Source: Aquificaceae bacterium (GTDB lineage Bacteria > Aquificota > Aquificia > Aquificales > Aquificaceae). From it: a stretch of 64,000 nt of DNA. Positions 1 through 64,000 of the stretch are shown piece by piece. Every line of letters starts with the position of its first letter. The first letter of the stretch is position 1. Under the pieces are notes generated by a model that was given only the letters and a program-made list of their open reading frames with translations, made no database searches and was not told where the DNA came from. The stretch is taken from NCBI GenBank assembly GCA_037924335.1, contig JAXSMZ010000001.1, forward strand, positions 1 through 64,000. The letters are read 5' to 3'. The position numbers and the translations under genes were made by a program.

Positions 1-183
1 ACAACTGAGAGGCAAAGGGTGATCTTAACGAGCCTTTACGAGCTTTCCACAGACCCTCCAAAGGTGAACCCTCCAGCCGTTATGGTTGTAGGGAGTGTGG
101 TAAGGCTAAGGGAAAAGCTTGTCTCATTAAATAAATTAGACAAAAAAATTTTATATAAGCTATGCGAGAAATTAAGAGTTTAG
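1..183 (+). CDS. cobA: 3' end of uroporphyrinogen-III C-methyltransferase (partial)
   Basis: Frame 1 reads TTERQRVILTSLYEL...PPAVMVVGSVVRLREKL..., matching the SUMT C-terminus; TAG at 181-183. Confidence 0.75.
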   Translation, partial: TTERQRVILTSLYELSTDPPKVNPPAVMVVGSVVRLREKLVSLNKLDKKILYKLCEKLRV

Positions 184-236
184 GCTTCCAGACCGTTGAT
201 TAATCATTTATAAAAAGGGCATTATCGGACTATTAT

Positions 237-259
237 GACACCCGCAAGGGGACACCTAC
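237..259 (-). repeat. Degenerate GTAG-type REP-like palindrome
   Basis: Minus strand GTAGGTGTCCCCTTGCGGGTGTC between convergent genes. Confidence 0.4.
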
Positions 260-294
260 TTGTTTCAAATATTTTGAAAAAAAGGATTAACCTT

Positions 295-1052
295 TCATCC
301 AGCATTTAATAAAAATCTTGGCAGTTGGGCTACGCTCTCTAAAATTGCAAAGGGTTCTATACCCTTGTTTAAGTCCTCTGGTCTAAACTTACCAGTCTTT
401 ACAAGCACGCCCATTATACCGGCGTCCTGCGCACCTTTTACATCAAACTCTATATCATCGCCAACCATCAAGGCCTCACGAGGCTCAACATCCAAAGCTT
501 TTAGCACTAAGTTGAAAAAGTCCTTTGAGGGCTTTCCTATAATCTTGGCAGATGTTCCAGAGGCATATTCCAAAGCCTTAACAAAGGGACCCGCATCCAA
601 AGAGAGCTTTCCATCCTTATCCATAAAGTACCTGTTGGGAGCTACCGCAAGTAGTTCCGCACCCTCCAAAAGGTATCTAAAGGCTGTGTTAAGGTTCTCA
701 TAGGTAAAGTTCTTATAAGCATCCGCCACTACAACGTATTTTACAGGTTTTTTGGCACATCAAACTCCTCATAAACCTCATTTGTTGATATGATGTAGGC
801 TCCGCCACCGCGGGAAATCACAAACTCTTTTGCCACCCTAAGGGCTGTAAAAAGTTCCTTTTCTTTCAGCTTAAAGCCGCAGTTTATCAAGCTTTGAAAG
901 ATTTTCCTTGTAGGCGTGCGTGTTGTATTGGTTACAAAGGCAAGTTTGTAGTGTTTTCGTAGCTCACTAATGACCTTTATACTACCCTCAATAACACTAT
1001 CCCTTATACATAATACACCGTCAATATCAAATAGTATAGCTTTTATACCCAT
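295..1052 (-). pseudogene. HAD-superfamily IIA hydrolase (LHPP/HDHD2-like), split by a -1 frameshift at 747-753
   Basis: N-half has FDIDGVL and TNTT; C-half has GKPS and GDDIEFD; one extra A in the A6 run joins them as ...VPKKPVKYVVVADAY... Confidence 0.8.
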
Positions 1053-1086
1053 AATCCTTTAATATATAACCTCCTATGCACTATAA

Positions 1087-1334
1087 GACCATCCATGGTC
1101 CAAGCAGTATGTTGGTAACAGTCTTAATTGCACTTCCTGTCATTTAGATGGTGGCACCAATCCTAAATGACCAAATGCTACGAAGCCTTTACAGGTGGAC
1201 TGGGATAAGGCAGATGTTAAGGAATGCAGATTGCTCCACCAGTCTGGAGTCCCAAATCCTACAATACAGGAGTATGGCTTGCTAATTGGAAAAGACTTGC
1301 CACGTTCATATACTACACCATTTTGATGAGGTAA
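1087..1334 (+). pseudogene. Relic of TsdA-like c-type cytochrome
   Basis: DHPWSKQYVGNSLNCTSCHLDGGT (CxxCH at 1129-1143), stop at 1168-1170; another frame gives PPVWSPKSYNTGVWLANWKRLATFIYYT. Confidence 0.75.
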
Positions 1335-1348
1335 TTTCTTACCCTATT

Positions 1349-2002
1349 TTAATATTTTTTAAAACTTATCTGTGGCTTATCTATGGTTCCATATATGACC
1401 ATGCTCATCCCTCCACCCACTGCAGTACCATTTATAGAAGATTTCAGCATGTCTTTTCTGTTTAAGACTATTATCCCTCCACCCAAAAGCTTAAAGCCTG
1501 AGACAGAAGCCACCGCATCAAAAGTTCTTCCTTTGAAGTTTATGCTGAGTTGGTTTACCCTAAAGCCTTCAACCAGTAAATTATCGAATTCAACGATTCC
1601 TTCTATCCCTTTACGTACCCTTATATTTGCCCTTTTTATCTGCAAATCCCTTAAGCACCTAAAGTTGCTCGCCTTTATATCCATACCGCCAAAGGCATGA
1701 AGTGTCATATATAAATTTCCATCACTGCATAAGCCACTTATAAAAAGCTTAAAAAAACCCAAGGTCAGATCAAGCTCATCAAAACGGGCTATGCTTGATG
1801 AGGGGCCGTATAGGCTCACGTCCTTGAGCTTTACATAAGTAAGTCCTTCTTCAACGCTCCTTGCAGTCATGTACACCTTCCTTGACATAAGGAGTCTGTC
1901 AAAGGTCAAAAACTTGGGAAAGGTCAGAATAAAAAGAACAAGTAAGATAAAAGTAAAGCTAAGTAGGATAAAGAGCGGGAACTTAAGGTTCCTTTCTGTC
2001 AT
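1349..2002 (-). CDS. Membrane-anchored beta-rich protein, possibly T2SS GspN-like
   Basis: N-terminal TM followed by TFP motif and ending GTIDKP; overlaps end of gspD. Confidence 0.55.
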   Translation of the reverse strand: MTERNLKFPLFILLSFTFILLVLFILTFPKFLTFDRLLMSRKVYMTARSVEEGLTYVKLKDVSLYGPSSSIARFDELDLTLGFFKLFISGLCSDGNLYMTLHAFGGMDIKASNFRCLRDLQIKRANIRVRKGIEGIVEFDNLLVEGFRVNQLSINFKGRTFDAVASVSGFKLLGGGIIVLNRKDMLKSSINGTAVGGGMSMVIYGTIDKPQISFKKY

Positions 2003-3977
2003 CCTTTTTGCTCTTTCCTTCCATGAGTTTTTTAAGCTCTTCTGCCAGCTTCTGATGTTCCTGTGTTATCTTTGAAAGCTCTTCTGGTTTTTCTATCACG
2101 TAAGGCGTCAAGAATATAAAAAGAGATACCTTATCCTCCGTCTTTGTGTCCCTCCTGAAGAGCCTGCCCAAAGCTGGAATATCCTTTAATCCAGGCACTC
2201 CTTCTACGCTTGTCAACGTTCGTGTGCTTACAAGCCCACCTATGATAATGGCCTGTCCATTTTCGACCACAACGTCAGAGTTTACCTGTCTGTTGGAAGT
2301 TACTGGGATTGCATAGCTGAGCGTTCCTATCTGTGGTCTTATGTAATCTATTATCTCCTGAAGTTTAAGGTTTATGGAGAGTCTCAGGTCTTTACCAGAT
2401 ATGGTAGGTGTAACGCCCAAGTTTAGCCCTACCTCTTTGTAGTCATAAGTTATAACTGGCATGCCATTTATATCAAACTTCACACCGGAAGCGTAAGGTA
2501 CTACTTGACCGACTTTTATCACAGCCTCTTGATTGTCCAAAGTCAGCACCTTTGGGTTTGATACTATGTTAAAGCCACTTCCTTTTTCAAGCAAGGAAAA
2601 CAAAAGTACAAGGTCCGGGAAGAAAAGCTGTGTACCCCCTATGGTAATAGTTCTGCCTGAAGAGCTAAGTGCCCCTATTATAAAATTACCCGAAAGTAGA
2701 GCGTTGTAAATATCTTGAAGGCTACCACCACCAAAGGCTCCTCCCCCATGAGTTCCCAGTATCTGCCATCTGACCCCTAAGTCCAAAGCCTTGCTTGTGC
2801 TCATCTCCACAACGGATGCGGCTATAAGCACTTGCTTTCTTTTCACATCCATCTTCTCTATGAGAGACTTTATGCCTTCATACTCTTGCGGGGTTGCATA
2901 GATTATGACAGAATTAGTTCCCCTATCAAAACCTATCTTCATACCTTCCGGCGTGCTTATGGATGTGATGGTAAGAGAAGGTTGCCTTTGTACCTCTTCC
3001 TTTTTGAGGGGTGTTTCTAGCCCTCTAATCTCAGGCTGGTAAGGTGTTTGCTCCTTTCTCTCTTGCGATTGAGAAGCTAAAGAAGGTCCCACACTTTTGA
3101 AAAGACTCTGAAGGCTTTTGTATATCTCCTCAGCAGATATAAACCTTAAGGGTATTATGTAAAAGCCCCTTTCTAGAGCTCCGATGCTTTCCTCATCAAG
3201 CGTTTTTATAACTTTCTCCAATACATTCTGTACATTCTCATTTGCAGCCACTATTATAGAATTGCTATCTTTGTTGAAGGTTATGAAGGCTTGGCTTCCC
3301 AGCTGTTGCATAAAGGCGACAGAAAGTGGCTGTAAGCTCTGAAAAACATTCTCGGCCTTTGCTCTTTCTAGCCTGTAGACCTTTACCCTAAGGGACATCT
3401 CCGTTGAGTCTAGCTCTTTAAGTATCTTTTTTAACTTCTCCACGTTTTTAGCCACATCTGCCACAAGAAGGGTATTGGACTGCGGATGAGTAGCCACCTT
3501 TGCAAAGGGAGAAAGAAAAGGACCAATAGCCTGTTGAAGTTGCAATGCCTGTGTGTTTTCTGCCTTGTACAAGTAAACGACGACCTCACCAGAGTAAGAT
3601 GGCTTTTTTATGTCGGCAAAGCTTGTGGCTTGCTGTAATGGCATTACCTTCACAAAGTTTTTCTCCTCTACAACCCCATAGCTCTGAAGGGAGAGGGAAA
3701 GCACAAAGAGATCCCAAGCTTCTCTAACGCTCACTGGTTTTGCAGAGCTTATGTTGAGTGTTCCTTTTACGTTAGGGTCAAGGATTATGTTCTTCCCAGT
3801 TAGCTCTGACATGAATTTGACCACGAGGGATATGTCAGCGTTTTGGAAGTTGAGGTAAACCTTGCCTGTTCTTCTCTGCTCTTGGGCTTGCTTTTGAACC
3901 TCTTCAGCCGTTTGGGCATAGGACATCTGGACAAAAAGAAGCATCAAGCAAAAAAAGACCAGAAGAGACCTTTTCAT
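1983..3977 (-). CDS. gspD: Type II secretion secretin GspD
   Basis: Signal peptide, LNFQNADI N0 domain, NolW repeats, secretin motifs SNPKVLTLDNQEA and GVPGLKDIPALGRLF. Confidence 0.93.
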   Translation of the reverse strand: MKRSLLVFFCLMLLFVQMSYAQTAEEVQKQAQEQRRTGKVYLNFQNADISLVVKFMSELTGKNIILDPNVKGTLNISSAKPVSVREAWDLFVLSLSLQSYGVVEEKNFVKVMPLQQATSFADIKKPSYSGEVVVYLYKAENTQALQLQQAIGPFLSPFAKVATHPQSNTLLVADVAKNVEKLKKILKELDSTEMSLRVKVYRLERAKAENVFQSLQPLSVAFMQQLGSQAFITFNKDSNSIIVAANENVQNVLEKVIKTLDEESIGALERGFYIIPLRFISAEEIYKSLQSLFKSVGPSLASQSQERKEQTPYQPEIRGLETPLKKEEVQRQPSLTITSISTPEGMKIGFDRGTNSVIIYATPQEYEGIKSLIEKMDVKRKQVLIAASVVEMSTSKALDLGVRWQILGTHGGGAFGGGSLQDIYNALLSGNFIIGALSSSGRTITIGGTQLFFPDLVLLFSLLEKGSGFNIVSNPKVLTLDNQEAVIKVGQVVPYASGVKFDINGMPVITYDYKEVGLNLGVTPTISGKDLRLSINLKLQEIIDYIRPQIGTLSYAIPVTSNRQVNSDVVVENGQAIIIGGLVSTRTLTSVEGVPGLKDIPALGRLFRRDTKTEDKVSLFIFLTPYVIEKPEELSKITQEHQKLAEELKKLMEGKSKKDDRKEP

Positions 3978-4709
3978 CTATTCCACCCTTAAGTTTATTT
4001 CTACAGGTTTACCTTCCCTTAGAAAGTTTACCTTCAAACTCGTTTCGTTCCTTAGCGCTTGGAGTATTCTAAAGGCATCCTCTCCACTCTTAATATCTTG
4101 ATTGTTTATGGAAACCAGTACATCTCCAGCTCTTATACCGGCTTTTGCAAAAAGGCTTTGAGGGTCTATCCACTCAAACATAAATCCTGTCGTCCTGCCC
4201 CCTTGTACGTAAGGAACTAACCTTATCTGTCTAAACATTATACCAGGATCGGCCGTTACTTTCTCTAGTTCTTTCTTTTGAAGGATAGCTTGTAGACTTT
4301 CAGAGGGCTTTGTCTGTGTAGGAACAGCAGAAGCCGCTGGCAGACTGAACCTAAAACCAACAGCTTTTCTTTCCTCTCCTCTTGATAAAACTATATAGTT
4401 TCTCTCTATCTGGATAACTCTGTAATTGCCAACAGTAGAACCCACTTTAACTACATGAGCCTTTCCATCTACATCTAAAAGGGCCATCTTTAAACCACCG
4501 CTCGCCGTAGCCATAAGTTCTATCTTGGAAATGGCTTTTTTCTCTTCCATCTGTGCTCTTTTAAACACAGCTGTGAGGTTTGGAATGGGAGGCTTTGATT
4601 CTACTATGCGTGGCAAAAAAATGGATTTAAAGGTAAATGTGTGAGTGTAAATGAAGAGCAATAGTCCAAAGGCAAGGTTCAAAATTATCACAAAGCTTAA
4701 GCTACGCAT
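3978..4709 (-). CDS. gspC: T2SS GspC-like protein with PDZ domain
   Basis: N-terminal TM, HR domain, PDZ (AGIRAGDVLVSINN); directly upstream of gspD. Confidence 0.8.
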   Translation of the reverse strand: MRSLSFVIILNLAFGLLLFIYTHTFTFKSIFLPRIVESKPPIPNLTAVFKRAQMEEKKAISKIELMATASGGLKMALLDVDGKAHVVKVGSTVGNYRVIQIERNYIVLSRGEERKAVGFRFSLPAASAVPTQTKPSESLQAILQKKELEKVTADPGIMFRQIRLVPYVQGGRTTGFMFEWIDPQSLFAKAGIRAGDVLVSINNQDIKSGEDAFRILQALRNETSLKVNFLREGKPVEINLRVE

Positions 4710-4753
4710 GTTTTAATATCATAAAGCAAAGCTTGAGTTAAAATAAACTTTCT

Positions 4754-6409
4754 ATGAAGGAAGTCCTTGAGACAACCATAAAAGAATGTATAAGAAGAGT
4801 TTATGGTTTGGATGTTAATGGGTTTGTAATTGATAAACCAAGGGAGGAAGAGCTTGGAGACCTTTCTACTAACGTAGCCTTTCTGTTATCGAAGGAGTTA
4901 AAGAAGAGTCCTCAGGAGGTTGCAAGGGAGCTTGCAAGCGCTTTAACCGGGGAAAAGTTTAAAGCGAACGCAGTCAGAGGTTTCATAAACTTTGTCTTTT
5001 CTAATGAATACATAAAAGATGAGTTTAAAAAGCTTCTCAGGAGTGGAGAGGATTACTTTGTAGAGGACCTGGGGAAGGGTAAAAGGATTCAAGTTGAGTT
5101 TGTAAGCGCCAATCCTACGGGACCCTTGCATCTGGGGCATGGGAGAGGGGCTGTTATAGGAGATGTCTTGGCCAACCTTTTAAAAAGGTACGGTTTTGAC
5201 GTAGTGAGGGAGTATTATATAAACGATGCTGGATATCAGGTTTACTTACTTGGCCTTTCCATACTCTATAGATACGAGGGGCTTTTTGGCAAGAAGGATG
5301 AAAAGCTAAGGGAGACCTTTGAAAGGGAAGGGTACAAAGGAAGCTACGTTGCAGAGCTCGCAAAGGATGCAAAAACCTTTTATGGGGATAGTCTTCTTGA
5401 TGCTCCTCAGGAGAAAGCTATAAAGCTTCTCAGCGACTACGGTATGAAAAGGCTTCTTGAAGATATAAAGGACACCCTTGAGCTTATAGGTGTGAAGTTT
5501 GATGTATGGTACAGCGAAAAGTCTCTCTACGAGAAAGGGCTTGTGGATGAAGTTATAAGAATGCTCCAAGAGAAGGGATACATATATGAAAAAGATGGAG
5601 CTCTTTGGTTCATTTCCACTCTCTTTGGTGATGATAAGGACAGGGTACTAAGAAGGTCGGATGGTACTTACACTTACTTTGCCGATGACATAGCTTACCA
5701 CTGGGATAAATACAAAAGAGGTTTTTTGAAGGTGCTTAACATCTGGGGGGCAGACCATCACGGTTATCTCCCAAGGCTTAGGGGAGCACTCCAAGCCCTT
5801 GGCATTCCAAAAGATTGGCTCCATGTTGAGTTTGTCCAGATGGTGAGGCTCTTCAGCGGTGGTCAGGAGATAAGGATGTCCAAAAGAACCGGAGAGTTCG
5901 TAACCTTCAGAGAACTCATAGAGGATGTGGGGCCGGATGCTGTCAGGTTTATCTTTCTAACCAAAAGGAGCGATACCCCTTTGGACTTTAACTTAGATAT
6001 GCTCAAGGAAAAAAGCTCAGAGAATCCAGTATTTTACGTTCAGTATGCTTATGCAAGAGTCAGAGGGGTCTTTAGGGAAGTTCTTTCACGCTACGGTGTA
6101 GATGCAGACAGGGAAGCCTTGGAAGACTATGTTGACCATTCAAAGGAAACGCAAGAGCTTAAGCTGATGAAAAAAGTGGTCTTTTTTAAGGACGTTTTAA
6201 AAGATGTCACCTTAAGATTTTCTCCTCACGTTATAATTTACGAGCTTATAGACCTTGTCAAGGACTTTCATAACTATTACAACCACTACAGAGTTATGGT
6301 TGAAGAAAGAAATCTAATGCTCTCCAGACTTAGCCTTCTAAAAGGTATTGAAACAACTCTAAAGTTTATATTAAAATTAGTTGGCGTTTCTACACCAGAG
6401 AGGATGTAA
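4754..6409 (+). CDS. argS: Arginyl-tRNA synthetase
   Basis: EFVSANPTGPLHLGHGRG, WGADHHGY, MSKR motifs. Confidence 0.98.
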   Translation: MKEVLETTIKECIRRVYGLDVNGFVIDKPREEELGDLSTNVAFLLSKELKKSPQEVARELASALTGEKFKANAVRGFINFVFSNEYIKDEFKKLLRSGEDYFVEDLGKGKRIQVEFVSANPTGPLHLGHGRGAVIGDVLANLLKRYGFDVVREYYINDAGYQVYLLGLSILYRYEGLFGKKDEKLRETFEREGYKGSYVAELAKDAKTFYGDSLLDAPQEKAIKLLSDYGMKRLLEDIKDTLELIGVKFDVWYSEKSLYEKGLVDEVIRMLQEKGYIYEKDGALWFISTLFGDDKDRVLRRSDGTYTYFADDIAYHWDKYKRGFLKVLNIWGADHHGYLPRLRGALQALGIPKDWLHVEFVQMVRLFSGGQEIRMSKRTGEFVTFRELIEDVGPDAVRFIFLTKRSDTPLDFNLDMLKEKSSENPVFYVQYAYARVRGVFREVLSRYGVDADREALEDYVDHSKETQELKLMKKVVFFKDVLKDVTLRFSPHVIIYELIDLVKDFHNYYNHYRVMVEERNLMLSRLSLLKGIETTLKFILKLVGVSTPERM

Positions 6410-6420
6410 AGGAGGGAAAC

Positions 6421-6948
6421 ATGAAAAGAGAGAGGCTTGTCATACTACTCGGAGCTTTAGTAGCTCTTGTTTTCTTCTATCTTGGACTGAACACATGGCT
6501 AAAAAGTAAAGAAGAGAAGGTGATTCCACTCCCCGTAGTTATAAAGCCTCAACCCAAAGAGGAAAAAGCGCAAGAGCAGCAAGTACAGCAAGAAAAACCA
6601 TTGGAGGAGGAGAAAAAAGATAAGATAGCGCAGAAGATAGAAAAGGAAAAGAGGGTTGCACAACTTCCTGAAAAAACAAAGAAGGAAACAACTGAATCTA
6701 AGCCAAAGAGTGAGAAAAAAGCAGTAAAAGAGAAGGGAAAAAAGGCTTACATAATCCAAATTGGTGCCTTTTCAAAGGAAGAAAACGCCAAAAAAGCTTT
6801 GAAGAAGGCTAAAGATATGGGATATAAAGGAAAAATAGACAAAGAGGGAGAACTTTACAAGGTAAGGATAAAGGTGGTAACTGCTAGTATAGAAAAGGAT
6901 ATGTCTAAGCTAAAGAGTGCTTTCGGGGGTGCAGTTTTAAAGCGATGA
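6421..6948 (+). CDS. SPOR-domain membrane protein (FtsN/DedD-like)
   Basis: TM, charged linker, IQIGAFSKEENA SPOR motif. Confidence 0.85.
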   Translation: MKRERLVILLGALVALVFFYLGLNTWLKSKEEKVIPLPVVIKPQPKEEKAQEQQVQQEKPLEEEKKDKIAQKIEKEKRVAQLPEKTKKETTESKPKSEKKAVKEKGKKAYIIQIGAFSKEENAKKALKKAKDMGYKGKIDKEGELYKVRIKVVTASIEKDMSKLKSAFGGAVLKR

Positions 6949-8021
6949 AGAAGTTTCTCACTCTATTCTTGCTATTCCTATTTTCTTGTTCGGTTCAGGA
7001 AAAGGGAGAGATAAAAGGATGGCAGTTTTACTATGACCTTGGAATGTCTTCTTACATAGCAAAGAATTATTCTGATGCCATAGCTAACTTTTATAAAGCA
7101 GTTTCCATAGCTCCCAAAGAACCAAAAGTATGGAATGCGTTAGGTCTCGCTTATATGGCGGCGAGGGAGTACGTGAAGTCAGAAGATGCTTTCAACAAAG
7201 CTCTCCAAGCGGATACCGCCTTTACGGAAGCGAAGATGAACCTTGGAATACTTTACTATGTTTCTGATAACTACGATAAAGCAAAGCAAACCCTTGAAGA
7301 AACCCTCAAGGATGAAGCCTTCCCTCAAAAACATATGGTTTATTACTATCTCGCCAAAGTATACAAAGCTATGGGGGATGAGGAAGGCTACATAAGGTAT
7401 CTGGAGAGGTCTACAGCTTACTATCCTCTTTTCTTTGACGCTCAATGGGAGCTTGCAAAAGAGTACGAAAGAAAGGAAGATTACACGAAGGCAAAGGACG
7501 TTTATACATTTCTTTTGGACAACGATACAAATAAACCAGCAGCTCTGTTGAACTTAGCCAGAGTCAATTTTGAGCTTGGAGATTACAAGCTATCGAAAGA
7601 TTATATAAAGCAACTTCTGGATATGAAGGAGGTGGATAGTCTCATAAGAACACAAGCTTACGAGCTTCTCAACAAGGTTCTTGTGAAAGAGCAGAGTCAA
7701 TACATAGCTAAGCAGCAATTGGAAACTGCAGAAGAGACTGAAAAAAAACAGGCTAAGCCTACTGAAAAAGGACAAGAAGATAAAAAAGAGTCCTTTTATT
7801 CCATACAGATCGGAGCCTTCTCTTCTTACGAAGGGGCTGACAGCTTTAAAAGAGCTGTGGGAAAGAAGCTCTCTTTGAAAGACATAACTGTGGTTGAAAA
7901 GGCTGGCGTTTACAGAGTTGTGTACGGAAAGTTCAAAACCAGGGAAGAGGCTAAGGAAGAATTAGAAAGGCTCATAAAACATAAATTATCCGGTTTTGTA
8001 ACGCAGGAGTTTAGTCCTTAA
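6945..8021 (+). CDS. TPR + SPOR lipoprotein (PilF/PilW-like)
   Basis: Lipobox LFSC, TPR repeats, C-terminal IQIGAFSS SPOR. Confidence 0.8.
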   Translation: MKKFLTLFLLFLFSCSVQEKGEIKGWQFYYDLGMSSYIAKNYSDAIANFYKAVSIAPKEPKVWNALGLAYMAAREYVKSEDAFNKALQADTAFTEAKMNLGILYYVSDNYDKAKQTLEETLKDEAFPQKHMVYYYLAKVYKAMGDEEGYIRYLERSTAYYPLFFDAQWELAKEYERKEDYTKAKDVYTFLLDNDTNKPAALLNLARVNFELGDYKLSKDYIKQLLDMKEVDSLIRTQAYELLNKVLVKEQSQYIAKQQLETAEETEKKQAKPTEKGQEDKKESFYSIQIGAFSSYEGADSFKRAVGKKLSLKDITVVEKAGVYRVVYGKFKTREEAKEELERLIKHKLSGFVTQEFSP

Positions 8022-8092
8022 ACATTGATCAACGATCATATTGCAAAAGCATAGTTTTCATATATCTTTATTAAATAGAGAGGTGTAAAGAG

Positions 8093-10537
8093 ATGTTTGA
8101 AAAGTTCACAGAAAAAGCAAGGCAGGTTATTTTGCAAGCAAGGGAAGAAGCTCTTGAGCTTGGACATACTTACCTTGGCAGTGAGCATATACTGCTTGCA
8201 CTTATAAAGGATGAAGACCTTCCCTCTATAATACTCTCTAAGTTTGGTCTAACTACCGATAAAATAAAGAAGGCTATAATTGGTCAGATAACTAGAGGCA
8301 GTCATTCTGGAGAGATTCTTTTTGCCCCAGATGCTAAAAGGGTTCTTGAGTTTGCAGTGGAAGAGGCTCGTATACTCCATCATCAGTTCGTAGGTCCAGA
8401 GCATCTCCTCATAGGTGTTGTGAGAGAAAAGACAGGTCTTGGTGGGAGGATACTAAGGGGTTTTGGTCTCGATGAGTACTCTGTAAGGAGAGAGGTATTG
8501 CAGATATTGGGAGAGCTTCCCCCACAGGAGAGTGTAAAGTACGCACCCACACCAAACCTCGACAGGTTCTCAAGGGACCTCACACAGATGGCAAGAGAGG
8601 GCAAACTTGACCCTGTAGTGGGAAGAGAAAAGGAGATAGAGAGGGTTATACAGATACTCGTAAGAAGAAGGAAAAACAACCCAGTACTCCTTGGAGACCC
8701 AGGTGTTGGGAAAACGGCTATAGTAGAAGGCTTAGCTCAAAAGATATCAAACAGAGAAGTTCCAGAACCTCTCCAGAACAAGAGGGTTGTGGCACTTGAC
8801 CTTGCTGCACTTGTAGCTGGTACCAAGTACAGAGGGCAGTTTGAGGAAAGGCTCAAAAACATACTAAAAGAGCTTGAAAAGGCTCCAAACGTTATTCTCT
8901 TCATTGACGAGATACACACTCTTGTAGGTGCAGGCTCAGCAGAGGGTTCCATAGATGCATCCAATATGCTAAAACCAGCTTTGGCTAGGGGTGAGATACA
9001 GGTTATAGGTGCAACAACGTTGGACGAGTATAGAAAGTACATAGAAAAGGATGGAGCTTTAGAAAGAAGGTTCCAGCCCATCATAGTTGACCAACCTACA
9101 GAGGAAGATGCAGTGCGCATACTCTACGGGCTTAAGCAGAAGTTTGAAGAGTTTCACAACGTGGAATATGAAAGGAATGCTATAGAAAAGGCGGTTGAGC
9201 TTTCCATCAAATACATAACGGAGAGAAACCTACCAGACAAAGCTATAGATGTCATAGACGAGGCTGGTTCTTTGGTAAAGCTCAAAGCTATGAACCTACC
9301 TCCAGACCTTAAAACTCTTGAAGAAAGGATAAAGGAAATAGAGGTAGAGAAGGAGAACTCAGCAAACGAACAAGATTACGAGAAGGCAGCAAGATTAAGG
9401 GACGAAGAGTTAAGACTCAGAGCAAAGCTGGAAAATCTCAAAGCAAAGTGGAAACAGGACATATCAAAGAATAGACCTAAGGTCACAGAAGAGGACGTGG
9501 CAGAGGTTGTTTCAAGGTGGACAGGTATTCCAGTAAAACGTGTTCATGAAAGTGATATGGAAAAACTACTTCATATAGAGGAAGAGCTCAAAAAGAGAGT
9601 TGTTGGTCAGGACCAAGCCATAAAGTCCATTGCAAGAGCTATAAGAAGGTCAAGGGTAGGTTTAAAGGGAAGACACAGGCCTATAGGAGTTTTTCTCTTC
9701 CTAGGACCTACGGGTGTTGGTAAAACAGAAACAGCAAAGGCTTTAGCTGAGTACCTTTTTGGTACAGAGGAAGCGCTTGTCAGGTTTGATATGTCTGAAT
9801 ACATGGAAAAGCATACTGTATCAAGGCTAATAGGTGCACCTCCTGGTTATGTGGGATACGAAGAGGGTGGACAGCTAACGGAAAAGGTAAGAAGAAGACC
9901 ATACACTGTTTTACTTTTTGATGAGATCGAGAAGGCACATCATGACGTATTTAACATATTCCTGCAGATATTTGACGATGGAAGACTAACCGATGCAATG
10001 GGAAGAACAGTAGACTTCTCCAATACCATAATCATAATGACATCTAACCTTGGAGCAAGGGTCATAACACAGGGTGGAAAGATGGGTTTTGAGCAAAGGT
10101 TTGGTATGATAGAGTTTGACCAGATGAAGAAAAACGTTATGGAACAAGTCAAAAAGACCTTTAATCCAGAGTTTCTAAACAGGTTGGATGAGACCATCGT
10201 ATTTAGACCTTTAGAGAGGGAAGATGTGGTGAAGATCTTAGAGTTACAACTCAAAGAGGTTAACAGAAACTTACAGGATTGGGGTATAAGTGTCAAGCTT
10301 CATAAGAGCTTTGTGGACTGGATCATCAACAGAGAGTATAAACCCGAGTATGGTGCAAGGAGTTTAAAGCGTGCCTTACAGCATCACGTTGAGGATGCAT
10401 TGGCGGAAGAACTTTTAAAGGGAAGCCTAAAGGATGTGGAAAGCATAGAGATAAAAGTGAAGGATGATAAACCTTACATAAGGCCCATAAAGAAGAAGGA
10501 AAAACTTGAAGCAGTGTTTAGCGATAAGGTAGAGTAA
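8093..10537 (+). CDS. clpC: ATP-dependent Clp protease ATPase ClpC
   Basis: [11 protein letters not shown]-domain, Walker A GDPGVGKT and [11 protein letters not shown] middle domain, MGF ClpP-binding loop. Confidence 0.95.
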
Positions 10538-10549
10538 CCTTTCCAAAGG

Positions 10550-11164
10550 ATGAAGAAGTACATATACCTTCTTCGCCATGCCCAGAGCGAGTTTAACGAA
10601 AAAGGTATATTCCAAGGTAGGCTGGACAGTGACCTTACACCCTTGGGTTATGTCCAATCCAGACTTTCCGCACAAGAGCTTATAAAAGAGAATATACAGG
10701 TTATATACTCCTCTCCTCAAAGAAGGGCATACAAAACAGCTTTAACCATCGGAGACATGCTTGGTCTTGGTGTAATAGTTGACGATAGGCTAAAAGAGAT
10801 GTCCTTTGGGGATTATGAAGGTACCCAGTTCTGGGTGATGGTTCAAGAGTGTAAGGAAATCTTTTTAAACTGGCTTTCTAACCCTCTAAAGTACCCATTA
10901 CCTACCCAGGAGAGTATGGAAGAGTTTGAAGAGAGGGTAAGAAGCTTTGTTGACCGTCTGATAAAGGACCAGCATGAGAAAACATTGGTTGTAGCTCACG
11001 GTGGAACCCTTCACGCTATAGTTTGCCTTACCCTAGGTTTAGGGCTTGAAAACCTATGGAACATACATATGGATAACGCTGCTATAACAAGGCTTGTTTA
11101 CAACGATGGTCAGTATCACATAGATTACCTCAACAGGTTTTTTTACTCCGATGGACTCTTATGA
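10550..11164 (+). CDS. pspB: Histidine phosphatase, metal-independent phosphoserine phosphatase subunit PspB-like
   Basis: RHAQSEFNEKGIFQGRLDSDLTPLG and VAHGGTLHAIVC resemble Hydrogenobacter PspB as recalled. Confidence 0.75.
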   Translation: MKKYIYLLRHAQSEFNEKGIFQGRLDSDLTPLGYVQSRLSAQELIKENIQVIYSSPQRRAYKTALTIGDMLGLGVIVDDRLKEMSFGDYEGTQFWVMVQECKEIFLNWLSNPLKYPLPTQESMEEFEERVRSFVDRLIKDQHEKTLVVAHGGTLHAIVCLTLGLGLENLWNIHMDNAAITRLVYNDGQYHIDYLNRFFYSDGLL

Positions 11165-11528
11165 GTCTTCCATCTTCTGTAAAGTCTATGGTTATAACTA
11201 TATCGCAGATGGCTGTACTTTTAGCCCATTCGACAACAACAACGCCTTGACCCAAAAACTCTTCCATGTTTATATTTCCCACCCTGTAAAGGTCTACATG
11301 TATTAATCTACCCTTTTCTGTAGGATACTCGTTCACTATGGCAAAGGTCGGACTTCTTACTTGGTATCCTTCATGTATACCCATACCCTTTGCTATACCT
11401 TTCACTAACGTAGTCTTTCCAGCGCCCAACTCCCCAAGAAGGCATATGACTTCCTTCCCCTCTAAAGAAGAGCCTATTCTTTCACCGAACTGCAAAGTTT
11501 CCTCCTCAGAGGTGGAAATTATCTCCAT
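11130..11528 (-). CDS. tsaE: t6A biosynthesis ATPase TsaE
   Basis: GELGAGKTT, SPTF, HVDLYR, VEWA; start set at MEIIS (11528). Confidence 0.95.
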   Translation of the reverse strand: MEIISTSEEETLQFGERIGSSLEGKEVICLLGELGAGKTTLVKGIAKGMGIHEGYQVRSPTFAIVNEYPTEKGRLIHVDLYRVGNINMEEFLGQGVVVVEWAKSTAICDIVITIDFTEDGRLIRVHRSKKTC

Positions 11529-11549
11529 AAGTGCTATATTATAAAAACT

Positions 11550-12017
11550 ATGGAATTTTTCTTTTTCACGGATGTTTACGCAGATAAGCACCTTATAGAT
11601 TACTATGTGGTTGCCTTTAAACTTAAGGATGAAAGCGCAGTTGAGACAAAGGAGTGGGAAGGGAAAAAATACATAACTCATATCAAGAGCTGGGACGCTT
11701 TCAAAGACAGTGCTTACGACATAGTCCTGTACGAGTTTGGAGATGAGGTAGAAAGGTTTACGGATATAGAAAACGCTCTAAAGACAGCTTACAAGATGGC
11801 ATACGTAGAAGCTTCAAGAAAAATACCTAAGAGCGTTGTGCCTTCCATTGGGATAGGTTCGCCCCCCATTGAAGCTATAAGGAAGACCTTCCCAGCCGTC
11901 TTTGTCTTTGAACCCTTCCCCAAAGACTTGGATGGCTTCCTTGAAAGGATAGTGAGGGAAAGCGAGGGAGAGATTATAAGGAGTGAGTTCAACGATGATG
12001 ACGAAATCCCCTTCTGA
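11550..12017 (+). CDS. Hypothetical protein with acidic DDDEIPF C-terminus
   Basis: 155-aa ORF with host-like codon usage, coupled to hslU. Confidence 0.75.
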
Positions 12018-13344
12018 ACTGCTTGAGGATTTTACACCAAAGAGAATAGTTGAGGAGCTTGATAAATATATTGTTGGACAGTATCAAGCAAAAAGGTCAG
12101 TAGCCATAGCACTCAGGAACAGATGGAGAAGGCAGAATCTGCCAGAGCATATAAGGGACGAGGTTGCACCAAAGAACATACTTATGATAGGACCAACTGG
12201 TGTTGGAAAAACGGAGATAGCAAGGAGACTAGCTCAGCTTATAAGGGCTCCCTTTATAAAAGTTGAAGCTACAAAGTACACAGAGATAGGTTATGTGGGA
12301 AGAGATGTGGAATCCATGATAAGAGAGCTTGTCGAGACATCATACCAAATGGTAAAGCAGGAAAAACTGCAAAAGGTCAAAGAAAGAGCAAAGAGGTCTG
12401 CAGAAGAGAGGGTCATTGACCATCTTGTCCCCCAGCAGCTAAGCTTTGGTCTTGTAGAGCAACAGAGCTTTGGCAAAAGGGACATGATGAGAGAAAAACT
12501 GAGGAGTGGAGAGCTGGACGATAAGGTGATAGAGGTAGAGCTTCAAGAGAAGAACTATCCCATGATAGGTATAGCTGGACCTCCCGGACTTGAGGAGCTA
12601 GAAGAACAGCTCAAAAACATGTTAGGAAGCATGATTCCAAACAGGAAAAGGAGGAAGGTAAAAGTAAAAGAAGCCCTTGCTTTGCTCGAGCAGGAAGAAG
12701 CTGAAAAGCTCATTGACCCAGATGAGATTGCAAGGGAGGCAATATACAGGGCTGAGAACTTTGGAGTTGTTTTCATAGACGAGATAGACAAGATAGCTGT
12801 GAAGACGCCAGGTGTAGGACCTGGTGTTTCAAGGGAGGGTGTACAGAGAGACCTACTCCCAATAGTTGAAGGGACAACGGTAAAGACCAAGTACGGAGCA
12901 GTTAGAACTGAGCACATACTCTTTATAGCCGCTGGTGCCTTCCATATGGCAAAACCCTCTGACCTTATCCCAGAACTCCAGGGAAGATTCCCCATAAGAG
13001 TCGAACTGAACCCATTAACGCAGGATGACCTTGTAAGAATTCTCAAAGAACCAAAGAACGCTTTGACCAAACAGTACATTGAGCTTCTCAAAACCGAAGG
13101 CGTCGAAATAGAGTTTACGGACGATGCTCTGGAGGAGATAGCTAAAATAGCCGAAGAGGCAAACAATAGGACAGAGAACATAGGAGCAAGAAGACTACAC
13201 ACCGTCATGGAGAAGCTTCTTGAGGATATATCCTTCAACGCTCCAGAGCTTGAAGGGCAACGTATAATCATAGATGCCAAGTTTGTCAGAGCAAGGTTAG
13301 AAGGCATTGTAAAGGATGTGGAACTTTCCAAGTACATACTATGA
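11995..13344 (+). CDS. hslU: HslUV protease ATPase subunit
   Basis: [28 protein letters not shown] pore loop, LSKYIL C-terminus; start 11995/11998. Confidence 0.97.
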
Positions 13345-13832
13345 GTGACATGCTAATACGCACCCTCATGGAGAGATTAGAAGAGCTTATAAATGCTCAG
13401 TATAAAATAGCTGGTCTTATGCTTTCCCATGAGACTAAAGGGTTGGACTTCTCTGTCTCCACAGCCTTGGATGTTCTGTACATTAACCTGGAGATGCTCG
13501 ACCTGACCTCAGACATAATAGGTATGATGTCAAGCGTGTCTGATGAGTACATTAAAAAGTATGCCATCAATCTTGGTGCAGAGGCTCTCTCGTGGAGCGG
13601 ATTTATGCTTACCCATATAGAAAAGTCTTCACCCATATTCATAGAGTACATAGAGGTTGAGAACGAACCAGTCACGTCCAGGATAAAGAACCTGGCATAC
13701 CTTTTGGAGAACCTCGGTTCAAAACTTGACCCCTTCTCCTTTGAGGAGATAATAAGAACCATAGATATGGTATCAAAGGCTATAAAGTACCAGGTTTACA
13801 TGGCAAAAAAGTCTTACGAAACAATGGAATAA
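13341..13832 (+). CDS. Hypothetical helical protein
   Basis: ATGA overlap with hslU, abuts kdsB. Confidence 0.7.
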
Positions 13833-15321
<1,489 letters not shown>

Positions 15322-15325
<4 letters not shown>

Positions 15326-16047
15326 CCTTCATCATTATTTTGCAAACTCTGTGCCAACTCCTTCAGAAGGTTCACTATGCTTTCCATGCTTGGTTTTTCA
15401 GGCATTAAACAATCCAACCCTGACAGAGAAGAAAACTCTTCTTTTGTAGTTTTGCCAATGCAGACCGTTATTTTACTCTTTAGAACCCTTATGGATTCTT
15501 CCTTTTGCAAATTTGCAAAAAGACTTTTAATGGACGACGGACTTGCAAAGACCAATACATCAGCCTTGGATAGCTTGTCAAGGAGTTTCTTCCTTTCGTA
15601 AACAACCCCTTGCGTTGTGTACACATCGACTGGGTAGACATCAAATCCCAAATTTTTAAGCCCCTTTATGAGGTTGTCTTTTCCCTCTCTTGAGCGAGGT
15701 ATGAGCACCTTCCCCCTCTTACCTTCCATGATTTTTAGAATCTCTGAAGCGTAGTACTTTTCTGGCACATGATGGACCCTGTAGCCGTACTTTTCAACGG
15801 ATGACCTTGTAACTTCTCCAACTGCTATTATCCTTTCACCTCCCCCAAGCTTTTTTCTGTTCAAAAAGTATCTTACAGCTTTCTCGCTTTGAAAGATAAC
15901 ATAGTCAAAAGTATCATCTTGGAGCTCAAACTCCAAGGGCTTTATTTTTATCAAAGGGATAGCGATAACTTCAAATCCTTCCCTCTCAAATATCTTCCTG
16001 TCTTTCTGTAAGTCCTCTTTACTCCTTGTTAAACCCACTTTAAACAC
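15322..16047 (-). CDS. hemD: Uroporphyrinogen-III synthase
   Basis: LTR, AVGEVT, VYTT, FASPSS, CIGKTT motifs. Confidence 0.9.
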
Positions 16048-16080
16048 GATAGAATTATTTTACGAAACCTCCACAAGATG

Positions 16081-16210
16081 AATTGTGGTAAAATAATAAT
16101 ACATAAACCTGTCTGGCATAGGCAGTAATCTATGCCCTACCGCTGGACTGGCGGGAAGTTATGCCCCCACAAGGGGAAGCTCCTCATTGGAATAGAGGAG
16201 AGGAAGTCAC
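16081..16210 (+). mobile_element. Non-autonomous IS200/IS605-derived unit / omegaRNA-like ncRNA, copy 1
   Basis: Homologous to 28946-29073 (-); TGGTAAAAT promoter-like box, GGCATAG/CTATGCC hairpin, TACCGCTGG..GGGAAGT, terminal CTCCTC/GAGGAG hairpin, ends GGAAGTCAC. Confidence 0.75.
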
Positions 16211-16237
16211 GTAAGCACTGAATGAGAAATTGGTTAT

Positions 16238-16263
16238 GTAGGAGCAATTCATGAATGCCCTAC
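16238..16263 (+). repeat. GTAG-type REP-like palindrome
   Basis: GTAGGAGCAATTCATGAATGCCCTAC, imperfect palindrome bounded by GTAG...CTAC. Confidence 0.65.
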
Positions 16264-16308
16264 AGAGGATGAATCTCTCACTCAGCGTATGATAGAATTA
16301 TTCTACAT

Positions 16309-17577
16309 ATGTCAAAGTTCCTAGTAAAGAAAGGAAGAGTTGTAGACCCATCCCAGAACATGGACGTTGTAAGAGATATTCTGATAGAGAATGGGGTGAT
16401 AAAGAGCATTGGGGAAGATATATTTGAACATGATGCCCAAATTGTAGATGCATCGGGGAAGGTTGTATGCCCATCTTTTGTAGACTTTCATGTACACCTT
16501 AGAGACCCAGGTCAAACCTATAAAGAAGATATAGAATCTGGGAGCAGGTGTGCAGTGGCTGGTGGTTATACGCACATGGTTTGCATGCCCAACACAAAAC
16601 CCCCAATAGATTCACCGGAGATAGTAGAGTATATAAAGGATAAGGCAGAGAAAGTTGGTCTTTGCCGCATTATGCCATCTGGTGCTATAACAAAGGGTAG
16701 GGAGGGCAAAGAGCTGACAGACTTTTACGCACTAAAAAGGGCTGGATGCCTTGTCCTTACAGACGATGGTAGCCCTTTGATGGATTCAAGGCTTATGAAA
16801 AAAGCCCTTGAGCTTGCGGGACAGCTTGGCCTTCTTGTTATGAACCACTGTGAGGACGATAAACTGGCTTATGGGTATGTAAACGATGGATACGTGAGCA
16901 GTCTCTTAGGCGTTCTTCCAAGACCAAAAAGTGCCGAAGATATTCTGGTAGCAAGGGACTGTATACTTTCTTACTACACTGGTTCTCCCCTTCACATACA
17001 ACATGTTAGCTCTCCACTTTCCGTTGATATGATAAGATACTTTAAAGATAAAGGTGCGAAAGTGTCCTGTGAGATAAACCCCCATCATCTTCTCTTTACG
17101 GAAGAGGAAGTTCTAAAAAGCGGGTCCAATGCTAGAATAAATCCACCACTGAGAAGCCAAAAAGACAGACAGGCTCTCCTTGAAGCTCTGAAAGATGGAA
17201 CCATAGATTGCGTGGCAACAGACCATGCACCCCATGCACCATGGGAAAAGGGTCAGATAGAGAACGCAATGCCCGGAGTGATAGGTCTTCAGACGGCACT
17301 CCCTTCTATGCTGGAGTTGGTCAGAGAAGGCATCATAAACCTGAGAAGGGTGGTGGAACTGATGTCCTGCAACCCTGCAAAGCTTTTAGGGCTTGAATGT
17401 GGAATAAAAGAGGGGTCTTTGGCAAACTTAGTTATCTTTGACCCGGAGAGAGAATGGGTATTGGATGAAAGCACAAACCTTTCCAAATCTAAAAACACAC
17501 CGCTTTGGAACGGAAAGCTCAAAGGGAAAGTCCTTTACACTTTCTTTAATGGAAGGGTAGTTTACAAAGATGTTTAG
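16309..17577 (+). CDS. pyrC: Dihydroorotase
   Basis: DFHVHLRDPG, MPNTKP, NPPLR, ATDHAPH. Confidence 0.96.
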   Translation: MSKFLVKKGRVVDPSQNMDVVRDILIENGVIKSIGEDIFEHDAQIVDASGKVVCPSFVDFHVHLRDPGQTYKEDIESGSRCAVAGGYTHMVCMPNTKPPIDSPEIVEYIKDKAEKVGLCRIMPSGAITKGREGKELTDFYALKRAGCLVLTDDGSPLMDSRLMKKALELAGQLGLLVMNHCEDDKLAYGYVNDGYVSSLLGVLPRPKSAEDILVARDCILSYYTGSPLHIQHVSSPLSVDMIRYFKDKGAKVSCEINPHHLLFTEEEVLKSGSNARINPPLRSQKDRQALLEALKDGTIDCVATDHAPHAPWEKGQIENAMPGVIGLQTALPSMLELVREGIINLRRVVELMSCNPAKLLGLECGIKEGSLANLVIFDPEREWVLDESTNLSKSKNTPLWNGKLKGKVLYTFFNGRVVYKDV

Positions 17578-18415
17578 AAGGGTCGGTATAGTAGGCATTG
17601 GTTTTATGGGAGGGTCTCTGTCTGTATCTCTGAAGGAAGTTTGTAAAGACTGCTCTATCTTTGGTGTTGATATAAATCCTTCCGCCATAGAAAGGGGGAT
17701 AAGCTTGGGCATAATAGATAGTGGAAGTAGTAACATAAAAGATTTGAAGGACTTTTGCCCGGAGATTGTAGTTTTAGCAACGCCAGTGAGAACCTTCAAA
17801 AGCATAGCGGAATCCTTAGAGCTTAGCCGAGAAGTTATAATAACTGACATAGGAAGCGTAAAAGGGCACATTGTCTTTATGATGGAGAAGGTCCTTGGAA
17901 GTAGGTTTGTTGGGGGTCATCCCATAGCTGGTACTGAAAAGTCTGGAGTGGAAAACAGCGTAAAGGGTCTTTTTAAAGGTAAAAAAACCATAATAACACC
18001 TACAGAAAGAACCGATAAGGAGGCTAAGGAGAAGGTAAAAGAGCTCTGGACAATCCTTGGCTCTGTTGTAGAGGAGATGGACCCCTATTTGCACGATTAC
18101 ATATTTGGTGCTGTTTCGCACCTTCCCCATGCTGTAGCCTTTGCTCTCATAAAAGCTCTTATTAAGCTAAACAAAGAAGATAATGACCTTTTTAAATATC
18201 CAGGTGCTGGGTTCAAGGATTTTACAAGAATAGCCTCCTCTGACCCCATAATGTGGAGAGACATCTTCTTAGAAAACAAAGAGAACGTCATTAAGGCCAT
18301 CGATGTTTACATAGAATCACTGGAAGAGTTAAAGAGGATGATAGGTAAGGAGGATGTGGATAACATAATGCAGTATCTGAAGGAAGCTAAGGAAAACAGA
18401 GAGATGATCAACTGA
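17570..18415 (+). CDS. tyrA: Prephenate dehydrogenase
   Basis: GIGFMGGS, HPIAGTEKSG, SHLPH, DFTRIA. Confidence 0.95.
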   Translation: MFRRVGIVGIGFMGGSLSVSLKEVCKDCSIFGVDINPSAIERGISLGIIDSGSSNIKDLKDFCPEIVVLATPVRTFKSIAESLELSREVIITDIGSVKGHIVFMMEKVLGSRFVGGHPIAGTEKSGVENSVKGLFKGKKTIITPTERTDKEAKEKVKELWTILGSVVEEMDPYLHDYIFGAVSHLPHAVAFALIKALIKLNKEDNDLFKYPGAGFKDFTRIASSDPIMWRDIFLENKENVIKAIDVYIESLEELKRMIGKEDVDNIMQYLKEAKENREMIN

Positions 18416-18523
18416 GGATAAACTTTAAAAGGAAATACAAAGCCGCTGCAGTCAATAAACACAAGGTACAAACTAAAACAAACTTCAAAAGTTTTAATAG
18501 CATATTCTCCAAAAGCTTAAAAG

Positions 18524-18596
18524 TGGAGCGGAGGGGACTTGAACCCCCGACCTCCTACACGCCAAGCAGGCGCTCTCCCAACTGAGCTACCGCCCC
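18524..18596 (-). tRNA. tRNA-Ala(GGC)
   Basis: GGGGCGGTAGCTCAGTTGGGAGAGCG CCTGC-TTGGCGT-GTAGG AGGTCGGGGGTTCAAGTCCCCTCCGCTCCA. Confidence 0.95.
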
Positions 18597-18607
18597 AGAG
18601 AGGTTAT

Positions 18608-18757
18608 TCAATTCATAAATTTCCTCTTGTCCATACCCCTTCTTGAGGATTCTATCATGAGTCTAAGCTTCAATCCCTCTCTTTTCCTTGCCTGCTCTCT
18701 CCTGAGCGTCTGCACACATTCCTCTCTGAGCAACTTAACAAAACTAAAAAGCTCCAT
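18608..18757 (-). CDS. Small basic hypothetical protein (49 aa)
   Basis: MELFSFVKLLREECVQTLRREQARKREGLKLRLMIESSRRGMDKRKFMN; TATAAT 9 nt upstream. Confidence 0.45.
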   Translation of the reverse strand: MELFSFVKLLREECVQTLRREQARKREGLKLRLMIESSRRGMDKRKFMN

Positions 18758-18779
18758 AAGTGTAAATTATAATCCAAAA

Positions 18780-18853
18780 TGAGCCGGGAGGGATTCGAAC
18801 CCTCGACCCACGGATTAAAAGTCCGTTGCTCTGCCAGACTGAGCTACCGGCTC
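18780..18853 (-). tRNA. tRNA-Lys(TTT)
   Basis: GAGCCGGTAGCTCAGTCTGGCAGAGCA ACGGA-CTTTTAA-TCCGT GGGTCGAGGGTTCGAATCCCTCCCGGCTCA. Confidence 0.95.
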
Positions 18854-18887
18854 TTCAAACTATAGTATTTTAGCTTTTATTTTTGCT

Positions 18888-20276
18888 TTAGTCAACAAGC
18901 TTGTCTTTGCCCTTCCCTTTTATGACTTTTAGCTTTGCTCTTGATATGGCAAGGTCTCCATCCTCTATATCCTTGTTTATCACGGAACCGCCGGCTATGT
19001 ATACGTAATCACCTATCTTTATTGGAGCTATAAGAAGGGAGTTGCTTCCTATGAAGGTATGCTTTCCCACGTAGCTCTTGTGTTTTCTCTTCCCATCAAA
19101 GTTGGCAAAGACAACACCAGCTCCTATGTTGGTTTGGTCATCAACGTGTGCATCTCCTATGTAGGTAAGGTGCTTTGCCTTCACATCTTTACCTATCTGG
19201 GATGCTTTTACCTCAACAAAGTTGTTTATCTGAGAAGCTTCACCTATAAAACTACCGTTCCTTATATGCACAAAGGGACCCAAATGAGCATTGCTCCCAA
19301 CCTCTGAATCCTTTATAACAGAAAAGGGTTCTACTATGACGTTATCTCCAAGCGTGGAGTTCTCTATGTAGCATCCTCTACCAAGCACAGTACCTTTGCC
19401 TATCCTTGTTTTTCCCTTAAGCGTCACACTGGGATGAATCTCCGCATCCCCTTCCAAGGTTACATCGGGTTCTATCCATATGCTCTCAGGCTGATGCAGT
19501 GTGTTACCCTTTTCGGCCCAATGTTGAAGTATTCGTAACCTTATGACATTTTCGGCTATGGCAAGGTCCCATCTTGTGTTTACTCCCATAGCTTCCGTAA
19601 CATCCTCAGCCATAAAGCTTCTAACCTTATAACCTTTGTTATACATCATCTTAAAAATTTCTGTGATATACAGCTCCCCACTTGCTCCGCTGGGCTTTAT
19701 GGCAAATAGAGACTCAATAAGGTGGGGTGTATAGAAAATGTATACACCGCTATTTATCTTTTTTATGTTCTTTTCTTCAAAATTAGCATCCTTCTCCTCA
19801 ACCACCTTTACTATGTTACCCATCCCATCTTCTATAACTCTTCCATAGCCTGTAGGGTCTGGCAGAAAGCTTGTAAGAAGGACGCCACTGAGCTTTATAC
19901 CTTCGTACTCATAAACCATGTGCAAGAACTTTTCCATGTTCTTTATTGTCTGGGACTTTACAAGGGGAGAATCTCCGTTGATAACCAAAAGGTAGTCTTC
20001 GATAGACCTCCACATGTTGGCAGAGGAGAGTAAGGCATCGGCAGTACCTCCCTTTGGGTCCTTCTGATGGAAAAAAACGACACCTTCGTCCTTTAGGACT
20101 TCCACCACCTCATCAGCCTTGTATCCTACAACTACGCCTATATCCTTGATTCCACTGTTTTTCACAACCTGCAGCACATACCATATCATGGGTTTTCCAA
20201 GTATGGTGTGAAGTACTTTGGGCTTCTCACTCTTGAAGCGGCTACCAAGTCCTGCAGCTAGTACAACGCATCTCAT
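18888..20276 (-). CDS. glmU: Bifunctional UDP-GlcNAc pyrophosphorylase/acetyltransferase
   Basis: LAAGLGSRFKSEKPKVLH, GYGRV, hexapeptide repeats, NFVEVK. Confidence 0.97.
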   Translation of the reverse strand: MRCVVLAAGLGSRFKSEKPKVLHTILGKPMIWYVLQVVKNSGIKDIGVVVGYKADEVVEVLKDEGVVFFHQKDPKGGTADALLSSANMWRSIEDYLLVINGDSPLVKSQTIKNMEKFLHMVYEYEGIKLSGVLLTSFLPDPTGYGRVIEDGMGNIVKVVEEKDANFEEKNIKKINSGVYIFYTPHLIESLFAIKPSGASGELYITEIFKMMYNKGYKVRSFMAEDVTEAMGVNTRWDLAIAENVIRLRILQHWAEKGNTLHQPESIWIEPDVTLEGDAEIHPSVTLKGKTRIGKGTVLGRGCYIENSTLGDNVIVEPFSVIKDSEVGSNAHLGPFVHIRNGSFIGEASQINNFVEVKASQIGKDVKAKHLTYIGDAHVDDQTNIGAGVVFANFDGKRKHKSYVGKHTFIGSNSLLIAPIKIGDYVYIAGGSVINKDIEDGDLAISRAKLKVIKGKGKDKLVD

Positions 20277-21067
20277 GTTCTTCCTCCTGCATCCCTTGCT
20301 ATTCCTCTTCTGGTTGTTTTAACAAACTCCACAAGCCTTTTAATCTCTTCATAGCTACCAAACTCCTTAAGAAGGATGTCGCAAGCATCCTTTTTTAGCA
20401 TACCACTTCTGAACATCAACCTATAAGCTTTCTTGAGTACTGCTATAACTTCCTTGCTCATACCCCTCCTTTCCAATCCGACTGTATTTATACCATACAA
20501 AAGAGCATGCTGTCCAGATGCTCTTGTATAAGGAGGTATATCAAGGGATACACCTGAGATTCCACCCACCATAGCATAGGATCCCACTCTTGCCCATTGA
20601 TGAACTGCAGAGAGGCCCCCTATAAAGGCGTACTCCCCCACTTCTACATGTCCACCAAGCGTGGCACAGTTTGCCATTATAACCCCCTTCCTGACAGTAC
20701 AGTCATGTGCTACATGAGAGTAAGCCATCAGCATAACATCATCCTCTATAATAGTCTTCATAGTACCTATGGCAGTACCCCTGTGTACAGTGGCGTATTC
20801 CCTTATTATCACCCTGTTTCCCACTATCACTTGGCTGTCTTCTCCAGTGTATCTGAGATGCTGGGGCTCTTCACCTATCACTGCACCATCATAAATTCTA
20901 CACTCCTCACCTATCTTTACCTTCCCCTTTATGCTTACCCTGCTTTTTACTTTTGTACCCTTTCCTATGTAAACATCACCTTCTATTATGCTGTAAGCTC
21001 CAACTTCCACATCCTCTTCCAACTCTACATGCTTTCCTACAATTGCAGTGGGATGTATTTTTGGCAT
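20273..21067 (-). CDS. lpxA: UDP-GlcNAc acyltransferase
   Basis: IHPTAIV, IREYATVHRGT, HVAHDC. Confidence 0.97.
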   Translation of the reverse strand: MPKIHPTAIVGKHVELEEDVEVGAYSIIEGDVYIGKGTKVKSRVSIKGKVKIGEECRIYDGAVIGEEPQHLRYTGEDSQVIVGNRVIIREYATVHRGTAIGTMKTIIEDDVMLMAYSHVAHDCTVRKGVIMANCATLGGHVEVGEYAFIGGLSAVHQWARVGSYAMVGGISGVSLDIPPYTRASGQHALLYGINTVGLERRGMSKEVIAVLKKAYRLMFRSGMLKKDACDILLKEFGSYEEIKRLVEFVKTTRRGIARDAGGRT

Positions 21068-21739
21068 CTATAGACTCCTAAGTAAAAATTTTCTCAGCAT
21101 GTCAAGAGCTATCTGCGTTGAGAGGAACCTGTTGGTGTTTCTTTCCTCCTTTAGCTTATACTCCTGTACGATAACTTCTTTATCAGTACCGAGGCCTATG
21201 TAAGTCAGTCCTACAGGTTTTAGCTTTGTCCCCCCAGAAGGTCCAGCTATGCCTGTTATGGCAAGGGATATGTCTGCATCCGTTTCCTCCAAAACACCTA
21301 CACACATTGCCCTACATACCTCCCCCGATACAGCCCCGTAGTCTGTTAGAAGCTCTTCTTCCACGCTCAGAAGCTTGGTTTTTAGCTCGTTGGCATAAAC
21401 AACAAACCCACCCAAAAAATTGGAAGAGCTCCCAGGAACGTTCACTATCCTTGCAGCAAGGAGACCACCGGTAGAGCTTTCTGCCACCGCTAACTTTAGC
21501 CCTTTTGCCTTTAACAGCTCAACTACCACATCCTCCATCTCCAAGTAGCCATCGGCGTAAACGTGGTCCTTAAATTCCGAGTAAGCTCTTTCTTTCTCCT
21601 CTTCTCTTTCAAAGAACAGGTCTATACCTCCTATTGTTTTTTGATAGATGTAGTTTTTTAATCTATCCTCCGACAGACCGAAGGTTCTCAGTATGTACCT
21701 GTGGTTTCTTCTTCTTTTCCCGCATATGGACACTATCAT
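21068..21739 (-). CDS. cinA: CinA/PncC-family NMN deamidase
   Basis: AVAESSTGG, GAVS, ITGIAGPSGG, KPVG. Confidence 0.88.
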   Translation of the reverse strand: MIVSICGKRRRNHRYILRTFGLSEDRLKNYIYQKTIGGIDLFFEREEEKERAYSEFKDHVYADGYLEMEDVVVELLKAKGLKLAVAESSTGGLLAARIVNVPGSSSNFLGGFVVYANELKTKLLSVEEELLTDYGAVSGEVCRAMCVGVLEETDADISLAITGIAGPSGGTKLKPVGLTYIGLGTDKEVIVQEYKLKEERNTNRFLSTQIALDMLRKFLLRSL

Positions 21740-23316
21740 ACAAGCACCTCGTACCTGTTGTACGGATCTTCCAAAAACATGCCTACGCTTACTCCAGGGT
21801 CAAAGGGCTGGTATTCCTCAAAGGATGATGGAACAAAGACAACATCATCAGCTAAGTTAGGAGTTATCACCACATCAAGCTCAACGCCTCTTATTCTCAA
21901 CTTCTCCTTCACGCTTAGCTTCTTTGCGGTTTCTCTGTTCATATAAGCCTTCTGGTACTTTTCCATCTCGTGGGTCCAAGGAAGCCAGTGCCCCATCTCT
22001 TCAACTATGCTGTTGTCCGTATATATGTAAACACCTTTCTCTGGTTCTTGTACTTCAAGGGAAAAGTCCATGCTTTCCATGTCTGGGATGTCCAGCCCTA
22101 AGCCACCAAGGGAGCTTTTCAAAAGCTCCAAGTCTACTCCGTAGAGGTTCAGAAATCCACGTAAGTCTGCTTTTGTTCCAAACACCTCTGATAGGAAAAG
22201 GTAAGGGTCTATTCCGTATGGCTCTAAAGTTTTTGGCGAGTAGGAGACAAAGCCAAGGCCATGTCTGTAGTTTATAAACTCCCTTTCCGCAAAGCCCAGA
22301 GAGGGTATGACCAAAGTTGCATGATGGGCAGTAAAGTTTGGGAAGAGGCTAAAGTGCAAAACAAACTTGCCCTTAAGTTTTTCAATGCTCTCTCTCTTTA
22401 AAAACCTGAGGGGGTTTCCAAAAATAACGATGGAATCAAAGGTCTCAAGCCTTCGGGAAAACTCCTTCAGTCCTTTGGCTGGAAAGGGCATAACATCCCC
22501 AACTAAGGAGTATTCAACTCCAAACTTTTTTCTTAGCTCCCTCAGAAGGTTCACCACCTTACCGCCAAAGTTAGAAAGGAGAAGGGAACTACCTATAAGC
22601 AAAAGGGAACTTCTAACAGTTACAAGAAATCTCTTTAGGAACCTTGTTATCTCGTTGCTCTCCTCTGGTTCCATGAGCTTTTCCAAGAGCCTTATTCCCT
22701 CGTAGGGAGGGAGAAGGTGCTTCCCTTGAGCTTTTGCCATAAGTGTATCGTACCTTGAGGATATGGATAAGAGATAGGAGCCCTTCTCTACTGCGTCCAC
22801 TATCCACCTGGTGGACATAACCTCAGAGTAAACTGGGTAAGCTTCTAAAGTAGTTATAAGCCTTTTATCCTTCCACTCTTGGGGCCTAAGGCTGGAAGCT
22901 TTGAAAGGTAAATAAGGAGCATCGCAGAAGACTTCCTCCGATACTTCCCTTGCAAGAAGATACTCTTCCAATCCCGCCGTTCTGTCTAGTAGGAAGGCTA
23001 TCTTACCCTTTAGGTTTTCCTTTGCTATGAAGATGGCATCTTTAAGACTGACCTCTTTAAGTCTGCCTTTTTCCCAAAGGTAGGGCTTTTTTAGCCTAAG
23101 AGGGCTATTGTACAGCTCCTGTATATAAGCTATCCCTTTAGTGCAGAAGCTTCCTATACCGTTGGGGTCTTTGGGATGTCCGTAAAGGTCTATGACTTCT
23201 TTGTCTTTTTTATACAGAATGTATCCGCAGGAACATCCACAACCAGCACAGATACCACAGGATAAAGCATCAAACTTTTTGACCGTTAGGGGCAAGTTGG
23301 TGGGTTCTAAAGCCAT
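21736..23316 (-). CDS. Molybdopterin-oxidoreductase-like protein with N-terminal Fe-S domain
   Basis: CAGCGCSC...FCTKG Fe4S4 motif, RLKKP, short C-terminal barrel; start moved to MALEP because the ORF extension overlaps the tRNA. Confidence 0.75.
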   Translation of the reverse strand: MALEPTNLPLTVKKFDALSCGICAGCGCSCGYILYKKDKEVIDLYGHPKDPNGIGSFCTKGIAYIQELYNSPLRLKKPYLWEKGRLKEVSLKDAIFIAKENLKGKIAFLLDRTAGLEEYLLAREVSEEVFCDAPYLPFKASSLRPQEWKDKRLITTLEAYPVYSEVMSTRWIVDAVEKGSYLLSISSRYDTLMAKAQGKHLLPPYEGIRLLEKLMEPEESNEITRFLKRFLVTVRSSLLLIGSSLLLSNFGGKVVNLLRELRKKFGVEYSLVGDVMPFPAKGLKEFSRRLETFDSIVIFGNPLRFLKRESIEKLKGKFVLHFSLFPNFTAHHATLVIPSLGFAEREFINYRHGLGFVSYSPKTLEPYGIDPYLFLSEVFGTKADLRGFLNLYGVDLELLKSSLGGLGLDIPDMESMDFSLEVQEPEKGVYIYTDNSIVEEMGHWLPWTHEMEKYQKAYMNRETAKKLSVKEKLRIRGVELDVVITPNLADDVVFVPSSFEEYQPFDPGVSVGMFLEDPYNRYEVLV

Positions 23317-23337
23317 CTGAGTTATTATATCAAATAT

Positions 23338-23409
23338 GGGGACGTAGCTCAGTGGGAGAGCGCCTGCATCGCAAGCAGGAGGTCGGGGGTTCAACTCCCC
23401 TCGTCTCCA
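23338..23409 (+). tRNA. tRNA-Ala(CGC)
   Basis: GGGGACGTAGCTCAGTGGGAGAGCG CCTGC-ATCGCAA-GCAGG AGGTCGGGGGTTCAACTCCCCTCGTCTCCA; G3:U70. Confidence 0.95.
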
Positions 23410-23473
23410 TGGACTTATCGCTAAACGTGAAAACATTTTTCGCAATACTATTGATACTCATCATAACACTATA

Positions 23474-23482
23474 TGCTATAAT
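23474..23482 (+). promoter_or_regulatory. Extended -10 promoter for the mod operon
   Basis: TGCTATAAT, followed by AGGAGG SD before modA1. Confidence 0.5.
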
Positions 23483-23523
23483 ATTGTCAAAATTTGATAC
23501 TATATTAGCTAAGGAGGTGTAGC

Positions 23524-24366
23524 ATGAGTAAAGTGTTTTTTACGTTGTTTGGAGCTCTGTTGTTCGCTGGAATGTCCTTTGCAGAAGAGAAACTTCTGAT
23601 CTTTGCTGGAGCTGCAAGCAAGCCACCTACGGAGGAAGCGGCAAAGGCTTTTGAAAAGAAGTATGGGGTCAAGGTGGACATCGTATTTGGGGGGTCTGGT
23701 TATGTGCTCAATCAGATGATCCTTACCAAGCAAGGAGACTTGTACTTTCCAGGCTCTTCGGATTATATGGAACTGGCAAAGAGGAAAGGAGTAGTCTTTC
23801 CAGAGACAGAGAAGTATGTGGTCTACCTTGTACCCGCGATCAACGTTCAAAAGGGAAACCCTAAGAATATAAGGTCGCTCAAAGACCTCACAAGGCCAGG
23901 GCTAAGGGTTGCCATAGCCAACCCAGAGGGTGTATGTGTTGGAGCTTATGCTGTTGAGATCATAGAGAGGGAGTTTACACCCGAGGAGAAAGCTGCATTT
24001 AGAAGGAATTTGGTAAACTATACAGAAAGCTGCGAAAAGACCGCTACGGCTATTTCTTTAAAGACTGTTGATGCAGTTATTGGTTGGAGCGTATTTGAGC
24101 ATTGGGATCCTGAGAGGATAGAGACAGTGCCTCTTAAACCTTCTGAGGTTACACGTGTAGGCTACATTCCCATAGCCATATCAAAGTTTACCAAAAACAG
24201 AGAACTAGCGCAGAAGTTCATAGACTTTCTCCTTTCCAAGGAAGGAAAAAACATCTTCAGAAAGTATCATTACTTCATGACGCCTGAGGAAGCTTTCGCT
24301 TGGATAGGTGAGAAAAAGCAAGTAGGCGGAGAGTATGTTGTGCCGAAAGAATGGCTTAAGAAATGA
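23524..24366 (+). CDS. modA: Molybdate/tungstate ABC substrate-binding protein 1
   Basis: Signal peptide, FAGAAS, FGGSG, GDLYFPGS, VQKGNPKNI. Confidence 0.88.
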   Translation: MSKVFFTLFGALLFAGMSFAEEKLLIFAGAASKPPTEEAAKAFEKKYGVKVDIVFGGSGYVLNQMILTKQGDLYFPGSSDYMELAKRKGVVFPETEKYVVYLVPAINVQKGNPKNIRSLKDLTRPGLRVAIANPEGVCVGAYAVEIIEREFTPEEKAAFRRNLVNYTESCEKTATAISLKTVDAVIGWSVFEHWDPERIETVPLKPSEVTRVGYIPIAISKFTKNRELAQKFIDFLLSKEGKNIFRKYHYFMTPEEAFAWIGEKKQVGGEYVVPKEWLKK

Positions 24367-24388
24367 TGTTTAAGAGAGGGGGTGTAGC

Positions 24389-25231
24389 ATGAGTAAAGTG
24401 CTTTTTACGTTGTTTGGAGCTCTGTTGTTCACTGGAATGTCCTTTGCAGAAGAGAAACTTCTGATCTTTTCAGGAGCTGCTTTTAAAAAGCCTATAGACG
24501 ATATTGCAAGTCTTTTTGAAAAAAAAACAGGAATAAAGGTTTATGTCACTTACGGTAGTGTAGAAACTGTTATGTCTCAACTGATATTAGCGAAAAAAGG
24601 TGATGTTTTAATAGTCCCGTCTCCTGATATTATGGATAGAGCGGTCAAAACAAAACTCGTAAAAAAAGAAAGCATCAAAGAATTTTCTTACCAGGTCCCT
24701 ACCATATTAGTTCAGAAGGGTAACCCCAAAAACATTACGGGATTAAAAGACCTGCTGAGGGATGATGTCAAATTTGCTATGGCAAATCCGGAAAGCGTTT
24801 ATATAGGAATGCTCGCTGCGGAAATTTTTGATAAAAATCTATCGGAGGCAGAAAGAGAAGTTTTAAGAAAAAAGATTGTGACTTATGCCGAGGATATTTC
24901 AAAGCTCACGACATACCTGATTATGAATCAGGTAGATGCAATAGTGGGTTTTGATTTTTTGCACGGTTGGAATCCTGATAAGACAGATATAGTTAAGTTT
25001 AAAAGCAATGAGATCATTCGTATAGGTGCGGGGCAGGCAGGAGTAATCACATATACGACTAACGAAGAAAAGGCAAGGAAGTTTATAGAATTTATGCTAT
25101 CGGACGACGGACAAAGCGTTTTTAAAAAATATGGGTATCTCAGTTCCGAAAAAGATGCCTTTGGTTTTGCAGGGAAAAAAGTAGTCATTGGAGGATCTCC
25201 TTCGGTGAGTAAGGAGTGGCTTAAGAAATGA
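24389..25231 (+). CDS. modA: ModA-like substrate-binding protein 2
   Basis: Paralog of the upstream gene; VQKGNPKNI, ANPE. Confidence 0.8.
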   Translation: MSKVLFTLFGALLFTGMSFAEEKLLIFSGAAFKKPIDDIASLFEKKTGIKVYVTYGSVETVMSQLILAKKGDVLIVPSPDIMDRAVKTKLVKKESIKEFSYQVPTILVQKGNPKNITGLKDLLRDDVKFAMANPESVYIGMLAAEIFDKNLSEAEREVLRKKIVTYAEDISKLTTYLIMNQVDAIVGFDFLHGWNPDKTDIVKFKSNEIIRIGAGQAGVITYTTNEEKARKFIEFMLSDDGQSVFKKYGYLSSEKDAFGFAGKKVVIGGSPSVSKEWLKK

Positions 25232-26004
25232 CGTTTAAAAGGCTTTCAATATTTTTTGCAGCATCGATCTTCACTCTCTATACTGGACTAGTACTCTCTC
25301 TGTTTTACTTTTTTAAAGGGCACATCTTTGTAGCAACTATCCTTTCAGAAAGAACACTATTCTCCATTAAGATAAGTCTTATAGCTGCAACAATTGCGAC
25401 CTTGCTATCTCTTTTTATTGCGCTGCCATCTGCCTATGCCCTTTCTAGGTTTGATTTTAGAGGCAGGGACATTATAGACACTATCCTTGAGCTTCCGATG
25501 ATAGTATCTCCCGCTGCACTTGGTGCAATGCTTCTTATATTTTTCAACAATCCTCTTGGTACATGGATTCAGAATAACTTAATACAGTTCGTATTTACTG
25601 CATATGGTATAATCCTTGCCCAATTCATAACTACCGTTGGGATTGCAACAAGACTAATCAAAGCCGCGATGGATGAGATACCGCAAAGATATGAGGATGT
25701 TGCACGCTCGCTTGGAACCCCACCCCTTAGAGCATTTCTGACTGTCACACTTCCTCTATGTAGTAGAGGTATATTGGCAGCATCCATCCTAACTTGGGCA
25801 AAGGCGATCGGAGAGTTTGGAGCTACAATCATGGTGGCGGGCACAATGGCCATGAAAACAGAAACCCTTCCTATAGCTATATTTATGAGGCTTTCTATGG
25901 CAGACATTGAAGGCACTGTTGCCCTCATAATGGTGCTTGTTGCCATAGGAATAGCTACTCTTTACAGCGTAAAACTTCTGACAAGAAGGATATCGCTCCA
26001 ATGA
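25228..26004 (+). CDS. modB: Molybdate ABC permease
   Basis: LPMIVSP, EDVARSLG EAA loop, WAKAIGEFGAT. Confidence 0.9.
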   Translation: MTFKRLSIFFAASIFTLYTGLVLSLFYFFKGHIFVATILSERTLFSIKISLIAATIATLLSLFIALPSAYALSRFDFRGRDIIDTILELPMIVSPAALGAMLLIFFNNPLGTWIQNNLIQFVFTAYGIILAQFITTVGIATRLIKAAMDEIPQRYEDVARSLGTPPLRAFLTVTLPLCSRGILAASILTWAKAIGEFGATIMVAGTMAMKTETLPIAIFMRLSMADIEGTVALIMVLVAIGIATLYSVKLLTRRISLQ

Positions 26005-27089
26005 TAGATGTTATAGACCTGCATGTTAAAGTAAGAGCCTTTTCTTTAAAGAATGTATCCCTGAAGGTGCAAACTGGCTCATGCCATTGTCTGATAGGTC
26101 CCACTGGATGTGGCAAAACTACCCTTCTTGAGGCAATCCTTGGTTTGAGGAAGGTCGAAAAGGGAACAGTTCTGCTCGATGGAAAAGATATCACAAACCT
26201 ACCTCTGCATAAAAGGGGTTTCTCTTACGTTCCGCAGGATTTGGCCATATTCCCCCATCTCACGGTAGAGGAGAACATTATCTACGGAATAAAACATAGC
26301 AATGTTTCTAATAAAAAGAAGAGGTACGATGAGGCCATTAAGTTGGTACACTTGCTTGGTATTGCACATTTACTTAAGAGGAAGGCTGTTAACCTCAGTG
26401 GTGGCGAAAAACAAAGGGTCGCCCTCGCAAGGGCACTTGCACCAGGACACAAATATCTTCTTCTTGACGAACCTTTATCTGCCCTTCATGAAGGGATGAA
26501 AAAAGAGTTATGGTTTCTACTTAAGGAATTGCAGAAGAAATATGAGTTTACTATCCTCATGGTAAGCCATGATATGGAGGAGACTTTTTTCTTAGCAGAC
26601 CATGTAAGCATTATGATAGATGGAGTTATTCATCAGTCTGATAGAAAGGATGTGGTCTACCGTTATCCCTCAAACTCTGAGGTAGCAAGGTTCTTTGGTA
26701 TAAAGAACATATTTAATGGAGATATAAAGGGTAAGGAAGGTGATCACTATAGACTTTACTGTAAAGAACTAAACGGAGAGATACTGTTGCCCATTGATAG
26801 AATAAACAACATGCCAGAGAGAGGGAGCATTACATTTGGTATAAGAAGCGAGGATGTTATCATGCTAAGGCCAGACCTGCCTATGAAAAAGGAGAACACC
26901 ATCACGGGTGTCGTAAAAGAGATACATCCTGCTGGCTCAAACTCGGTTGTAATGTTCAAACCTGATGGCTCTGATAAACTGATCGAGATAACCATCCCCG
27001 ACTATGCTTTTGCAAAGCTTTACCCAAAGCCATCTATGCGTGCAAACATTACTCTAAGAAGTGATAGGCTTTTTGTGCTGAAAAGCTAA
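26001..27089 (+). CDS. modC: Molybdate ABC ATPase
   Basis: [25 protein letters not shown]-like tail. Confidence 0.88.
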
Positions 27090-28945
27090 CCCTCATATCT
27101 GAGGTAAACTCCTGCAAGGGGAGGGAGTGTGAGAAGGACCGAGTATGGCCTTCCATGAAAGGGAAAATCCTCAGCGTAAACTCCCTCTGCATCTCCAAAG
27201 CCAGAACCTCCGTAAACTTTTGCATCGCTGTTTATTATTCTTTTCCAGAATCCCTTTTTGGGTACTCCTATCCTGTAGTTCTCCCTTGGGACGGGCGTGA
27301 AGTTGAAAACGCAAAGGATAAGGTTATCCCTAGATTTTCTTAAAAAGCTTATAACACTCTGCTCGTAGTCAGAAAAATCTATCCACTCAAAGCCTTCCCA
27401 GCTGAAGTCTATCTCATAGAGTGCTGGGTTCTCTTTTACCATTCCGTTTAGGTCTCTTACTAAATTCTGAACTCCTCTGTGTGTATCCCAGTCAAGGAGG
27501 AACCAGTCTAGGCCTCTGTCGTGGTTCCACTCCTCCCACTGTCCAAACTCTCCCCCCATGAAGAGAAGTTTTTTACCAGGATGAGCGTACATGTAAGTAA
27601 AAAGAAGCCTTAGGTTGGCAAATTTCTGCCACCAGTCTTTTGGCATCTTGCTTATAAGCGAGCCTTTGCCATGAACTACCTCGTCATGGGAGAGAGGGAG
27701 GAGGAAGTTCTCAGAGAAGGCGTACCACATGCTAAAGGTCAAGCTATCATGGTGGTACTTTCTGTGTATTGGGTCCTTAGAAAAGTAATAGAGGGTATCG
27801 TGCATCCATCCCATATTCCATTTCATACCAAAGCCAAGACCTCCCAAGTATGTGGGCCTAGTCACCATAGGCCATGCCGTTGACTCTTCTGCTATGGTTT
27901 GAACATGGGGGAAGTCCCTGTATATACATTCGTTTAGCTTCCTTATAAAATCAATAGCTTCCAAGTTTTCCCTTCCACCGTATACGTTTGGTGTCCATTG
28001 ACCATCTTTTCTCGAATAATCAAGATAGAGCATAGAGGCAACAGCATCTACTCTGACAGCATCTATGTGGTACTTTTCAAACCAAAAGTGAGCAGAGCTC
28101 AGAAGAAAGGACCTTACCTCTGGCTTTGAATAGTCAAAGATATAGCTGTTCCAGTCTGGGTGGTGTCTCTTCCTGTGGTCTTCGTATTCGTAAAGATGAG
28201 TTCCGTCAAAGTAAACCAAGGCGTGGCCATCTGTGGGAAAGTGAGATGGTACCCAGTCAAGCACTACACCTATACCCTCCTGGTGCAGTCTATCAACTAA
28301 GTACATAAAGTCTTGCGGTTTACCGTAGCGTGAAGTGGGGGCAAAGTAACCAGTTGTCTGGTAGCCCCAAGAGCCGTAAAAGGGATGCTCCATGATGGGT
28401 AAAAACTCCACATGAGTAAAACCCATATGCTTTACGTAATCTACAAGCTCATGAGCAAGTTCCCTGTAGCTTAAAGATTCCCACCCCCTCTTCTTCCAAG
28501 AGCCAAGATGAACCTCGTATATGAGCCAAGGAGAGCTAAGCGAGTTTTCTGTATGTCTTTTTTCAATCCATCCTCTATCGTTCCATGTATAATCCATGTC
28601 CCACACTATGCTTGCCGTTTTTGGTGGTACTTCAAAGAAGAAGCCAAAGGGGTCTGTCTTTTCCGCCTCATAGCCTGTCTTTGAAACTATAAAGTATTTG
28701 TAAAGGTCTCCCGCCTTAGCTTCTGGCACAAAGGCTTCCCATATGCCAGAACCGTCCTCTCTTCTTTTCATAGGGTTTTTGCCTCTGTCCCAATGGTTAA
28801 AGCCCCCTATAACAGACAGATAAACAGCATTTGGAGCCCACACGGCAAAGTAAACGCCACCATTCAAAGGATGAGCACCCAGCTTATCGTAAAGCCTACA
28901 ATGAGCCCCTTCTCTAAAGAGATAAACATCATAGTCTGTGATCAT
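27086..28945 (-). CDS. glgB: 1,4-alpha-glucan branching enzyme
   Basis: [38 protein letters not shown]. Confidence 0.97.
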
Positions 28946-29073
28946 ATGACCTCCTCTCCTTACTCAAAGGAGGAGCTTCCCTTCCTCAGGGCATCACTTC
29001 CCTCAGTCCAGCGGTAAGGCATAGAGAACTGCCTATGCCAGACAGGTTTATGTATTATTATTTTATCACAATT
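28946..29073 (-). mobile_element. Non-autonomous IS200/IS605-derived unit / omegaRNA-like ncRNA, copy 2 (abuts glgB ATG)
   Basis: Reverse complement aligns with 16081-16210; ends GGAGGTCAT directly before ATG. Confidence 0.75.
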
Positions 29074-29149
29074 TAAAAGGAGAGCCTTCTTGTGGATGTT
29101 TCGTAAAACTCATGCAAAAAAAATTTTAATGTATAAAATAAATGGCATT

Positions 29150-29722
29150 ATGGGAAATGTAGAAACGAATTGGGAGCGATTGGAAGGTATCATCGAGGAC
29201 ATCTACAGTTCTACAAAGCACTTTGATATTGGGTGTTCCCAGCTTAACTGTTTCCTCTGCGCCAAAGGAGGGAAAAGGTCCCCTGAGTGTCAAAGGTTGA
29301 ACGAAGCCGTAGTGCTTCTTCCCACTGAGAACCAAATGATAGGGAAGCTCAACTCTGTTAACTTTCCTGAGATAAACGTAAATGGCTTCAGCATAGGATT
29401 TTTGGCACCTGAGCAAGACTGCCCTTTCAACGTAGATGGTTTTTGCGGTATACATGGAAAACATCCCATAGACTGCAGGAGCTTCCCAATAATACCCTCT
29501 GTGAGCGAAAGGGGTGACCTCATCATCTCAATATCCCTCAAGTGTCCAGTCACTCCACCTTGGGAGTTTGTCAAGACTTGGGTGGAAAACTGGAGGAAGC
29601 TGTGGGAAGTTCTTCCAGATGAATGGTTAAAGTTTTACTCTAACGTGCCAACAAATCCAACAAAACCTATAGCCATGTTCAAAGCCGAGGGTCGGTTTAA
29701 ATGCGATGCATCTGATAGATGA
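29150..29722 (+). CDS. YkgJ-like cysteine-cluster protein
   Basis: CSQLNCFLC...CPF...CGIHGKHPIDCRSFP...CP; start uncertain (29129 or 29150). Confidence 0.7.
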   Translation: MGNVETNWERLEGIIEDIYSSTKHFDIGCSQLNCFLCAKGGKRSPECQRLNEAVVLLPTENQMIGKLNSVNFPEINVNGFSIGFLAPEQDCPFNVDGFCGIHGKHPIDCRSFPIIPSVSERGDLIISISLKCPVTPPWEFVKTWVENWRKLWEVLPDEWLKFYSNVPTNPTKPIAMFKAEGRFKCDASDR

Positions 29723-30671
29723 GCTCACAAAGAAATTAAATGGACAGTTGGTTCAAACTCACACCAGTTGGGTTGTCCTTTTGGAAGACATAGTGTACAA
29801 GATAAAGAAACCAGTAAACTTTGGTTTTTTGGACTACTCCACCCTTGAGAAGAGAAAGGAAAACTGCGAAAGAGAAGTGATGCTAAACAAAAGACTCTGT
29901 CATAACATTTACCTTGGAGTTGTACCCATAAGCCTTGTAGGTGGTAAATACTATATTGAGAACTCTACGAATGTGATTGAGTATGCCGTTAAGATGAGAA
30001 GAGTGCCACAGGAAAGGTTGCTCGTTAACATGCTCAGCAAGGTAAGCGTAGATGATATAAAAAGACTGGCAGAACATATAGCCAACTTTCATATAAAAGC
30101 TGAGAGAAGGGATGATTTTGGAAGGATTGAGGTTATGAAGTTCAACACAGACGAGAACTTCATGCAGACTGAAAAGTACATAGGTATAACTGTAGAGAAG
30201 GAAGACTACGAGCTTATAGTAAGCAAGACAGAAAAGTTCTACAGAAGATACAGTTATCTCTTTGAAAAAAGGATAAAAGACGGTAGGATAAGGGATGGGC
30301 ATGGAGATATGAGGTTGGAGCATGTTGCCTTCCTCAACGATAAGGTCTGCGTCTTTGATTGTATAGAATTCAATGAAAGGTTTAGATGCGGTGATGTTTT
30401 AAACGATATGTGCTTTCTTTCCATGGAGCTTGAATTTTATGGCAAAGATACCCTTGCCAAAGCTTATGAAGAGCGCTATAAGGAAATAACCCAGGATGAT
30501 GAGTTTGAGGTCTTTCTTCCTTTCTTTAAATGCTACAGGGCTTATGTAAGAGGTAAAGTGAACAGCTTTCTGCTAGATGACCCAAGCTATCAGGAAAAGG
30601 AAAAAGCTAAAGCTCTTGCAAGTGAGCTTTTCAAACTCAGCAGAAGGTACGCAGAAGAGATATCAGTCTAA
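29706..30671 (+). CDS. Aminoglycoside-phosphotransferase-fold protein (COG2187-like, no C-terminal P-loop kinase)
   Basis: THTSWV, YKIKKPVNFGFLDYST, GHGDMRLEH, FDCIEFN. Confidence 0.85.
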   Translation: MHLIDELTKKLNGQLVQTHTSWVVLLEDIVYKIKKPVNFGFLDYSTLEKRKENCEREVMLNKRLCHNIYLGVVPISLVGGKYYIENSTNVIEYAVKMRRVPQERLLVNMLSKVSVDDIKRLAEHIANFHIKAERRDDFGRIEVMKFNTDENFMQTEKYIGITVEKEDYELIVSKTEKFYRRYSYLFEKRIKDGRIRDGHGDMRLEHVAFLNDKVCVFDCIEFNERFRCGDVLNDMCFLSMELEFYGKDTLAKAYEERYKEITQDDEFEVFLPFFKCYRAYVRGKVNSFLLDDPSYQEKEKAKALASELFKLSRRYAEEISV

Positions 30672-31172
30672 CCACCTTAATGTAATATCATAACCTTCTT
30701 TCTTCAGTTTCTTTCCTACCTTATGCTTCTTGGCAACTACGACCTCATTGCTGGGGTCTATACTCCTTGCCCTTTCAAAATAGGCTTCGGCTTCGTCTTC
30801 CCTCCCCATGTACAGGAGTGTCAAACCTATAGTGGCGTAAACTCTAGCTGTCCATAAATCACCTGGGGAATACCTTACAGCTACAGTAAGCCTGTCATAA
30901 GCTTGTGGATAGTTGCCACACATACCTTCTGCTACGCCAAGCCAGTAAAGAGCCTCAAAGTTCCTTGGATTCTTTTCCAGAGCCTTGTTAAATTCATGGA
31001 TGGCTTGCCTGCAATGACCTTTCCTCAGATGCTTTTTCCCATTCTCCAAAGCCTTTTCTGAGGCTACTGTTAGACCTGGTGGTCTCTCGGGAGAGACGAC
31101 CACTGTTCTTTCAGCACAGGAAACAGTCATGGACAGAAGAGCCGAGATTAAAATTAAGCCTTTCCTTTCCAT
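30663..31172 (-). CDS. TPR lipoprotein
   Basis: Lipobox VSC, TPR repeats. Confidence 0.75.
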   Translation of the reverse strand: MERKGLILISALLSMTVSCAERTVVVSPERPPGLTVASEKALENGKKHLRKGHCRQAIHEFNKALEKNPRNFEALYWLGVAEGMCGNYPQAYDRLTVAVRYSPGDLWTARVYATIGLTLLYMGREDEAEAYFERARSIDPSNEVVVAKKHKVGKKLKKEGYDITLRWLD

Positions 31173-31194
31173 AGAAAATAAAATAACACGTTAG

Positions 31195-32100
31195 ATGATA
31201 GTTTTAGGAGGTGCAACGGCAAGCGGAAAGTCAGAAATAGCCTGCGAGCTTGCAAAGAGATTAAACACAGAGATAATAAGCGTAGATTCTATGAGCGTGT
31301 ACAAGTATATGGATATTGGGACAGCAAAACCCATCGAATGCATGAAAGATGTCAAGCACCACCTTGTAGATATAATGAACCCTGGAGAGTACTTTGACGC
31401 CAAGATCTTTGAAAGCTTAGCACTCAGGGTAATGCAGGACATAAAAAGCAGAGGCAAGCTTCCAATAGTTTGTGGAGGTACATACCTTTACATACAGGCA
31501 CTTCTCTATGGAATAGAAGAAACACCAAAGCCAGACTGGAATCTCAGGAAAAGGCTCTACACAGTTATAGAAAAGAAGGGAAGTGAGTATCTCTACAGTA
31601 AATTAAAGCTTGTGGACCCTCAGTATGCGGGGAAAATACATCCAAAGGATGCAAGGAGGATAGTGAGAGCTTTAGAGGTTTTTATTCAAAGCGGAAGAGC
31701 TTTCTCTTCCTTTCACAGTTGGAAAAAACCGAGGTTTGATTTCAGTGGTTTTTACATAAAATGGGAATGGCCATCCCTTTCCAAAAGGATAGAGGAGAGA
31801 GTTTTGCTTATGTTTGAAAGGGGGCTGGTCAAAGAGGTAGAAAATCTTCTAAAAATGGGGTTTGAAAACTTTCTCACATCCTCCCAGGCTATAGGCTACA
31901 AAGAAGTGGTTCCTTATCTGAAGGGACTTATAAGCTTAGAGGAGGCTATAGGAAAAGTCATAAAGAACACTAAAGAGTACGCCAAAAGGCAAATAAGATG
32001 GTTCAGAAGGCAGGAATGGACGCAAGTGGATGCAGAAAAGCTTGGAATAGAGGGAAGCGTTGAATTTATCCTTACATCTTTGACTCAACCCTGTATATGA
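31195..32100 (+). CDS. miaA: tRNA dimethylallyltransferase
   Basis: GATASGKS, DSMSVYKYMDIGTAKP, YAKRQIRWF. Confidence 0.97.
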   Translation: MIVLGGATASGKSEIACELAKRLNTEIISVDSMSVYKYMDIGTAKPIECMKDVKHHLVDIMNPGEYFDAKIFESLALRVMQDIKSRGKLPIVCGGTYLYIQALLYGIEETPKPDWNLRKRLYTVIEKKGSEYLYSKLKLVDPQYAGKIHPKDARRIVRALEVFIQSGRAFSSFHSWKKPRFDFSGFYIKWEWPSLSKRIEERVLLMFERGLVKEVENLLKMGFENFLTSSQAIGYKEVVPYLKGLISLEEAIGKVIKNTKEYAKRQIRWFRRQEWTQVDAEKLGIEGSVEFILTSLTQPCI

Positions 32101-32971
32101 GCCAATAAACCAAGCCTAAGGATACAGTTACCAAAGACAGTATCAAAAGCTCCTGTGCCTTTTCTGGTGCAAGGGATATGATCAGTACCTTTCTTATTAT
32201 TGCTGCCAAAGCCACACCTACAAAGACCTTTAAGCTAAGAGCTGAACCCCTTATATGCCTTATCTCCTCTGAGAGTAGCTCAGTTATAGCGTAAAGTATG
32301 AGTACAGAACCAAGGATGCTAAGACCTCCTCTCTCCAAGGGTAGCTGGCTAGAGACTACAAGCCAAACCTCATAAGAGACCCAGAATATGAGGAAAATGG
32401 CTACAACCGTTAATGTGAGCGTTATAAAAGTATCGAAAAACCAGGAGAGTTTTCTTATATTCTCAATGAGAAGTCTTTGATACTTACCAGAGGCAAAATA
32501 AAGTCTTAATTCTTCTTCCCTGAAGGAGTTTATCATCACATCTAAGTTCATGTCCAATGCTTTATTTATAGAGGTCATAATATGCTTTGCCTCTTCGGTC
32601 AGCCCAATCTCTTTTATGACCTTATCCGTTATATAATCTCTCACAAAGTTCATGGATGCTTGCACATAGTGGGGTGGCAGTCCTATCTTTACATGAGTTT
32701 CACCTATCCTGTGAAGCCTTCTCAGATACTGAGCATCATATTTGGAAGTAAATAGGGATACAAACCAGCGTTTTACCTTCTCTTTGTGTCTTGCCCTTGT
32801 TGACTCATCAGGAAGGTACCTACTGGTATCTTTAAAGTTCTCCAAATACCTGTAAAACTCCTCTATGAACTCATCCCTGTACTTCTCCCCTATCCATGAG
32901 ATAGACCTTATATTTCCTTCGTCTATGTTTGTCCAGCTGTAATGAACTTTTAGTTCTTCTATGGTTTCCAT
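32072..32971 (-). CDS. Protoglobin domain fused to PsiE-like membrane domain
   Basis: Globin-like FY..L and RIGETHVKIGL, then four TMs with AAIIRKVL; start set at METIE. Confidence 0.8.
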   Translation of the reverse strand: METIEELKVHYSWTNIDEGNIRSISWIGEKYRDEFIEEFYRYLENFKDTSRYLPDESTRARHKEKVKRWFVSLFTSKYDAQYLRRLHRIGETHVKIGLPPHYVQASMNFVRDYITDKVIKEIGLTEEAKHIMTSINKALDMNLDVMINSFREEELRLYFASGKYQRLLIENIRKLSWFFDTFITLTLTVVAIFLIFWVSYEVWLVVSSQLPLERGGLSILGSVLILYAITELLSEEIRHIRGSALSLKVFVGVALAAIIRKVLIISLAPEKAQELLILSLVTVSLGLVYWLIYRVESKM

Positions 32972-32986
32972 GGTATTATTATACAT

Positions 32987-33433
32987 ATGAAGATAGCGTT
33001 AGGCTCAGACCATGCTGGCTTCCATCTCAAGGAGAAGATAAAGGAGTTTTTGGTGTCAAAAGGACATCATGTTATAGACGTTGGCACAACTTCCAATGAA
33101 CCTACGGATTATCCCATCTATGCCAGAGAAGTTGCCATGTTAGTAAAAAGCGGAGAAGCTGAGCAGGGTATTCTCATATGCGGTACTGGTATAGGTATGT
33201 GCATAACTGCTAACAAGTTTAAAGGAATCTATGCAGCTCTGTGTACTGATGAATACATGGCAAAGGTTAGCAAGTTGCATAACAATGCCAACGTACTATG
33301 CCTTGGAGGAAGAGTTTTGGGAGATGAGCTAGCCCTTTCCATAGTTGATGCTTGGCTCTCCTATAGTTTTGAAGGTGGAAGGCATGAAAAGAGGGTGAAG
33401 ATCATAGAGGGCATAGAAAAAGATGCTTCATAG
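32987..33433 (+). CDS. rpiB: Ribose-5-phosphate isomerase B
   Basis: GSDHAG, CGTGIG, HNNANVL, FEGGRH. Confidence 0.96.
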   Translation: MKIALGSDHAGFHLKEKIKEFLVSKGHHVIDVGTTSNEPTDYPIYAREVAMLVKSGEAEQGILICGTGIGMCITANKFKGIYAALCTDEYMAKVSKLHNNANVLCLGGRVLGDELALSIVDAWLSYSFEGGRHEKRVKIIEGIEKDAS

Positions 33434-33472
33434 CTACGGTGCAAGAAGGGCTATAGCAAACCTCTCATTGCA

Positions 33473-33811
33473 CTACGGTAAGGCGCCACGAGTGGGCTCT
33501 GCAACACCCTGAGAGTTCTCAGCTGAGCCTTTGGCTATCAAGTAAGATGCATACCTTATGCTTCCATCCTTAAGCAGCACAAAGTTCTTCTCCATCCTTT
33601 CCCTTAGTCCCTTTTTGTTTTCAAGGAATTCTTGCAAAGCTTTGGGTTCACTATGAGATTTCAAAAGGTACTCTCTTTTCTCTCCGTTTTCAAAGTAAAT
33701 AACAACAGGAAGACAGTAATAGGCAGAGTAGGAACCCTCCGTACATCTATGTATTTCACCCTTTGGCTCTATCTTGATGCTTCTTGCTACTATATCCTCT
33801 TCATTTACCAT
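33473..33811 (-). CDS. Hypothetical protein
   Basis: 112-aa ORF with TATAAT 6 nt upstream of ATG. Confidence 0.65.
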   Translation of the reverse strand: MVNEEDIVARSIKIEPKGEIHRCTEGSYSAYYCLPVVIYFENGEKREYLLKSHSEPKALQEFLENKKGLRERMEKNFVLLKDGSIRYASYLIAKGSAENSQGVAEPTRGALP

Positions 33812-33818
33812 GCTTTAA

Positions 33819-35375
33819 TTATAAACCGAGTTCTTTTATCTTTCGCCATAGGGTTGTTCTGTGAATGCCAAGTAGTTTTGCTGCAAGTGTTCTGTTGCCC
33901 CGAGCCTGTTCTAACACTCTCTTAATTTTGACCTTTTCTTCTTCTTGTTGTTTTTCGGAGCTTCTATACACGTCCACATCTAGTTCCAAATAGCTTTTTG
34001 TACATGTTATAACAGAACGTTCTATTATGTTTTCAAGTTCCCTTACATTACCAGGAAAGTCATAAGAAAGAAGAAATCTCATAGCTTCTGGTGATATACC
34101 TTTGATTTTCTTTGAATACTTATTTGCATATCTTGTGAGGAAATACTCTGCAAGCAGTGGAACATCTTCCTTCCTCTCTCTTAAAGATGGTAAATGTATA
34201 TGAACTACATTTAGCCTGTAGTAGAGGTCTTCTCTAAATAGTCCATTGGACACTAGCTCCTTTAGATTCCTGTTTGTTGCAGCTATGATCCTAACGTTTG
34301 CTTTCCTTGTTTTTGTATCTCCTATCCTCTCAAACTCCTTCTCATGCACAAGATGGAGTATTTTAGCCTGAAGAGAGAGCGGCATGTCTCCTATCTCATC
34401 CAAGAAAATGGTACCTTTATCTGCAAGCTCTACCTTGCCAGGTTTGTCTTTGAGTGCACCCGTGAAGGCCCCTTTGACATAACCAAAAAGCTCAGCCTCC
34501 AGTAGGCTTTCTGGTATGGCAGTGCAGTTTATCCTTACAAAAGGTCCATCCCTCCTTGGTGAAACATAGTGAATGTATTTAGCCAGTAGGCTCTTACCAG
34601 TACCAGTTTCTCCCTCCAAAAGCACATTTACATCGTATTCTGCCACTGATTTAACTAAGTCTAAAACCCTTTGGAATACTGGGCTTTTAGTAATTATGAG
34701 TTCATCCTCTGGCGCTGATACATTTATATTATTGCTTACCACATAAAGGGATACAACTAAACCAAATCCAGACTTCATGGGAGAAACTAACAAGGATGCC
34801 TTTTGTCTTCCATACGGAGTTTCTATGTATATATCGCATCTTTCTCCTTCTGGTGGTAGCTCATCAACGGACAGGTTTATAAGCTCTTTTATATTCTTAC
34901 CAATAAGGGAAATTCTTTCGTCTGCGCATAGCATTCTCTTGGCGACCTGGTTATGCTCCAATACTTCACCATGATGGTTAAGTACCAATATGGCTTCAAA
35001 TATAGAATTGAGAATAGCCTCCTTGTAAGTTCTCTGCCTTTCAGATTCTACTATGCAGTGGACCACGTTACTAACATCTCTAAAGACCTCAAGAACTCCA
35101 AGGAAATTACCCTTTACAAATACAGGAGACATGCTCCAACATGCGTGCTTTGAATTTGATAATTTCACGTCATAAACTTGCACTCCCTCTCTTTCTTCCT
35201 TAACGTGCTTCATGGGACAGTCTTCGCATATAGAAAAAATGCCTTTACAATTGCTTCCCTCCAGATCTTCCCTCCCCAACAATCTCTTTGCAGCATCGTT
35301 AGCATAAACTATCTTAAACTCTCCGTTTATGTAAAGCACACCATCAAACAACCCATCTAGGATGGATATTTCCAT
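33819..35375 (-). CDS. Sigma54-dependent activator (PAS-PAS-AAA-Fis)
   Basis: GETGTGKS, GAFTGA, FLDEIG, FREDLYYRL, PGNVREL, Fis HTH; Cys-rich first PAS; start 35375 or 35396. Confidence 0.93.
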   Translation of the reverse strand: MEISILDGLFDGVLYINGEFKIVYANDAAKRLLGREDLEGSNCKGIFSICEDCPMKHVKEEREGVQVYDVKLSNSKHACWSMSPVFVKGNFLGVLEVFRDVSNVVHCIVESERQRTYKEAILNSIFEAILVLNHHGEVLEHNQVAKRMLCADERISLIGKNIKELINLSVDELPPEGERCDIYIETPYGRQKASLLVSPMKSGFGLVVSLYVVSNNINVSAPEDELIITKSPVFQRVLDLVKSVAEYDVNVLLEGETGTGKSLLAKYIHYVSPRRDGPFVRINCTAIPESLLEAELFGYVKGAFTGALKDKPGKVELADKGTIFLDEIGDMPLSLQAKILHLVHEKEFERIGDTKTRKANVRIIAATNRNLKELVSNGLFREDLYYRLNVVHIHLPSLRERKEDVPLLAEYFLTRYANKYSKKIKGISPEAMRFLLSYDFPGNVRELENIIERSVITCTKSYLELDVDVYRSSEKQQEEEKVKIKRVLEQARGNRTLAAKLLGIHRTTLWRKIKELGL

Positions 35376-35383
35376 AAGATGAA

Positions 35384-35770
35384 TTATAAGTTCCAATGGG
35401 TGGGAATATAAGACATCATTCTGAGGCTTTCCTCAAAGGCTGACATATACCTCATGGCTGTTATCATAGACCCTTTAAACTTTAATCTTTTAGTTAGCAT
35501 GGCAGCTCTTGGTCCCATATCACCGCTTGCGAGCTTTTTCCAATTTTCTGGGCTTGCCCATAGCTCAAAGTTGTATTTTTGAGAGTTAGCCTTTCCTGAA
35601 GACTTGGCTATACCTCTTTCTACTATAAGCTCCATCGCTTCTCCTTCTTTTCCTTCTATATAGTACTTTATGCTGGCAGAAAAATCCTTAAGGTCTGATT
35701 TTAATTTTTCGTTCTTGTTCCACTCTTCTGCGTAAGCCCTTATCCAATCTTCCGAAAGAAACTTATACAT
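35384..35770 (-). CDS. SCP2 sterol/lipid-binding domain protein
   Basis: FLSEDW, AAMLTKRLKFKGSM; SD GGAGG before ATG 35770. Confidence 0.8.
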   Translation of the reverse strand: MYKFLSEDWIRAYAEEWNKNEKLKSDLKDFSASIKYYIEGKEGEAMELIVERGIAKSSGKANSQKYNFELWASPENWKKLASGDMGPRAAMLTKRLKFKGSMITAMRYMSAFEESLRMMSYIPTHWNL

Positions 35771-35782
35771 GCTCACCTCCTA

Positions 35783-35817
35783 AAATAAAAAAGAGGAAGG
35801 CTCTAAGCCTTCCTCTT
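35783..35817 (-). terminator. Intrinsic terminator/attenuator
   Basis: 12-bp stem AAGAGGAAGGCT/AGCCTTCCTCTT followed by TTTTATTTT on minus strand. Confidence 0.75.
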
Positions 35818-35827
35818 ACTCTTTACT

Positions 35828-36163
35828 TTACTTCCCAGCTTCTTCCCTTAGAACCTTAAAGACCTCGTTAAAGGAGACCTCATCGTTGTTTACAAAAACA
35901 CCTACGTTACCCATTACACACACGGAATATTTAGGACCTGTAAGAGCCCATCCATGAAGTGGTGTCCATTCTTGTCCAGAAAAGGCAGTGTATCCATCGC
36001 ACTGCATCCTTGCCATAGCGTTGTTGGCTGCGCACATCTCCGCAGCCATAGCTGCATGTTCATCCGATATGTTTCCTTTGTAAGCAACAAGTTTCCCATC
36101 GTTGGTAAACTCACCTGCAGCCCATACACCTTTTATTTTCATAAGTCTTTCAAGGTTTGCCAT
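35828..36163 (-). CDS. DUF2173-family small protein
   Basis: LM.IKGVWAAGEF..DG, MCAAN, CVMGNVGVFV. Confidence 0.8.
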   Translation of the reverse strand: MANLERLMKIKGVWAAGEFTNDGKLVAYKGNISDEHAAMAAEMCAANNAMARMQCDGYTAFSGQEWTPLHGWALTGPKYSVCVMGNVGVFVNNDEVSFNEVFKVLREEAGK

Positions 36164-36177
36164 GGCTTTTACCTCCT

Positions 36178-36519
36178 TTAGATATACTTGGAAAGGGTTT
36201 CAAAGGTCTTGTCAAAATCCGCCTTGCTGAGCTCTACAAAGACTCCCACATTACCCATTATGCAGGCGGCATATTTGCCTCCAGCAACCGCAAAACCATA
36301 GACTGGATAAAAGCCTCCCTGTCCTGTATAGGCACTCCAACCCTTTGCCTGCATGTTGCCCATGAGCTTGTTGGCAGCACACATCATAGCAGCTATCTCT
36401 GCAGACTTCTCGTCTATATCTCCGTAATAGGCAAGAAGCCTCCCATCATCGGAGAACTCTCCAGCCGCCACTGCACCAGGCAGTGACATGAGCTCTCTTA
36501 GCTTGCTTACGGTAGCCAT
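36178..36519 (-). CDS. DUF2173-family small protein
   Basis: Paralog: LMSLPGAVAAGEFSDDG, MCAAN, CIMGNVGVFV. Confidence 0.8.
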   Translation of the reverse strand: MATVSKLRELMSLPGAVAAGEFSDDGRLLAYYGDIDEKSAEIAAMMCAANKLMGNMQAKGWSAYTGQGGFYPVYGFAVAGGKYAACIMGNVGVFVELSKADFDKTFETLSKYI

Positions 36520-36556
36520 CTTACACCTCCTTTTAAGGATTTACATAGTTTATTTG

Positions 36557-36572
36557 AGCAATAACCGTGCCA
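36557..36572 (-). promoter_or_regulatory. Sigma54 -24/-12 promoter
   Basis: TGGCACGGTTATTGCT matches consensus TGGCACG-N4-TTGCW. Confidence 0.9.
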
Positions 36573-36634
36573 GCCTATCTGTTTTTGAAAATTAAGAACT
36601 TACAGCATTTCCAAATGTCTGCCTCTTTTTGTAT

Positions 36635-36665
36635 ATGTTGCATGTTGCTACAGTGATGCAACATG
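36635..36665. promoter_or_regulatory. Candidate upstream activator sequence
   Basis: Perfect inverted repeat ATGTTGCAT-N12-ATGCAACAT with a nested second TGTTGC half-site. Confidence 0.6.
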
Positions 36666-36712
36666 CTAAAAACACTTGAAATATACTGAAGGAAGCTTAT
36701 CTATTATTACTT

Positions 36713-37222
36713 ATGGTTAGGGAGATTTTGAGATTTCCACATCCTATACTTAAAACCCCCACCCAGAGGGTGGACTTAATAGATAGGGAAATAGAAAGTC
36801 TAGTGAAAGATATGTTTGAAACTATGTACAGTGCAGAAGGTGTCGGTTTAGCCGCCAACCAAATAGGTGTATCGCTCAGCATAATGGTTATAGACACATC
36901 AAAAAAAGAGGGAAGCCCACCCTTTAAGGCTGTAATGATAAACCCACAGATATTGCTGGCTGAGGGTGAGTTGAACTACAAAGAGGGATGTCTATCCTTC
37001 CCTGGTTTGGTTGTTGAGGTAAAAAGGTACAATAAGGTATTTTTTAAATACGTTGACCTCTTTGGGGAAGAAAGGGAGGAGACCATTGAAGGCTTCCCAG
37101 CCGTTGTGTTCCAGCATGAGCTTGACCATCTTAGCGGTATAACTTTTATAGACAGAGTGAACGGGGTAAGAAGGCGTTTAGCCCTGGACAAGTATGTCAA
37201 GCTCCAGAAAGAGAAGGTATGA
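36713..37222 (+). CDS. def: Peptide deformylase
   Basis: GVGLAANQIG, EGCLS, QHELDHL. Confidence 0.97.
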   Translation: MVREILRFPHPILKTPTQRVDLIDREIESLVKDMFETMYSAEGVGLAANQIGVSLSIMVIDTSKKEGSPPFKAVMINPQILLAEGELNYKEGCLSFPGLVVEVKRYNKVFFKYVDLFGEEREETIEGFPAVVFQHELDHLSGITFIDRVNGVRRRLALDKYVKLQKEKV

Positions 37223-37485
37223 AAGTGGAGCTTGTCAGGTTTTATCCCTTTGAAACTTCTCTGAAAAAACCAAAACTTTTGGGGTATGCGGATGTACAGA
37301 TAGATGGAGCCCTTGTTATAAAGGGTATAAAGCTTTTTGAAAGTAAGTATGGAGGATACTTTATTCAGTTTCCTACTTTGGAAAAGGAAGGCAAAAGCTA
37401 CAGTATATTGGATGTAAAGTCAAAGGAACTAACTGAAAAGATAAGAAGAGTTATCGTAGATTATTATAAAGAAAACGCACTTTAG
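37219..37485 (+). CDS. spoVG: SpoVG-family protein
   Basis: LLGYADVQID...VIKGIKL...GYFIQFP. Confidence 0.7.
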   Translation: MKVELVRFYPFETSLKKPKLLGYADVQIDGALVIKGIKLFESKYGGYFIQFPTLEKEGKSYSILDVKSKELTEKIRRVIVDYYKENAL

Positions 37486-37558
37486 TGCCCTTAGCTCAGA
37501 TGGATAGAGCGTGGGTCTCCGAAGCCCAAGGTCGGGGGTTCGAGTCCCCCAGGGCACG
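37485..37558 (+). tRNA. tRNA-Arg(CCG)
   Basis: GTGCCCTTAGCTCAGATGGATAGAGCG TGGGT-CTCCGAA-GCCCA AGGTCGGGGGTTCGAGTCCCCCAGGGCACG. Confidence 0.95.
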
Positions 37559-37572
37559 CATATATTTATAGT

Positions 37573-38283
37573 ATGCATGTTAGAGCTATCGTAAAGATAA
37601 AACGGTCAGATTTTGAAGGATACAGAGAGTTCTCTCTTGAACTTCCACAGAGTTATACAGTTCTTGACTTACTTACAAAGATGAAGGAAGATATGGACCA
37701 GAGCATATCTTTCAGGAGCATGTGCAGGTCTGGCATATGTGGAACGTGCGCTGTAAAGGTCAATGGAAAACCAGTGCTGGCATGTAATACAAAACTGAAA
37801 GAGCTTGGGGAAGACATAAAGATAGAACCCATAGATGGTTTTTATGTTATAAAAGACCTTGTTGTTGAACATGATACCCTTATCAAAAGAGTAAAGTCTG
37901 CAAGAGTTTGGTTTAGCCCAAGAGAAGATGCTGTTCCTGTAAGTCAAGAGATCTTGAACATCACAGAAAAGAGCTGGGAATGTATTTTGTGCGGTGCATG
38001 CGACAGTGTATGCCCAGTACTCTTAGCGAGTCCTTCCTTTGGTGGTCCTATGGCATTTGCAAGAGCCTACAAGCTTTTCAAAGACAAAAGAAACAAGGAT
38101 ACAGAAGAACTATCCATGAAGCTAAAGGAGCTCAGCATAAACGCATGTACACACTGTAGAAACTGCTCCTTTGTGTGTCCAAAGATCGTTATGCCAGAGT
38201 ATCTTATAAAGGTGGAGGAAGATATTTTGGCAGAGAGGGGTTATACACAGCAAGCTGGTGGTTTTGAATTTCTGTCCTTCTGA
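37573..38283 (+). CDS. frdB: Fumarate reductase/succinate dehydrogenase Fe-S subunit
   Basis: CRSGICGTC...LAC, CILCGACDSVCP, CTHCRNCSFVCP. Confidence 0.85.
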   Translation: MHVRAIVKIKRSDFEGYREFSLELPQSYTVLDLLTKMKEDMDQSISFRSMCRSGICGTCAVKVNGKPVLACNTKLKELGEDIKIEPIDGFYVIKDLVVEHDTLIKRVKSARVWFSPREDAVPVSQEILNITEKSWECILCGACDSVCPVLLASPSFGGPMAFARAYKLFKDKRNKDTEELSMKLKELSINACTHCRNCSFVCPKIVMPEYLIKVEEDILAERGYTQQAGGFEFLSF

Positions 38284-38416
38284 CCTACCTTTCAATTTTT
38301 CCACAAGGAAGAGGAGTTAGGAGTATAGCACTTAAATACAAAGCCACCCTACACATTTTTTTGGGTAGTGAGTTCCTTCGTGCTTTAAGATAAAAGTAAA
38401 CAAAGAAGAGGAAAAC

Positions 38417-39634
38417 ATGGAAAGGCAGGAGAGGCAAGATTTCTTGATGTTTATTGAAAGACTAGACCATTTTGCGGTTGGTCTTTTCCGTCAGTTTAGA
38501 ATAGAAGAAGGTACAGATAGAGTTGTTCTTGTAGCACCTACGGAAACATACAAAAGATGGGCGATAGAGTATATAGGGAGCAGGCTCAAAAACTATGTAA
38601 AAAAGATAGAGGTTAAAAGCGCAGATGAAGCAGAGAACAAAAGTCTTCAGGAAAGTTACAATTCAAACCTCGTTGAAAGATTTACCTTTGAAAACTTTGT
38701 GGTGGGGAGGGCAAACGAGCTTGCCTATAAAGTCTGTTTGGAAGTTGCAGAAAAGCCTGGAATAGCCTTTAACCCTGTCTTTTTATACGGCAATGTGGGT
38801 TTAGGAAAAACACACCTACTACACGCTTTAGGAAACATGGCGAGAAGCAAGGGCTTCAAGGTCATATACTCTTCAATCAACGACTTTTCCGATGAGATGA
38901 TAGAGTACCTCAGGAAAGGAAACATAGGAAGGTTTAGGGAAAGGTACATGGGGGTTGACCTTATACTCCTTGATGATGTTCAGTTCTTGACTGGCAAAGA
39001 GAGAACTCAGGTAGAGCTCTTTAGACTGTTTGAGTCTATGTATTTGATGGATAAGCAAATAGTGCTGGTGAGCGATAGACATCCCAAGGACCTAAGAGAC
39101 ATATCGGACAGGTTGATAAGTAGATTTGAGGGTGGTTTAGTTTTAGAGATAGGCTTGGATGATGACACAAAGCTGTCCATAATAAAGCAGAAGCTCATAC
39201 TCTACGGCCTTCCTGTAGACAAGGTGGCAATGGACTATATTTTTGACACAACAGGCTACAACGTCAGAGAGATAGAGGGAGCCATAAAAACATTAAAGGT
39301 AGTTGGTATAAAGCCCTTAGAAAACAGGACAGAAAAGGATGTGCAGTTTGTAGTAGAATTTGTTGCCAAGCACTTTGGACTAAAGCCAGACCACCTAAGG
39401 AAGGATACAAAGGAAAGAAGGATAATAAACGCAAAACAGATGGCCATGTACTTATGCAAAGCTGTTCTTGGTATATCCTACACAGAGATAAGCAGGCAAT
39501 TTGGAAAGAGGGACCACACATGGGCTATTTACTCCATTAAAAAAATAGAAGAGAGGGTAAGGGAAGACAGGAAGTTCAAGTATATGCTTAGCTTTTTAGA
39601 AAAGCAGCTGAGAAAGGAATTGGGTAAATATTAG
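38417..39634 (+). CDS. dnaA: Replication initiator DnaA
   Basis: FTFENFVVG, GNVGLGKTHL, LLDDVQF, NVREIEG, RDHT domain IV. Confidence 0.96.
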   Translation: MERQERQDFLMFIERLDHFAVGLFRQFRIEEGTDRVVLVAPTETYKRWAIEYIGSRLKNYVKKIEVKSADEAENKSLQESYNSNLVERFTFENFVVGRANELAYKVCLEVAEKPGIAFNPVFLYGNVGLGKTHLLHALGNMARSKGFKVIYSSINDFSDEMIEYLRKGNIGRFRERYMGVDLILLDDVQFLTGKERTQVELFRLFESMYLMDKQIVLVSDRHPKDLRDISDRLISRFEGGLVLEIGLDDDTKLSIIKQKLILYGLPVDKVAMDYIFDTTGYNVREIEGAIKTLKVVGIKPLENRTEKDVQFVVEFVAKHFGLKPDHLRKDTKERRIINAKQMAMYLCKAVLGISYTEISRQFGKRDHTWAIYSIKKIEERVREDRKFKYMLSFLEKQLRKELGKY

Positions 39635-41667
39635 AACATATAAGAAACATTAACATAAAAAGTCCTTCCTGGCTCTGGCACTTTTACCCCACTCCTGAAG
39701 GGGTCTCTCTGGTATGATAGGTAATCGTAGTACTTCTTATCAAGCAGGTTGTCTATGCCAGCAGTTAGGTTAAGCCCTTTGTAACTTCCACCAACCTTTA
39801 TGTTCACTATACCGTATCCAGAGGTCTTCTGCTCTCTTAGGTCTCTGTCTACCCTGTCCTGAGTTGCGGAAAGGATCGTCTCTATCTCTCCAAAGTACAT
39901 ACTCCTATCGTACCTGAGGGCAAGCCTAGTCCTGAGGGGTGGGATCTCTGCAACCTTTGAGCTCGTTATATTCTTTTCTGGTTTTGTGTCCTTCTTAGCC
40001 TGAACATATGACAGTCCACCAAAGAAGAAAAGGCTATCCGTCAAAGAAAACCTCGAATCTAACTCTCCACCAAAGAACTGTGCGTTTACATTCTCATAAG
40101 AACGTGCATTGCTGTTCATAACATCCATAACGTTGTTCACCTTACTCTGGTTATGAACTGTTATGTAATCCTGTACATAGCTGTAGAAAACAGTTGCCTT
40201 TGTTAACACTTTTTTTGTTGAATACTTAGCACCAATGTCTAACTCTGTGTTCCTTGAGGGTTTTAGGTTAGGGTTTCCAACCCAATCACTGCCCATACGT
40301 TTCATGGCAAAGTACCTCTCTTGCGGGTCTGGAATTCTCACCGAGTGGCCAAGGCCTGCAAAGAATTCAATCCCTTTCGTTGGCTCGTAGAAGAACTGGA
40401 TATTACCAGAAGGGTATGTGTCCGTCTTTGACGTGCTCCTCGTGTTCTTGTAAGCGTAGTATAGGTCTGTGTTTGCTTTTGATGAATCTGCCTTTGTCTC
40501 TGCAGTGTCTAGCCTGATGCCTGCAACCAGCCTTGTCTTCTCAGACAGCATCCTTCTATACTCCCCATAAAGGCCAAGGCTTGTAGTATCCACATCTGGT
40601 ATTACAAACTGACCTTTAATATCGCTCATCATACGCATGTAGTTCGTTGCATCCCAGTTTCTCCTGTAAGCCTCTAATCCTACTTTAAAATCCTTTACTT
40701 GGGTTTCTAACCTTCCACCGTAGGTTTTTGTCTTTGCATCTGTAGCCATAGACCAGGGCATCATGCCTGAGCTTGTCCTGTAGCCATCATCCATCCAGTG
40801 GTCTACCTTTGTGTAATAAAATTGGAAATTCAGAGATTTCAAAAGGTCCGATATGTTATCTACATTGTAAGTGAAGTTTAACCTGTCAGTGTTATCGTAT
40901 TTGGCATCCATAGCAAGGTAAGGATATAGCACATCCTTGGCTTCTTGTCTCGTGTAAGAAAGCTCTAAGCTATGGTTTTCTAAGGGTTTTAGTCCAAACT
41001 TTGTCCAGTAAGTGTTTATCTCAAAAGCTTTCTTGTTTTGGAACTGAGGTTTGTAAAGGGGCTGTCCACTCGGACTGACCAACTCTGTGAACTTTTTACC
41101 ATCTCCGTCTTTGTAAGGTTTTGAGTATTTGTAAGAGTATCCTGCAAGTCCGTAAAACTTATCATCACCATAAGAGACAACTGGTGAAAGGTTTACGAAG
41201 TTAAAAGACCCTAAGCTTGCGTTTAGCTTTAAATGAAATCCCTTTTCCGGTCTTTTGGTAATTATGTTGACAAGTCCAGCCATAGAACCTTGGTGCTTTA
41301 CATCGAAGGGACCCTTTATAATGTCAATCTTTTCAACCTCTGAAAAATCCACATGGAAGGCTGGTGGGTCCATCCTGCCAGGGCATGCTCCGTATATCCT
41401 CTCTCCATCGATAAGAACGTTTATGTTGTCCCTGTAAAAGCCCCTTAGCACTATATCGTTGGCAATCCCACCCTTTCTTATCTTCCAGATGCCTTCAACC
41501 TTAGTTAGAGCTTCCCCCACATCCTTAGCAGAGCTTTCTCTTATCTCCCTCACGTCAAGACTCTCCTGAAGGTGCTCCCTTTTGGCTTTTACCTCGATCT
41601 CTTTGAGAAGAACCTCCTGAGCATAGCCCATAGAAACCAAAGCGCTCATCAGAACAACTAGCCTCAT
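39631..41667 (-). CDS. TonB-dependent receptor, OprC-like (copper)
   Basis: Plug motif CPGRMDPP, barrel HWM, Met-rich loops, C-terminal Phe. Confidence 0.85.
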   Translation of the reverse strand: MRLVVLMSALVSMGYAQEVLLKEIEVKAKREHLQESLDVREIRESSAKDVGEALTKVEGIWKIRKGGIANDIVLRGFYRDNINVLIDGERIYGACPGRMDPPAFHVDFSEVEKIDIIKGPFDVKHQGSMAGLVNIITKRPEKGFHLKLNASLGSFNFVNLSPVVSYGDDKFYGLAGYSYKYSKPYKDGDGKKFTELVSPSGQPLYKPQFQNKKAFEINTYWTKFGLKPLENHSLELSYTRQEAKDVLYPYLAMDAKYDNTDRLNFTYNVDNISDLLKSLNFQFYYTKVDHWMDDGYRTSSGMMPWSMATDAKTKTYGGRLETQVKDFKVGLEAYRRNWDATNYMRMMSDIKGQFVIPDVDTTSLGLYGEYRRMLSEKTRLVAGIRLDTAETKADSSKANTDLYYAYKNTRSTSKTDTYPSGNIQFFYEPTKGIEFFAGLGHSVRIPDPQERYFAMKRMGSDWVGNPNLKPSRNTELDIGAKYSTKKVLTKATVFYSYVQDYITVHNQSKVNNVMDVMNSNARSYENVNAQFFGGELDSRFSLTDSLFFFGGLSYVQAKKDTKPEKNITSSKVAEIPPLRTRLALRYDRSMYFGEIETILSATQDRVDRDLREQKTSGYGIVNIKVGGSYKGLNLTAGIDNLLDKKYYDYLSYQRDPFRSGVKVPEPGRTFYVNVSYMF

Positions 41668-41737
41668 AGTTTCACCTCCTTTTTATGTTCATATTAAGGT
41701 AATAATAACAGAAAATATGATAAAAGTCAAGAGAAAA

Positions 41738-42460
41738 TTACCACAGACCCATGTAAACTCTTCTCACCACATCTTCGGCGAGAAGGTCTTTAACATTCCC
41801 CTCTGACACAATGGTTCCTAAATCTAACACGTAACCCCTCTGACATAGCATGCTTGCAAGGTATATCTCCTGTTCTACTACGAGCAAGGAGACACCTTCT
41901 CTTTTACTAACATCCTTTAGAATTTCTCCCAACCTGTCTACTACCTTTGGTGAAAGACCCAAAGATAGCTCATCTATCATGAGCAGAGATGGATCAGACA
42001 TTATAGCCCTTCCTATGGATAGCATCCTCTGAAAGCCACCGGATAGCTCACCGGCCAATCTTCTCCTTACCTTTTCAAGCTCTGGAAAGAAGTGATAGAC
42101 CTTTTCTAGCCTCTCTTTGAACCCCCTCCTCTTTGTGTAAGCGCCCAGTGTCAAGTTATCTTCAACGCTCATGTCCAAAAAAAGGTTTTTTGTATCACTT
42201 GCCAAAGCTATACCAAGCTTTAGCCTCTCGTAGGAGCTCATCTCTGATACATCCTCATCGTTGAACCTTATGCTCCCCTTCCATGGACTGATCACGCCTG
42301 CTATTGTTTTTAAAAGAGTGCTCTTTCCAGAACCATTGGAACCAAAGATAACAACAGACTCTTCTCTGTGGACGGTTATGTTTATCTCATCAAGAACAGT
42401 AATATCACCGTATCCAACGCTCAGTCCATCAACCTTCAAAAGTGGGATGCCTTTCTCCAA
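41738..42460 (-). CDS. livF: LIV-type ABC ATPase LivF-like
   Basis: GSNGSGKS, LSGG, DELSLGLSP. Confidence 0.85.
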   Translation of the reverse strand: MEKGIPLLKVDGLSVGYGDITVLDEINITVHREESVVIFGSNGSGKSTLLKTIAGVISPWKGSIRFNDEDVSEMSSYERLKLGIALASDTKNLFLDMSVEDNLTLGAYTKRRGFKERLEKVYHFFPELEKVRRRLAGELSGGFQRMLSIGRAIMSDPSLLMIDELSLGLSPKVVDRLGEILKDVSKREGVSLLVVEQEIYLASMLCQRGYVLDLGTIVSEGNVKDLLAEDVVRRVYMGLW

Positions 42461-43148
42461 GGTATGCCCTCCTTACGCCTTCGTCCTCCAACATACCCTC
42501 AATGGACCCATCGTATATGACTCTCCCCTCGTGGAGAACTATAACCCTGTCTACCAAACCAAACATAGCTTTTAGTACATGCTCCACCATAAGGATGCTA
42601 ACCCCATCCTCTCTCAAACCTCTTAGCATGTTCCACATCTCTTTTACAGATGCTGGGTTCAGTCCTGCAAAAACCTCGTCAAGCAAAAGAAGGCTCGGTT
42701 TTAGCGCCATTGCTCTTGCCATCTCAAGCCTTTTTCTCTGAGCTAAAGAGAGTTCTCCCCCTTTTTTATCCCTTAATTCGTAGAGTCCTACCCTCTTTAA
42801 AATGTCCTCTGTGTCTGCTCCTTTTCCTGAATGGGTGCATGCCATTTGGACATTTTCCCACACGGTGAGACCTGAAAAAGGTTTAGGAATCTGAAAGGTC
42901 CTTCCTATGCCGAGCTTTGCCCTCCTGTACGGTGGTTCACTGCTTATGTCAACGTTTTTAAGGCGTATGTTTCCAGAGTCCTGCTTTGTTATTCCAGATA
43001 TTATGTTTATCAGTGTAGTTTTACCAGAGCCGTTTGGACCTATGATTCCAACAGCTTCCCCAATCCTTACGCTGAAGTTTACACTCTCCAGAACCTGATT
43101 CCCACCGTAGGATTTTCTTACGTTTATAACTTCCAACTCCTTTTCCAT
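42429..43148 (-). CDS. livG: LIV-type ABC ATPase LivG-like
   Basis: GPNGSGKT, RTFQ, LDEVFAGLN, VEH. Confidence 0.85.
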   Translation of the reverse strand: MEKELEVINVRKSYGGNQVLESVNFSVRIGEAVGIIGPNGSGKTTLINIISGITKQDSGNIRLKNVDISSEPPYRRAKLGIGRTFQIPKPFSGLTVWENVQMACTHSGKGADTEDILKRVGLYELRDKKGGELSLAQRKRLEMARAMALKPSLLLLDEVFAGLNPASVKEMWNMLRGLREDGVSILMVEHVLKAMFGLVDRVIVLHEGRVIYDGSIEGMLEDEGVRRAYLGERHPTFEG

Positions 43149-44023
43149 GCAAGTCCTCTTGGGAAGAGCAGTATAAGGACAACTATGGCTAATCCTAAGA
43201 GCAAACCATGGAGTAGTAAAAATTTACTCCAGAGAAGCTCAAAGGTCATCTCAAAGATCCAAGACCAGAGAAGGGGACCAAACAAAGGTGCAGACATAGA
43301 GAGTGTTAACACAAAAAAGGTTTTTACTGATAGCATGGGATCAAAAAGAGTTGGAGCATCCACATAAGCGTTCCAAAAGGAGAAAACTCCCCCGAGCAGT
43401 CCAAGGAAGAAGGCCATGCTCATAAAGGCAAGGGATTTGTATGCCATGGTGTTTACTCCTACGCTTAGAGAGGTCGTCTCATCCTCCTTTATGGCTTTCA
43501 TTGTAAGGCCAAAGTTTGAAATCTCAAGAAATAAGGTAAAAGTCAAAAGGGTCAAAAGTATAAAAAGGAAGGCATAGAAAGATATAAGGTTAGACTGCTG
43601 TGTCAGTTTAAAGACTATACCCTTTGTACCTCCTGTTATATCAAGGTTTTCCGCAAGCTCCATAAAAGAAAGTTGGAGTGCCAGAGTTGCTATGGCAAAG
43701 TAGTGGCTTTTTAGCCTCATGACTGCTGGAGAGACAGAAAGGGAAAGAAGAAGGGAAGAGAACCCTCCCAAAAGCAGGGATAAGAAGAAAGGATAAGAAA
43801 GGTTCGCATAAAGCACTGAGAAGACATAGGCACCAAAACCAAAAAAGGCTATACCACCAAAGGCTGGATAGCCAAGAAAATAGAAAAGCAGGTTATGGGA
43901 GTAAGAAAGGCAAGAGAGAAAAAGGGTTGAGATGATTACACGAAGCCAGTATGGACTGAGAAGGCTTGGGAGGAAAAAAAGAAGGCACAGCCCAGCTAAA
44001 AGGATTAAATCACGCTTTTTCAT
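43124..44023 (-). CDS. livM: LIV-type ABC permease LivM-like
   Basis: RLKSHYFAIATL, TGG..G, FPRGL. Confidence 0.8.
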   Translation of the reverse strand: MKKRDLILLAGLCLLFFLPSLLSPYWLRVIISTLFLSCLSYSHNLLFYFLGYPAFGGIAFFGFGAYVFSVLYANLSYPFFLSLLLGGFSSLLLSLSVSPAVMRLKSHYFAIATLALQLSFMELAENLDITGGTKGIVFKLTQQSNLISFYAFLFILLTLLTFTLFLEISNFGLTMKAIKEDETTSLSVGVNTMAYKSLAFMSMAFFLGLLGGVFSFWNAYVDAPTLFDPMLSVKTFFVLTLSMSAPLFGPLLWSWIFEMTFELLWSKFLLLHGLLLGLAIVVLILLFPRGLAWKRSWKL

Positions 44024-44882
44024 GGTACTTTATTCCAAAAAGTCCCCTTGGTCTTACTGCAAGGAAGAGGATAAGGAGAAATAGGGACACAACATTTTTC
44101 CACTCTTCACCCATGTAAAAGCCAGAGAAGACTTCAAATATGGAGAGAAGAAAGCTACCAAAGGCAAGCCCGCTAACGCTCCCAAGCCCGCTTATAACAC
44201 ATACAAGGAAGGCCTTTATTGTTAATCCTCCAGAGTCAAAGGGAGTAAAGCCCTGAAGCATGGCGTAAAAACTTCCAGAAAAAAGGGCTAAACCAGTAGC
44301 TACTCCAGTGCTAAGAGTGTAAACCCTTTTGGGATTTATTCCGCAGAGCTTTGCTCCAACAGAGTCCATGGAAACTGCCCTTATAGCCCTTCCTATCCAA
44401 GAAAGCTTTAAAAAAATGTAGAGGGTTAAAACAGAGAGAGTGGACAGGATAAAAACCAGAACCTTGTTGGCTGGCAAGAGAAGAACTCCCAAGGTTAAAG
44501 AATAGCTTTCAAAGGAAAGGCTTATTGACCTAATGTCTGCCTTGAAAAGAAGGTTAAGAAGGTTTGTTATGACTATATCAAGTCCAAAGGTCAGGACAAG
44601 TACAGTGAAAGGTTCATAGTCCATGAGCTTGTTAATAAGAAGTGTTTGGAGCAAAAGACCCAAAAGCATGCCAACGAAGAAAACCAAGGGAAGTGAAACA
44701 AAAAGGCTCACCTCTTTATGGTAAAGAGCATAAGCCATGTAGGCTCCAGTGAGAATAAGAGAGCCGTAAGCTAAGTTTATTATGCCCGTTACACCCCACA
44801 TCAGTGAAAAACCAGCAGATAGGAGAGTGTAAAAACCGGAGAGCAAGATAGCATCCAAAATAAGCTGAAAAACTATTTCCAT
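44010..44882 (-). CDS. livH: LIV-type ABC permease LivH-like
   Basis: GVTGIINLAYG, GRAIRAV, RPRGLFG. Confidence 0.85.
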   Translation of the reverse strand: MEIVFQLILDAILLSGFYTLLSAGFSLMWGVTGIINLAYGSLILTGAYMAYALYHKEVSLFVSLPLVFFVGMLLGLLLQTLLINKLMDYEPFTVLVLTFGLDIVITNLLNLLFKADIRSISLSFESYSLTLGVLLLPANKVLVFILSTLSVLTLYIFLKLSWIGRAIRAVSMDSVGAKLCGINPKRVYTLSTGVATGLALFSGSFYAMLQGFTPFDSGGLTIKAFLVCVISGLGSVSGLAFGSFLLSIFEVFSGFYMGEEWKNVVSLFLLILFLAVRPRGLFGIKYHEKA

Positions 44883-46048
44883 GAGGGTTTTGGATATATG
44901 GGGCTCGATTCCCTTACTGGATAGATGGTTGTCTGCCTGCCATTCTGTATCTGGATGATAGCCATAGGTTTGGTTATGACTTTTCCAGTTGAATCAAACC
45001 CCAAAACACCGAAGAGTGTCTCCACTTTGTTTTTACTCAAAGCCTCCCTTATCTTTGAGACTTCAAGGCTTTTTGCAGTCTCTATGGCTATTTGGAAAAC
45101 TAAGCCTGCGGCAACAGCACCAGCTACATGATACTCAGGTTCCACTTTAAACCTCTCTCTGTAAAGCTTTACAAACTCTTTAGTGCTTCCAAACAATGGG
45201 TCTTTGTAATTTAAAGCTGAACTCCACTGCACTGGTCCAAATATGCCCTCCGCATCCTCTCCAAGAGACTGGACAAAGGCAGGCAATGCAGGACCAACGG
45301 TAAGCCCAAGGAACTTAGGATTTATTCTAAACTGCTTGAGCTGCTTTACCAAAAGTACAGAGTCGGCAAAATGACCAGAGCCTATGATAATATCAGGCTT
45401 CAGTAATCTGACCTTTTGCATTAGGCTCGAAAGGTCCTTTGTCTCTTTTGGGTAACCTTCGTAAAGAACAACCTTCAGACCTTTTCTTTTGGAGTGATCT
45501 AGTGCACCGTAAGCTGCATCCTCAGAGAATATGTCCTTCTCATAAACTATAGCCACTGTCCTTAGGTTTTTATCAAGCACTGTGGCAAGCTCCACAAGGT
45601 CCTTTCCATAGTTTGGTGCTGTAGTGTAAAGCCCAAATATGTTTCTGTAGCCCTTCGTGTATATATCGCTGGAAGCACCACCAGCTTGAACCATAATGGC
45701 TCCGTACTTTTCCACTATGGGAGCTGCAGCAAAAACTTGAGCGCTTCCGTATGGTCCCAAGATCAGCTTTATTTGGTCTTGAATTATCAACCTCTCTATT
45801 AGCCTTGCAGTTGTTGTGGGATCACTCTGGTCATCGTAATAGACAATGTCAATCTTATAAAGTTTGTTCCCTACCTTTATCCCCCCCTGTGCGTTGATTT
45901 TTTCCCTCCAAAGCTCATAGCCTTGTTTCAGGAGCTGACCTTCCTTTGCGAGCTTACCCGTAAGAGAGACTGCAGCACCAAACCTTATAACATCCTGAGC
46001 GTTACAAAAAAACAGGAGAGTTAAAAGTAGAACAAGCAGTGCCCTCAT
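44873..46048 (-). CDS. LIV-type ABC substrate-binding protein
   Basis: SLTG, INAQGGI, DDQSD, LGPYGS. Confidence 0.85.
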   Translation of the reverse strand: MRALLVLLLTLLFFCNAQDVIRFGAAVSLTGKLAKEGQLLKQGYELWREKINAQGGIKVGNKLYKIDIVYYDDQSDPTTTARLIERLIIQDQIKLILGPYGSAQVFAAAPIVEKYGAIMVQAGGASSDIYTKGYRNIFGLYTTAPNYGKDLVELATVLDKNLRTVAIVYEKDIFSEDAAYGALDHSKRKGLKVVLYEGYPKETKDLSSLMQKVRLLKPDIIIGSGHFADSVLLVKQLKQFRINPKFLGLTVGPALPAFVQSLGEDAEGIFGPVQWSSALNYKDPLFGSTKEFVKLYRERFKVEPEYHVAGAVAAGLVFQIAIETAKSLEVSKIREALSKNKVETLFGVLGFDSTGKVITKPMAIIQIQNGRQTTIYPVRESSPIYPKPSWK

Positions 46049-46067
46049 ACTTTAAATTATAAGCTCT

Positions 46068-47291
46068 TTATGTTATGTTCAAAACATCGTAAAAACTAAC
46101 CTTCTTTTGCTCACCAGTATGCATGTTCTTTATTGTCACATAACCGCTCACCTTTTCATCCTCACCTACTATGACGGCATAATCTGCCCTCATCCTATTT
46201 GCCAGTTCCATCTGCTTCTTAAGCCCGTTCCTTTTGTAAGAGAGCTCCACTCTCTTGCCCTTTTCTCTTAGCTTTTTGGCAACTTCAAAAGCATAATCCA
46301 TAACGTTCCCAAAGGGGATGACAAAGTAAAGGGGTTCTTCTGGTAAACTTTCCCCTACAAGCATAGAGAGCCTCTCTACACCAACTGCAAAACCCATAGC
46401 TGGTACAGATGGTCCTCCCATATCCTCAACTAGGTAGTCGTACCTCCCTCCAGCCACGACTGCTATACCAAGCTCATGTGATACAGCCTCAAAAACCGTC
46501 TTAGTGTAGTAATCAAGCCCCCTTACTAAATTATGGTTCTCCTTGTAAGGTATGGAAAGCATGCTTAAATATTCCTTCAACGTTTGATAATGCCCTTTGC
46601 AATCGTCACACAGAAAATCAACCATCTTTGGTGCTTCCCTTACAGCCTCCTTACAAGTCTCCACTTTACAATCAAGAACGCGCAATGGGTTTTTATCCAT
46701 TCTATCTATGCAGATATCGCAGAGATGTCCAGCAACATGGTTAAGGTACTCAACGAGAGCTTCTCTGTATATGGGTCTACAGACCCTACATCCTATGGAG
46801 TTTATCTCTATGGTAGAGTTTATACCAAGCTCTTCCAGTATGGTGTAAACTATCTGTATCATCTCCGAATCTACTACTGGGTCTATGCTTCCAAAGACTT
46901 CGGCACCTATCTGATGGAACTGCCTGTATCTGCCTGCCTGAGGTCTTTCGTACCTGAACATGGGACCCTCATAAAAAACCTTAAGGTATGGCTTCATAGC
47001 GTACAGTTTGTTTTGTATTAAAGCTCTTACCGCTCCAGCAGTACCTTCTGGTCTCAGAGCTAACCACCTTCCCTTTCTGTCTTGGAAGGAAAACATCTCC
47101 TTCTGAACTATGTCAGTTGCTTCCCCTATGCTCCTTTGAAACACTTCAATGTACTCAACCACTGGCAGTATGACCTCTTCAAAGTTATAGGTCTTTAAAA
47201 CTCTTCTGATGGTTTCTCCAATGTGGACGAACTTCTTTGCCTCTTTTCCAAATATGTCATGAAAACCTCTAACGCTTTGAAATTCTTCCAT
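46068..47291 (-). CDS. hisS: Histidyl-tRNA synthetase
   Basis: LRPEGTA, RYERPQAGRYRQF, RGLDYY, GGRYD. Confidence 0.98.
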   Translation of the reverse strand: MEEFQSVRGFHDIFGKEAKKFVHIGETIRRVLKTYNFEEVILPVVEYIEVFQRSIGEATDIVQKEMFSFQDRKGRWLALRPEGTAGAVRALIQNKLYAMKPYLKVFYEGPMFRYERPQAGRYRQFHQIGAEVFGSIDPVVDSEMIQIVYTILEELGINSTIEINSIGCRVCRPIYREALVEYLNHVAGHLCDICIDRMDKNPLRVLDCKVETCKEAVREAPKMVDFLCDDCKGHYQTLKEYLSMLSIPYKENHNLVRGLDYYTKTVFEAVSHELGIAVVAGGRYDYLVEDMGGPSVPAMGFAVGVERLSMLVGESLPEEPLYFVIPFGNVMDYAFEVAKKLREKGKRVELSYKRNGLKKQMELANRMRADYAVIVGEDEKVSGYVTIKNMHTGEQKKVSFYDVLNIT

Positions 47292-47316
47292 AAGGGATAA
47301 AATTATAACCTTTGAT

Positions 47317-48621
47317 ATGCAAACGGTAACAGTTATAGGTGGAGGACTCGCCGGCTCAGAGGCTGCTTACAGGATAGCTAAGGAGGGCATAAAGGTCATT
47401 CTGTACGAGATGAGGCCAAAAAGACAAAGCCCAGCACACAAAACGGATAGGCTTGCGGAGCTTGTCTGCAGCAACACCTTGGGAAGCATGGATGTAAGCA
47501 CAGCCTCTGGGCTCTTAAAGATGGAGATGGAGATGCTCGGCTCTTTGGTAGTTGAGGCTGGAAGGTATGCCTACGTTCCGGCTGGTTCTGCCCTGGCGGT
47601 AGACAGAAACATCTTCTCTGATTACATAACTCAAAGGATAATCTCCCATCCAAACATAGAGGTTCATAGGGAGGAGGTTAAGAAAGTTCCAAGGGATGGT
47701 GTTATCATAGTTTCCTCTGGCCCCTTGACGTCTCCAGACCTTGAGATGGATATAAAGGAGCTCGTTGGCTTTGACTACCTTCACTTCTACGATGCTCTAT
47801 CACCCATAGTGGAAGCAGAAAGTGTAGATTACACAAAAGGCTTTTGGGCATCAAGGTATGGAAAGGGTGAGAATGACTACTTTAACTGCGTTCTTACAGA
47901 AGAAGATTATAGGCTATTCTATGAGGAGCTAATAAAAGCTGAGCAAGTAAAACCCAAAGACTTTGAAAAGGCTCTCTACTTCGAAGGGTGTATGCCCATA
48001 GAAGAGATGGCCTCGAGGGGTTACAAAACCTTACTCTTTGGTCCTATGAGACCAGTAGGTTTATCCAATCAAGAAGGAAAACCCTTCGCAGTCCTTCAGC
48101 TAAGAAAAGAAAACAGAGAAGGAACTCTGCTTTCTCTGGTAGGCTTTCAGACAAGAATGACCCACAGAGAGCAGAAAAGAGTCCTTAGACTGATACCTTG
48201 TCTTAGGAATGCGGTTTTTGTAAGGCTTGGCTCCATGCACAGAAACACCTTTATACAATCCAACAGGGTTCTAACCCCTTCTCTGAACATGAGAAAGTAC
48301 GAAAACATATTCTTTGCAGGTCAGATAACGGGGGTTGAAGGGTACGTTGCTTCGGCAGCAACTGGAATACTTGCAGGTATGAACGCTTCAAGGCTGATAA
48401 AAGGGAAGAAAACAGTAGCACTGCCAAAGGAGACTATGCTTGGTTCTTTGGTGAGGTACATAACCAGCAAAGATGGGACGCTTCAACCAATGGGTCCAGT
48501 TATGGGTCTTTTGCCGCCGCTTGGCTTAAAAGTAAAAGACAAGTATGAAAGAAAGAGGCTTTTATCCGAAAGAGCCTTAAAAGCACTAAGGCTATTTCTT
48601 GAAAAGGAGATTGATCAGTAA
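47317..48621 (+). CDS. trmFO: Folate/FAD-dependent tRNA U54 methyltransferase
   Basis: GGGLAGSEAA, AELVCSN, FEGCMP, HRNTF, AGQITGVEGY. Confidence 0.97.
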   Translation: MQTVTVIGGGLAGSEAAYRIAKEGIKVILYEMRPKRQSPAHKTDRLAELVCSNTLGSMDVSTASGLLKMEMEMLGSLVVEAGRYAYVPAGSALAVDRNIFSDYITQRIISHPNIEVHREEVKKVPRDGVIIVSSGPLTSPDLEMDIKELVGFDYLHFYDALSPIVEAESVDYTKGFWASRYGKGENDYFNCVLTEEDYRLFYEELIKAEQVKPKDFEKALYFEGCMPIEEMASRGYKTLLFGPMRPVGLSNQEGKPFAVLQLRKENREGTLLSLVGFQTRMTHREQKRVLRLIPCLRNAVFVRLGSMHRNTFIQSNRVLTPSLNMRKYENIFFAGQITGVEGYVASAATGILAGMNASRLIKGKKTVALPKETMLGSLVRYITSKDGTLQPMGPVMGLLPPLGLKVKDKYERKRLLSERALKALRLFLEKEIDQ

Positions 48622-48813
48622 TGTAAGTATCAAACTCAAAAGTATGGAAGTGGCTATGGGAAAGTACAGAACAAAGTTATCTCTCTTTATGACTATATCT
48701 CCCGGCAGCTTTCCAATTGCAAAAGGTAGCTTTGGGAAGACCATCATCAAAAGTCCAAGAACTACCAAAATAGAGCCAGCAAGTAACAAAAGCTTACCCA
48801 ACTGTTCCATCAT
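48592..48813 (-). CDS. DUF2905 small membrane protein
   Basis: GKLPGDI...YFPIATSILLS. Confidence 0.85.
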   Translation of the reverse strand: MMEQLGKLLLLAGSILVVLGLLMMVFPKLPFAIGKLPGDIVIKRDNFVLYFPIATSILLSLILTLLINLLFKK

Positions 48814-49948
48814 AGGAATAAGCTTCCACTCTGAGCGTTGGGTCTGGTTTTTTGCCAGTTAGTATATGGATGAGCTCCTTTACTGATACTATGCCCTGTC
48901 TTTTTAGCATGTGCCCGTTTGCGCCGCTTATAAATATACCCTCTTCGTAGTTTCCAAGCCATGCAGCACCGAGCCTATCAGCTATACAAAAACCAACCTT
49001 TTTGGCCTCCTCCCCTTTATTACAGGGTACTATGCAATTAGAAACACACCCGTTCCATCCATTGTATCCTGAAAGCAACCTTTCCACAAAGGGAGTCTTT
49101 ACAACCCTCAGCGGATAACCTACGGGAGACTTAAGAAGTATTATATCCTCCTCGTTGGCATTTAGCAACGTCTCCTTGTATATGAGGGGTGCATCACACT
49201 CGTAAGTTGCTATAAACCTTGTGGCTATCTGAACCCCAGCAGCTCCTCCTCCCATGTAATACTTTATGTCCTCATAACTCCAAACACCACCGGCAACTAT
49301 GACCGGTATGCTACCCCACCTTCTTGCCTCTTCGAGAACTGAGGGGAACAAGTTTTCAAGTTGGTATTCATCCATAAAACACTCTTCGTACTTAAAACCC
49401 TGATGTCCTCCAGACTTGGGACCTTCAAGGACCACAGCATCAGGAAGCCTTTTGTACTTCTTTTCCCATGACCTGCATATGAGGTTAAGAGCTCTGGCGG
49501 ATGAGACTATTGGCACAAGAGCAACGTCAGAGTCTCCCACGTACTCTGGTAGCCTCATGGGCAAGCCAGCCCCAGATATGATAAGATCAGCTCCAGCTTC
49601 CACAGCGTCAGATGCAACCCTCCCATAGTCTGTTATGGCACAGAGAATGTTAACACCTATAAGACCCTTACCCTGTGATATTCTTTTGGCTTCCTGTATG
49701 ATCTTAGTGAGAGCTTCTTTGCTGTGTGTATGTATGGAACCTATGGGTCTTCCAAACTTGTCCCTCTTTACCATGTTGGGATATCTGTAACCCGTCCCAA
49801 CTGAAGATACAACTCCAACTGCTCCTTCTCTTGCAACGGCACCGGCAAGCTTCTCCCAAGATATGCCAACTCCCATACCTCCTTGGATGATAGGTACTTG
49901 AGCCCTCTTCTTTCCTAATGTTAAGCTTGGTAAAATCATACTGTTCAT
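48794..49948 (-). CDS. FabX-like FMN/[4Fe-4S] acyl-ACP oxidase-isomerase (nitronate monooxygenase family)
   Basis: QGGMGVGISW, EGPKSGGHQG, CVSNCIVPC...FCIAD. Confidence 0.8.
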   Translation of the reverse strand: MNSMILPSLTLGKKRAQVPIIQGGMGVGISWEKLAGAVAREGAVGVVSSVGTGYRYPNMVKRDKFGRPIGSIHTHSKEALTKIIQEAKRISQGKGLIGVNILCAITDYGRVASDAVEAGADLIISGAGLPMRLPEYVGDSDVALVPIVSSARALNLICRSWEKKYKRLPDAVVLEGPKSGGHQGFKYEECFMDEYQLENLFPSVLEEARRWGSIPVIVAGGVWSYEDIKYYMGGGAAGVQIATRFIATYECDAPLIYKETLLNANEEDIILLKSPVGYPLRVVKTPFVERLLSGYNGWNGCVSNCIVPCNKGEEAKKVGFCIADRLGAAWLGNYEEGIFISGANGHMLKRQGIVSVKELIHILTGKKPDPTLRVEAYSYDGTVG

Positions 49949-51309
49949 TATAACACCTTCCCAGGATTGAACAAGTTTTTTGGGTCAAAGACAGCCTTTA
50001 TTGCCTTCATGATCTCAACCCCCACATCTCCTACTTGCCACCTTAGAAACTTCCTTTTGGTTAGTCCCACTCCATGCTCCCCAGTTATAGAACCATGGTA
50101 AGACAGTGCAAGCTCAAAGACTTCATCCACAGCCATCTCTGCCCTTTTCTCCTCTTCGGGGTCGCTCTTTTCGTACAGAAGGTTCACATGCAGATTACCA
50201 TCTCCTATGTGCCCGAAGATTACAAGCTTGAGATCGTATCTTTTGGCTATCTCTCTGAGCTTTGGTATTGCATCTGTGAGATAAGTCCTTGGAAAAACTA
50301 TATCCTCGTTTATCTTTCCCGACTTGAGGTTTCCTAAAGCTGGTCCCAAGCTTTTCCTTGCTCTCCAAAGGTCTTCCGCCTCTTTTTCATCCTTTGCAGA
50401 TTGAACAGACACACCCATAGAGTTGAGAAGCTCCTTGACCATGCTTGCCTCCTCTCTAACGCTTTGGGGATGGCCGTCCAGCTCTATCAAGAGCAAGGCT
50501 TCTACATCTTTTGGTAAGCCGACTGGCTTGTAATCTTCTACAGCTCTAATGGCATACTTATCCATAAATTCAAGAGCTGAAGGGAATACACCGGAGGTCA
50601 TTATCTTAGTTACTGCCTTCCCAACATCTTCAAGCCTATAAAACAAGGCTAAAAGCGTTGTCCTCGAAAGGGGTTTTGGTATTAGCTTTAGGGTTGCAGA
50701 TGTTATAAGTCCAAGCGTTCCCTCTGAACCTACAAAGAACTTGGTTATGTCGTAACCAGCCACATCCTTTATCACAGGGTTTCCAGTCTTTAAAAGCTTG
50801 CCCTCTTTTATGACGGCAGTAAGTCCAAGTACGTACTCCCTTGTCACCCCATACTTTAGACATCTTGGACCGCCAGCATTCTCTGCTATGTTTCCCCCAA
50901 TGGTCGAGTATTTAAAGGATGATGGGTCTGGTGGATAAAAAAGTCCAAGCTTTTCAATATACTGTTGAAACTCGTAAGTTATAACACCTGGCTGAACTGT
51001 TGCCGTTGCATTATCCACATCAACGTTGAATTCTTTCATCCTTTCAAAGGATATTACAACACCCCTTTCGGACGTTGGAACAGCTCCACCTGTAAGCCCA
51101 GAACCTGCACCTCTTGGGAAGATGGGTATGTCTTCTTCGTAACATACCTCAACGAGCTTCTGAACATCTTCTTCTGTCTTGGGGAAAACAACGGCCATAG
51201 GTGTTGCCCTGCTTATAGGTATGGGGGTAGCGTCGTAGGAGTAAAGCTTTCTTTCAACCAACGAAAAGTTCACCTTTTCCTTCCCTAAAACTTCTATAAG
51301 CCTTTCCAT
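49948..51309 (-). CDS. glcD: FAD-linked oxidase, GlcD/D-lactate dehydrogenase family
   Basis: RGAGSGLTGG, YPPDPSS, GHIGDGNLH, GEHGVG, NPGK; start set at MERL. Confidence 0.85.
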   Translation of the reverse strand: MERLIEVLGKEKVNFSLVERKLYSYDATPIPISRATPMAVVFPKTEEDVQKLVEVCYEEDIPIFPRGAGSGLTGGAVPTSERGVVISFERMKEFNVDVDNATATVQPGVITYEFQQYIEKLGLFYPPDPSSFKYSTIGGNIAENAGGPRCLKYGVTREYVLGLTAVIKEGKLLKTGNPVIKDVAGYDITKFFVGSEGTLGLITSATLKLIPKPLSRTTLLALFYRLEDVGKAVTKIMTSGVFPSALEFMDKYAIRAVEDYKPVGLPKDVEALLLIELDGHPQSVREEASMVKELLNSMGVSVQSAKDEKEAEDLWRARKSLGPALGNLKSGKINEDIVFPRTYLTDAIPKLREIAKRYDLKLVIFGHIGDGNLHVNLLYEKSDPEEEKRAEMAVDEVFELALSYHGSITGEHGVGLTKRKFLRWQVGDVGVEIMKAIKAVFDPKNLFNPGKVL

Positions 51310-51395
51310 AGGTCCTCTCTTACCCATTAGCATATACTTGAATTTAAAGACTGACCTTCTCTTTTGTATGATGGAAACTATAATTTTAAAAGATA

Positions 51396-51899
51396 ATGGC
51401 AAGCGTTGTGATGTTCTGGGGTAAACAGGAAGAGGATGGCTACCTTCCAGAGAAAATACTTTGGCTTTTAGAAAAACCTCATCCCCATTGGGTAGAAACT
51501 CAGAGGGATAACCTGAAGCTTGACTTTAAGGAAACAGGGTTCAGACAGTTTGTAAATCTAAACTCTAAGTACATAATAACTGATGCTATGCTCATGTTTG
51601 GTCTTCAGTTTTCAAAGATGAAGGACCAGCTTATAGAAACGCTAAACCCTGTCAGACTGATGATAAAGTTAAAGCCTGGAAGCTTTTTGAGCATGAGCCA
51701 CCACTTTTTAGGTGCACCTTTTGAAATAGAGTGTGATGAGGTGCTAAGGGAGTTTCTCAGGTCTGCAAGGGAGATGTTGGAAGAAGGTGGTTTCTGTTTG
51801 GACTTGCTCCTAATTTCACACAACCCTTACCTTGAAGATGTTATTTTGAGCAACTTGAGCAGAATAAAAGGATTAAACTATAAGTTTTACGGTGCTTGA
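51396..51899 (+). CDS. Hypothetical protein
   Basis: 167-aa ORF coupled to downstream genes. Confidence 0.7.
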   Translation: MASVVMFWGKQEEDGYLPEKILWLLEKPHPHWVETQRDNLKLDFKETGFRQFVNLNSKYIITDAMLMFGLQFSKMKDQLIETLNPVRLMIKLKPGSFLSMSHHFLGAPFEIECDEVLREFLRSAREMLEEGGFCLDLLLISHNPYLEDVILSNLSRIKGLNYKFYGA

Positions 51900-52136
51900 T
51901 ATGGAAGAAGGGTACAGAGGTATATTTAGCAAGATGGGAGAAGCTCTGATAGAAAGATACATAGAGGATATAAAGAGGGAGCTTAGTCAGAAGCCTAACG
52001 ACATAGACCTTCTTTTTAAGTTGGGCGTGGCTTATGTTAGGATAAAGAAGGTAAACCAAGCAAGGGAGGTATACAAAAAGCTCAAAGAGTTAAACAGAGA
52101 GAAAGCCAATGAACTTTTGGATATCATATACGAGCT

Positions 52137-52140
<4 letters not shown>
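51892..52140 (+). CDS. Small TPR protein
   Basis: PNDIDLLFKLGVAY...AREVY TPR. Confidence 0.75.
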
Positions 52141-54795
<2,655 letters not shown>

Positions 54796-54796
54796 A

Positions 54797-55180
54797 TCAT
54801 CTCTCCTTTTCTATAAATATATCTTTTATATCCCTCATGTAAAATCCTACTTTACCAAACTCCCATAATGATGTGCAATAAGTGTTAGCGCTTACATATA
54901 CCTTCTCTTTGCTGCCGTTTACAAACTCAACTCTCAAGACAAGCAGTTCCCCATTTTGGGATAAAAGACTTATATGTTTTATCATGTCAAAAGGTATAGT
55001 GTACTCTAAATTACCTTCTTTTACTCTCAAATAATCTCTCCCATTGCAAACCACCCCTTTTAGGTTGTGTTCTACACCTTCCCTGTCTATAACTCTTACC
55101 ATCAAGCTTTTGCTAGGCTTCATGGGTTCTGCCATGGAAAGTAGTAAGATAGCGAGTACTAAGAGCAACGCCCTTCTCAT
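54797..55180 (-). CDS. Hypothetical exported protein
   Basis: Signal peptide MRRALLLVLAILLLSMA; two Cys. Confidence 0.7.
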   Translation of the reverse strand: MRRALLLVLAILLLSMAEPMKPSKSLMVRVIDREGVEHNLKGVVCNGRDYLRVKEGNLEYTIPFDMIKHISLLSQNGELLVLRVEFVNGSKEKVYVSANTYCTSLWEFGKVGFYMRDIKDIFIEKER

Positions 55181-55196
55181 AAGAAGAAATTTTAAA

Positions 55197-56780
55197 CTAA
55201 CTTTTCTTGTTTTCTTCCTCATCCTTTAAGAGCTTGTAAACAATACTGTCTGTGAGTGCTATCCAAGAGGCTTCTATGATGTTTTCGGATACACCAACCG
55301 TACCCCATCTTCTTTTACCATCTGTGGACTCTATGAGAACCCTAACTTTAGCTAATGTTCCCTCAGATTCGTTCACTATTCTGACTTTGTAATCTATCAG
55401 CTGCACTTCCTTCAGATTGGGATAAAAGGTCTCCAAAGCTTTTCTTATTGCCCTATCGAGAGCGTTTACTGGACCATTACCCAAGGCTGCCGTGTGTTCT
55501 CTAACACCGTTTACATATAGCCTCACAGTGGCTTCAGAAATGGGGAGTTCATCGCTACTCCTTCTGGCTATGAGCACCCTATAAGCATCCAGTTCAAAGT
55601 AGTTCTTCACAAGTCCAAAATGTCTTTTACACAGAAGCTCAAAGGATGCCTCAGCCGCTTCAAAATGGTACCCTTCCTTTTCAAACTCCTTTATCTTCTC
55701 TAAAAGGTTTACAAGCTCCTTCTCGTTTACTTCCATACCAAGCTCTCTGAGCTTATAAAGTAAACTGCTCCTCCCAGACAGGTCAGATATGACAACCTTT
55801 CTTCTGTTTCCTACAAGGAATGGGTCAATATGTTCGTAAGTCTTTGTTTCTCTCATAATGGCTGAGGCATGGACTCCAGCCTTGTGTGCAAAAGCACTCT
55901 CTCCTACGTAGGGTATGTTCTTAGGAAGGGGTACGTTTGAAAGCTCAGAGACAAAGTTGGCAATCTCAGTGAGCCTCTTCATGCTTTCTGGGGGTATCAC
56001 GTCAAAGCCCATCTTAAGCTGCAAGTTTGGTATTATGGAACAAAGGTTTGCGTTGCCAGTCCTCTCTCCTATACCGTTTATGGTGCCATGTACCTGTCTG
56101 GCTCCTGCGAGAACAGCCATAAGGGAGTTTGCCACCGCACTGTCAGAATCATTATGGGTGTGTATGCCAACGTTAGACTGCGGAAACCTTTCTTTTACTG
56201 TCTTCGTTATGTTGTAAACTTCGTTGGGAAGGCTTCCTCCGTTTGTATCACAAAGAACTATCCAATCTGCACCACCTTGAAGGGCAGCATTTAGAACTTC
56301 CAAGGCATAATCTGGATTGCTCTTGTATCCATCGAAGAAATGCTCCGCATCAAATATCACTTCATTTACATGCTCCTTAAGGTAATGGACAGTCTGATAA
56401 ACCATGTTCAAGTTCTCTTCTAAGGTAATGGACATGGCTTGGGTAACATGGAAATCCCAGCTTTTCCCAAAGATGGTTATCACTTTAGCCTCAGACCTTA
56501 AGAGGTTCTCCAACTGTTTATCCTCGTTGGGCTTTTTGTTGGGCCTCCTCGTTGAACCAAAAGCCACAACCTTGGAGTTTCTCAGTTTTATGTTTTTGAG
56601 TTTTTCAAAAAGGGCAGTGTCCTTTGGGTTTGATCCTGGCCATCCGCACTCTAAATAGTGGATCCCAAACTCATCAAGTTTTTCAATTATACGCAGTTTA
56701 TCATCTATGGAGAAGTTTACACCTTCAGCCTGAGAACCATCCCTCAGAGTAGTGTCGTACAAAAAAACCTTATCCTTCAT
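55197..56780 (-). CDS. cimA: Citramalate synthase (LeuA family)
   Basis: YDTTLRDGSQ, GWPGSNPKD, FGKSWDFHV, DAEHFFDG. Confidence 0.9.
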   Translation of the reverse strand: MKDKVFLYDTTLRDGSQAEGVNFSIDDKLRIIEKLDEFGIHYLECGWPGSNPKDTALFEKLKNIKLRNSKVVAFGSTRRPNKKPNEDKQLENLLRSEAKVITIFGKSWDFHVTQAMSITLEENLNMVYQTVHYLKEHVNEVIFDAEHFFDGYKSNPDYALEVLNAALQGGADWIVLCDTNGGSLPNEVYNITKTVKERFPQSNVGIHTHNDSDSAVANSLMAVLAGARQVHGTINGIGERTGNANLCSIIPNLQLKMGFDVIPPESMKRLTEIANFVSELSNVPLPKNIPYVGESAFAHKAGVHASAIMRETKTYEHIDPFLVGNRRKVVISDLSGRSSLLYKLRELGMEVNEKELVNLLEKIKEFEKEGYHFEAAEASFELLCKRHFGLVKNYFELDAYRVLIARRSSDELPISEATVRLYVNGVREHTAALGNGPVNALDRAIRKALETFYPNLKEVQLIDYKVRIVNESEGTLAKVRVLIESTDGKRRWGTVGVSENIIEASWIALTDSIVYKLLKDEEENKKS

Positions 56781-56798
56781 GGAATTATAAATATATTC

Positions 56799-59700
56799 TC
56801 ATGCCTTCTTTCCACCAAACTTTTCATACACAAGCGGGAGTATAAGCAAAGTTAGCATAGTAGAAGTAAAGATACCACCTATAACTACAACAGCCAGGGG
56901 TTTTTGAAGCTCTGCACCTATCCCTGTAGCAAAGAGCATGGGAAGAAGACCAAGGGAGGCAGCACTGGCAGTTATGAGTATAGGTCTTAGTCTCCTTGAC
57001 GCTCCCATGAGTACAGCTTCCCTTACGCTGTAGCCGTTCTCAAGGAGAGACCTGATGTAAGATATGAGAACTACACCGTTCAAGGTTGCAATGCCAAAGA
57101 GGGCTATAAAACCTATAGCTGAGGGTACTGAGAGGTTATAACCAGACAGATAGAGGGATATTACACCGCCTATAGTTGCAAAGGGTACGTTCAATATAAC
57201 TATGATGGCATCCCTGAGTGAGTTATAGTTTACGTAAAGGAGAAGAAGTATAAGGAGTATGGATATGGGAACAACTATGGAAAGCTTTTTCATAGCCCTC
57301 TCTTGGTTCTCAAACTGTCCGCCGAAGGTTATAAAGTACCCAGGGGGAAGCTTTACCCCCTTGTATATCCTTTCCTTGATCTCTTTTACAAAGCCTCCCA
57401 AGTCTCTACCTTGAAGGTTAGACTGCACAAGGGCAAATCTCATACCGTTCTCTCTTCTTATCTTTAAGAAACCCTCGGTCGTCTTAACATCTGCCACCTG
57501 TGAAAGGGTGAGTATGGTACCGTCCTTTGTAAGCAGTGGCATATCCTTTACGCTTTCCAGTTCCTTCCTTTCAAGACCTAAGACCATGGGGAATAGTATG
57601 CTGTCCCTCTCCATATAACCTGCCTCTTTTCCTCCCAGAGTATAGGCTACTAAGTTCATAAGCTCCGCAGTTGTTATGTTGTATCTTTTGAGAACTTCCA
57701 TCTTTGGAACTATTCTCAGTTGGAGCTTTCCAGACTGAGCTTCTGTTTCTACGTCCACTGCACCCTTTGTGTTTTTGACTATCTCCTCAATCTTATAGGC
57801 AATTTCATTTATCCTGTTTAGGTCATCACCAAAAACCTTTATGGCCACAGTAGACTTTACCCCAGAGAGAAGCTCATCTATCCTCATCTGGATGGGCTGT
57901 GTAAAGCTAAACTCCACACCAGGTACATACCCAAGCTTTTTTCTGAGAAGTCCTACAAACTCCTCCCTGCTTTTAAAGTTCTTCCACTCACTCGTTGGTT
58001 TGAGAATTATGAAGGTTTCAATGTAGCTGACATCCTCTGGCTCTGCCACCTCTGCCCTCCCTATGTTGGAAAATGTTCTTACAACTTCAGGATAACTAAG
58101 AGCTGTCTCTTCAACCAGTTTTGCTACGCTCTTTGCCTCTTCCAAGGAAACGTTTGGGTCTAAGAAGGACTTGACAAGAACTGCACCCTCTTCAAGCTGT
58201 GGGGCAAACTCTGTACCTACTCGGGAAAGCAAGAATAGGGAGAAGACGAAGGATATGAAAGTGATTCCCAAAAGTACCCATCTTACTCCAAAGGCTCTCT
58301 CCAAAAGCTTCAGATAAATACTCCTCAACATTTTGAAAAAGTAAGTCTCTTCCGTACCTGGTTTGATAATGTAATAAGAGAGAACGGGCATAAAGAGAAA
58401 GGCAACGACAAGAGAAGAGAGGATGGCCAGTATAATGGTGAGGGCTAAGGGCTTGTAGTACTTGCCTTCTACGGATTCGAAGGTAAATATGGGAATGAAG
58501 ACCACTATTATGATCCCTACCGCAAAGGTTACGGGTCTTATGACTTCCATAACTGAGTCAACTACGATGGAAAGCTTGTATCCCTGCCTATTTTCTGATA
58601 GATGTCTGTATACGTTCTCCACAACAACTACAGTAGCATCTGCAAATAGACCTATGCCTATGGCAAGCCCTCCAAGAGTCATTAGGTTTCCAGAGATGCC
58701 AATCTGCTTTAGGAGTATAAAGGTGTAAAGGAGCGTAAGGGGTACAGAGAGGGCTACCAAAAAGGCTACTCTTGGATTCCACATGTAAAGGACTATTGCC
58801 AAAGATACGAGCAGAATTCCTTCCAAAAGGGCTTTTTCCACTGTTGACAATGCCTTTTTTGTCAGGTAGGACTGGTCGTAGAGCATCTCAACCTTTATGC
58901 CCGGTGGAAGGACATCTTGAACCTTCTTCAGCCTTTCCTTTAGCTCCTGTACAAGCTCCATTGTGTTGGTCTGAACCCTTTTCAGGACTATGTTCCCCTG
59001 AACCTCCTCACCGTTGAGAGTGAAGGCTCCTCTTCTGTTAGGAAGCTCGGAAGGGAGCACATCAGCCACGTCTCTCAGAACCAAGCTTATACTCTCTTCC
59101 TTCTTTATGGGTACGTTCTCTACCTCTTCTATGCTCCTTAGCCTTCCGAGACCTCTTATGACCATGTCTCCTTGAGAGGACTCCAAGAATCCCCCACCAG
59201 CTATCTGGTTATACTCCTCCAGAGACCTTATAACATCCTCCAATGTTATCCCGTAGAGTACCATCCTTTCGGGCCTTAACCTTATCAGATAAGCCCTTTC
59301 TGGTCCCCATTGGGATATATCCTCCACTCCATCCATGGACTTGACCATGGGTCTTACCTTCCACATCTGAATGGTCTTTAGGTCTTCTAGGGAGTAGTTT
59401 CCCTTCTCATCCAAGAGGGCGTAGAAGAGCACGTTTCCAAGACCAGAAGTGTTTGGTCCTATCCTTGGCACATAACCCTTAGGCATCTGAGCCTGAGCCT
59501 CAGGAAGCTTTTGAGCCACAAGATTTCTTGCAAAGTATACATCAGTTCCATCTTTAAAAAATACGCTCACATAAGAGAGTCCAGGAAGGCTCACGGACCT
59601 TACGAGTTCTACACCCTTTAATCCAGACAGGACAAACTCTATGGGCTTGGTTACCAGCAGTTCTGTCTCTTCTGCAGAAAGGCCTGGCGTTTCCGTGTAT

Positions 59701-59831
59701 ATGACCACCTGTACGGGCGTAGGGTCTGGGAATGTGTCTATGGGTAGTTTCTTGAAAGACCAAAGTCCCAAAAGCATGCTTCCTATCAGGAGTATCAGCA
59801 CAAGGAGTCTGTATTGAAGAACCTTTCTCAT
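56799..59831 (-). CDS. czcA: CusA/CzcA heavy-metal RND permease
   Basis: LPIDTFPD, NLMTLGGLAIGIG, FTQPIQMRIDEL, RLRP. Confidence 0.9.
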   Translation of the reverse strand: MRKVLQYRLLVLILLIGSMLLGLWSFKKLPIDTFPDPTPVQVVIYTETPGLSAEETELLVTKPIEFVLSGLKGVELVRSVSLPGLSYVSVFFKDGTDVYFARNLVAQKLPEAQAQMPKGYVPRIGPNTSGLGNVLFYALLDEKGNYSLEDLKTIQMWKVRPMVKSMDGVEDISQWGPERAYLIRLRPERMVLYGITLEDVIRSLEEYNQIAGGGFLESSQGDMVIRGLGRLRSIEEVENVPIKKEESISLVLRDVADVLPSELPNRRGAFTLNGEEVQGNIVLKRVQTNTMELVQELKERLKKVQDVLPPGIKVEMLYDQSYLTKKALSTVEKALLEGILLVSLAIVLYMWNPRVAFLVALSVPLTLLYTFILLKQIGISGNLMTLGGLAIGIGLFADATVVVVENVYRHLSENRQGYKLSIVVDSVMEVIRPVTFAVGIIIVVFIPIFTFESVEGKYYKPLALTIILAILSSLVVAFLFMPVLSYYIIKPGTEETYFFKMLRSIYLKLLERAFGVRWVLLGITFISFVFSLFLLSRVGTEFAPQLEEGAVLVKSFLDPNVSLEEAKSVAKLVEETALSYPEVVRTFSNIGRAEVAEPEDVSYIETFIILKPTSEWKNFKSREEFVGLLRKKLGYVPGVEFSFTQPIQMRIDELLSGVKSTVAIKVFGDDLNRINEIAYKIEEIVKNTKGAVDVETEAQSGKLQLRIVPKMEVLKRYNITTAELMNLVAYTLGGKEAGYMERDSILFPMVLGLERKELESVKDMPLLTKDGTILTLSQVADVKTTEGFLKIRRENGMRFALVQSNLQGRDLGGFVKEIKERIYKGVKLPPGYFITFGGQFENQERAMKKLSIVVPISILLILLLLYVNYNSLRDAIIVILNVPFATIGGVISLYLSGYNLSVPSAIGFIALFGIATLNGVVLISYIRSLLENGYSVREAVLMGASRRLRPILITASAASLGLLPMLFATGIGAELQKPLAVVVIGGIFTSTMLTLLILPLVYEKFGGKKA

Positions 59832-60856
59832 CTTTCTATCTGATTCTTTAAGAATATGACACCGCTTATTGCAACCTTTTCTTTTTCCTTAAGGTTTCCG
59901 CTCACTAAAACCATATCCTTCTCTTCCTTTATCTTTTTAACTTTCCTTGTCTCAAAACCGTCGTCGGTTTTTACAAAAACCATATAATCTCCTTTGACCT
60001 TCTGAACACCTTGTGCGGGTATCCAGAAACCTTTTACGCTTCCAACCTTGATGAATACGTCAACCATCAGGCCTGGTCTCAGAAGGTCTTCTCTGTTATC
60101 CACAAGGAGTCTTATAGGAACCCTTTTTGTGTTTTGGTCTACCTCATGGGATACGTAATCTACGTAGCCCCATACCTTTTTCCCCTTCCATAGGCTATAT
60201 CCCTTTGTTCCCTTCCTGACCATATCTACCTCTTCAGGCCTAGCATAGGAGTAAACCCATAGCTTTTCGTGTGAGTGAACTTTGAACATCTCCTTGGAAA
60301 TGTCCACACCAGAACCAGTAAAAACATTCTGCTCTATAACGTATCCGCTTATGGGAGACCTTATTAGTACCACGTCTCCTTTTACTTCTCCAAAAGACCT
60401 GAGGGATTGCAAAAGGGCATGGTACTCTCCCCTTGCCTTCTCATAATCTATCTTTGCACCGTAATACCTTGAGTAAGGGATGACCTCCTCTCTGTAGAGC
60501 ATCTCTTCCCTCTTGAGTGTTTCCTCTGCTACCTTTAACTTCACCTGGGACATCCTTATCTGAGCTTGCAGGTCCGCTACATGTGGAGAATAAACAGATG
60601 CTAACACTTTACCTCTTTTTACATAATCTCCCTGTTTCACAAAGATTTTCCTTACAACGCCGGCAACTGGTGAGTAAACTTGAGATACAAGACCAGAGTA
60701 TTCGCTCACCTGTGCTGGAAGCCTTAGCTCCTCCTCCACCTCCTGTAGTCTAACCTCCCAAAGCTTGATACCAAGCCTTTTCTGTGTTTCATTGTCTATC
60801 CTTATGACCTCAGAGAAAGAAAAGAGGGGTAAAAGTAACAGTATGAACACTCTCAA
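59828..60856 (-). CDS. czcB: RND membrane fusion protein CzcB-like
   Basis: SPVAG..GDYVKRG, SPISG, LRPGL. Confidence 0.85.
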   Translation of the reverse strand: MRVFILLLLPLFSFSEVIRIDNETQKRLGIKLWEVRLQEVEEELRLPAQVSEYSGLVSQVYSPVAGVVRKIFVKQGDYVKRGKVLASVYSPHVADLQAQIRMSQVKLKVAEETLKREEMLYREEVIPYSRYYGAKIDYEKARGEYHALLQSLRSFGEVKGDVVLIRSPISGYVIEQNVFTGSGVDISKEMFKVHSHEKLWVYSYARPEEVDMVRKGTKGYSLWKGKKVWGYVDYVSHEVDQNTKRVPIRLLVDNREDLLRPGLMVDVFIKVGSVKGFWIPAQGVQKVKGDYMVFVKTDDGFETRKVKKIKEEKDMVLVSGNLKEKEKVAISGVIFLKNQIER

Positions 60857-62022
60857 AGCTCACCTCCCAGCATAAGATACTTGGTATACTCCTCGTGCGC
60901 CTGTTTTATGAGTTCAAGCCTGTACTTTAAAAGTTCCACATATCTTCTTTTTGTATCAGAAAGCTCCAAAAGGGTTATAGTTCTCAGCCTGTAGCTTTTT
61001 ATGGCCAAGCTTAACTCCTCCTGAACTTTTGGGATAGCTCGCTCCTCTACTCTCTTTATCTCCTCAAGGAGCTTTCTGTACCTTGACCTGATTAGCTGGT
61101 AATCCCTTTCTATGCTCAGTTTTTCAAACTCCTTTAGTCTTTCTAAACTTCTGGCTTGGGCGGAGATCTGTATGAGCTCCCCCTGTCTTCTGTAAAAAAG
61201 AGGAAGTGATGCGGTAAGACCAGCCCTAAAGCCATACTCATTGACGGACACCTTTTCTCCTGTTATGTTCCAACTGAGTTGAGGCTTTGCCAGAATTCTT
61301 TCCACTTCACTGGCATATGTTAAGCTCTTTATCATATAGTCATACTGCTTTACTCTTGGAAGGTCTTCTATGGTTGGGTCTTTCATGTCTCTGAGGTCAT
61401 CAAACCTTCCTTCCACATCTGATACTTCCTCACCTACGAAGGAAGAGAGATATTTCAAAGAGTTTTTGTATTCATTCTTTGCAAAATCAAGCTCAACCCT
61501 TGCAAGCTCGAGCTCCCTCTCAGACCTGAAAACCTCCAGCTTTGTACCCTCACCTAACTCAAAGAGCCTCTTTATGAATCTATGTATATCCTCGCTTATG
61601 TTGTAGTTCTCCTGAGCTACCTTCAGAAGCTCCCTTCTGTATAGGGTTGAATAATAAGCCCAGTACACCTGCCCTGTAAGAGACCTCCTTTCTGTCTCTA
61701 CCCTCTGTAAAAAGGACTTCTCTTCGTAATCCACCATCTTTCTGAATTGCCTTCCAAGGGGATAGGGGACGAAAGGTTGGGAGTAAGAGATGCTATACAC
61801 AGGGTTTGACTTTACGCCTTCCTTAGATGTTCCAAAGTTTCCAGCCTCTAAGCTGAGTGTAGGGTTAAGATAAGATCTGTAAGTCAGAGCTTTACCCTTG
61901 AACTTTAAGCTTTCTTCCTGAAGAGCCTTTATAGAGGGATAACTTTTTATAGCTTTTTCTAAGGCACTTTCAAGCTCTATAGCGTATGAAGCTCCAAAGA
62001 CAAGCAGGAGCAAAAGCATCAT
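60853..62022 (-). CDS. czcC: TolC/CzcC outer membrane factor
   Basis: OEP repeats (NPTLS, LPLF, Y..RTITLLEL), operon context. Confidence 0.85.
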   Translation of the reverse strand: MMLLLLLVFGASYAIELESALEKAIKSYPSIKALQEESLKFKGKALTYRSYLNPTLSLEAGNFGTSKEGVKSNPVYSISYSQPFVPYPLGRQFRKMVDYEEKSFLQRVETERRSLTGQVYWAYYSTLYRRELLKVAQENYNISEDIHRFIKRLFELGEGTKLEVFRSERELELARVELDFAKNEYKNSLKYLSSFVGEEVSDVEGRFDDLRDMKDPTIEDLPRVKQYDYMIKSLTYASEVERILAKPQLSWNITGEKVSVNEYGFRAGLTASLPLFYRRQGELIQISAQARSLERLKEFEKLSIERDYQLIRSRYRKLLEEIKRVEERAIPKVQEELSLAIKSYRLRTITLLELSDTKRRYVELLKYRLELIKQAHEEYTKYLMLGGEL

Positions 62023-62423
62023 GGTTTTAGTTTAACAAGATGGTCATACACTATGCTCCCTCCTAAGTTCCCTTGAAGGAAAAGCAACAGAACGCCCACT
62101 ATAAGCATAAGAGTGAAGATGTTCCTAAGCCTAAAGAACCTCACAACACCAATGAGAAGAAAGAAAACAGCCAAGAAAAGGCCTAACTTTTCGTGAGTCT
62201 CAAAGATGGGGATCTTCTCAAGCAGTTCCTCTATGGGTTCATGTGCTATGATACCAGATAATGTCCCTAACGCTACAGAGAGCACAGTGAGATACGTCAA
62301 AAGAGCATGCATTCTATCAAGCTCTCTCTTGGTTATTCTGTAATAGACGTCTATAAAGAGCAAAAGCACTGGAAAGGCTATGGCAAAGTGTACGGTGGGT
62401 GGATGAAGCTTTATAACTTCCAT
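62019..62423 (-). CDS. DUF2231-like membrane protein
   Basis: LHPPTVHFAIA, HEKLG, GNLGGSIVY. Confidence 0.8.
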   Translation of the reverse strand: MEVIKLHPPTVHFAIAFPVLLLFIDVYYRITKRELDRMHALLTYLTVLSVALGTLSGIIAHEPIEELLEKIPIFETHEKLGLFLAVFFLLIGVVRFFRLRNIFTLMLIVGVLLLFLQGNLGGSIVYDHLVKLKP

Positions 62424-62460
62424 TCTACCTTCCTCCTATTTTTATTCTATCAGCTTAACA

Positions 62461-63708
62461 TTAATCCAAAATTAACGGCAGCTTTAAGGAAACGTTCACC
62501 ATATAAACCTCCCCTTCCTTCGACTGTTCTATGCTGAGCTCACACTCCATCATGCAGGACAGCTCACGAGCCACGTAAAGCCCTATACCAGTAAACTTCC
62601 CTTCAAAGGGTCTAAAGAGCTTTTCTTCGTCCATGCATCTTTCGGAGAGGTTACCAACCCTAATGTAGGCATGTCTCTGATCCTTCTCCACGTGTATATC
62701 TACAAAGCTATCTTCAATCCCATGCCTTATAGAGTTATCCACAACTATGCCAAGGACTTCCAAAAGCATGTTCTTATCACAGTAAACAAAGATAGGTTCT
62801 TGGATTATGTGTAGTCTTATCTTCTTCCCTTCTGGGTCGTAGAGTCTCGTTAGATCATTTAAAAGGGGTTGCAAGTGGCACTTTTCTCTGTTGACCAGAT
62901 TCTGCCGACTTTCCATCTTAGCCATCCTGAGAAAAGCCGTGAGATTCTTTTCCAATCTCCACAGTTCATCACGAACTACCATTAGCCTTTCATCTTTATA
63001 GAACCTAATGGCATCTTCCAAGAGAAGTAGGGCTGTGGATAGTGGTGTTTTTACAGAGTGGCTAAGAACCAAAAGTATGTTCCTATGCCTTTCTGAGGTT
63101 TCTTTGATCCTCTTTATCCCCTCATGCACTTTTTTCATAAAAGGCTTTAACTCTTCATAAACTTCAGCGTCAAACTTCTCTTCAAAGAGGCTCTGACCAG
63201 CCCTTTTAATAGAACCTAACAGGGACCTTACAGCAAGAAGGTATATACCAACCAACGTGAGGAGAAAGAAAAGCCAGGAGATAAACAAAAAGACCTTTAG
63301 GCTCTCTAAAAACTCCCTCTCTGGCGTAAAGTTGACCGCATACTGGACATAAAAGCCATTTCCCCTTTTGTAGGTTAGCATCCTATAAAACCTACCTTTT
63401 TTTTCCACAAGGCGTAAATCTGGCAAGTACCATTCCTTACTGAAAGGTAAAAGGGTGTCCTCAGAGGCTTCCAAAAGGGCACCATTGGGGGTTCTTATGG
63501 CATAAAACTCATAGCCTGGATGGAGTTCAAAATCCCTTCCAAGAAAGTAGGACTGCTCAAATATTTTTGCATCGTCCGTTATGTGTCTGTCTACGGATGT
63601 AAAGAGGGCTTTTTCCATTACCACATAAAGGACAAGGTTATAAAGACCAAAGAGAACAAGCAGGGCTGCAAAAAACAGGTTCAGCTGAAGCTTTATAGAC
63701 CTTTTCAT
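62461..63708 (-). CDS. Sensor histidine kinase
   Basis: Two TMs, SHSVKTPL H-box, DNSIRHG N-box, GIGLY. Confidence 0.88.
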   Translation of the reverse strand: MKRSIKLQLNLFFAALLVLFGLYNLVLYVVMEKALFTSVDRHITDDAKIFEQSYFLGRDFELHPGYEFYAIRTPNGALLEASEDTLLPFSKEWYLPDLRLVEKKGRFYRMLTYKRGNGFYVQYAVNFTPEREFLESLKVFLFISWLFFLLTLVGIYLLAVRSLLGSIKRAGQSLFEEKFDAEVYEELKPFMKKVHEGIKRIKETSERHRNILLVLSHSVKTPLSTALLLLEDAIRFYKDERLMVVRDELWRLEKNLTAFLRMAKMESRQNLVNREKCHLQPLLNDLTRLYDPEGKKIRLHIIQEPIFVYCDKNMLLEVLGIVVDNSIRHGIEDSFVDIHVEKDQRHAYIRVGNLSERCMDEEKLFRPFEGKFTGIGLYVARELSCMMECELSIEQSKEGEVYMVNVSLKLPLILD

Positions 63709-64000
63709 TCTACTATGTATCCAACCCCTTTTGAAGATTTGATGAGGTCTTTAATCCCCAACCTCTTTCTTATCCTTGATATGAGAACTTCAAGACTGTT
63801 GCTATCAGAGTAATAGCTAAAGACCTTCTCCCTTAGCTCCTCCTTGCTTACATACCTCCCCCTGTTTAGGCATAGGTATTCAAGGATCGCATACTCTCCA
63901 TGGGTAAGCCTTACCTCCCCATCTTTTACAAAGACCTTTTTCCTCTCTATATCCAGCCTTAAATCCCCTATCTGGATCGTATCGGAAGCACCCCTATAAC
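63705..64000 (-). CDS. OmpR-family response regulator (C-terminal part, runs off window)
   Basis: IQIGDLRLD...LTHGEYAILEYL...SNSLEVLISRIRKRL...KGVGY. Confidence 0.9.
   Translation of the reverse strand, partial: YRGASDTIQIGDLRLDIERKKVFVKDGEVRLTHGEYAILEYLCLNRGRYVSKEELREKVFSYYSDSNSLEVLISRIRKRLGIKDLIKSSKGVGYIVE

Follow-up and report, generated by a model that had tools for sequence, protein, structure and literature searches.

Elements of the IS200/IS605 family are excised scarlessly by TnpA, and TnpB with its omegaRNA then cuts the empty site, restoring the element (10.1101/2023.03.14.532601). PATEs (palindrome-associated transposable elements) of such transposons frequently code for omegaRNAs, which TnpB can draw on only in trans (10.1101/2023.03.14.532601), and standalone omegaRNAs have been shown to work in trans (PMC10691335). 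Known PATEs come from Haloquadratum (PMC3119063), Halanaerobium (PMC7290912) and Geobacillus (10.1101/2023.03.14.532601), with an IStron PATE in C. difficile (10.1101/2023.11.20.567912). Two related repeats in the window, by which we mean the whole 64,000-nucleotide stretch analysed here, were read in an earlier note as standalone omegaRNA cassettes or else as a MITE family. Both are, very probably, PATEs: non-autonomous miniature IS200/IS605-family elements derived from a tnpB-only (IS1341-type) transposon whose core was deleted. The fallback to a MITE family was right. The notion of a standalone, purpose-built cassette finds no support, a left end and a target motif being present and empty sites attesting to mobility, and that of an undescribed system gives way to the published accounts, in the parts drawn on here, of protein-free PATEs with trans omegaRNAs (10.1101/2023.03.14.532601, PMC10691335). 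The repeats form an ordinary PATE family, a known kind of element, bearing an omegaRNA.

Like known PATEs, these elements have near-terminal hairpins, neither terminal inverted repeats nor a target duplication, a length too short for a transposase, a short target oligonucleotide and an origin by core deletion; the ends-only form measures 56 bp here and 52 bp for ISHwa23. They differ in host group and sequence family, in carrying the parent's extended -10 directly before a whole scaffold, and in a parent TnpB with a RuvC-II Glu-to-Gln replacement. Standalone OMEGA omegaRNA loci (PMC10691335; Meers et al.) are likewise mobilised and protein-free, with a scaffold followed by a guide from outside the element; for those, trans function with an effector of the same genome has been shown, whereas the present loci, known from sequence, lack an intact cognate effector in the assembly. 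The omegaRNA of ISDra2 (PMC10097598) is similar in its ~110-116-nt scaffold overlapping the tnpB 3' end, its terminal stem, and a pseudoknot that joins a stem loop with the last bases before the guide; its distal stem 3b is dispensable (Trim2) and is naturally absent from the PATE scaffold. The two differ in sequence and in TAM, which is TTGAT for ISDra2 and, as inferred, TTTAC here. As in TldR and domesticated dead TnpBs (PMC10705468), the cognate TnpB has lost a catalytic residue to substitution, but the cognate clade keeps two of three catalytic Asp and has a near-invariant new acidic residue, and the elements, far from being fixed, are mobile and vary in their guides. No paper on this PATE family or on the Gln-bearing clade was found in the mostly non-subscription literature searched; the family may be listed in supplements of PMC10691335 or of bioRxiv preprints. 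Nothing in the part of the PMC10691335 supplement drawn on here places the Gln clade, which its additional data files may already list.

Copies, target sites and guides

The two window copies and their TAMs lie as follows.

16059..16063, + strand: TAM TTTAC of copy 1, on the host side of the left junction; TTTAC stands at 10 of 11 left ends in the genome
16064..16210, + strand: putative PATE copy 1, 147 bp; by alignment to full-length copies, a 24-bp deletion took its left-end hairpin
28946..29102, - strand: putative PATE copy 2, 157 bp; a 12-bp deletion took the 3' arm of its left-end hairpin
29103..29107, - strand: TAM TTTAC of copy 2, from its sequence and the genome alignment

The earlier note had matched the copies at 66 of 70 nt, and recomputation (16081-16150 on the + strand against 29073-29004 on the - strand) returns the same figure; blastn aligns them over 164 columns at E 2e-39. 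On re-reading, the GGCATAG/CTATGCC stem with two of the four changes in its loop, the diverged stems (CCCC/GGGG against CCCT/AGGG, CTCCTC/GAGGAG against CTCCTT/AAGGAG) and the ends, TCAC in copy 1 and TCAT in copy 2, are all as it described them. Homology reaches ~20 nt further left than first noted, up to the common TTTAC (16059-16063; 29107-29103), and in copy 2 stem 1 is damaged.

Taken at first to be present twice, the family has 13 copies across the genome's 39 contigs (1.53 Mb), found by a right-end motif scan in which 13 of 27 matches had the family's upstream sequence and the 14 without it were discarded by eye. A typical member is ~170 bp long, lies 3' of TTTAC, ends in TCAC and has a hairpin at each end, the left one reading CTCTCC...GGAGAG in full copies and broken in both window copies. 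There are five full-length copies (168-176 bp including TTTAC), two longer variants, the two window copies, one copy split by another insertion sequence, one right-end fragment, a 56-bp copy (C1:182197-182142) that is a fusion of the left and right ends and nothing else, and a 711-bp copy; with the TAM included, 12 copies span 56-223 bp and the last, which is decayed, 711 bp. Identity among the seven short copies compared is 87-97%. TCAC closes 12 of the 13 copies, TTTAT replaces TTTAC at one of the 11 left junctions, both near-terminal hairpins are intact in 8/13, and terminal inverted repeats are absent. The promoter-like TGnTAAAAT is kept in 7/13 and the whole scaffold in 10/13, with the ends-only form found once, a distribution that fits, without proving, a benefit of retaining the omegaRNA. 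Outside the window, copies lie between convergent genes, oppose the next gene or sit within a broken gene. The assembly breaks at IS copies, with many tnpB pieces at the ends of its 39 contigs, and no orphan family end, the sign of a missing full copy, was found at its contig edges.

Two further observations concern variants and neighbours. In one PATE variant (C2:129960-130030) an expanded run of AAT separates promoter from scaffold, and mobile-element nests at C4:54731-55300 and C27:11850-12453 hold PATEs in or beside other tnpB-family remnants and an inverted-end family.

What had been taken for distinct guides at copies 1 and 2 are the insertion-site flanks following TTTAC, and across the family the guide is different at each of the 13 copies and identical to the host flank. 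Empty sites were sought in congeners for 8 of the 13, of which four were informative (C30, C11 and both window copies) and four were not (C23, C8, C2b, C4a), larger regions being missing or poorly aligned. The search for relatives without the element, proposed in the earlier note, succeeded: both window copies are absent from the congener G006, and the window-copy loci have no match in 6/6 same-genus genomes. At the C30 site in G006, CTTAC is joined straight to the right flank with no duplication; the C11 site is near-clean, its first bases differing from the flank, and the copy-2 site in G006 is near-clean but has TTCCC instead of TTTAC. TTTAC or TTTAT at 11/11 left ends, together with the clean C30 site, indicates insertion 3' of a short motif without duplication. 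For all 13 guides, the longest match of TAM plus guide elsewhere in the genome is 6-10 nt.

Only the two window guides were searched against viral contigs. That for copy 2 had no match; that for copy 1 had one, TTAC plus 14/16 nt with the fifth TAM base missing, which we rejected as a target because it is at about chance level. We take the viral collection to be ~50 Gb, in which about one exact 18-mer would be expected by chance. The family pattern had 0 matches in viral contigs, and a single 31-nt match (E 0.04) of the full PATE among 50,697 phage records was dismissed.

Parent elements, promoter and scaffold fold

Homologous ends linked to tnpB were found within the order. The 711-bp decayed copy (C2:31804-32514) has frameshifted tnpB pieces inside, and in a genome of the same order like ends surround a 452-codon tnpB frame (L003); searched with this TnpB, 23 of the order's 148 genomes gave a match at E <= 1e-60. 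The PATE ends are homologous to those of the tnpB loci L131, L003, L058 and L060, the left ends of the last two being 88% identical to the PATE left end, and to those of the tnpA + tnpB locus L161. Thirty parent loci share the same end anatomy wherever ends are present, and the middle stem of their right end is longer; no tnpA lies within 1.5 kb of these loci, several of which are truncated by contig ends. The short-form right-end pattern was found at 15 metagenome loci, 4 genome loci and 0 viral loci. Six of these 19 loci are PATEs of ~180 bp with a different deletion junction, and at another (L131) a 289-aa tnpB frame runs into the same short right end, which argues that the short scaffold is the parent's own and not a minimised one. 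Five proteins (P0001-P0005) are full-length TnpB relatives by NCBIfam and fold, and tblastn with P0002 and P0003 matched the PATE copies on C2, C4, C8 and C23. The claim that no ORF lies inside the repeats holds for genes, but not for the 3' 110 nt, which in frame are the last tnpB codons. A search for more copies and a parent tnpB, suggested at the outset, thus yielded the 13 copies, L131 and a tnpA-bearing IS605 relative in the genome G014. This IS605 (L161, Y1 tnpA plus tnpB) agrees with the PATE at 22/22 nt in the left hairpin and at 33/36 nt in the right end and, from this sequence likeness, would be the best candidate kind of mobiliser.

Several related loci deserve mention in their own right. 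A near-identical PATE (L144:2476-2655) sits in a record titled Ca. Aenigmatarchaeota genome, and the closest TnpBs (P0004, P0005, P0007, P0085) carry the labels archaeon, WOR-3 and Desulfurococcaceae; either cross-domain spread or binning error would account for such labels. In G014, the IS605 with tnpA and tnpB (L004:1-1400) stops ~110-130 bp away from a run of repeats which, once translated, resembles a CRISPR array. Related genomes hold further protein-free elements whose ends are akin to these, at L002:1308-1527 (G017), where most of the scaffold is lost, and at L009:1300-1536 (G014).

The predicted promoter and scaffold of copy 1 comprise the following features, the structural ones taken from pair counts over 18 ends.

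16086..16094, + strand: extended -10 TGgTAAAAT, with a predicted start at ~16101, recognised by likeness to loci L136 and L140
16101..16210, + strand: omegaRNA-like scaffold, formed by the 3' end of tnpB and the right end, with terminal TCAC
16115-16136, + strand: scaffold hairpin
16140-16154, + strand: stem with loop GACT at 16146-16149
16164-16176, + strand: short stem
16180-16200, + strand: terminal hairpin
16205-16208, + strand: pseudoknot partner AGTC

At L136 and L140 the tnpB ATG is kept 9 nt after TGTGGTAAAAT and the first codons match the P0001 N-terminus, a context which suggests that the extended -10 derives from the promoter of the parent's tnpB, moved beside the scaffold by the deletion; the promoter of the PATEs would then be inherited and not, as first described, a standalone one. 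A -35/-10 promoter scan listed the extended -10 of neither window copy. The junction types of the window copies, L126 and L140 differ, yet all keep promoter and scaffold.

A model of five helices with a pseudoknot pairs 98.2% of 448 cells over 18 short-form ends, compared with 92.9 +/- 0.6% in shuffled controls (0/500 reach the observed value) and 38-55% in slid controls, figures to be read knowing that the model was drawn from the same sequences it was scored on and that related ends are not independent. Double changes occur at 6/25 pairs, in 4/5 helices including the pseudoknot, with none in the terminal hairpin. The variable pseudoknot pair reads U-A in 13 of the 18 ends, with four C-G and one U-G; when its columns are left out of the tree building, it changes three times, at least two of these forced by well-supported branches, a count not clearly below that for shuffled labels. 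Over 43 ends from 63 loci, some of them duplicates, it reads T-A 23, C-G 7, T-G 4, A-T 1 and T-T 8 times. The covariation check thus came out positive by pair counts over the 18 ends, the pseudoknot included, and the covariation may come from inheritance from parents or from gene conversion. Whole-strand folding energy is unexceptional against shuffles (z -0.87 and -1.08), so the structure rests on covariation and not on energy, and an Rfam scan of 15900-16400 returned five matches, all far below the gathering score. The scaffold with its 3' pseudoknot is conserved and ends at the element boundary. Together, the tnpB-linked ends and the covariation bear out the earlier identification of an IS200/IS605 right end carrying a TnpB omegaRNA scaffold.

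Surroundings of the window copies

Copy 1 lies in a composite insertion between divergent hemD and pyrC-like starts.

16046..16063, + strand: left 18-bp direct repeat, 16/18 identical to the right one, holding the hemD start and the TAM
16211..16288, + strand: second mini-element with inverted ends, unrelated to the PATE; its right end belongs to a genome repeat family with 15 matches
16289..16306, + strand: right 18-bp direct repeat, containing an extended -10 immediately ahead of the pyrC-like start (16309)

The copy-1 guide is the first 16 nt of the 78-bp inverted-end element. In G006 and in one contig of run X8, 243 bp are missing here, comprising the PATE, the 78-bp element and one 18-bp repeat; the repeat, single at the G006 empty site, is a probable target duplication of the second element. 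In the simplest order of events, the inverted-end element would have come in before the PATE, with duplication of the hemD/pyrC promoter region, and the PATE would then have entered the TTTAC at its edge. The copy-1 guide is the end of another mobile element.

Further members of the inverted-end family occur at C4:78315-78659 and C5:54714-55127, among 15 end matches; two paired copies have target duplications of 23 and 25 bp, and a third has none. DNA beyond the ends is AT-rich, often with a TATAAT-like -10, as if the family targeted and duplicated promoters, and a Mutator-family transposase remnant lies near one end, its link to the family unproven. At L072:1480-1520 in G006 the divergent hemD and pyrC-like starts stand 18 bp apart around a palindromic -10 pair (compare window 16040-16311). 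In other congeners TATAAT lies 6-7 nt before the pyrC ATG, a spacing that suggests leaderless mRNAs. Elsewhere in the window (23524-25231), tandem diverged genes for periplasmic binding proteins of 280 aa each, with near-identical N-termini, precede an ABC permease and ATPase; we presume these genes to be molybdate/tungstate-like.

Copy 2 abuts glgB.

27086-28945, - strand: glgB ORF, with CBM_48, alpha-amylase and GlgB_N domains
28930..28945, - strand: copy-2 guide, the first 16 nt of the glgB coding sequence; the glgB start is conserved in G006, G003, G004 and G005
28949..28955, - strand: AGGAGGT, a Shine-Dalgarno-like run within the right end and 3 nt upstream of the glgB ATG
29060..29068, - strand: extended -10 TGaTAAAAT of copy 2, apparently the nearest promoter-like site upstream of glgB

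The AGGAGGT run overlaps the pseudoknot 3' arm of copy 2. All four of these congeners have the glgB start region without the PATE. In G003, G004 and G005 an in-frame ATG lies four codons upstream and closely follows an AT-rich stretch resembling a -10 (in G003 and G004, TAAAAT 9 nt ahead of that ATG); in G006 the upstream ATG is out of frame. Copy 2 lies between this upstream ATG/-10-like region and glgB, and on the strength of these positions it may now supply the glgB promoter and ribosome-binding site, acting in cis.

Cognate TnpB, present activity and meaning

Among the 120 cognate-clade homologues listed, of 183 found, the RuvC-II Glu is Gln in 119, the RuvC-I Asp is kept in 119 and the RuvC-III Asp in 117, and a near-invariant Asp/Glu stands two residues past the Gln in 119 (P0001 283-285). 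The predicted model of the cognate TnpB has a TnpB fold (pLDDT 87.9), with ISFba1 and ISDra2 TnpB as best matches and with Gln283 ending the strand 277-283. The Gln-bearing clade occurs in thermal habitats and its elements are still mobile; from sequence and model, it is a candidate for either a rearranged active site or a non-cutting TnpB. Clades with a conserved RuvC-II rearrangement have been described, one of them with an active member (PMC10691335, PMC10278001).

Helpers were sought in the same genome. Y1_Tnp and Resolvase profiles have no match in the 39-contig assembly, with controls positive in 6 and 12 of 14 genomes, respectively, and Y1 is present in 38/148 genomes of the order. The suggested action in trans with a TnpB or TldR encoded elsewhere survives as a mechanism conditional on such a protein, but not as a description of this assembly, which holds no intact cognate TnpB or TldR-like copy, the only matches being the decayed C2 copy and the PATE ends. 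Its 23 TnpB zinc-finger matches belong to other families, many at contig ends, whose identity to the cognate is 23-46% over partial stretches.

If the repeats are PATEs, most of tnpB would have been deleted from a tnpB-only IS1341-type transposon, and Y1 TnpA in trans would have moved the products by peel-and-paste. The deletion would have left ~10 nt between the parent's tnpB promoter and the scaffold, enabling each copy to transcribe an omegaRNA of ~110 nt with the insertion-site flank as its 3' 16 nt. Given a cognate TnpB, the RNA would guide cleavage at the empty site (TTTAC plus flank) once the element was excised; the copy would thereby be restored, and the family would have spread and been retained while helpers were present. 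Given that the helpers are absent from the assembly and the left-end hairpin is lost, the window copies are probably stranded relics, and whatever effect they now have is probably in cis.

Compatible with this origin, and concerned with present activity, is the idea that the copies are live trans-acting omegaRNA genes, served by a cognate TnpB that falls in an assembly gap or loaded by another TnpB family. TGnTAAAAT and the scaffold persist in 7 and 10 of the 13 copies and in all three junction types, the pseudoknot pair switches at least twice on the tree, the genome has its 23 zinc-finger matches, and longer elements that share this right end turn up in runs X4 and X6. We nevertheless consider such activity doubtful: the cognate TnpB matches just the decayed C2 copy and PATE ends, the other families are distant and match partially, and no contig edge carries an orphan family end. 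In one RNA run (X9, as contigs, share 0.06) no contig covers the 5' part of the scaffold (16100-16174), the piece at 16175-16210 belongs to another element, and a 171-nt piece over 16243-16399 is indistinguishable from DNA, a coverage that weighs neither way. The window copies, having no left-end hairpin, would also not be excisable, and their guides would then have no empty site to cut. A host-domesticated system of fixed loci and selected guides, with TnpB or TldR acting on host or phage targets, might recruit a non-cutting protein, for which the missing RuvC-II Glu in 119/120 homologues listed could stand, and might take the viral TTAC plus 14 nt of the copy-1 guide as a target. It is very improbable nonetheless, since the loci are unmatched in the 6/6 same-genus genomes, each guide is its own host flank, an origin that the empty sites make largely fatal to this view, TAM-plus-guide matches elsewhere in the genome reach 10 nt at most, and the viral match (14/16 nt, incomplete TAM) is near chance, with none for copy 2.

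Both window copies stand upstream of, and sense with, a gene, copy 2 directly before the glgB ATG with its Shine-Dalgarno-like run, an arrangement that could also be had from a riboswitch or attenuator of non-transposon origin, serving pyrC and glgB as a cis-regulatory leader RNA. This we regard as barely credible, and as an origin we reject it: elsewhere in the genome the element sits between convergent genes, opposes the next gene or falls within a broken gene, there is no Rfam match, the sequence is the 3' end of tnpB, and relatives lack the element. A secondary cis effect at glgB remains part of the PATE explanation, under which copy 2 would be a clear small case of a mobile end rewiring a host promoter and ribosome-binding site. 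A bolder proposal, that copy 2 has been co-opted as the glgB 5' leader within a family acting as a self-promoting guide-RNA cassette, spreading across hot-spring bacteria and archaea with the Gln-clade TnpB, strikes us as improbable; were it true, glycogen branching would be switched by an incoming cognate TnpB through folding or trimming of the glgB mRNA, and copy 2 would be a protein-dependent riboregulator derived from an omegaRNA.

For the PATEs at large, the Aquificaceae elements add one family and confirm the published pattern in a thermophile lineage. They also offer a natural scaffold of ~110 nt, a thermophilic TnpB to match it (P0001-P0003) and TTTAC as the inferred TAM, a combination that would make trans guiding by PATE RNA, and cutting by a Gln-bearing TnpB, cheap to test.
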